In this document: positions 1 to 24,666 of the stretch, in pieces | Position numbering within the stretch: position 1 is the stretch's first letter | Layout of the letters: the number at the start of each line of letters is the position of its first letter | IMG/VR virus record: IMGVR_UViG_3300045115_000040 | Coordinates: 1-24,666 of that record | Source: a virus | Taxonomy: Duplodnaviria; Caudoviricetes | Reading direction: 5' to 3' (one strand) | Length of the DNA stretch: 24,666 nt | Made by a program: the position numbers and the translations under genes | Notes under the pieces: generated by a model | Database searches by the model: none | Seen by the model: the letters and a program-made list of their open reading frames with translations, nothing else | Told to the model about the DNA's origin: nothing

Positions 1-294
1 CGGGGTCACACCCGGGGGAAGATTTCGCGGCGGGGCTTGGCCGGGCTCGGCGAGGCTTGGCGTGGCGAGGCCGGTCGAGGCACCATCACCCCCGGGGTCA
101 AACCCGGGGGAAGATTTCGCGGTTGGGCATGTCCTGGCCGGGCTCGGCAAGGCGGGGCTTGGCCGGTCTTGGCAACACCACCCCTGGGGTCACACCCGGG
201 GGAAGATTTCGTGGAGTGGCAAGGCAGGGCTTGGCGGGGCGATGCTGGGCCGGTCGCGGCGACACCACCCCGGGGGCGTCAAAACCCCCCGGGG
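1..294 (+). repeat. Array of a 36-nt hairpin repeat alternating with GGC-NN pentamer tracts (92-nt period); truncated by window start; candidate guide-RNA array
   Basis: Repeat CA(C/T)CACCCC(C/T)GGGGTCA(C/A)ACCCGGGGGAAGATTTCG at 84-119 and 176-211, partial at 1-27, degenerate terminal hairpin at 263-294. Intervening tracts 29-83, 121-175 and 213-262 are 11, 11 and 10 pentamers, mostly GGC+NN. Confidence 0.9.
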
Positions 295-306
295 CAGCCC
301 ACCCAC

Positions 307-336
307 TTGACACACCGCCCAAGACGTGCGAAGGAT
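307..336 (+). promoter_or_regulatory. Possible sigma70-type promoter
   Basis: Perfect TTGACA at 307-312; only a weak -10 (AAGGAT, 331-336) at 18 nt spacing. Confidence 0.3.
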
Positions 337-885
337 CGCGCAGAGTTGTGAAGTCTACCGATAGAGAGAATTTCGGAGCCCCGCCGATACCCGATTGCAA
401 GGGTCGGCACAGTTCACCGAAGACTGCACAACCGGGGCGCTCCGGGGCCATGCCGATCCGAAATAGGCGGCCCCTCTTTTCCCAGGTCCGCAGGTCGCAC
501 CTGTTCACCACATAAAAAGGCCTAGCGGCTTCCGACCCAGGCACCCGGTACCCAACCCGGGTGAAACAACGAGGAACGTCCTGGCGAAGAAAAACACGGG
601 CGGATGGTCGACAACCGGCCGCCTTAAAGAGCGGGGCAAGCTCCCTTTGCCTTTACAGCCCCGCGTCGTCCCCACGCACCCCGGCCGCCTTAGCGCCGGC
701 AGGCTTCCGATTGGTTAAAGTGTGCCTAGCAGCGTGGACCGTAACGGACTCCCAGCTCATCCCTGAGCGATTCCGCCAACACTCCCAGACGATAATCCCT
801 CGCCGGGTTGTCGTCTGCCCGCACGGTCCAACCCGCCCAAACCCGAACGATTGCCCCCAACCAGCCACGAGCCGTCCCAAGGCGT

Positions 886-934
886 CGCCCGGGCCGACGC
901 CCGGTGGCGCCCGGGCCGACGCCCGGTGGCGCCC
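886..934. repeat. Perfect 22-bp tandem repeat, 2.2 copies
   Basis: CGCCCGGGCCGACGCCCGGTGG at 886-907 and 908-929, plus CGCCC. Unit length is not a multiple of 3. Confidence 0.9.
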
Positions 935-1172
935 CCAACGCAGCGCCTCAGTGCCGGGGCCCAACGGGCCCAGTGCCTGGGACGCCGGCACCGGCACCAA
1001 AACGACACCGGCACCGGGGCCGAACCGGCACCTCGCCCGGTTGCGCCCCAGACGTCCGTTGGGAGCCCAACGGGGCGGAAACCGACAGGGTGGCTCCGGG
1101 GTGGAAAACCGCGACATTCCACTTGCAACGTCGCCGATATGTGCGATGTTCTGTGCCGACAGAAACGACACT

Positions 1173-1457
1173 GTGAACACGGAAACCAGCACCGTCGGCG
1201 CAACCGATACCACCGCTATGCCACCGCCAACCCCGGTTCAAGGCGCGGATCCGCCAGCGAATGGCCCGGGGGCCGCGCCGGTGGAGGCGCGTGAGGCGGC
1301 CGCGCAGGAGATGGCGGAGGTGGCGCGGGATGTGTACGATATGATTGACGAGCTGGCGGTGGAGTTCGTTTGGCGGACGCTGCCGGCCGGCCAGCGGGCG
1401 AAGAGGCTGGGGGAGATGGCGGAGTTCACGCGGTGGTTGCGATCTGAAATCCAATGA
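1173..1457 (+). CDS. Hypothetical phage protein (start uncertain: GTG 1173 or ATG 1218)
   Basis: 3' part of ORF 561..1457 has GC3-rich codons and a helical sequence (EAAAQEMAEVARDVYDMIDELAVEF). Its stop overlaps the next ATG (ATGA). The upstream part of the ORF looks non-coding. Confidence 0.65.
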   Translation: MNTETSTVGATDTTAMPPPTPVQGADPPANGPGAAPVEAREAAAQEMAEVARDVYDMIDELAVEFVWRTLPAGQRAKRLGEMAEFTRWLRSEIQ

Positions 1458-1720
1458 CCTCGCGGAACATCGTCACGCTCAAGCGCGATCTGTACCGGAA
1501 GGTGCGGTCGGCGTCCGGTGCGCTGGTGTGCACGGTGCGGGTGACGATTGACGGCGAGGTGTTGGTGCGCAAGCCGCACGGCCGGCAGTGGGAGGTGGTG
1601 TGGAGGCCGCCTGGGGTGTGGTACGAGCCCGGGCAAGTTGGGTTACCGTTCGGGAAGCCGACGGCGGAGGTTTTCGCGGAGTCCGAGGCCAAGCGTGCGG
1701 TGGTGGGGGGGGCATTATGA
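1454..1720 (+). CDS. Hypothetical phage protein, 88 aa
   Basis: ATGA overlaps at both ends; GC3-rich codons. Confidence 0.75.
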   Translation: MTSRNIVTLKRDLYRKVRSASGALVCTVRVTIDGEVLVRKPHGRQWEVVWRPPGVWYEPGQVGLPFGKPTAEVFAESEAKRAVVGGAL

Positions 1721-2013
1721 GGGAGACTGGTTACATTCCGCGGACAGCGGTGATGCGGCTGGTGCCGGGCAGTGTGCTTGCTCACTGGAGCATCAGGGTC
1801 GACGCATGCCGATTCGTGCCCCGGACCGTGCCGTGCTTGAGCGGCCTCAAGAGCGCGATTCAAGGTCTGAGCACCCTGCACAAGTGCGAGTATTGCGCCG
1901 GGTTCGACGTGGCCGATGACGGGTTCGACGTGGCCCCTGGCGAGCCTGTTACGCCGGCGTCCGATCTCGACGTTCTACACGTCCGGTGCATGTTTCAATG
2001 TGCCACGGCATGA
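1717..2013 (+). CDS. Hypothetical Cys-containing protein, 98 aa
   Basis: ATG 1717 overlaps the previous stop (ATGA) and its own stop overlaps the next start; contains CEYC. Confidence 0.65.
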   Translation: MRETGYIPRTAVMRLVPGSVLAHWSIRVDACRFVPRTVPCLSGLKSAIQGLSTLHKCEYCAGFDVADDGFDVAPGEPVTPASDLDVLHVRCMFQCATA

Positions 2014-2192
2014 AACATGAGGTGCGATTCTTCAAACTTGGGCAACGGGCACTGGCCTCTGGCGCCATCAAAGGGCGGATCAAGGTCGATTCTTGCGTTC
2101 GTGTGCACGTCCGTGGCCGAGGGTGGGTATCGGCGTGGGTGTGGAAGATTGACCCGGTGCCGTGGCGCACGGTGCACTTGACCGAGGTATGA
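2010..2192 (+). CDS. Hypothetical basic protein, 60 aa
   Basis: ATGA overlaps at 2010-2013 and 2189-2192. Confidence 0.7.
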   Translation: MKHEVRFFKLGQRALASGAIKGRIKVDSCVRVHVRGRGWVSAWVWKIDPVPWRTVHLTEV

Positions 2193-2689
2193 GCCTGATC
2201 GAGCGACTGAAGCGAAAGGGACGGAATGCACTCGAAAGTGATGGCTGGGTCGAGCAGGAGGACGGGTCGTGGTCGAGGCCGACCACTCGGCCCGCCGGTG
2301 CTGGTGTGGGTGCCGTGGTGCCCGCCGAGCCTCAACGCGGTGCTCGGGGCCGGCCTGGGCGAGCGCATCCGGTCCAAGCGCAAGGCGAAGGAGGCGTGGG
2401 TGGTGGCGGCGTTAGGCCAAGCGATCAGCGGCGATTCACGGTTACGCTCACTGCTCACGTCCGGCGGCGCAGGGATGACGACAACCTCGTCGGCGGTCTG
2501 AAGCCGTTGAGGGATGCCGTTGCCTCGGCGCTCAGGGTCGACGACGGCGACGAGCGCACCCGCTGGCAGTACGGGCAGGTTGAGACTCGGGGCGAGACGG
2601 GTGTGGTGGTGTGCATCGAAGTGGAGGACCGTCGCAAGCAACGTCAGCAAGGCCCCATTGTCCCGACCCTGGACGAGGGTGGCGCCTGA
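2189..2689 (+). CDS. rusA: RusA-like Holliday junction resolvase / endodeoxyribonuclease (catalytic half in this frame)
   Basis: RRRDDDNLVGGLKPLRDAVASALRVDDGD matches the RusA DxDNxxKxxxDxL...DD motif. The start is coupled to the upstream stop. The N-terminal PPSLN motif lies in the +1 frame. Confidence 0.7.
   Translation: MSLIERLKRKGRNALESDGWVEQEDGSWSRPTTRPAGAGVGAVVPAEPQRGARGRPGRAHPVQAQGEGGVGGGGVRPSDQRRFTVTLTAHVRRRRDDDNLVGGLKPLRDAVASALRVDDGDERTRWQYGQVETRGETGVVVCIEVEDRRKQRQQGPIVPTLDEGGA
2226..2501 (+). CDS. Overlapping +1-frame ORF carrying the RusA N-terminal strand, PPSLN motif and basic helix
   Basis: VLVWVPWCPPSLNAVLGAGLGERIRSKRKAKEAW; codons at ~2286-2411 are almost all G/C-ending in this frame. 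Confidence 0.5.
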   Translation: MHSKVMAGSSRRTGRGRGRPLGPPVLVWVPWCPPSLNAVLGAGLGERIRSKRKAKEAWVVAALGQAISGDSRLRSLLTSGGAGMTTTSSAV

Positions 2690-2698
2690 CCCGGCGTG

Positions 2699-2727
2699 TT
2701 GACAGGGGCGGGGCGGTGGGGGATGCT
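2699..2727 (+). promoter_or_regulatory. Candidate promoter of the structural operon
   Basis: TTGACA (2699-2704), 17 nt spacer, GATGCT (2722-2727), in the gap before the portal ATG. Confidence 0.5.
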
Positions 2728-2743
2728 GGGTGGCAGGATTGCC

Positions 2744-4651
2744 ATGCCGCCACGCGCAGAGAGCCCGCTCAACCCCGCTGGCAACGTCATTGACACTCGC
2801 CGCAACGGCGATGCTGGTGGTGACGTTGGCGAGCAGGGCAACCGGGAAGTGTTCCGCAAGCGGATACGTCCGCCGCGTGTCTTCATCAACCCGATTCGCG
2901 GGTTGACGGTGGCGCGGGCCGTGATGCTTCTGGAGCAGGCGCAGTACGGGTTCAACGCCGATCTGCAGTGGACCTTCCGTAGCATCGAGCGCAAGGAGCC
3001 CGTGATTCGGTCGCTGAAGGAACGGCGGCTCTCGGCCATCCGCAAGCTCAAGGTCAACTTCGTCGTGGACGACGAGGCCAAGGGCGAGGGCGAGGAAGGG
3101 GTTGGGTCGAACGAGGAGGCGCAGCAGCAGGTTCAGGTCCTCAAGGAAACGTACCGGCGCATCGACAACGTTGGCCAAGCTATCAAGTGGCTGGCCTTGG
3201 CGACGTTCCGTGGGTACTCGCACCTTGAGAAGCACTACGACGCGGAGATGAACGTTGTGCACCTGGAGCCGGTGCCGCAGTGGCACTGGTGCAAGACGTA
3301 CCCCTTCGACGACTGGAAGTTCAACCGGGATGCGTACCAGACGAATGTCGGCGAGGAGGTCGACCCGGGGCAGTTCGTGGTTCGGGAGGTGGACGACCCG
3401 CTGGATGAGATTGGGTTGATCGTGTTCCTGCGCAAGAACTTGACGCAGAAGGACTGGGACTCGTTCTGTGAGACGTTCGGCATCCCGAGCCTGTTCGCCG
3501 AGGCGCCGGTGGGCGCGACGCAGAGCGACGTGGACAACTACCTGGCGGTCCTAGACCAGATCATCGGCAACGGGCGCGGGGCCCTGCCGCCGGGGTTCCG
3601 CATGCAGTCGACGGCGCAGCAGGTTGGGGCAACGCTGCCGTTCGAGCCGCACCTTGGGTACTGTGACAAGATGATGGTGCTGGCGGGAACGGGCGGCAAG
3701 CTGACCATGCTGTCGGAGGCCACCGGCATTGGAAGCGGTGCGGCCGAGGAGCACGCGGACGTGTTCCAGGACATCGCTATCAGCGAGTCCGAGGAGATAT
3801 GCGAGGTGCTGCACGCGGCGATTGATGTGCCGGCGCTGCAGGCTGCGGGCTTCGAACGGCCGCTGGCGAAGGTGGCACTGGAGAAGCTGAAGACGGCGGA
3901 CCGGGCGAAGGCGGCGGACTTCCTGGCGACGCTGGCGTCGGCCGGGTATCGTACAACGGATGATCATGCGTCCGAGCTGGTGGATCTGGAGGTCCGACTG
4001 GACCAGGGCGGGGGTCCTGGGGAAGGAGTGCCCGGGGACGAGGGGCAGCCCGGGGACCAGGAGGGTGGCGAGGGTGGGGTGGACATAGGCGCGATGTTCG
4101 ACCGAGCGGGGATCGAGGACACCAGCGGCGGCGAAGGCGAGGAAGACGAGCGGGCCGAGGGAGGCCAGCCGGCCGGGGAGGCGCAGAACACGGCATCGAG
4201 TGACGTGTGGGCGGTTGGCGACCCGGCGCCGAGGCTTGACCCTCGGGCCCCGGTGTACCCAGCGGTGAGCCAAGCGGCATCGAGCATGACGCCCGATCCT
4301 CCGCCCTACCGGTTCGGGTATCCGACGGAGGGGGAAGTGGAGCGGTACAGGCGGGCCATGCAGCCGCTGGTGGATGAGTACCAGCGCGCCGTCGCGAGCG
4401 GGTTGCACAAGGACCTTGGTCCGGTGCGGACGGAGCTGGAGAAGATACTGGAACTTGACAGCGAGGATGAGGCAGGCGAGAGATTGGCTGCGTTAGACGC
4501 CTCCCTGCCGGGGAGGTTGAGGGGTATGATGAGAGACTCATCGGCTGCACTGGCCCTACGCGCCATCCTGGAGGACGGGGTTGCGCGTGGGGCATCGCCT
4601 ACGGGGCGGCGGTCGCTGTGGTCGCGATTCAAGGGGTTGATCCGCAAGTGA
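2744..4651 (+). CDS. Mu gp29-like (DUF935) portal protein
   Basis: ERRLSAIRKL, ALATFRGYSHLEK, KDWDSFCETFGIP and VLAGTGGKLTMLSEATGIG...HADVF are typical of DUF935 portals. Lies before the protease; AGGA precedes ATG 2744; acidic Gly-rich linker before the C-terminal helical domain. Confidence 0.88.
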   Translation: MPPRAESPLNPAGNVIDTRRNGDAGGDVGEQGNREVFRKRIRPPRVFINPIRGLTVARAVMLLEQAQYGFNADLQWTFRSIERKEPVIRSLKERRLSAIRKLKVNFVVDDEAKGEGEEGVGSNEEAQQQVQVLKETYRRIDNVGQAIKWLALATFRGYSHLEKHYDAEMNVVHLEPVPQWHWCKTYPFDDWKFNRDAYQTNVGEEVDPGQFVVREVDDPLDEIGLIVFLRKNLTQKDWDSFCETFGIPSLFAEAPVGATQSDVDNYLAVLDQIIGNGRGALPPGFRMQSTAQQVGATLPFEPHLGYCDKMMVLAGTGGKLTMLSEATGIGSGAAEEHADVFQDIAISESEEICEVLHAAIDVPALQAAGFERPLAKVALEKLKTADRAKAADFLATLASAGYRTTDDHASELVDLEVRLDQGGGPGEGVPGDEGQPGDQEGGEGGVDIGAMFDRAGIEDTSGGEGEEDERAEGGQPAGEAQNTASSDVWAVGDPAPRLDPRAPVYPAVSQAASSMTPDPPPYRFGYPTEGEVERYRRAMQPLVDEYQRAVASGLHKDLGPVRTELEKILELDSEDEAGERLAALDASLPGRLRGMMRDSSAALALRAILEDGVARGASPTGRRSLWSRFKGLIRK

Positions 4652-5760
4652 GGTCATTCGCCATCAACGCCGGGCAGGCCGGCCAGTTCACACCCCCGAG
4701 TGACGGGTGGATCCAGGTTCTGACGTCTGGTGAATGGCCGAACAAGGATGCCGGTCTGGTGCAGGTTGTGGACGACCAGGCAGTGCAGAACATCGTCGAG
4801 ACGTTTAACCGCGAGCGCACCGAGGCTGGCGCGGCGTGGCCTGGGCTGCTGGTCGATTTCGACCACTTCAGCCATGACCGGAACCACCCGAGCGAGGCGG
4901 CGGCATGGGTGGACGACTTGCAGGTGCGGGGGAAGGATGTCTGGGCGCACTTCCGATTCACCGAGAGCGGCAACCGTAAGGTGACGGGTGGGGAATATCG
5001 GCTGGTGTCGCCGGTGCTGACGGATTTTTCTCCTACCGGGACGGAGAAGACACCGGAGGGGCTGCCGTTGATGCGGCCTAACAGATTGAGCCGGATAGCG
5101 TTGACGAACGCGCCGAACATCACTGGGATGGTCCCGGTGAGCAATCGCGGTGCGGCGGCTGCCCCGGCGGAGGTGAAACGTATGGACCACAAATCCGAAC
5201 TCTGCAAGTTGCTGGGGGTGCCGGCGGATGCCGGCGACGACAAGATCCAGGAGGCAATCGAAGCCGTGAACCGCGATGTCAATGAGCTGCAGGCTGCGGT
5301 GGATGAGGATCCCGCTCCCAAGGATAGCCCCGAGTTGGTTGAGGCGAAGAATCGCATCGCTGAACTGGAGCGCGCCCTGGTCGAGCAGGAGGCGAAGCGG
5401 TTCGAGGGCCTGGTGCCGGACACGGACGAGGCCCGGGGCGAGCTGCGTACGCTGTTGGCATCCAATCGCGAGGCTGCGGTGGCTGTCCTGGCGAACATCC
5501 AGCCGCCCAAGCCGGCCAATACGATCCCGGCAGTGGTGTTCAACCGGAACTACAAGCCGGTGCCGGCGACGGTGGACGAGACGGCTGAGGATGGGAAGTT
5601 CGCGAGGTGCCGCGTGCGGGCCAACGAGATTGTGGCGATGAACCGGAAGAGCGGTATCAACGTCACCTACCAGTCGGCCTTTCAGCAAGCGGTGGCGGAG
5701 ATGAGCGGGGTTGACCCGAACATCAGCCGCAAAGCGCCTCTGGCCGGTGTCAAGGAGTAG
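4648..5760 (+). CDS. Mu-like prohead protease I (gp32) with C-terminal scaffold
   Basis: GWIQV..GEWP, LLVDFDHFSH, SEAAAWV, GEYRLVSPV and IALTNAPNI motifs; GTGA overlap with the portal stop. Confidence 0.9.
   Translation: MRSFAINAGQAGQFTPPSDGWIQVLTSGEWPNKDAGLVQVVDDQAVQNIVETFNRERTEAGAAWPGLLVDFDHFSHDRNHPSEAAAWVDDLQVRGKDVWAHFRFTESGNRKVTGGEYRLVSPVLTDFSPTGTEKTPEGLPLMRPNRLSRIALTNAPNITGMVPVSNRGAAAAPAEVKRMDHKSELCKLLGVPADAGDDKIQEAIEAVNRDVNELQAAVDEDPAPKDSPELVEAKNRIAELERALVEQEAKRFEGLVPDTDEARGELRTLLASNREAAVAVLANIQPPKPANTIPAVVFNRNYKPVPATVDETAEDGKFARCRVRANEIVAMNRKSGINVTYQSAFQQAVAEMSGVDPNISRKAPLAGVKE
5182..5760 (+). CDS. Probable in-frame internally initiated scaffold protein (Mu gpZ-like)
   Basis: GGAGGTG at 5169-5175 then in-frame ATG 5182, right after the protease domain; MDHKSELCKLLGVPADA begins a coiled-coil region. 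Confidence 0.65.
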   Translation: MDHKSELCKLLGVPADAGDDKIQEAIEAVNRDVNELQAAVDEDPAPKDSPELVEAKNRIAELERALVEQEAKRFEGLVPDTDEARGELRTLLASNREAAVAVLANIQPPKPANTIPAVVFNRNYKPVPATVDETAEDGKFARCRVRANEIVAMNRKSGINVTYQSAFQQAVAEMSGVDPNISRKAPLAGVKE

Positions 5761-5796
5761 TCGAGGAGTCAGAAACAATCCCAGGAGAGATCATCC

Positions 5797-7023
5797 ATGA
5801 ATGCTGTTCAAAGCAACACGATTAGCGGTGTTTTCGTGGCTTACACCGCCACCAACCTGACCGACAAGGAGGGCTACCTTGTCAAACTGACTGGGGCCAC
5901 ATCTGGGACGTACCCGGTCGTTGCGCTGGTGAGTGCGGCGACGGACAACCCGGTGTTTGTGCTTGAGGATGGAGCCAATGGCTCGACCACTGCGGCCCCC
6001 GTGAACGTGCGGCCCATCGAGCCAGGGCGGAACATTCGGGCCAAGCTCTCGGGGACCTGCTCGCCTGGCGATCCGCTCTACCCGACATCGGCTGGCAAGG
6101 TGAGTGCGACCGGGACGGCCGGCGACACCATTGTTGGGTATGCCGAGGAGACCGGGGCAGATGGTCAATTCGTCAAGTTCCGCACCAAAGGGGTTGGGAC
6201 CGAGGCGGATACGCAGTGGTACGATGGCGCGGGGGTGACTCTTGCTGACAGCAGCGCGGCCTTCGTCGTGACCACTGGGACCACGAACGGCACCAAGTTC
6301 GGCGCTACCACGTCGAACAAGGTCGGATTCTTCAACACCACGCCGGCGGTTCAGCCATCGAGCGCGAACCAGACCGCCGTCACCGACAATTCTGGCGGCA
6401 GCGTCAGCGATGCCACCGCTGTGGCCGTTACGGCAAACGCCGCGATCACGGACAACACCGGTGGTTCGACGGCGAACACCTGGGCTGTTGGGGCTGCCGA
6501 GTACGTCATCGCGGTTCCGGCGGTTCTCCCGACTGGGACCGGTGCGGCCGATCAGGCGACGGCGATTGTGATTCCGCACAAGTTCGCGGTCATCGGTTGG
6601 CAGTTCATGGTCACGGTTGCCGGTGTCGGCGCCGGTGCTTCGCGGGTGTTCAACCTGGAGATCGGGTCCGTGGATGTCGGCACGGTGCCTTCGACGGTCA
6701 CGCTGACCGAGGCGGGCACGGCTGCTGTTGGTGCGATTACGGCTAGCACGGCGGTTTCCGGGGCCAACACCGGTGCGGCCGGGGCCACGCTGAGTGTCGA
6801 GGTTGCGAACGGTGGCACTGCGTTCACTGCCGGGCAGGGTGTGTTCCTGGTGACGCTTAAGAACATGGACACCGCGGATGCCATTGCGGGGATTGCCACC
6901 GGGCTTAACGCGGTGCGCACCGCGATTGGGAACCTGAACGACAACTTCGCCAAGGGCACCGAGTTGACCAACGCCACCCGGTCCGCCCTGGTGACGCTGG
7001 GCCTGATCAAGGGGAGCGCCTAG
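5797..7023 (+). CDS. Capsid cement/decoration protein (DUF2190-like N-terminus) with long C-terminal extension
   Basis: Located between protease and capsid. N-terminal ~130 aa contains GDPLYPTSAGKVSATGTAGDTIVGYAEETGADGQFV; Ala/Thr/Gly-rich extension; AGGAG upstream. Confidence 0.7.
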   Translation: MNAVQSNTISGVFVAYTATNLTDKEGYLVKLTGATSGTYPVVALVSAATDNPVFVLEDGANGSTTAAPVNVRPIEPGRNIRAKLSGTCSPGDPLYPTSAGKVSATGTAGDTIVGYAEETGADGQFVKFRTKGVGTEADTQWYDGAGVTLADSSAAFVVTTGTTNGTKFGATTSNKVGFFNTTPAVQPSSANQTAVTDNSGGSVSDATAVAVTANAAITDNTGGSTANTWAVGAAEYVIAVPAVLPTGTGAADQATAIVIPHKFAVIGWQFMVTVAGVGAGASRVFNLEIGSVDVGTVPSTVTLTEAGTAAVGAITASTAVSGANTGAAGATLSVEVANGGTAFTAGQGVFLVTLKNMDTADAIAGIATGLNAVRTAIGNLNDNFAKGTELTNATRSALVTLGLIKGSA

Positions 7024-7076
7024 AGTCGACGTAACGGGGAACGGAGCAACAGAAACCATCAAGAATCGGAGCCACT

Positions 7077-8009
7077 ATGCCGAGCCAACTTACAGCCATT
7101 TCGCCAAGCCCTGCCCTGCGGCAGTACGCTTTCGGAGCCGCCCAGTCTGCCATTCAACCGGTGGCGGACTTCATTGCGGGTGTGGTCGAGGTGACCACGA
7201 GCATTGGGCGCTACAAGATCTACTCGCAGAAGAGCCAGTTCCACCTGCCCGAGACGGTGCGCGCCACCGGCGGCCGGGCTGCGGAGGTGACGTTCGGCGG
7301 CACGGATGGGACGTACAACTGCGTTCCGAACGCCATCGACGTGCCGGTGGACATCCTCCAGCAGCAGGAAGCCGCGCCGCTGGAATCTATGCTCATGGAG
7401 TCGGCCAACATGGCGGCTGAGATTGCGGCCCTGATCCACGAGAAAAAGGTTGTCAAGCTGGCCTACGACACTCTCTCTGGTGGTGCCACGGCGGTCAACA
7501 CGGCGTCCACTGATCCGATCGCGGCGCTGGACACGGCCATCCTAAGCGTGATTAAGGCCGCCCGGTACGGGTCGGCCATGGGGGTTGGGATCGTGTTCGG
7601 ACCGGACGCCTACAAGCTGGTCAAGAACTCGACCTACGTGCGGAGCCGGTTCGTGACGGCTGGCACGCCGGCCTTCCCGAACATCACTCCGGACGTCATG
7701 AAGTCTCTGCTCCTGGGGCTGCCGGATGTCATGATCAGTTTCATGGTCGAGGACACGGCGGCCGAGGGTGTGGCGGACTCCATCGATTGGGTCGGTGGCA
7801 TCGGGTCGGCGGCGATTGTGTTTGCCCGCAAGGCGAATGCGACGCGGCGTGACCCATCCTTCATGAAGACGTTCCGGTTGTCCGGCCAGTGGATGGTGCC
7901 CGGGACGTACATGCGCGACGACCAGCGTGCAACGGTGGCGAAGTTCGACTGGAGCGAGGATGTTGTTGTGACGAACTCGTCCGCTGCCGCGATGCTGACA
8001 TTCACCTGA
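7077..8009 (+). CDS. Major capsid protein (HK97 fold, capsid E-like)
   Basis: 310 aa; SPALRQYA...VADFIAGVVEV...GRYKIY...RATGGRAAEV and STDPIAALD patterns; synteny. Confidence 0.85.
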   Translation: MPSQLTAISPSPALRQYAFGAAQSAIQPVADFIAGVVEVTTSIGRYKIYSQKSQFHLPETVRATGGRAAEVTFGGTDGTYNCVPNAIDVPVDILQQQEAAPLESMLMESANMAAEIAALIHEKKVVKLAYDTLSGGATAVNTASTDPIAALDTAILSVIKAARYGSAMGVGIVFGPDAYKLVKNSTYVRSRFVTAGTPAFPNITPDVMKSLLLGLPDVMISFMVEDTAAEGVADSIDWVGGIGSAAIVFARKANATRRDPSFMKTFRLSGQWMVPGTYMRDDQRATVAKFDWSEDVVVTNSSAAAMLTFT

Positions 8010-8015
8010 CCTGTA

Positions 8016-8114
8016 GCGGGGCCCAGTTCCTCGTCATTGACTAGGGGCTCCGTCTTGACCACCTGTTGGCCGGGTGTGGCGTGGGGTTGACCCGGCCGCA
8101 CCCGGTTCCTGTTT
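8016..8114 (+). terminator. Two GC-rich hairpins after the capsid gene (terminator or mRNA stabiliser)
   Basis: GCGGGGCCC (8016-8024) / GGGCTCCGT (8045-8053), and CCGGGTGTGGC (8070-8080) / GCCGCACCCGG (8095-8105) followed by TTCCTGTTT. Confidence 0.55.
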
Positions 8115-8594
8115 ATGGCGTGGGCAGAATTGACGGAGGCTGAACTGCTTCAGCACATCAGCGGGCAGGAGTTGTCCGCTTTCCGGCGAGCCAATCAGCG
8201 CCCCGGGGAGGTGGATCCGTTGGCTGGGCAGATCCAGGACGTGACGGCGTTGGTGCGCGGGTACATCCTGCAATGCCCGCGCTACAAGCTCGGGCCCGAC
8301 GGGACTTTGCCGGACATTCTGCACGACGCAGCCGCCGACCTTGTTGTCCTGCGGGTCATGGCGCGGTCCGGGGGGGCGATTCTCGACCAGGGCGGGGAAC
8401 GGAAGAAGGCCGGGGACGATGCCCGGCAACTTTTGCAGGCGGTGTCGGAGGGGCGTGGACCGTCGATTCCGTTACCGACGGACGCTGAGGGGCTGGGGAG
8501 CGAGATGGACACAAGGCCACCTGGGGTCATGCAGGCGAGCTACAGCACAGCCGACACCAGGCAATGGACAAAGGCGAACATGGACGGGCTGTAA
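8115..8594 (+). CDS. Mu gp36-like (DUF1320) head-tail adaptor
   Basis: MAWAELTEAEL...VRGYI...TLPDILHDAAADL...DARQLLQAVSEG pattern; directly after the capsid gene. Confidence 0.8.
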   Translation: MAWAELTEAELLQHISGQELSAFRRANQRPGEVDPLAGQIQDVTALVRGYILQCPRYKLGPDGTLPDILHDAAADLVVLRVMARSGGAILDQGGERKKAGDDARQLLQAVSEGRGPSIPLPTDAEGLGSEMDTRPPGVMQASYSTADTRQWTKANMDGL

Positions 8595-8597
8595 GGG

Positions 8598-9374
8598 ATG
8601 CCGACACCCAAGCAACATTCGCTGCGCCGGTTGGCCCGCATGGTAAGGTTGCCAGGGGTCGCCCCGGGCGTTTTGCGGCGTTTGGACGCGGACGTTCGGG
8701 AATTGGCCCTCTTCAGTGCCGGCGTGACCCAGGCACGGTTCTTGAGCCAATTGCGGCGCGTTCTGATCGGGATTGAACGTGGCGATCTGACCCGGGCGGA
8801 GGCGAAGAGGCACCTGCGCCGGTGGTTGGCGAACACCGGGTATGAGCCGCCGGCCGGTCAGGAGGGGAAGATTCAAGACCTTAGCTCGGACATTCGTCTG
8901 CGGGTCATCGTTGAGACGCAAGCCGGTCTGTCCGAGGGCTACGGTCGGTACATGTGGCAGCGTCACCACCAGAAGCAATTCCCCTACGTTGAGTTGTACC
9001 GGCGCGAGCCCCGGCGGCACCCTCGCGACTGGCCGAAAATCTGGAAGGTGGCCGGCGGCAAGCAGTATGCTGGCCGGTTCATCGCTCCGTTTGGGTCGCC
9101 GATCTGGCTGCGGATTTCGGATTTCGGGCACCCGTACCCGGTGTTCAAGTGGCTGTCTGGGATGTGGACGCGCATGGTGTCGAGCTACCGGGCGGCCAAG
9201 TACGGGTTGCAAGGGGCGGCGAAGAGGGCGAGACTGCCAAGGATGCTCGAAGGGTGCAAATCGGGAATGAAGGGCATAGACCGTGAACTAGGGCGGGTCG
9301 TGACGTCCGCGCTCCCGGGGTGGCGCCTGGACCGCGACGCCATCGTTTGGAGGGGGTCGTGGCCGACGAGCTGA
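8598..9374 (+). CDS. MuF-like (gp30) minor head protein
   Basis: ALFSAGVTQARFL, RLRVIVETQ...GYGRY, FPYVELYR and SPIWLRISDFGHPYPVFKWLSGM resemble the Mu F-like core. Confidence 0.65.
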   Translation: MPTPKQHSLRRLARMVRLPGVAPGVLRRLDADVRELALFSAGVTQARFLSQLRRVLIGIERGDLTRAEAKRHLRRWLANTGYEPPAGQEGKIQDLSSDIRLRVIVETQAGLSEGYGRYMWQRHHQKQFPYVELYRREPRRHPRDWPKIWKVAGGKQYAGRFIAPFGSPIWLRISDFGHPYPVFKWLSGMWTRMVSSYRAAKYGLQGAAKRARLPRMLEGCKSGMKGIDRELGRVVTSALPGWRLDRDAIVWRGSWPTS

Positions 9375-9949
9375 TTCGAGTGAGAGTCAAGACTACTGGC
9401 GGCGTGCGCGCTGGCTATGTTCTGGACATGGCACGGCTTGAGAGCGCAATGATGTCGGGCGGGTCACGTGTGGTCGAGGATCTACGGGACTTCTACATGC
9501 TCAACGACCAGCACGAACCGAACCGCTTCGTGCAGGATGGAACCGGGTCGAGGCGGACGCACTTCTGGGCCCAGGTGGCCGACAGCATTCGCGGTCCCGA
9601 GTGGGTGAACGGTGGTGTGAACATCACGATCACGGACGGGCGCATCAAGCAGAAAATCTACGGTGGCGAGATCGTGGCCAAGAACGCGAAGTACCTGACG
9701 ATCCCGATTCACCCGGAAGCGTACGCCCGGAGAGCGTTCGATCTGGAGGCGACTGTCGGGAAGATGTTCTTCTGGCGGTCGAAGAATGGATTTCTGTTCC
9801 TGGCCGGCAAGTACGATGGACGATTCACACTGTTCTACCTGCTCAAGACAAGCGTGAACCAGGAGCCGTGGCGGACCGCGCTGCCCAACCGCAGGTTCCT
9901 GACTTCGTCGTTCCAGGCCGGGGTGCGTGAGTGGCTGCGGAGGAATTGA
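9359..9949 (+). CDS. Virion morphogenesis / neck protein (Mu gpG-like)
   Basis: GGEIVAKNAKYLTIPIHPEAY and LFYLLKTSV motifs; GGAGGGG before GTG 9359. Confidence 0.6.
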   Translation: MADELIRVRVKTTGGVRAGYVLDMARLESAMMSGGSRVVEDLRDFYMLNDQHEPNRFVQDGTGSRRTHFWAQVADSIRGPEWVNGGVNITITDGRIKQKIYGGEIVAKNAKYLTIPIHPEAYARRAFDLEATVGKMFFWRSKNGFLFLAGKYDGRFTLFYLLKTSVNQEPWRTALPNRRFLTSSFQAGVREWLRRN

Positions 9950-9952
9950 GCC

Positions 9953-10345
9953 ATGCCGGAAGGCATCACAACAGCGACTGTGGCCGGGACAATCGTTGAC
10001 GCGAGCGGGGTTGCCATGACCGGCTATGTTCGTTTCAGTCGGCGCACGGGCCCTGAGGCGTCATCGTCTGTTGTGGTTACAACCGGTCCGATTGACACTG
10101 TCCTTGTGGCTGGGGCGTTCTCGGTCGAACTGTTGCCGGGGCCGTACCTGTTTGAATTCGCTGGAAGCAAGCCGGTTCCGGTAACGGTCCCGGGCACTGG
10201 CGACTATTCGTTGGCGGACCTGTTGGGGAGTGCTGCAACTACCGGGGTCGAGTATCTGAGGATCTGGAACCCGGATGAAGAGCAGTACAACACGGTCCGC
10301 GTTCTTGGGGTCGGTGACGAACGCGGGTTGGTTATCAGCGATTGA
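9953..10345 (+). CDS. Small beta-rich virion protein (possible fibre anchor)
   Basis: TVAGTIVDASG...GAFSVELLPGPY suggests a prealbumin-like sandwich; tightly packed in the operon. Confidence 0.6.
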   Translation: MPEGITTATVAGTIVDASGVAMTGYVRFSRRTGPEASSSVVVTTGPIDTVLVAGAFSVELLPGPYLFEFAGSKPVPVTVPGTGDYSLADLLGSAATTGVEYLRIWNPDEEQYNTVRVLGVGDERGLVISD

Positions 10346-10349
10346 TGGA

Positions 10350-13300
10350 ATGAGCGCGAAACGGTCGATCTGGTTCCTGGCGGCGGTTCTCCTGCTGGTG
10401 GTTGCGGCTCTTGGCGAGCCTGGCACCAACAAGACCATCATGGCGGACGTGAACAGCCTGGCGTTGGCGTGGCCAACGAACCTGTTCGCGGCCAACTCGA
10501 ACCTTCTCAACGCGAGCATCGGGGTCACACAGTCGAGCGTTTCGAATCTGATCGGGGCGACTGACCTCTGGAAGGACGGCCTGGCTCGGACGAAATGGCA
10601 ATGCCTGACCTGGGATGACTTCTACCGGACGGCGGGCGTGTACGGCACGACGAACCTTGGCGGCCCATACGTCGGGCCGCCGTGGGTGAACTGGTCGGTA
10701 AGTGAACTCAACACGAACCTGGTCATCATCGACGGGAAGATGCAGTCATGGGGCGTTGACGCTGGAGTCGGCAACACGGGCTATCTGTGCGCTGAGCTGG
10801 CGGACACGCCGAGCCTGATGGAATCATGGGTCGAGTGGGACGATGAAGGGACAGGGGACGACGAATCGAGCACCGGGGTAACGGTGGCGATCGGTCAGGC
10901 GCCCGACCCGACATGGACGGCGAGGCGGATGGTGCATTTCCAGATCGGCGCGGACTCGTTCGGAAGCTCGACGGGGCGCGTGTTCGGCCTGGTGCAGTTG
11001 TGGAAGGGGGGGACGAACTACGCGAACGTGAGCGGGTACGGGTTCGCGCCTATCAACGTCGGCGAGACGAATCACCTTCAGATCCTCTACGACGCCTCGT
11101 TGCCGAGGATCGAACTGTACTGCAACGGCGAGCTGGTCATCTACAGCACCAGCAGCGAGCTTCCGAACTTCATCGGTCACTACGTGTATTGGGAGTGCAT
11201 CGTCAACGGGGTCGGTCCGGCTCGGTACAAGGCTCGGTATGACAAGGTCGCGGCCTGGGGTGGTCGGCGACCCGGACCGCTGCCGGCCTACTACGGGGGA
11301 ACGGGCGGGAACAGCCCGGCGACGGCCAGGGAAGCTCTCGACGTGCCTCAGTCGGGATCCTATACCAATCTGTCGTCCGATGCGCTCTGGACCTTCCCGG
11401 CCGAGCACGGTGCCGCGGGCACAATGTGGGCCGAGGACGGCGCCGGGGGGTTCAGCGCGGTCGGCACTTCTGCATGGATGCGGCAGCGGCTTTACGATAC
11501 CGACGACCAGGAGGCCGCCTATATCCGCTTGACGGCGAGCAAGACAAACACCCTAACCTATGAGCCCGCCCCTGCGCCGCCGACGCCGACACTGGGGGAA
11601 GCGCCGCTGTACGGGGCGACCACTGCAGGCCGAACGCGGTTGATGACTGTCACTTCGAGCGGTGGGCTTGCCGCGATCACCACCGCTGAAGAGCTTCAGG
11701 CCCTGCCGCGAGTGTTCGGTACGGTGTCCGAGCTTCTTTCCTATTCCGGCACGGCAACGAACGTTCTCTTGACCGGCTACACTTCAATCGGCGACGGCGG
11801 AGGCGGTCCGCTGCACTACGCATCGACTGGGACAACGAACTACATCACGACCTTTCCGCGTTCCGGGGGCGGCTATTGGGAGCGCGATGACTTGACCGGC
11901 CCGCTAAACTTCGCTTGGACCGGGCACCAACAGAACCCAACGGACTGTTCGCACGCGCTGACGAACGCGCTGCGTTGGGCGATGACGACGCGGCGCGGGC
12001 TGTACATGCCGCCGGGCACCTACAACGTGTCGAACCGAATCGAGATGGGCTCCATCGGCACACAGCTTGCCAACATGCATTGGTTTGGGCGTGGTGCGCT
12101 AATCTCAATGAACGCCTGGGGTTTTACAAACTCGACGTTTCCGGACGGGATAAGCGGTTACGATGCCGGGCGACCGCTCTATACCAACATGACCGTCCTG
12201 TACTTCTACCGTCCAACCAACTGGGTTGTGGAAGGGTTGACGTTTGGTTGCTCACTGGTGACGGCTGGCGCATCGAACAACTACTTGCTCGGTCCGTGGT
12301 ATGGGCTCAAGTTCGACATCAGGTCGGAAGATGACAAGCACGTCGTCGTCCGGGATTGCACCTTCGAATACATGCGGTGGGGAGCGGTCGGCGCGTCGTC
12401 GGCACTCGCACCGAACACGGTTACGGGACTCAAGATCCTCAACAACCGCTTCATCGAGTGCGACAAGAATCCCCTGGGGACGGGATCTTCGATTGTCGAC
12501 GGATTGATGGGTTCATACCAGTTGATCGGGAACGAGTTTATCCACTGTGGCAACACCAACTATCAACCGTCTGCGCTTGCTCATCACCACTGCTTCTACC
12601 CAGCCTACGGCGTCGGATTCCAGATCATCGGCAACCACATTCTTGCAGACCGTTCCGACGACGTCGGCAACCTGATCGTCATTGCAGGCAGCGTTGGCGG
12701 TGTGGTCGCGAATAATACGATGATTGGCTCTTCGAACGTTCCCAAGAACTTCCTGGAGATCGGCGGATTCGATGTTGTGGTAGCCAACAACGCTGCCACC
12801 AACGGTGTGATTCGCATTAACGCCTGGTCGAGTCCTGCAAATGGCGCCGTTGCGGGCAGGATCAAGATGGTCAACAACGACTTCGCGATCAACTTCTTTC
12901 ACGGCATTGCAGACGGACATGTCGGCGAGGTGATCGGCACGGCAAATCACCCGGTGGAACTCGAGATGATTGGCAACACGGTCAGGGTGTTGCTTCCTGC
13001 TAATGTGTTGGCAGCGGGATACACGAACTCGGCGTGGTTCAATCTCGTCGGTCTGACGAACTCGATCATAGAGGGCAACACCTTCGACAACATACCGGTG
13101 CTGCTTTCTACATCTGGAGGGGTGACGCTGCGTCGCAACCGAATCAACGTTCCCCTATGGACGACTACCAAGGCAGGGCTGAACAGCAGGGTGCTCAATC
13201 TCACCAGTGTGACGAATGCTTTTCTATTTGAAAATCTGGTAGACGTGCGGCATTACGACTACTACTCAATCTACGCAGACTCATCGTCTTACATCCGGGC

Positions 13301-14165
13301 TGCGTGGGGCAACTGGGTCAACGCTGGTCAGACATACTCGATTGGCTACACGTCGGACACGCGCGATTCGTGGCAGTCGTTCGGACCACTGCCAGTGATG
13401 GCGAACACGAATTACGACACGTGGTCGCCGTTCGCAGCCTCGAAACACCTGCGACTCAGCGGCGGCTCGGCGTTCATCAACGGTCTGACGAACGGGCTAA
13501 ACAAGGCGGGCGGATCGCTCATCCTGGAGGCTGGCATCGGAACCGGCAGCGGTACGAACGCTATTGTGTTCCGCACCGCACCGAGGCTCGTGTCCGGCCG
13601 GACAGCCCAGACACTGGCTGATCGAGCGATCCTCGACGCCGACGGCGTGTTCAAGGTCTACGAGGGGAGCACGGCAGGGGCGGCCGCGATGGCGCTGTTC
13701 ACCAACAGCATGATCTGGAGCGGGTCAGGGGCCCCGTCCTCGACCGGGGCGGTGGGGAGCGTCTACATGCGTCGAGATGGTGGCGGAGCGACGGCGCTGT
13801 ACGTGAACCTCGATGGCAACACGACCGGCTGGCGACCGGTGATGACGGCGAGTGAATATGACCAGACAGTGACGGCACAGGGCACCACGATCGCCAGCTC
13901 GGCTCGGGTCACCCGTCTGACATCGGGCACCGGCTACACGATCACCAACACGCCGTCCATCACCGCCGGGACGGTCGGCCAGATCCTCGTCCTGATCGCG
14001 ACTGACGCAACCACCGCGGTGACGCTCCAGGACGCGACCTCGCTATCCGGATCAGCGCTGCGCCTTGGGGCCGCGACCCGCACTCTCTCGGCCTATAACG
14101 TCCTGACCCTGATCTACAGCGGTAGCGACTGGCGAGAGATGAGCTACTCCGTCAACTCTCCGTAA
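10350..14165 (+). CDS. Tailspike/depolymerase-like right-handed beta-helix protein with N-terminal signal peptide, 1271 aa
   Basis: MSAKRSIWFLAAVLLLVVAALG N-terminus; fibre motif GGTGGNSPATAREALDV; GYTSIGDGGGG; pectate-lyase-3-like TDCSHALTNAL...LYMPPGTYNVS; many IGN/ANN/EGN beta-helix rungs; GSGAPSSTGAVGSVYMRRDGG near the C-terminus. Confidence 0.8.
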   Translation: MSAKRSIWFLAAVLLLVVAALGEPGTNKTIMADVNSLALAWPTNLFAANSNLLNASIGVTQSSVSNLIGATDLWKDGLARTKWQCLTWDDFYRTAGVYGTTNLGGPYVGPPWVNWSVSELNTNLVIIDGKMQSWGVDAGVGNTGYLCAELADTPSLMESWVEWDDEGTGDDESSTGVTVAIGQAPDPTWTARRMVHFQIGADSFGSSTGRVFGLVQLWKGGTNYANVSGYGFAPINVGETNHLQILYDASLPRIELYCNGELVIYSTSSELPNFIGHYVYWECIVNGVGPARYKARYDKVAAWGGRRPGPLPAYYGGTGGNSPATAREALDVPQSGSYTNLSSDALWTFPAEHGAAGTMWAEDGAGGFSAVGTSAWMRQRLYDTDDQEAAYIRLTASKTNTLTYEPAPAPPTPTLGEAPLYGATTAGRTRLMTVTSSGGLAAITTAEELQALPRVFGTVSELLSYSGTATNVLLTGYTSIGDGGGGPLHYASTGTTNYITTFPRSGGGYWERDDLTGPLNFAWTGHQQNPTDCSHALTNALRWAMTTRRGLYMPPGTYNVSNRIEMGSIGTQLANMHWFGRGALISMNAWGFTNSTFPDGISGYDAGRPLYTNMTVLYFYRPTNWVVEGLTFGCSLVTAGASNNYLLGPWYGLKFDIRSEDDKHVVVRDCTFEYMRWGAVGASSALAPNTVTGLKILNNRFIECDKNPLGTGSSIVDGLMGSYQLIGNEFIHCGNTNYQPSALAHHHCFYPAYGVGFQIIGNHILADRSDDVGNLIVIAGSVGGVVANNTMIGSSNVPKNFLEIGGFDVVVANNAATNGVIRINAWSSPANGAVAGRIKMVNNDFAINFFHGIADGHVGEVIGTANHPVELEMIGNTVRVLLPANVLAAGYTNSAWFNLVGLTNSIIEGNTFDNIPVLLSTSGGVTLRRNRINVPLWTTTKAGLNSRVLNLTSVTNAFLFENLVDVRHYDYYSIYADSSSYIRAAWGNWVNAGQTYSIGYTSDTRDSWQSFGPLPVMANTNYDTWSPFAASKHLRLSGGSAFINGLTNGLNKAGGSLILEAGIGTGSGTNAIVFRTAPRLVSGRTAQTLADRAILDADGVFKVYEGSTAGAAAMALFTNSMIWSGSGAPSSTGAVGSVYMRRDGGGATALYVNLDGNTTGWRPVMTASEYDQTVTAQGTTIASSARVTRLTSGTGYTITNTPSITAGTVGQILVLIATDATTAVTLQDATSLSGSALRLGAATRTLSAYNVLTLIYSGSDWREMSYSVNSP

Positions 14166-14288
14166 CCCGACATCCCCATGAAACCGAGAGTTTTCCAGAA
14201 TGGTGACAAACGCGATTGCGCACCCCGGAATGGCTGGTGAGCACGAACGCAATACAGTGATTAGGAGGAATAGGAGAACAGGATCGAT

Positions 14289-14504
14289 ATGGGCTACACC
14301 GGAAAAGCAACGAGTCGGGGCATCAGCGCGACGCTGAATATCGGCGGGACGGTCGTCCAGGCCTGCGTCGTGACAGTGAACGAGAACGACGAGGCCAAGG
14401 TCAACGAACTCAAGGACGGTTTTGGCGAGGTCGAGGGCCTGGACACATCCGATCGGCGGCGCCGGCCCAATCGTGATAATCACAACGTGGTTCTGATGAC
14501 ATGA
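14289..14504 (+). pseudogene. Truncated tail-tube-like gene (N-terminal half only)
   Basis: NENDEAKVNELKDGFGEVEGLDTSDRR aligns by eye with ELTDNVTVTEQLSGVGEVSGAVASDAR of 16434..16871, then degenerates. Purine-rich RBS upstream. Confidence 0.45.
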
Positions 14505-14917
14505 GCAAGATCCAATCTTGGTTCTCGGGTTGGTGGCCTGTGTTCGCAGCTGCAATGCCTCTTGTGACCGGCGGGATCCTCTGGTGGGCTGCAGGCTACT
14601 TTGTTACGCGTGCTGAGCATTCGAACACGATTCGTGAATTGCGTAACGAGCGTGCTAACGACATCAGTCAGAGCAAGGCTGAGTCTGATGCTCGATGGAG
14701 GGCGCACCTTGAACTGTCAGAGCAGCTGTTCCAACGGGTGAACGACAAGATTGTGGTGAACGAGCGCGCAATCGCCCAAATGTCGAGCATGTGGATGCGC
14801 GAGAGCGACGAGAACAGGGCTGCACACGCTCAGGTGCTGACCATGCTGGGTGTGATTCGAGAGGAAATCGCGGCGTTGAAAGCCGAACGTCGCACAGCCA
14901 GTGAAAGCAAACCATGA
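14501..14917 (+). CDS. Single-TM coiled-coil membrane protein (holin/spanin-like candidate)
   Basis: WWPVFAAAMPLVTGGILWWAAGYFV hydrophobic segment then charged heptads; ATGA overlaps. Confidence 0.65.
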   Translation: MSKIQSWFSGWWPVFAAAMPLVTGGILWWAAGYFVTRAEHSNTIRELRNERANDISQSKAESDARWRAHLELSEQLFQRVNDKIVVNERAIAQMSSMWMRESDENRAAHAQVLTMLGVIREEIAALKAERRTASESKP

Positions 14918-15045
14918 AACAAGTCGTCACCGCGATCTTGTGCCTTCCGTTTGTCCTGCTGTACGCTGTCATTGTTGGCGTGTTGGCGTGTATCAGCACA
15001 GTTTGTGAACGGCTTGGCCTGACTGATGATTTTTCAACCCATTAA
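14914..15045 (+). CDS. 43-aa membrane peptide (not in ORF track)
   Basis: MKQVVTAILCLPFVLLYAVIVGVLACISTVCERLGLTDDFSTH; ATGA overlap upstream and stops 5 nt before the next ATG. Confidence 0.6.
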   Translation: MKQVVTAILCLPFVLLYAVIVGVLACISTVCERLGLTDDFSTH

Positions 15046-15050
15046 CCTAT

Positions 15051-15917
15051 ATGAACGAGATTCAACCTCTGCTGGACCTGCTCGGTGCGAAGCACGGGTG
15101 GGTGGCGGCTGGTTTCGCGTGGGTCGGTGCTCTGCGCGTGGCTATCAAGCCGTTTGGGACGGCCCTAGCAGGGTTGCTCCAAGCCGCCGTGGCGTTCGTT
15201 CGGGGCAACGAAGCCGAGGCCCATTGGCTCGACCGGATCATGCGTTCGGCACCGTACCGGCTTGCCGCCTTCCTCGTGGACTACGTTGCTTCGGTGAAGC
15301 TGCCTTTGCGCGCCCACGAGGACGCGCCAGGAGGCGATTCTAGCGGTCCGGGCGCCGATCCGGGTAGTCCGCAGCCTCCCGGCGGTCAGAACGCCGGGAA
15401 ACCCCCTCCAGGCTCGATTGCAGGGGTTCTGAAGCGGATCTATATCGCCGTCGCGGCCATAACAGCCCTGGTCGGGTGTGCGACGCTTGCCGCCCTGGCC
15501 ACCCCGGACCGGATTTACGCGATCACCAAACTTGCGGCCTACGTCACCTGTTCGCAGCGCGTGTCCGGCACGCCGGTCGAGCGGACGTCCTGGGTGTCCG
15601 CCTACGGGGCCTTGAAGGTTCTGAACGATGCCCCAGGCCAGTGGGGTCCGGCCGAGGTTGTCGCCGCGCTCGACAAGGCCGGCGTGTCCGAAATGATCGG
15701 TTCGGAGGGGCAGTTGACGATTGCCGGCGGCCTGGCGCTGCTGGACACGTTTACCGGTGTTCTGACCAGCATCCACACTCTCGATCAGGCCCAAGCGGCG
15801 GCGCGAGGCGCCATGGACGGGATTGGGCTAGCCCTTGACGCCAACGTGCCGACCCGGCGGGAGGCTATCCTGCAACGACTGACGACCGAGGCCCAGGGCA
15901 CCAGACCGCACCGGTGA
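15051..15917 (+). CDS. Membrane protein (holin-like N-terminus) fused to an internal lipobox-containing domain
   Basis: Hydrophobic N-terminal helices, Pro/Gly linker, then LKRIYIAVAAITALVG-C (Cys codon 15477-15479). Confidence 0.7.
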   Translation: MNEIQPLLDLLGAKHGWVAAGFAWVGALRVAIKPFGTALAGLLQAAVAFVRGNEAEAHWLDRIMRSAPYRLAAFLVDYVASVKLPLRAHEDAPGGDSSGPGADPGSPQPPGGQNAGKPPPGSIAGVLKRIYIAVAAITALVGCATLAALATPDRIYAITKLAAYVTCSQRVSGTPVERTSWVSAYGALKVLNDAPGQWGPAEVVAALDKAGVSEMIGSEGQLTIAGGLALLDTFTGVLTSIHTLDQAQAAARGAMDGIGLALDANVPTRREAILQRLTTEAQGTRPHR

Positions 15918-15920
15918 CGC

Positions 15921-16430
15921 ATGCAGTATCCTTGGACAATTGGCCAGCAGTTCGCCGATGAAACGGCCTACGTCACCGCGTTGACCAGCGCCGGGTTCCT
16001 GGCCCAGGTTCAGGTTGGTGTGGCTGGGTTGTTGAATAGCCACACCCGGTTCGCGGACGGGCAGGTGCCGATTGTGATCGAGGCGATTGGCGACTACGTG
16101 TCCGAAATGCAGCAGATCCTGGCCAAAGCGCGGCTGGCCATTCTGGTCAAGACGCCGTCGATGAGGTGGGTTGACACGAACGTCTGGGAGGTGTCGATTG
16201 TTGTGCAGGTGCTGGAATTCCCTGCCGTGAACAGGACAATGGCTGGACCGTACATCACATCGATGCGCGGCGCGGAAATGGCGTTGGCGATACTCAAGGA
16301 CAAGTCGCCATGCGACGGGGTGAGCCCTTTCCGGCCTCGGTCGATTGACACGGTGCAGGCCAGCGCTGGGGCTGCCAATTTTGCGCTGACTGGGACAGTG
16401 AAAACGATTCTGAGTACGGTGGAGGTATGA
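15921..16430 (+). CDS. Probable tail terminator/completion protein
   Basis: 169 aa alpha/beta protein immediately before the tube genes; IVVQVLEFPAVNR...AEMALAIL pattern. Confidence 0.5.
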   Translation: MQYPWTIGQQFADETAYVTALTSAGFLAQVQVGVAGLLNSHTRFADGQVPIVIEAIGDYVSEMQQILAKARLAILVKTPSMRWVDTNVWEVSIVVQVLEFPAVNRTMAGPYITSMRGAEMALAILKDKSPCDGVSPFRPRSIDTVQASAGAANFALTGTVKTILSTVEV

Positions 16431-16433
16431 CGT

Positions 16434-16871
16434 ATGGCTGACAACTACGCAATCGCGACGGTCACGGTATTCGGAGCCGGTGCAACGACGGCGTCTATTT
16501 CCGGGATCGCATCGACCGACATGATCGGGATCGAACTGACGGACAACGTCACCGTCACCGAGCAGTTGAGCGGAGTGGGCGAGGTGAGTGGCGCCGTTGC
16601 ATCAGATGCCAGGGACGACGTCACCCTGACATTCTACCCGATCCCGGTTCACACCGGCGCCCCGACGGCTGCGCAATACAAGGCGATTACGCTTCCGGAC
16701 GTGCTTGCCACGGTGGTCGTGGAGCGGGCTTCCGGAGGTGTGGCGTCGAGGAACATTCCGACACGCACCATTGGGACCTTCCGTTACATGGGCAACGGCA
16801 GCATGGACTTCACGGCTGACGGCATGCTCAGGATGAGTCTGCCGTGCAAGAAGTACGAAGCCGGAATCTGA
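16434..16871 (+). CDS. Tail-tube-like protein, paralogue 1
   Basis: 145 aa, beta-rich; GGAGG RBS; shares TxFG, EQ, DxxxxFYP, YxGxG and MxLP motifs with the next two ORFs; synteny. Confidence 0.65.
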   Translation: MADNYAIATVTVFGAGATTASISGIASTDMIGIELTDNVTVTEQLSGVGEVSGAVASDARDDVTLTFYPIPVHTGAPTAAQYKAITLPDVLATVVVERASGGVASRNIPTRTIGTFRYMGNGSMDFTADGMLRMSLPCKKYEAGI

Positions 16872-16881
16872 TGGAGGAACT

Positions 16882-17337
16882 ATGGCTGACCTTTACACAA
16901 CCGGTGTGGTGACGATTTTTGGGGCCAACGGAACCGTCGCGTTGAGCGGGGTGATTGCCGCAAGTGCGATGTCCTCGATCGACTTCCGAGACGACACGAC
17001 CGTTGTCGAGCAGAAAAACGGCGTTAACAAGACGGTAGGACTGGCCGCGCACCGGTTCCTTCAGGACATCAACTTGAGGTTCTACCCGATTCCGCTAGGC
17101 TCCGCCGACACCGACTTCCAGAACATCAACCTTCCTGCCGTGTTCTCCACGGTGCGGCTGACCAGGAACACGCCAGCCACCGGCCCGGGGCAACTTCCGA
17201 CCGAGGTGGCGGGCATGACGGGTGTAGATTACTCCGACTACACTTACATGGGGGGCGGCACCATAACGCTGGCCCAGGAAGGATTCGCGGTCATGACGCT
17301 TCCATGCCGGCGATACGCCGCGATTACTCCAGCCTGA
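16882..17337 (+). CDS. Tail-tube-like protein, paralogue 2
   Basis: 151 aa; GGAGG RBS; TIFG...EQ...DINLRFYP...YMGGG...MTLPCRRY. Confidence 0.65.
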   Translation: MADLYTTGVVTIFGANGTVALSGVIAASAMSSIDFRDDTTVVEQKNGVNKTVGLAAHRFLQDINLRFYPIPLGSADTDFQNINLPAVFSTVRLTRNTPATGPGQLPTEVAGMTGVDYSDYTYMGGGTITLAQEGFAVMTLPCRRYAAITPA

Positions 17338-17338
17338 C

Positions 17339-17794
17339 GTGGACCTGCTCATCATTGGCGAGACGACTATTTTCGGCGTCACTGGGTCGGCCCAGATTGA
17401 CGGTTGGTCGATCATCGACATGACGTCCATGACGCTGCGCGATTCGTTTTCGTTGGCCGAGCAGTTGGACCTGGCCGGTGACATTATACGGGTGACGCCA
17501 TGGAAGAACCAGCACGATGTGACGATAGCATTCTACCCAGTGTCTGCGGACATGTCCCAAATCGACATGCCCCAGCCAATGTCCAGAGTGGCGATTTCTG
17601 CGCGGCCCGGGTACGCAATGCCCAAGGTGTTCGCCCATGACGACTGGCGCTACGTCGGGGAGGGCGAAATTCAGATGACGAACACCGGGCTCATGGTGAT
17701 GCACCTGCCACTGCGACGTTGGAACCCGCTCCACGGGAAGCAGCTTTACAAGGACGGTCAGCCCTACACCCCGCTGTACACCCCGCCGGCATGA
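17339..17794 (+). CDS. Tail-tube-like protein, paralogue 3
   Basis: 151 aa, GTG start; TIFG...EQ...DVTIAFYP...YVGEG...MHLPLRRW. Confidence 0.6.
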   Translation: MDLLIIGETTIFGVTGSAQIDGWSIIDMTSMTLRDSFSLAEQLDLAGDIIRVTPWKNQHDVTIAFYPVSADMSQIDMPQPMSRVAISARPGYAMPKVFAHDDWRYVGEGEIQMTNTGLMVMHLPLRRWNPLHGKQLYKDGQPYTPLYTPPA

Positions 17795-18396
17795 CGAACG
17801 AAGAGCAATTTTTGCGGGTCATCTTCCCTCCAACCCACAGGGTGGCCGGGCGTCGGTTGCGACCTCTGACGCTCGGCCACTACCTGTTGTTGCAGCGGAT
17901 GGGGAATCCTCTGGCCATTCTGAATGGTTTCTGGGACCACGATTGCGAGGCTGGTCATGCGGCGCAGGCACTGTTCCTCTTTACCAGAGGGTGGCGAGAA
18001 GCGTTACGCTTCTTCGAAGGCCCGGAGTTCTGGCAGCAACTGCGTTTGGCTTGGTATGCTGACCACGGCGACGCCCTGATCCAGACCGTGGTTGGGTTGC
18101 ACAACCACGTCATGGATGCATTTAAGCGACCCAACACGATGGCCAAGCCCAAAGGCAGGTTCTTCGCTGTGACGAAGTTGGGGGCCCCGTACTGGATGGT
18201 GACGATAGCGCGCATGGTCGCGCAGGGTCGCACCGTAGAGCAGGCATTGGACGTTCGTGTCCAGGCGGCGCTGTGGATCAACTCGACCGAGGATGAGGAA
18301 AACGGTGTTCTGGACTGGGTGTCGGCGGAGGAGTCGAGCATTCAGGATATGGTTCGCGAAGAGATACGACTAAGGCAGGAAGCGAACAAGGGATGA
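17791..18396 (+). CDS. Probable tail assembly chaperone
   Basis: Between tube genes and tape measure; VAGRRLRPLTLGHYLLLQRMGNP N-terminus; ATGA overlaps at both ends. Confidence 0.6.
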   Translation: MTNEEQFLRVIFPPTHRVAGRRLRPLTLGHYLLLQRMGNPLAILNGFWDHDCEAGHAAQALFLFTRGWREALRFFEGPEFWQQLRLAWYADHGDALIQTVVGLHNHVMDAFKRPNTMAKPKGRFFAVTKLGAPYWMVTIARMVAQGRTVEQALDVRVQAALWINSTEDEENGVLDWVSAEESSIQDMVREEIRLRQEANKG

Positions 18397-19796
18397 TCGA
18401 GACCACCAATAAAGTCGAATTTCGCTACGAGGTCAACGCCGACGACTTTGCAGTCAAAGCCCAGAAGGTGACATCTTCTGTCACCAATATGTCGAAGGCT
18501 GTTGACGATGTGCGGCGCAAAAGCAACTTGACCGACACCGTCGATACCACAGATCGGCAGGTGGCTATCCGGAAAGAGTGGCGGGAGTTGGAGCAGCGCA
18601 GGAAAGAGTTGCGGGAGAACATGAGAGCGTTCGGTGAGAAGCCTGAAGCCGTTGCCGAACTTGCCGCCAACAAGCGTCGCGCCGCAGCTCTCGAACGTGA
18701 AGATTTAGCGATTTTTGCAAAAAGAGAGAAAGAGGAGCGGCGGGCGAATGCCGCCGAGCAAAGGCGCGTTGCTGCGGAGTTGAAAAAGCTCAAGCAGGAA
18801 GAGGCAAAAAGAGAGAAAGAGGAGCGGCGGGCGAATGCCGCCGAGCAAAGGCGCGTTGCTAAGGAGTTGAAAAAGCTCAAGCAGGAAGAGGCGAAAATAG
18901 AGAAGGAGCAAGGCAGGGATGCAGCGCGGAGGGTTTCGCTGCTTCAGCGGTTCATGAACATAGCCGGTGTAGGCAGGTTCGGTCCGAGAAGCCAGATTGG
19001 ATCCATGCTGTTCGGTGGCGGTATTGGTAAGATTGGATCCATGCTGTCCGGTGGCGGTATTGGTAAGATTGGATCCATGCTGTCCGGTGGCGGTATTGGT
19101 AAGATTGGATCCATGCTGTCCGGTGGCGGTATTGGTAAGATTGAATCCATGCTGTCCGGTGGCGGTATTGGTAAGATTGGTCTTGCTGCAGTGGCATATT
19201 TAGGGAAGAAGGTTCACGACATAGTATCTGGCATAACCGAACAGGCAAGGCAATGGAAGGATGTAAAAAACCCAGCCACTTCCCTCCGGCGCGAAATGGC
19301 GACGTATGTTCCTCCTGGCGAGGCTATGGAACGGACGCGGTACTCTTCGAAGGCTGAAGCTGCACGGCTGGCGATGGAAACTAAGTTGGGGGGTAAATTG
19401 GCTGGTATAAAAGAATGGGCGGCGAAAGGGTTCATTCACTATGTGTATGGAACAAAGGCCCTAATTCGCACCGTTGCAAATGCCGCGAGAGGTGAAGGGT
19501 GGAATTACTCGGAGTTCGACAAAGCCAACAAAAGGCTGAAGGCTATAGGGTCGCCTGGGGGTGCTGAGTTGCGCTATTGGATGAACACAGAAGAAGTCAG
19601 AAAGGCATCCGATGCGTACATGGCGACTGGAGAGGAGTCCGTCGGTCTGTTCGCAACGTCGGCCAGGGGACAGTCTGTCAGCTCGCAGGCACATACGATG
19701 CAGTCGCTGGTCGACGCGATCAAGAGCGCGTCTGACAACCTGGGGCGGATATCGAAAAACCTCAGCGAGCAGTCCGTCAACAAAGGGCCGCTTTAG
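18393..19796 (+). CDS. Short tape measure-like protein, 467 aa
   Basis: Long charged helical region, Gly-rich GSMLSGGGIGK repeats, position after the chaperone. Confidence 0.7.
   Translation: MIETTNKVEFRYEVNADDFAVKAQKVTSSVTNMSKAVDDVRRKSNLTDTVDTTDRQVAIRKEWRELEQRRKELRENMRAFGEKPEAVAELAANKRRAAALEREDLAIFAKREKEERRANAAEQRRVAAELKKLKQEEAKREKEERRANAAEQRRVAKELKKLKQEEAKIEKEQGRDAARRVSLLQRFMNIAGVGRFGPRSQIGSMLFGGGIGKIGSMLSGGGIGKIGSMLSGGGIGKIGSMLSGGGIGKIESMLSGGGIGKIGLAAVAYLGKKVHDIVSGITEQARQWKDVKNPATSLRREMATYVPPGEAMERTRYSSKAEAARLAMETKLGGKLAGIKEWAAKGFIHYVYGTKALIRTVANAARGEGWNYSEFDKANKRLKAIGSPGGAELRYWMNTEEVRKASDAYMATGEESVGLFATSARGQSVSSQAHTMQSLVDAIKSASDNLGRISKNLSEQSVNKGPL
18717..18890 (+). repeat. 87-bp (29-aa) in-frame tandem duplication
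   Basis: Units at 18717-18803 and 18804-18890 are identical except for one codon (GCG vs AAG). Confidence 0.95.
18996..19180 (+). repeat. 36-bp (12-aa) in-frame tandem repeat, 5 copies
   Basis: ATTGGATCCATGCTGTCCGGTGGCGGTATTGGTAAG starting at 18996, 19032, 19068, 19104 and 19140; single substitutions in copies 1 and 5. Confidence 0.95.
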
Positions 19797-19798
19797 AG

Positions 19799-20959
19799 AT
19801 GATTACGTTTCCGTCATACTGGACAACTCAGGAGTTCACGGAAGGGATTTCCGGCCTCGGCTATGTCGAGGAGCCGATTCAGAAGACGTTCGATCCGACG
19901 ATGTGCTGGCAGCAGATCCGGACGTTCTCTGGGCCCATGGTTCAGTTCAAGCAGTTCTGGGTGTTGTTGACTGGGGATCACGGGCACAAACCGTTCCAGG
20001 CGAGCCTCCAACCAGACGGGCCGAACATTCGGACGTCCGTCGTGTTTTACTCGAACGACTACGACGGACTCCAGGTGCGCGATCCGTTGCTGACGACGTG
20101 GGGCATGACCTGTAACCGCGGCAACGAGCCGATTGTATCGTGTCGGAAGGCAACTTGGGCGTTCCGCAACTGCCCGGACGTGATCAGGAAGGTTCAGGTG
20201 GCGGTGGCCCTGTGGCAGAACGTGCTCAGCCCGATGACAAACACGTTTTGGAAAAGTCTGGAGGGCACCCAACCGTACACCATCACCCAGCTTCAAAACC
20301 AGATTTTCGCGGCTGTTGTGTGCCTGAAAGCCGGCGGCAGCACCGATCTTGAGACATACACCGCCAAGGATGGTTCGGTGTACACGCCGACTGTCGAGGA
20401 CCTGTGGCACGCGGCGCAGATGTTCAGGATGCTTTGCAAGGGTGTGACGTCGTTCCCGACCTACCAATACGTCCTGCACAAGACGTCAATCTGCTTCCCG
20501 AACATCGCGGTTGAGGGCGTGTCGCTGGGGAGCGATATGCGGGCCTCGTATGATCGGGTTGGCTATGCGTTCTCGACGGTGGCGCTTCGTGAGCGTGAAA
20601 CGCTGTTGACGAGCGACATTGCCTCCCTGTTGGACGTCGACCGGTTCCCGCGGTTCTGGTGGGTGAAGCAACCACCGATCATCGAGCAGACCAGTGACGG
20701 TCGGTGGAACGTCCGTCAAGAGTGGTGGGGGTACGAGTGGTTCGAGCCGTGGATCTACCCGTGGGTGACTGGGGAGGGAGAGGTGATTGTTGACCCGGTG
20801 TTCGACCCGTCGAAGTACTACGACTCCCCCCGGGAGAACGATCCGATCCCGGCCTCGAAGACATTGTACGGGGTGAAGGACGGGACCTGCGTGCAGTGGC
20901 CGAAAGAGCTTCAGGATGCTATCTACGGCAACCAGGACGGGACAACCGACATCGACTGA
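19799..20959 (+). CDS. Putative tail tip / distal tail protein, 386 aa
   Basis: Directly after the tape measure; aromatic beta-rich sequence; GC3-rich codons. Function from synteny only. Confidence 0.55.
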   Translation: MITFPSYWTTQEFTEGISGLGYVEEPIQKTFDPTMCWQQIRTFSGPMVQFKQFWVLLTGDHGHKPFQASLQPDGPNIRTSVVFYSNDYDGLQVRDPLLTTWGMTCNRGNEPIVSCRKATWAFRNCPDVIRKVQVAVALWQNVLSPMTNTFWKSLEGTQPYTITQLQNQIFAAVVCLKAGGSTDLETYTAKDGSVYTPTVEDLWHAAQMFRMLCKGVTSFPTYQYVLHKTSICFPNIAVEGVSLGSDMRASYDRVGYAFSTVALRERETLLTSDIASLLDVDRFPRFWWVKQPPIIEQTSDGRWNVRQEWWGYEWFEPWIYPWVTGEGEVIVDPVFDPSKYYDSPRENDPIPASKTLYGVKDGTCVQWPKELQDAIYGNQDGTTDID

Positions 20960-21180
20960 TGAACCACCCAAGCGAGCTTAAGCCACAACCGAGAGGTCGG
21001 TTGACAACCCAGTTCAACCAAGTGTATCGGTTGACCGATGCATGCAAGGCGTCGAACCCAGGTCCCGGGGTGCTCGGAATGCAGACGGTTCATGGTCAGG
21101 CGTACAAGCAGGACCCGTTGCAGTGGGTGTACCGTGGGTTTGGTGGTGGCGGGACGTCGGGCCCAGCCCGGTGGGGGTGA
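20959..21180 (+). CDS. Small tail-associated hypothetical protein, 73 aa
   Basis: TGATG overlap; MNHPSELKPQPRGRLTTQFNQVY...PGPGVLGMQTVHG...GGGG. Confidence 0.6.
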   Translation: MNHPSELKPQPRGRLTTQFNQVYRLTDACKASNPGPGVLGMQTVHGQAYKQDPLQWVYRGFGGGGTSGPARWG

Positions 21181-21197
21181 GTAGAAAAAGGTGACTT

Positions 21198-21911
21198 ATG
21201 GCAATCAGTACGACATTGGCGGTCAACGTCAGCGCGTCGCTGACCTACTCCGGAAACACTCTGGCGGCAGGACTGAAATCCTCGACCCAGACATGCGGAA
21301 CAACTGGCGGGTTGGCATTCCAGGACAACCCGGTGTTGACGGCAACGGCATTCAAATCCTACACAACGCTGGGGTCTTTGACGGTGTCCACGCCGTTCGT
21401 GCTCTACGTCGAGAATCTGAGCACGGCTGGCGACTACCTTCTTCTGCCATACGATGCCACGTTGACGCAGAACGCAGCCGGCCTGGCATGGCTAACGTCC
21501 ACCGCATACACGGTCGGCCAAGTGGTTACCAACGACGGTCTGTACTACAAATGTTCAACCGCCCACACGTCCCACACCTTCTTCAATACCGACCTCGGCA
21601 ACTACAAGTGGCGACGATTGGTTGCGTGCGCTCCGACGATCCATGCCGACGGTCTCGCGTGGATTACCAGCAAATCGTATGCGTTGGGAAACATCGTCTC
21701 GCACGGTGGATTCTACTACGAGTGCATTGTGGCCACTTCCAGTGGGACGCTGGTCCCGCCCGAGGACGCGGAGCACTTTAGCCAAATCTCGGCCACCGTA
21801 ATCCCGATGGGCAGGGCTGCTGCCATGTGGACAACCGGCACTTTTAGTTTGGTTGCCACTACAACCCCGACGACTGGCGAGTGCCGGGTGGTGGCGATTC
21901 AAGATGCCTAG
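21198..21911 (+). CDS. Virion protein with two CBM5/12-like (ChtBD3) carbohydrate-binding repeats
   Basis: AWLTSTAYTVGQVVTNDGLYYKCSTAHTS and AWITSKSYALGNIVSHGGFYYECIVATSS. Confidence 0.75.
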   Translation: MAISTTLAVNVSASLTYSGNTLAAGLKSSTQTCGTTGGLAFQDNPVLTATAFKSYTTLGSLTVSTPFVLYVENLSTAGDYLLLPYDATLTQNAAGLAWLTSTAYTVGQVVTNDGLYYKCSTAHTSHTFFNTDLGNYKWRRLVACAPTIHADGLAWITSKSYALGNIVSHGGFYYECIVATSSGTLVPPEDAEHFSQISATVIPMGRAAAMWTTGTFSLVATTTPTTGECRVVAIQDA

Positions 21912-21914
21912 CCT

Positions 21915-22556
21915 ATGGCCCTAACACCGGCAACGCACAAGATCTCGCAATCGGTTTCGGGCACTCAGTTCCGCACCTACAGCGACGGTGGGTCGCCGGC
22001 GACGGTTGTGCAGGGCGTGGTCGTTACCGACCCGGACGGCAACCCGGTTGGCGGCGAGCTTGTACCGCTTCACGTCGCAGCGGTGGCGTTCGAGCACTAC
22101 GAGCTGCACCAGGGGGATGCGTACTCGTACAGCGACGTAATCACGCTGGGTTCAGCCGGGACTCAGGACTACCTATTGACCGTAGCGGACGACGCCGAAA
22201 TCCCGCATTTCTCCTACACCGTCGAGGGGATCTACGGCATCACGGTCGAACTCTACGAGGGTGCCGACCGCACCGGAACAACCGCGCAGGATTCGTTCAA
22301 CCGGAACCGCAACCACCCGGATGCGTCCACGCTGGCGATCCACAAGGGCACGTCCGGTGGCACAACCGATGGGACGCGCATCATGTGGAAAAAGTCCGGC
22401 AGCGGGCCAACCGGCGGTAAGCTGTCGGGACACTCATCGGCGGCGACGGAATGGGTGCTGGCGCGCGATACCAAGTATCTGTTCCGCGTCACGTCAGCCG
22501 CAGCCTCGAACGACATTTCTGTCGAGCTCAACTACTACCTGCACGGGCTGGAGTAG
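21915..22556 (+). CDS. Hypothetical virion structural protein, 213 aa
   Basis: Thr/Gly/Ser-rich, beta-rich; GC3-rich codons; tightly packed. Confidence 0.7.
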   Translation: MALTPATHKISQSVSGTQFRTYSDGGSPATVVQGVVVTDPDGNPVGGELVPLHVAAVAFEHYELHQGDAYSYSDVITLGSAGTQDYLLTVADDAEIPHFSYTVEGIYGITVELYEGADRTGTTAQDSFNRNRNHPDASTLAIHKGTSGGTTDGTRIMWKKSGSGPTGGKLSGHSSAATEWVLARDTKYLFRVTSAAASNDISVELNYYLHGLE

Positions 22557-24666
22557 ATGCTTGAACCTCTTATCAGGCAGGCCCTTGAGGACGAATGGTC
22601 CCGGCAGGGTCGGCTCCCGGGGTACACTCGGGCGGTCTTCGCCAACCCAGGCGACCCGATCACTTCGCGACAGAAGAACCTGTTCGCGCGAGCTGTCAAC
22701 GAGCGGTTAGCGTCCGGTCTCGGGGACGGTGTCTGGAGGATCGTCCAAGGCATGCTCGGCGCCAGCCGGGCCATGCTGGTTGGTGACGGTCTGCGTTTCT
22801 ACCCCGAGGGGGTGTGGTCCGAGACCTACGCCGCCCTTGCCCCGGGGACTGCCCAATGGCCCTTGGTAGGGGTTGGGGAGGGAGCAGGCGGACCGAACGT
22901 CCAGAACCCTTGGATGGCATGGGTGTACGGGAACGATCAGGCCGGGCTGGAAAGCGAGGCGGCGAGGCTGTCCAACGTCCCGATGGCGTTGAATCTGTAC
23001 AGTGCCGAGCTGAAGTGGCAGACGGCGAAGGCGCAACGCGGATTGAAGGACCCGGCAACGGGCTTCGAGGCGGCCCCGATGCGGGCCTTGTCGTACGAGT
23101 ACGCCCGCCTCGCGTACCGGCTCGACAGCCTGTTGGGGACCAGTTACGGGGGTTTCCTTCCGGGCCCGGCGACGAAGCCCGGAGAAGCATGCTGGCCGGT
23201 GTGCGCGAGTCCGCCATGCGACATTCCGACACGGGAGAACAAGGACATCTTCTTCACTTCGACCCGGCCAGACGTTACGACTGCCGGTCTGCACCATTCG
23301 GCGGCCTATGCCGTGCCGTGGCCTGCTGATCCGACGTTCGAAGTGTGGCAGATCCACTATGCGGGCACATGCATGACAAGTGACATGCCCGGCGCCCCGG
23401 ACTACTCGCAGCACATCCTGTATTTCTGGCGGTTCCCGTTGGGGTGGGTAGTCATTCTTAATGACGGCACCGAGGACTTCTTGCCGGCTGCCGACTGGGT
23501 CCTTGGTCCATTCACTCAGGTGGACTACTTGAGCCGGGATTTCGGGGACCAGGTGCAAATGACCGTTAACGCGTTCAACCGTGAATTCCGAGGATCTGAC
23601 GGGCAGCGTATCGGTGGGTACAACCTGGAGAACGCCCTGGATGCCCAGGCCTACTACACCGAACAGAACTACCTGGCCCCGGCCTATGGGACGCAGGTTG
23701 GCGAGGCAATCGAGGGTAAGTATCCGGCCTGGGAATTGTCGGCCGGAACGTACGGTGCCGGCCAGAAGTTCCCCTGCAACTACACCGGCACAGCGTACAG
23801 CATGCACCCGGGATTCGTGGCGTCGCATGCCTTCGTTGCGCTGCGGTCAACGGACACGACAAAGGCGGCGTCCTTGCTGGTCACATGGACCGGGCAGGGT
23901 GTTCCGCTTGCACTTTCGGCAACGACAAACGGGGACGTTGTGCGAATAACCCCGGCCGCCAGGCTGGACAGTGTTGAGGTGTCGCTGGTGGGCGACACTG
24001 TACTGGCGGCTGGGGAATCGATCATCGTTGAGATGACAGAGCTGGAGGCCTGCAAGCCCACAATGTCGGATTTCTACGCCATGGTGCGCAAGGGTGGGGC
24101 CCGGCTGGTTGGGGGGGGCCTGACAACGGACGGGTCAGGAACGGATGAGAACTACGCTTTCGAGATCGGTCAGGATTACTTCACGCATGGTGTTGCCGCG
24201 AATCAACATGACGTGTCGGGAATCTCGGATCCGACGAGCGTCAATGAGAATGCGGTGTACGACGCGGCCCGCCGGTTCGTTTGGCAGAATGTGCGGTTGG
24301 TGAACCGGTTCCAGTTCCTAGACTATGCGGTCGAAGGCGGGGACTCGATTCTTTGGTTCACACCGTACCCGAGAACGGACGAGTTCCCGATGGTGTCGCC
24401 GGAGGACGATGGCGAGCAGCAGATCGATCTGTTCGGTGGCATGGGTGACATTGCCGAGGCGTCGACAAGCGGCGAATCAAACCGTTGGCTCCTGGACGTC
24501 ATGTTGTCGCCATTCACGCCTCCAGAAACCGGGACGCAGGCCTACCGACTCGATCTGTTCGGGGATCTGATACCGGACGCCAACCGGTGCCTGTGCAACG
24601 ACCAGATAACCTACCTGAACGAGGCCTTCAACTCTCATACGAACCGGGGAGGCACGCTGGGATTCA
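22557..24666 (+). CDS. Large virion/tail protein, at least 703 aa, 3' end outside window (absent from ORF track)
   Basis: ATG immediately after TAG 22554-22556; hand translation (MLEPLIRQALEDEWSRQGRLPGYTRAVFANPGDPIT...) shows no stop to the window end. Confidence 0.8.
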   Translation, partial: MLEPLIRQALEDEWSRQGRLPGYTRAVFANPGDPITSRQKNLFARAVNERLASGLGDGVWRIVQGMLGASRAMLVGDGLRFYPEGVWSETYAALAPGTAQWPLVGVGEGAGGPNVQNPWMAWVYGNDQAGLESEAARLSNVPMALNLYSAELKWQTAKAQRGLKDPATGFEAAPMRALSYEYARLAYRLDSLLGTSYGGFLPGPATKPGEACWPVCASPPCDIPTRENKDIFFTSTRPDVTTAGLHHSAAYAVPWPADPTFEVWQIHYAGTCMTSDMPGAPDYSQHILYFWRFPLGWVVILNDGTEDFLPAADWVLGPFTQVDYLSRDFGDQVQMTVNAFNREFRGSDGQRIGGYNLENALDAQAYYTEQNYLAPAYGTQVGEAIEGKYPAWELSAGTYGAGQKFPCNYTGTAYSMHPGFVASHAFVALRSTDTTKAASLLVTWTGQGVPLALSATTNGDVVRITPAARLDSVEVSLVGDTVLAAGESIIVEMTELEACKPTMSDFYAMVRKGGARLVGGGLTTDGSGTDENYAFEIGQDYFTHGVAANQHDVSGISDPTSVNENAVYDAARRFVWQNVRLVNRFQFLDYAVEGGDSILWFTPYPRTDEFPMVSPEDDGEQQIDLFGGMGDIAEASTSGESNRWLLDVMLSPFTPPETGTQAYRLDLFGDLIPDANRCLCNDQITYLNEAFNSHTNRGGTLGF

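Follow-up and report, generated by a model that had tools for sequence, protein, structure and literature searches.

VIPR, described in 2026, is a system by which phages bind DNA under RNA guidance; 667 such systems, and vrRNAs of 9–16 pentamers, have been reported. The accessible portions of the VIPR preprints demonstrate that vrRNAs are expressed, that each pentamer is covered by one subunit of a Vipr filament, that the code skips one nucleotide per step and that silencing occurs, and the targets they describe are satellites, prophages and prophage regulators, vipr genes, vrRNAs and REP decoys (10.64898/2026.04.26.720920, 10.64898/2026.04.26.720927, 10.64898/2026.10.15.759431, 10.64898/2026.10.21.760802). 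According to the same portions, VIPR shares with class 1 CRISPR RAMP effectors a protein polymer on guide RNA and a structured handle that serves as a cap; they are silent on how vrRNAs gain new specificity without Cas1. Characterization has centered mainly on enterobacterial and Pseudomonas phages, and type II VIPR is represented by Escherichia phage SUSP1 (PDB 36pp) and a P. fulva prophage.

The DNA investigated here, referred to as the window, is the whole 24,666-nt stretch of a Caudoviricetes record from IMG/VR (IMGVR_UViG_3300045115_000040). The repeat at its start very probably comprises the three final units in a set of nine vrRNA guides belonging to a phage VIPR system (a vap1-like gene, vipr and an array), whose likely role is to silence genes of rival elements. 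VIPR is already published and this array is a further case of the published systems; the locus is probably of type II. Directly observed were the anatomy of the locus, the Vipr homology with retained RNA-contact residues, a gene partner that is conserved and, in contigs from lake metagenomes, variant alleles of the guides. By analogy with SUSP1 and P. fulva, the array would be transcribed and cut into units, giving predicted RNAs of ~70–100 nt. Vipr would form a filament on this guide RNA, bound at each GGC, leaving the NN bases to read double-stranded DNA in steps that each skip one base; genes of rival mobile elements would likely be silenced.

An exact scan of IMG/VR with the linker motif found a single locus, a contig (L001) carrying seven motif copies. 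The contig and the window agreed at 10,211 of 10,211 nt, and a further 4,548 of 4,548 nt matched at the record's far end; L001 therefore supplies the DNA upstream of the window. The combined layout is as follows.

L001 8662–9186: vap1-like gene, 174 aa.
L001 about 9218–9262: U0, a short tract (the ninth guide) between the vap1-like gene and vipr, in which the register breaks by 2 nt past the third pentamer; its tail hairpin is its own and differs from the others.
L001 9337–9918: vipr, 193 codons, 405 nt upstream of the window.
L001 9926–10350: guide units U1–U5.
Window 1–28, + strand: truncated 3' tail of guide unit U5 (L001 position 10323 is window position 1).
Window 29–83, + strand: U6 guide tract, 11 GGC-NN pentamers.
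Window 84–120, + strand: U6 3' tail, 37 nt, with a CAYCA leader, an 8-bp hairpin and AAGATTTCGY (folding z −3.8).
Window 121–175, + strand: U7 guide tract, 11 pentamers; the first three NN are common with U4 and a three-NN block is common with U6.
Window 176–212, + strand: U7 3' tail, 37 nt, with a single C>T change that preserves the stem as a U-G pair.
Window 213–262, + strand: U8 guide tract, 10 pentamers, identical to U2; NN 2–9 fit a tRNA-Trp(CCA) anticodon arm, on its antisense strand, when one nt is skipped per step.
Window 263–300, + strand: terminal variant tail with a longer hairpin (z −2.7), where the array ends.

Downstream of vipr, tracts U1–U8 hold 13, 10, 7, 11, 7, 11, 11 and 10 pentamers, each followed by a tail, and the window contains the last three. 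Compared with the 9–16 reported for VIPR, six of the eight fall within 10–13, whereas U3 and U5 have only 7. Type II VIPR of SUSP1 and P. fulva shares with this locus a phage-borne arrangement with one accessory gene, one guide ahead of vipr and an array behind it, and GGY-NN tracts followed by a constant structured 3' tail. The differences are that nine tracts are present here against four in SUSP1, the tail is a single predicted hairpin with no pseudoknot seen, the scaffold is GGC with regular GTC units instead of mixed GGT, and the guides are duplicated and mosaic; their one candidate target is a tRNA, and no satellite target was found. A consensus scan found neither a sigma-70-type promoter nor an array terminator. 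RNA data carrying the locus were listed for none of 13 runs, which counts neither for nor against transcription. Ahead of the VIPR locus, L001 (66–8229) encodes a terminase large subunit, two C5 DNA methyltransferases and an RlpA-like lytic transglycosylase.

The initial annotation had placed a RAMP/Cas7-like partner gene upstream and had likened the repeat to the GGY/NN arrays of VIPR. Both points were borne out on the identical contig, where the 193-codon ORF returned the SUSP1 Vipr (PDB 36pp) as its single PDB match at E ≤ 1 (E 8.4e-31). Residues H17, K33, R39, E71, M72, K82, G87, K88, R138, D177, W178 and R179 are RNA or DNA contacts in the SUSP1 structure, according to the available part of its description (10.64898/2026.04.26.720927). 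Along the 36pp alignment, H17, K33, G87, K88, R138, D177, W178 and R179 were retained and K82 was replaced by R, so the GGY-contact residues are shared with type II VIPR; the departures were R39, aligned to G, and E71/M72, aligned to D/N. The predicted Vipr model (pLDDT 85) has a RAMP fold with a G-loop, as in class 1 CRISPR effectors, and its best structural matches were Csm3/Cas7 chains (E 6.9e-5, TM 0.48) in a library reaching to 8 April 2026 that lists no Vipr chain. A RAMP homologue with G-loop and thumb next to the array, expected of VIPR, is thereby present on L001. Homologues at E ≤ 0.001 numbered 631 out of 939 candidates. Identity to the Felixounavirus copies was ~38%, and the nearest cellular copies, mostly from Alphaproteobacteria, were 34–41% identical. 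Neither Pfam, NCBIfam nor PADLOC holds a Vipr model, and PADLOC gave no match for any of 48 Vipr proteins.

Among the 69 related viral loci compared, several are nearly identical to one another. GGY-NN tracts adjoined vipr in 66 of the 69, consistent with the expectation in the initial annotation of a conserved partner gene beside homologous arrays. Tails of close relatives had constant flanks and varied stems, with 34 distinct stems, mostly of 8–10 bp (selected for at least 5 pairs). Only one of the 69 carried more tracts than the nine of this locus, in a count by a parser that splits some tracts. The locus and its relatives extend the VIPR design to environmental phages, in a version where the tail is a simple hairpin and the arrays are large. 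In four relatives, L009 (tracts 747 and 596 nt before vipr), L055, L008 and L058, the parser called tracts of 21–34 pentamers, compared with the 9–16 reported. Another, L003 (10001–12200), showed 12 called tracts of the same tail family and clearly mosaic guides, with the vap gene lying within its array.

The family of the 174-aa ORF was present in 50 of the 69 related loci, downstream of vipr in 48 and upstream in 2; here it lies ahead of vipr. Its profile matched the gene after vipr in Felixounavirus wV8 (gp94) with E 1.3e-6 in a single comparison and an hhalign probability of 38%; the wV8 gene was taken as vap1 because of its position. The sequence match of the accessory gene to vap1 is thus weak. 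The predicted model has a core of helix-strand-helix-helix-hairpin, and its Foldseek matches were weak, to winged-helix proteins (E ≥ 0.024). ESM Atlas matches were to viral clusters only, and Pfam and NCBIfam hold no vap model.

Within the window, the tracts of 11, 11 and 10 pentamers and the NN strings given in the initial annotation were reproduced exactly. The repeat geometry was partly revised: the 92-nt period held for the first two spacings, but the linker is 37 nt rather than 36, and the last spacing, to the terminal hairpin, is 87 nt. The ending GGCCG-GTCNN-GGCRN, claimed for every unit, was present in all three window units and in seven of eight units of the whole downstream array. 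The longest pentamer run was 11 in the window compared with 5–6 in 30 base-shuffled windows under the identical scan rule. The 32 scaffold triplets comprised GGC (25), GTC (4), GGT (1), GGA (1) and TGC (1), and 13 distinct NN dinucleotides were used. GTC units, placed after GGCCG, may interrupt palindromes within tracts. An 8-bp hairpin folded in each linker (z −3.8 and −1.9; terminal variant −2.7). The U6 tract alone and the U7 tract with its tail also folded more stably than shuffles (z −2.5 and −2.7; window 29–83 and 121–175). The final NN is of low entropy in relatives: 114 of 160 tracts have AA there, and the entropy is 1.47 bits vs. ~3.8 further in. Going by sequence, the last NN of each tract therefore probably belongs to the tail rather than to the code.

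The guides of this array were repeated and mixed. U2 is identical to U8, U3 and U5 differ only at the last NN, and NN blocks are common to U1, U3 and U5, to U4 and U7, and to U6 and U7. Across 52 dereplicated loci, 9 of 327 guide pairs within arrays had at least four consecutive NN in common; the corresponding rates were 0.3% for shuffled guides and 0.1% for pairs from different loci. Most of this mosaic signal came from L001 and L003. Variant alleles were compared in contigs from 8 of the 13 listed lake-water runs, all short-read assemblies. A U4 allele ending like U1, U3 and U7 was found in two runs at depths of 12.4/29.6 and 22.8/56.6 (~40%), the 5' part of U7 was fused into U6 in two runs (one as a loose end, one as a joint), and U1 and U2 carried point changes in one other run. 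These alleles fit recombination or gene conversion between tracts, with the proviso that short-read contigs of repeats can be chimeric. From these sequence patterns we infer that new guides arise, at least partly, through recombination between pentamer tracts. Recombination is not mentioned in the accessible portions of two preprints (10.64898/2026.04.26.720920, 10.64898/2026.04.26.720927), and the passage available in a third concerns cloning (10.64898/2026.10.15.759431). The duplicated, mosaic and co-existing guide alleles make this array a direct test case for recombination as that source.

Potential targets were sought in gapped scans of sequence collections, which were exact-match and used a skip of one only. 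The 1-nt-skip, wobble-insensitive code assumed for these scans had been proposed from the window and agrees with what the VIPR preprints show for SUSP1, so that by analogy it would apply here. Scans of viral contigs over 18 bases gave no match for U6, U1, U7 or U4. A 19-base scan of metagenomes with U6 gave 10 matches in ~6 unrelated groups, and these were treated as chance. With U7, a 16-base scan of viral contigs gave 12 matches; three were wobble-aligned in a portal motif with the following two codons mismatched, and these were likewise treated as chance. At three loci (L159, L167 and L170), the U7 pattern covers eight wobble-aligned codons of a conserved motif of portal-like proteins, as judged from translations, and the two groups represented are 48% identical. 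The comparison with shuffled controls suggested in the initial annotation showed no excess: in ~2 Mb of related loci, none of seven own guides exceeded shuffles at skip 1, and 149 clade guides showed no excess at any skip. Targeting of rival vipr genes was considered, as U2/U8 resembles the L-G-D-W-R loop in codon phase, and was rejected, with no guide above shuffles in loci holding 69 related vipr genes. Within the known 38.5 kb of the phage, no self-target at 80% or above was found for five distinct longer guides. U3 had a self-match of 11/12, a value that shuffles usually reached as their maximum in the larger related-loci search. Matches of 80–95% count as natural VIPR targets (10.64898/2026.04.26.720920), and the absence of targets is weak evidence because exact scans miss such matches.

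The alternation of a hairpin repeat with variable tracts, and the open frames that traverse the region, could also be expected of a CRISPR mini-array, a neutral satellite or a low-complexity coding stretch. We regard this as extremely improbable, given the fixed 5-nt scaffold, the units of 72–102 nt that are mostly not multiples of 3, the absence of Rfam matches across the array and the identity of the neighboring gene as Vipr. Cas1 was absent in both records examined, which are fragments (42–48% complete), and the PADLOC result for the 48 Vipr proteins points the same way. CRISPR-Cas itself was rejected, as neither contiguous unique spacers nor cas genes were found in these records, in keeping with the minimal, mostly viral loci of VIPR; the gapped two-base code differs from the contiguous spacer of class 1 effectors. 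Of the description as a CRISPR-like array, the guide array with a RAMP partner stands, but CRISPR is only an analogy, the hairpin being a vrRNA 3' tail and not a CRISPR repeat. A second possibility accepts VIPR by descent and holds that the array is decaying or a sink, in which unequal crossing-over copied and scrambled units and left most guides targetless. The repeated and block-sharing guides would suit this, as would the 7 of 32 window triplets that are not GGC (6 not GGY) and the lack of a target found for most guides. Nevertheless, vipr and vap are intact, the tails are near-identical with preserved stems, degenerate scaffold triplets are seen across the clade, and the exact scans are blind to targets of 80–95%; decay is consequently judged improbable, and the VIPR guide set remains the preferred reading.

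To the VIPR reading we add the tentative and rather doubtful proposal that the duplicated U2/U8 guide brings Vipr to tRNA-Trp genes, be they carried by large phages with tRNA genes or, in the host, a tRNA or attachment site. Two copies of the guide are present in the array, and its 16-base scan gave 42 matches. Of these, 32 fell in the tRNA-Trp(CCA) anticodon arm, on the antisense strand (16/16, skip 1), and represented 19 distinct genes, many within tRNA clusters. The eight NN of the pattern had been fixed before the scan (the first pentamer being GGA and the last one tail), and the remaining 10 matches were about as many as the 12 of the U7 pattern of equal size. The chance of a perfect eight-NN match is ~2e-8 per tRNA gene, which makes the match unusual, and ~2e-4 to 2e-3 per pattern assuming 1e4–1e5 tRNA variants. 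In a variant strain, both differences in the guide, two changes only, hit scaffold letters. Against this, the match is to one conserved element, noted post hoc among seven gapped scans, and the U7 scan was likewise clustered, with 3 of 12 matches in the portal motif. The first NN of U2/U8 fully matched in no tRNA case, with a whole-guide best of 17/20, and single-tRNA match loci had 25–41% GC vs. 62% for this phage. The pattern was also absent from all 151 genomes sampled from one phylum. Matches between 162 guides of relatives and ~126 tRNAs showed no excess, and tRNA targeting as a clade-wide trait was rejected.

U2/U8 is complementary to the tRNA sense strand, and therefore the tRNA itself might also be bound. 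If true, the match would widen the range of known VIPR targets to tRNA genes or attachment sites; tRNA as a target is not mentioned in the available parts of three preprints (10.64898/2026.04.26.720920 with its supplement, 10.64898/2026.04.26.720927, 10.64898/2026.10.15.759431), and our search found no literature joining VIPR with tRNA genes or guide diversification. The fuller combination, in which a lake-phage VIPR reprograms itself by tract recombination and also aims its silencing filament at tRNA-Trp genes through a duplicated guide, is one that we consider unlikely to hold as a whole.

Downstream of the array, window positions 300–1200 form a region of ~900 nt with no convincing gene and with short direct repeats near 886–935 and 985–1020; similarity to this region was sought in the 69 related loci and in Rfam, and none was found. 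The remainder of the window carries phage head and tail genes, including those for portal, protease and capsid, and the capsid protein gave no match to cultured phages. The ORF at 18393–19796 contains an in-frame 87-nt duplication and a 36-nt tandem array (window 18717–19180). Three neighboring ORFs of ~150 aa each (window 16434–17794) have a common motif spaced ~450 nt apart and are likely paralogous tail genes.
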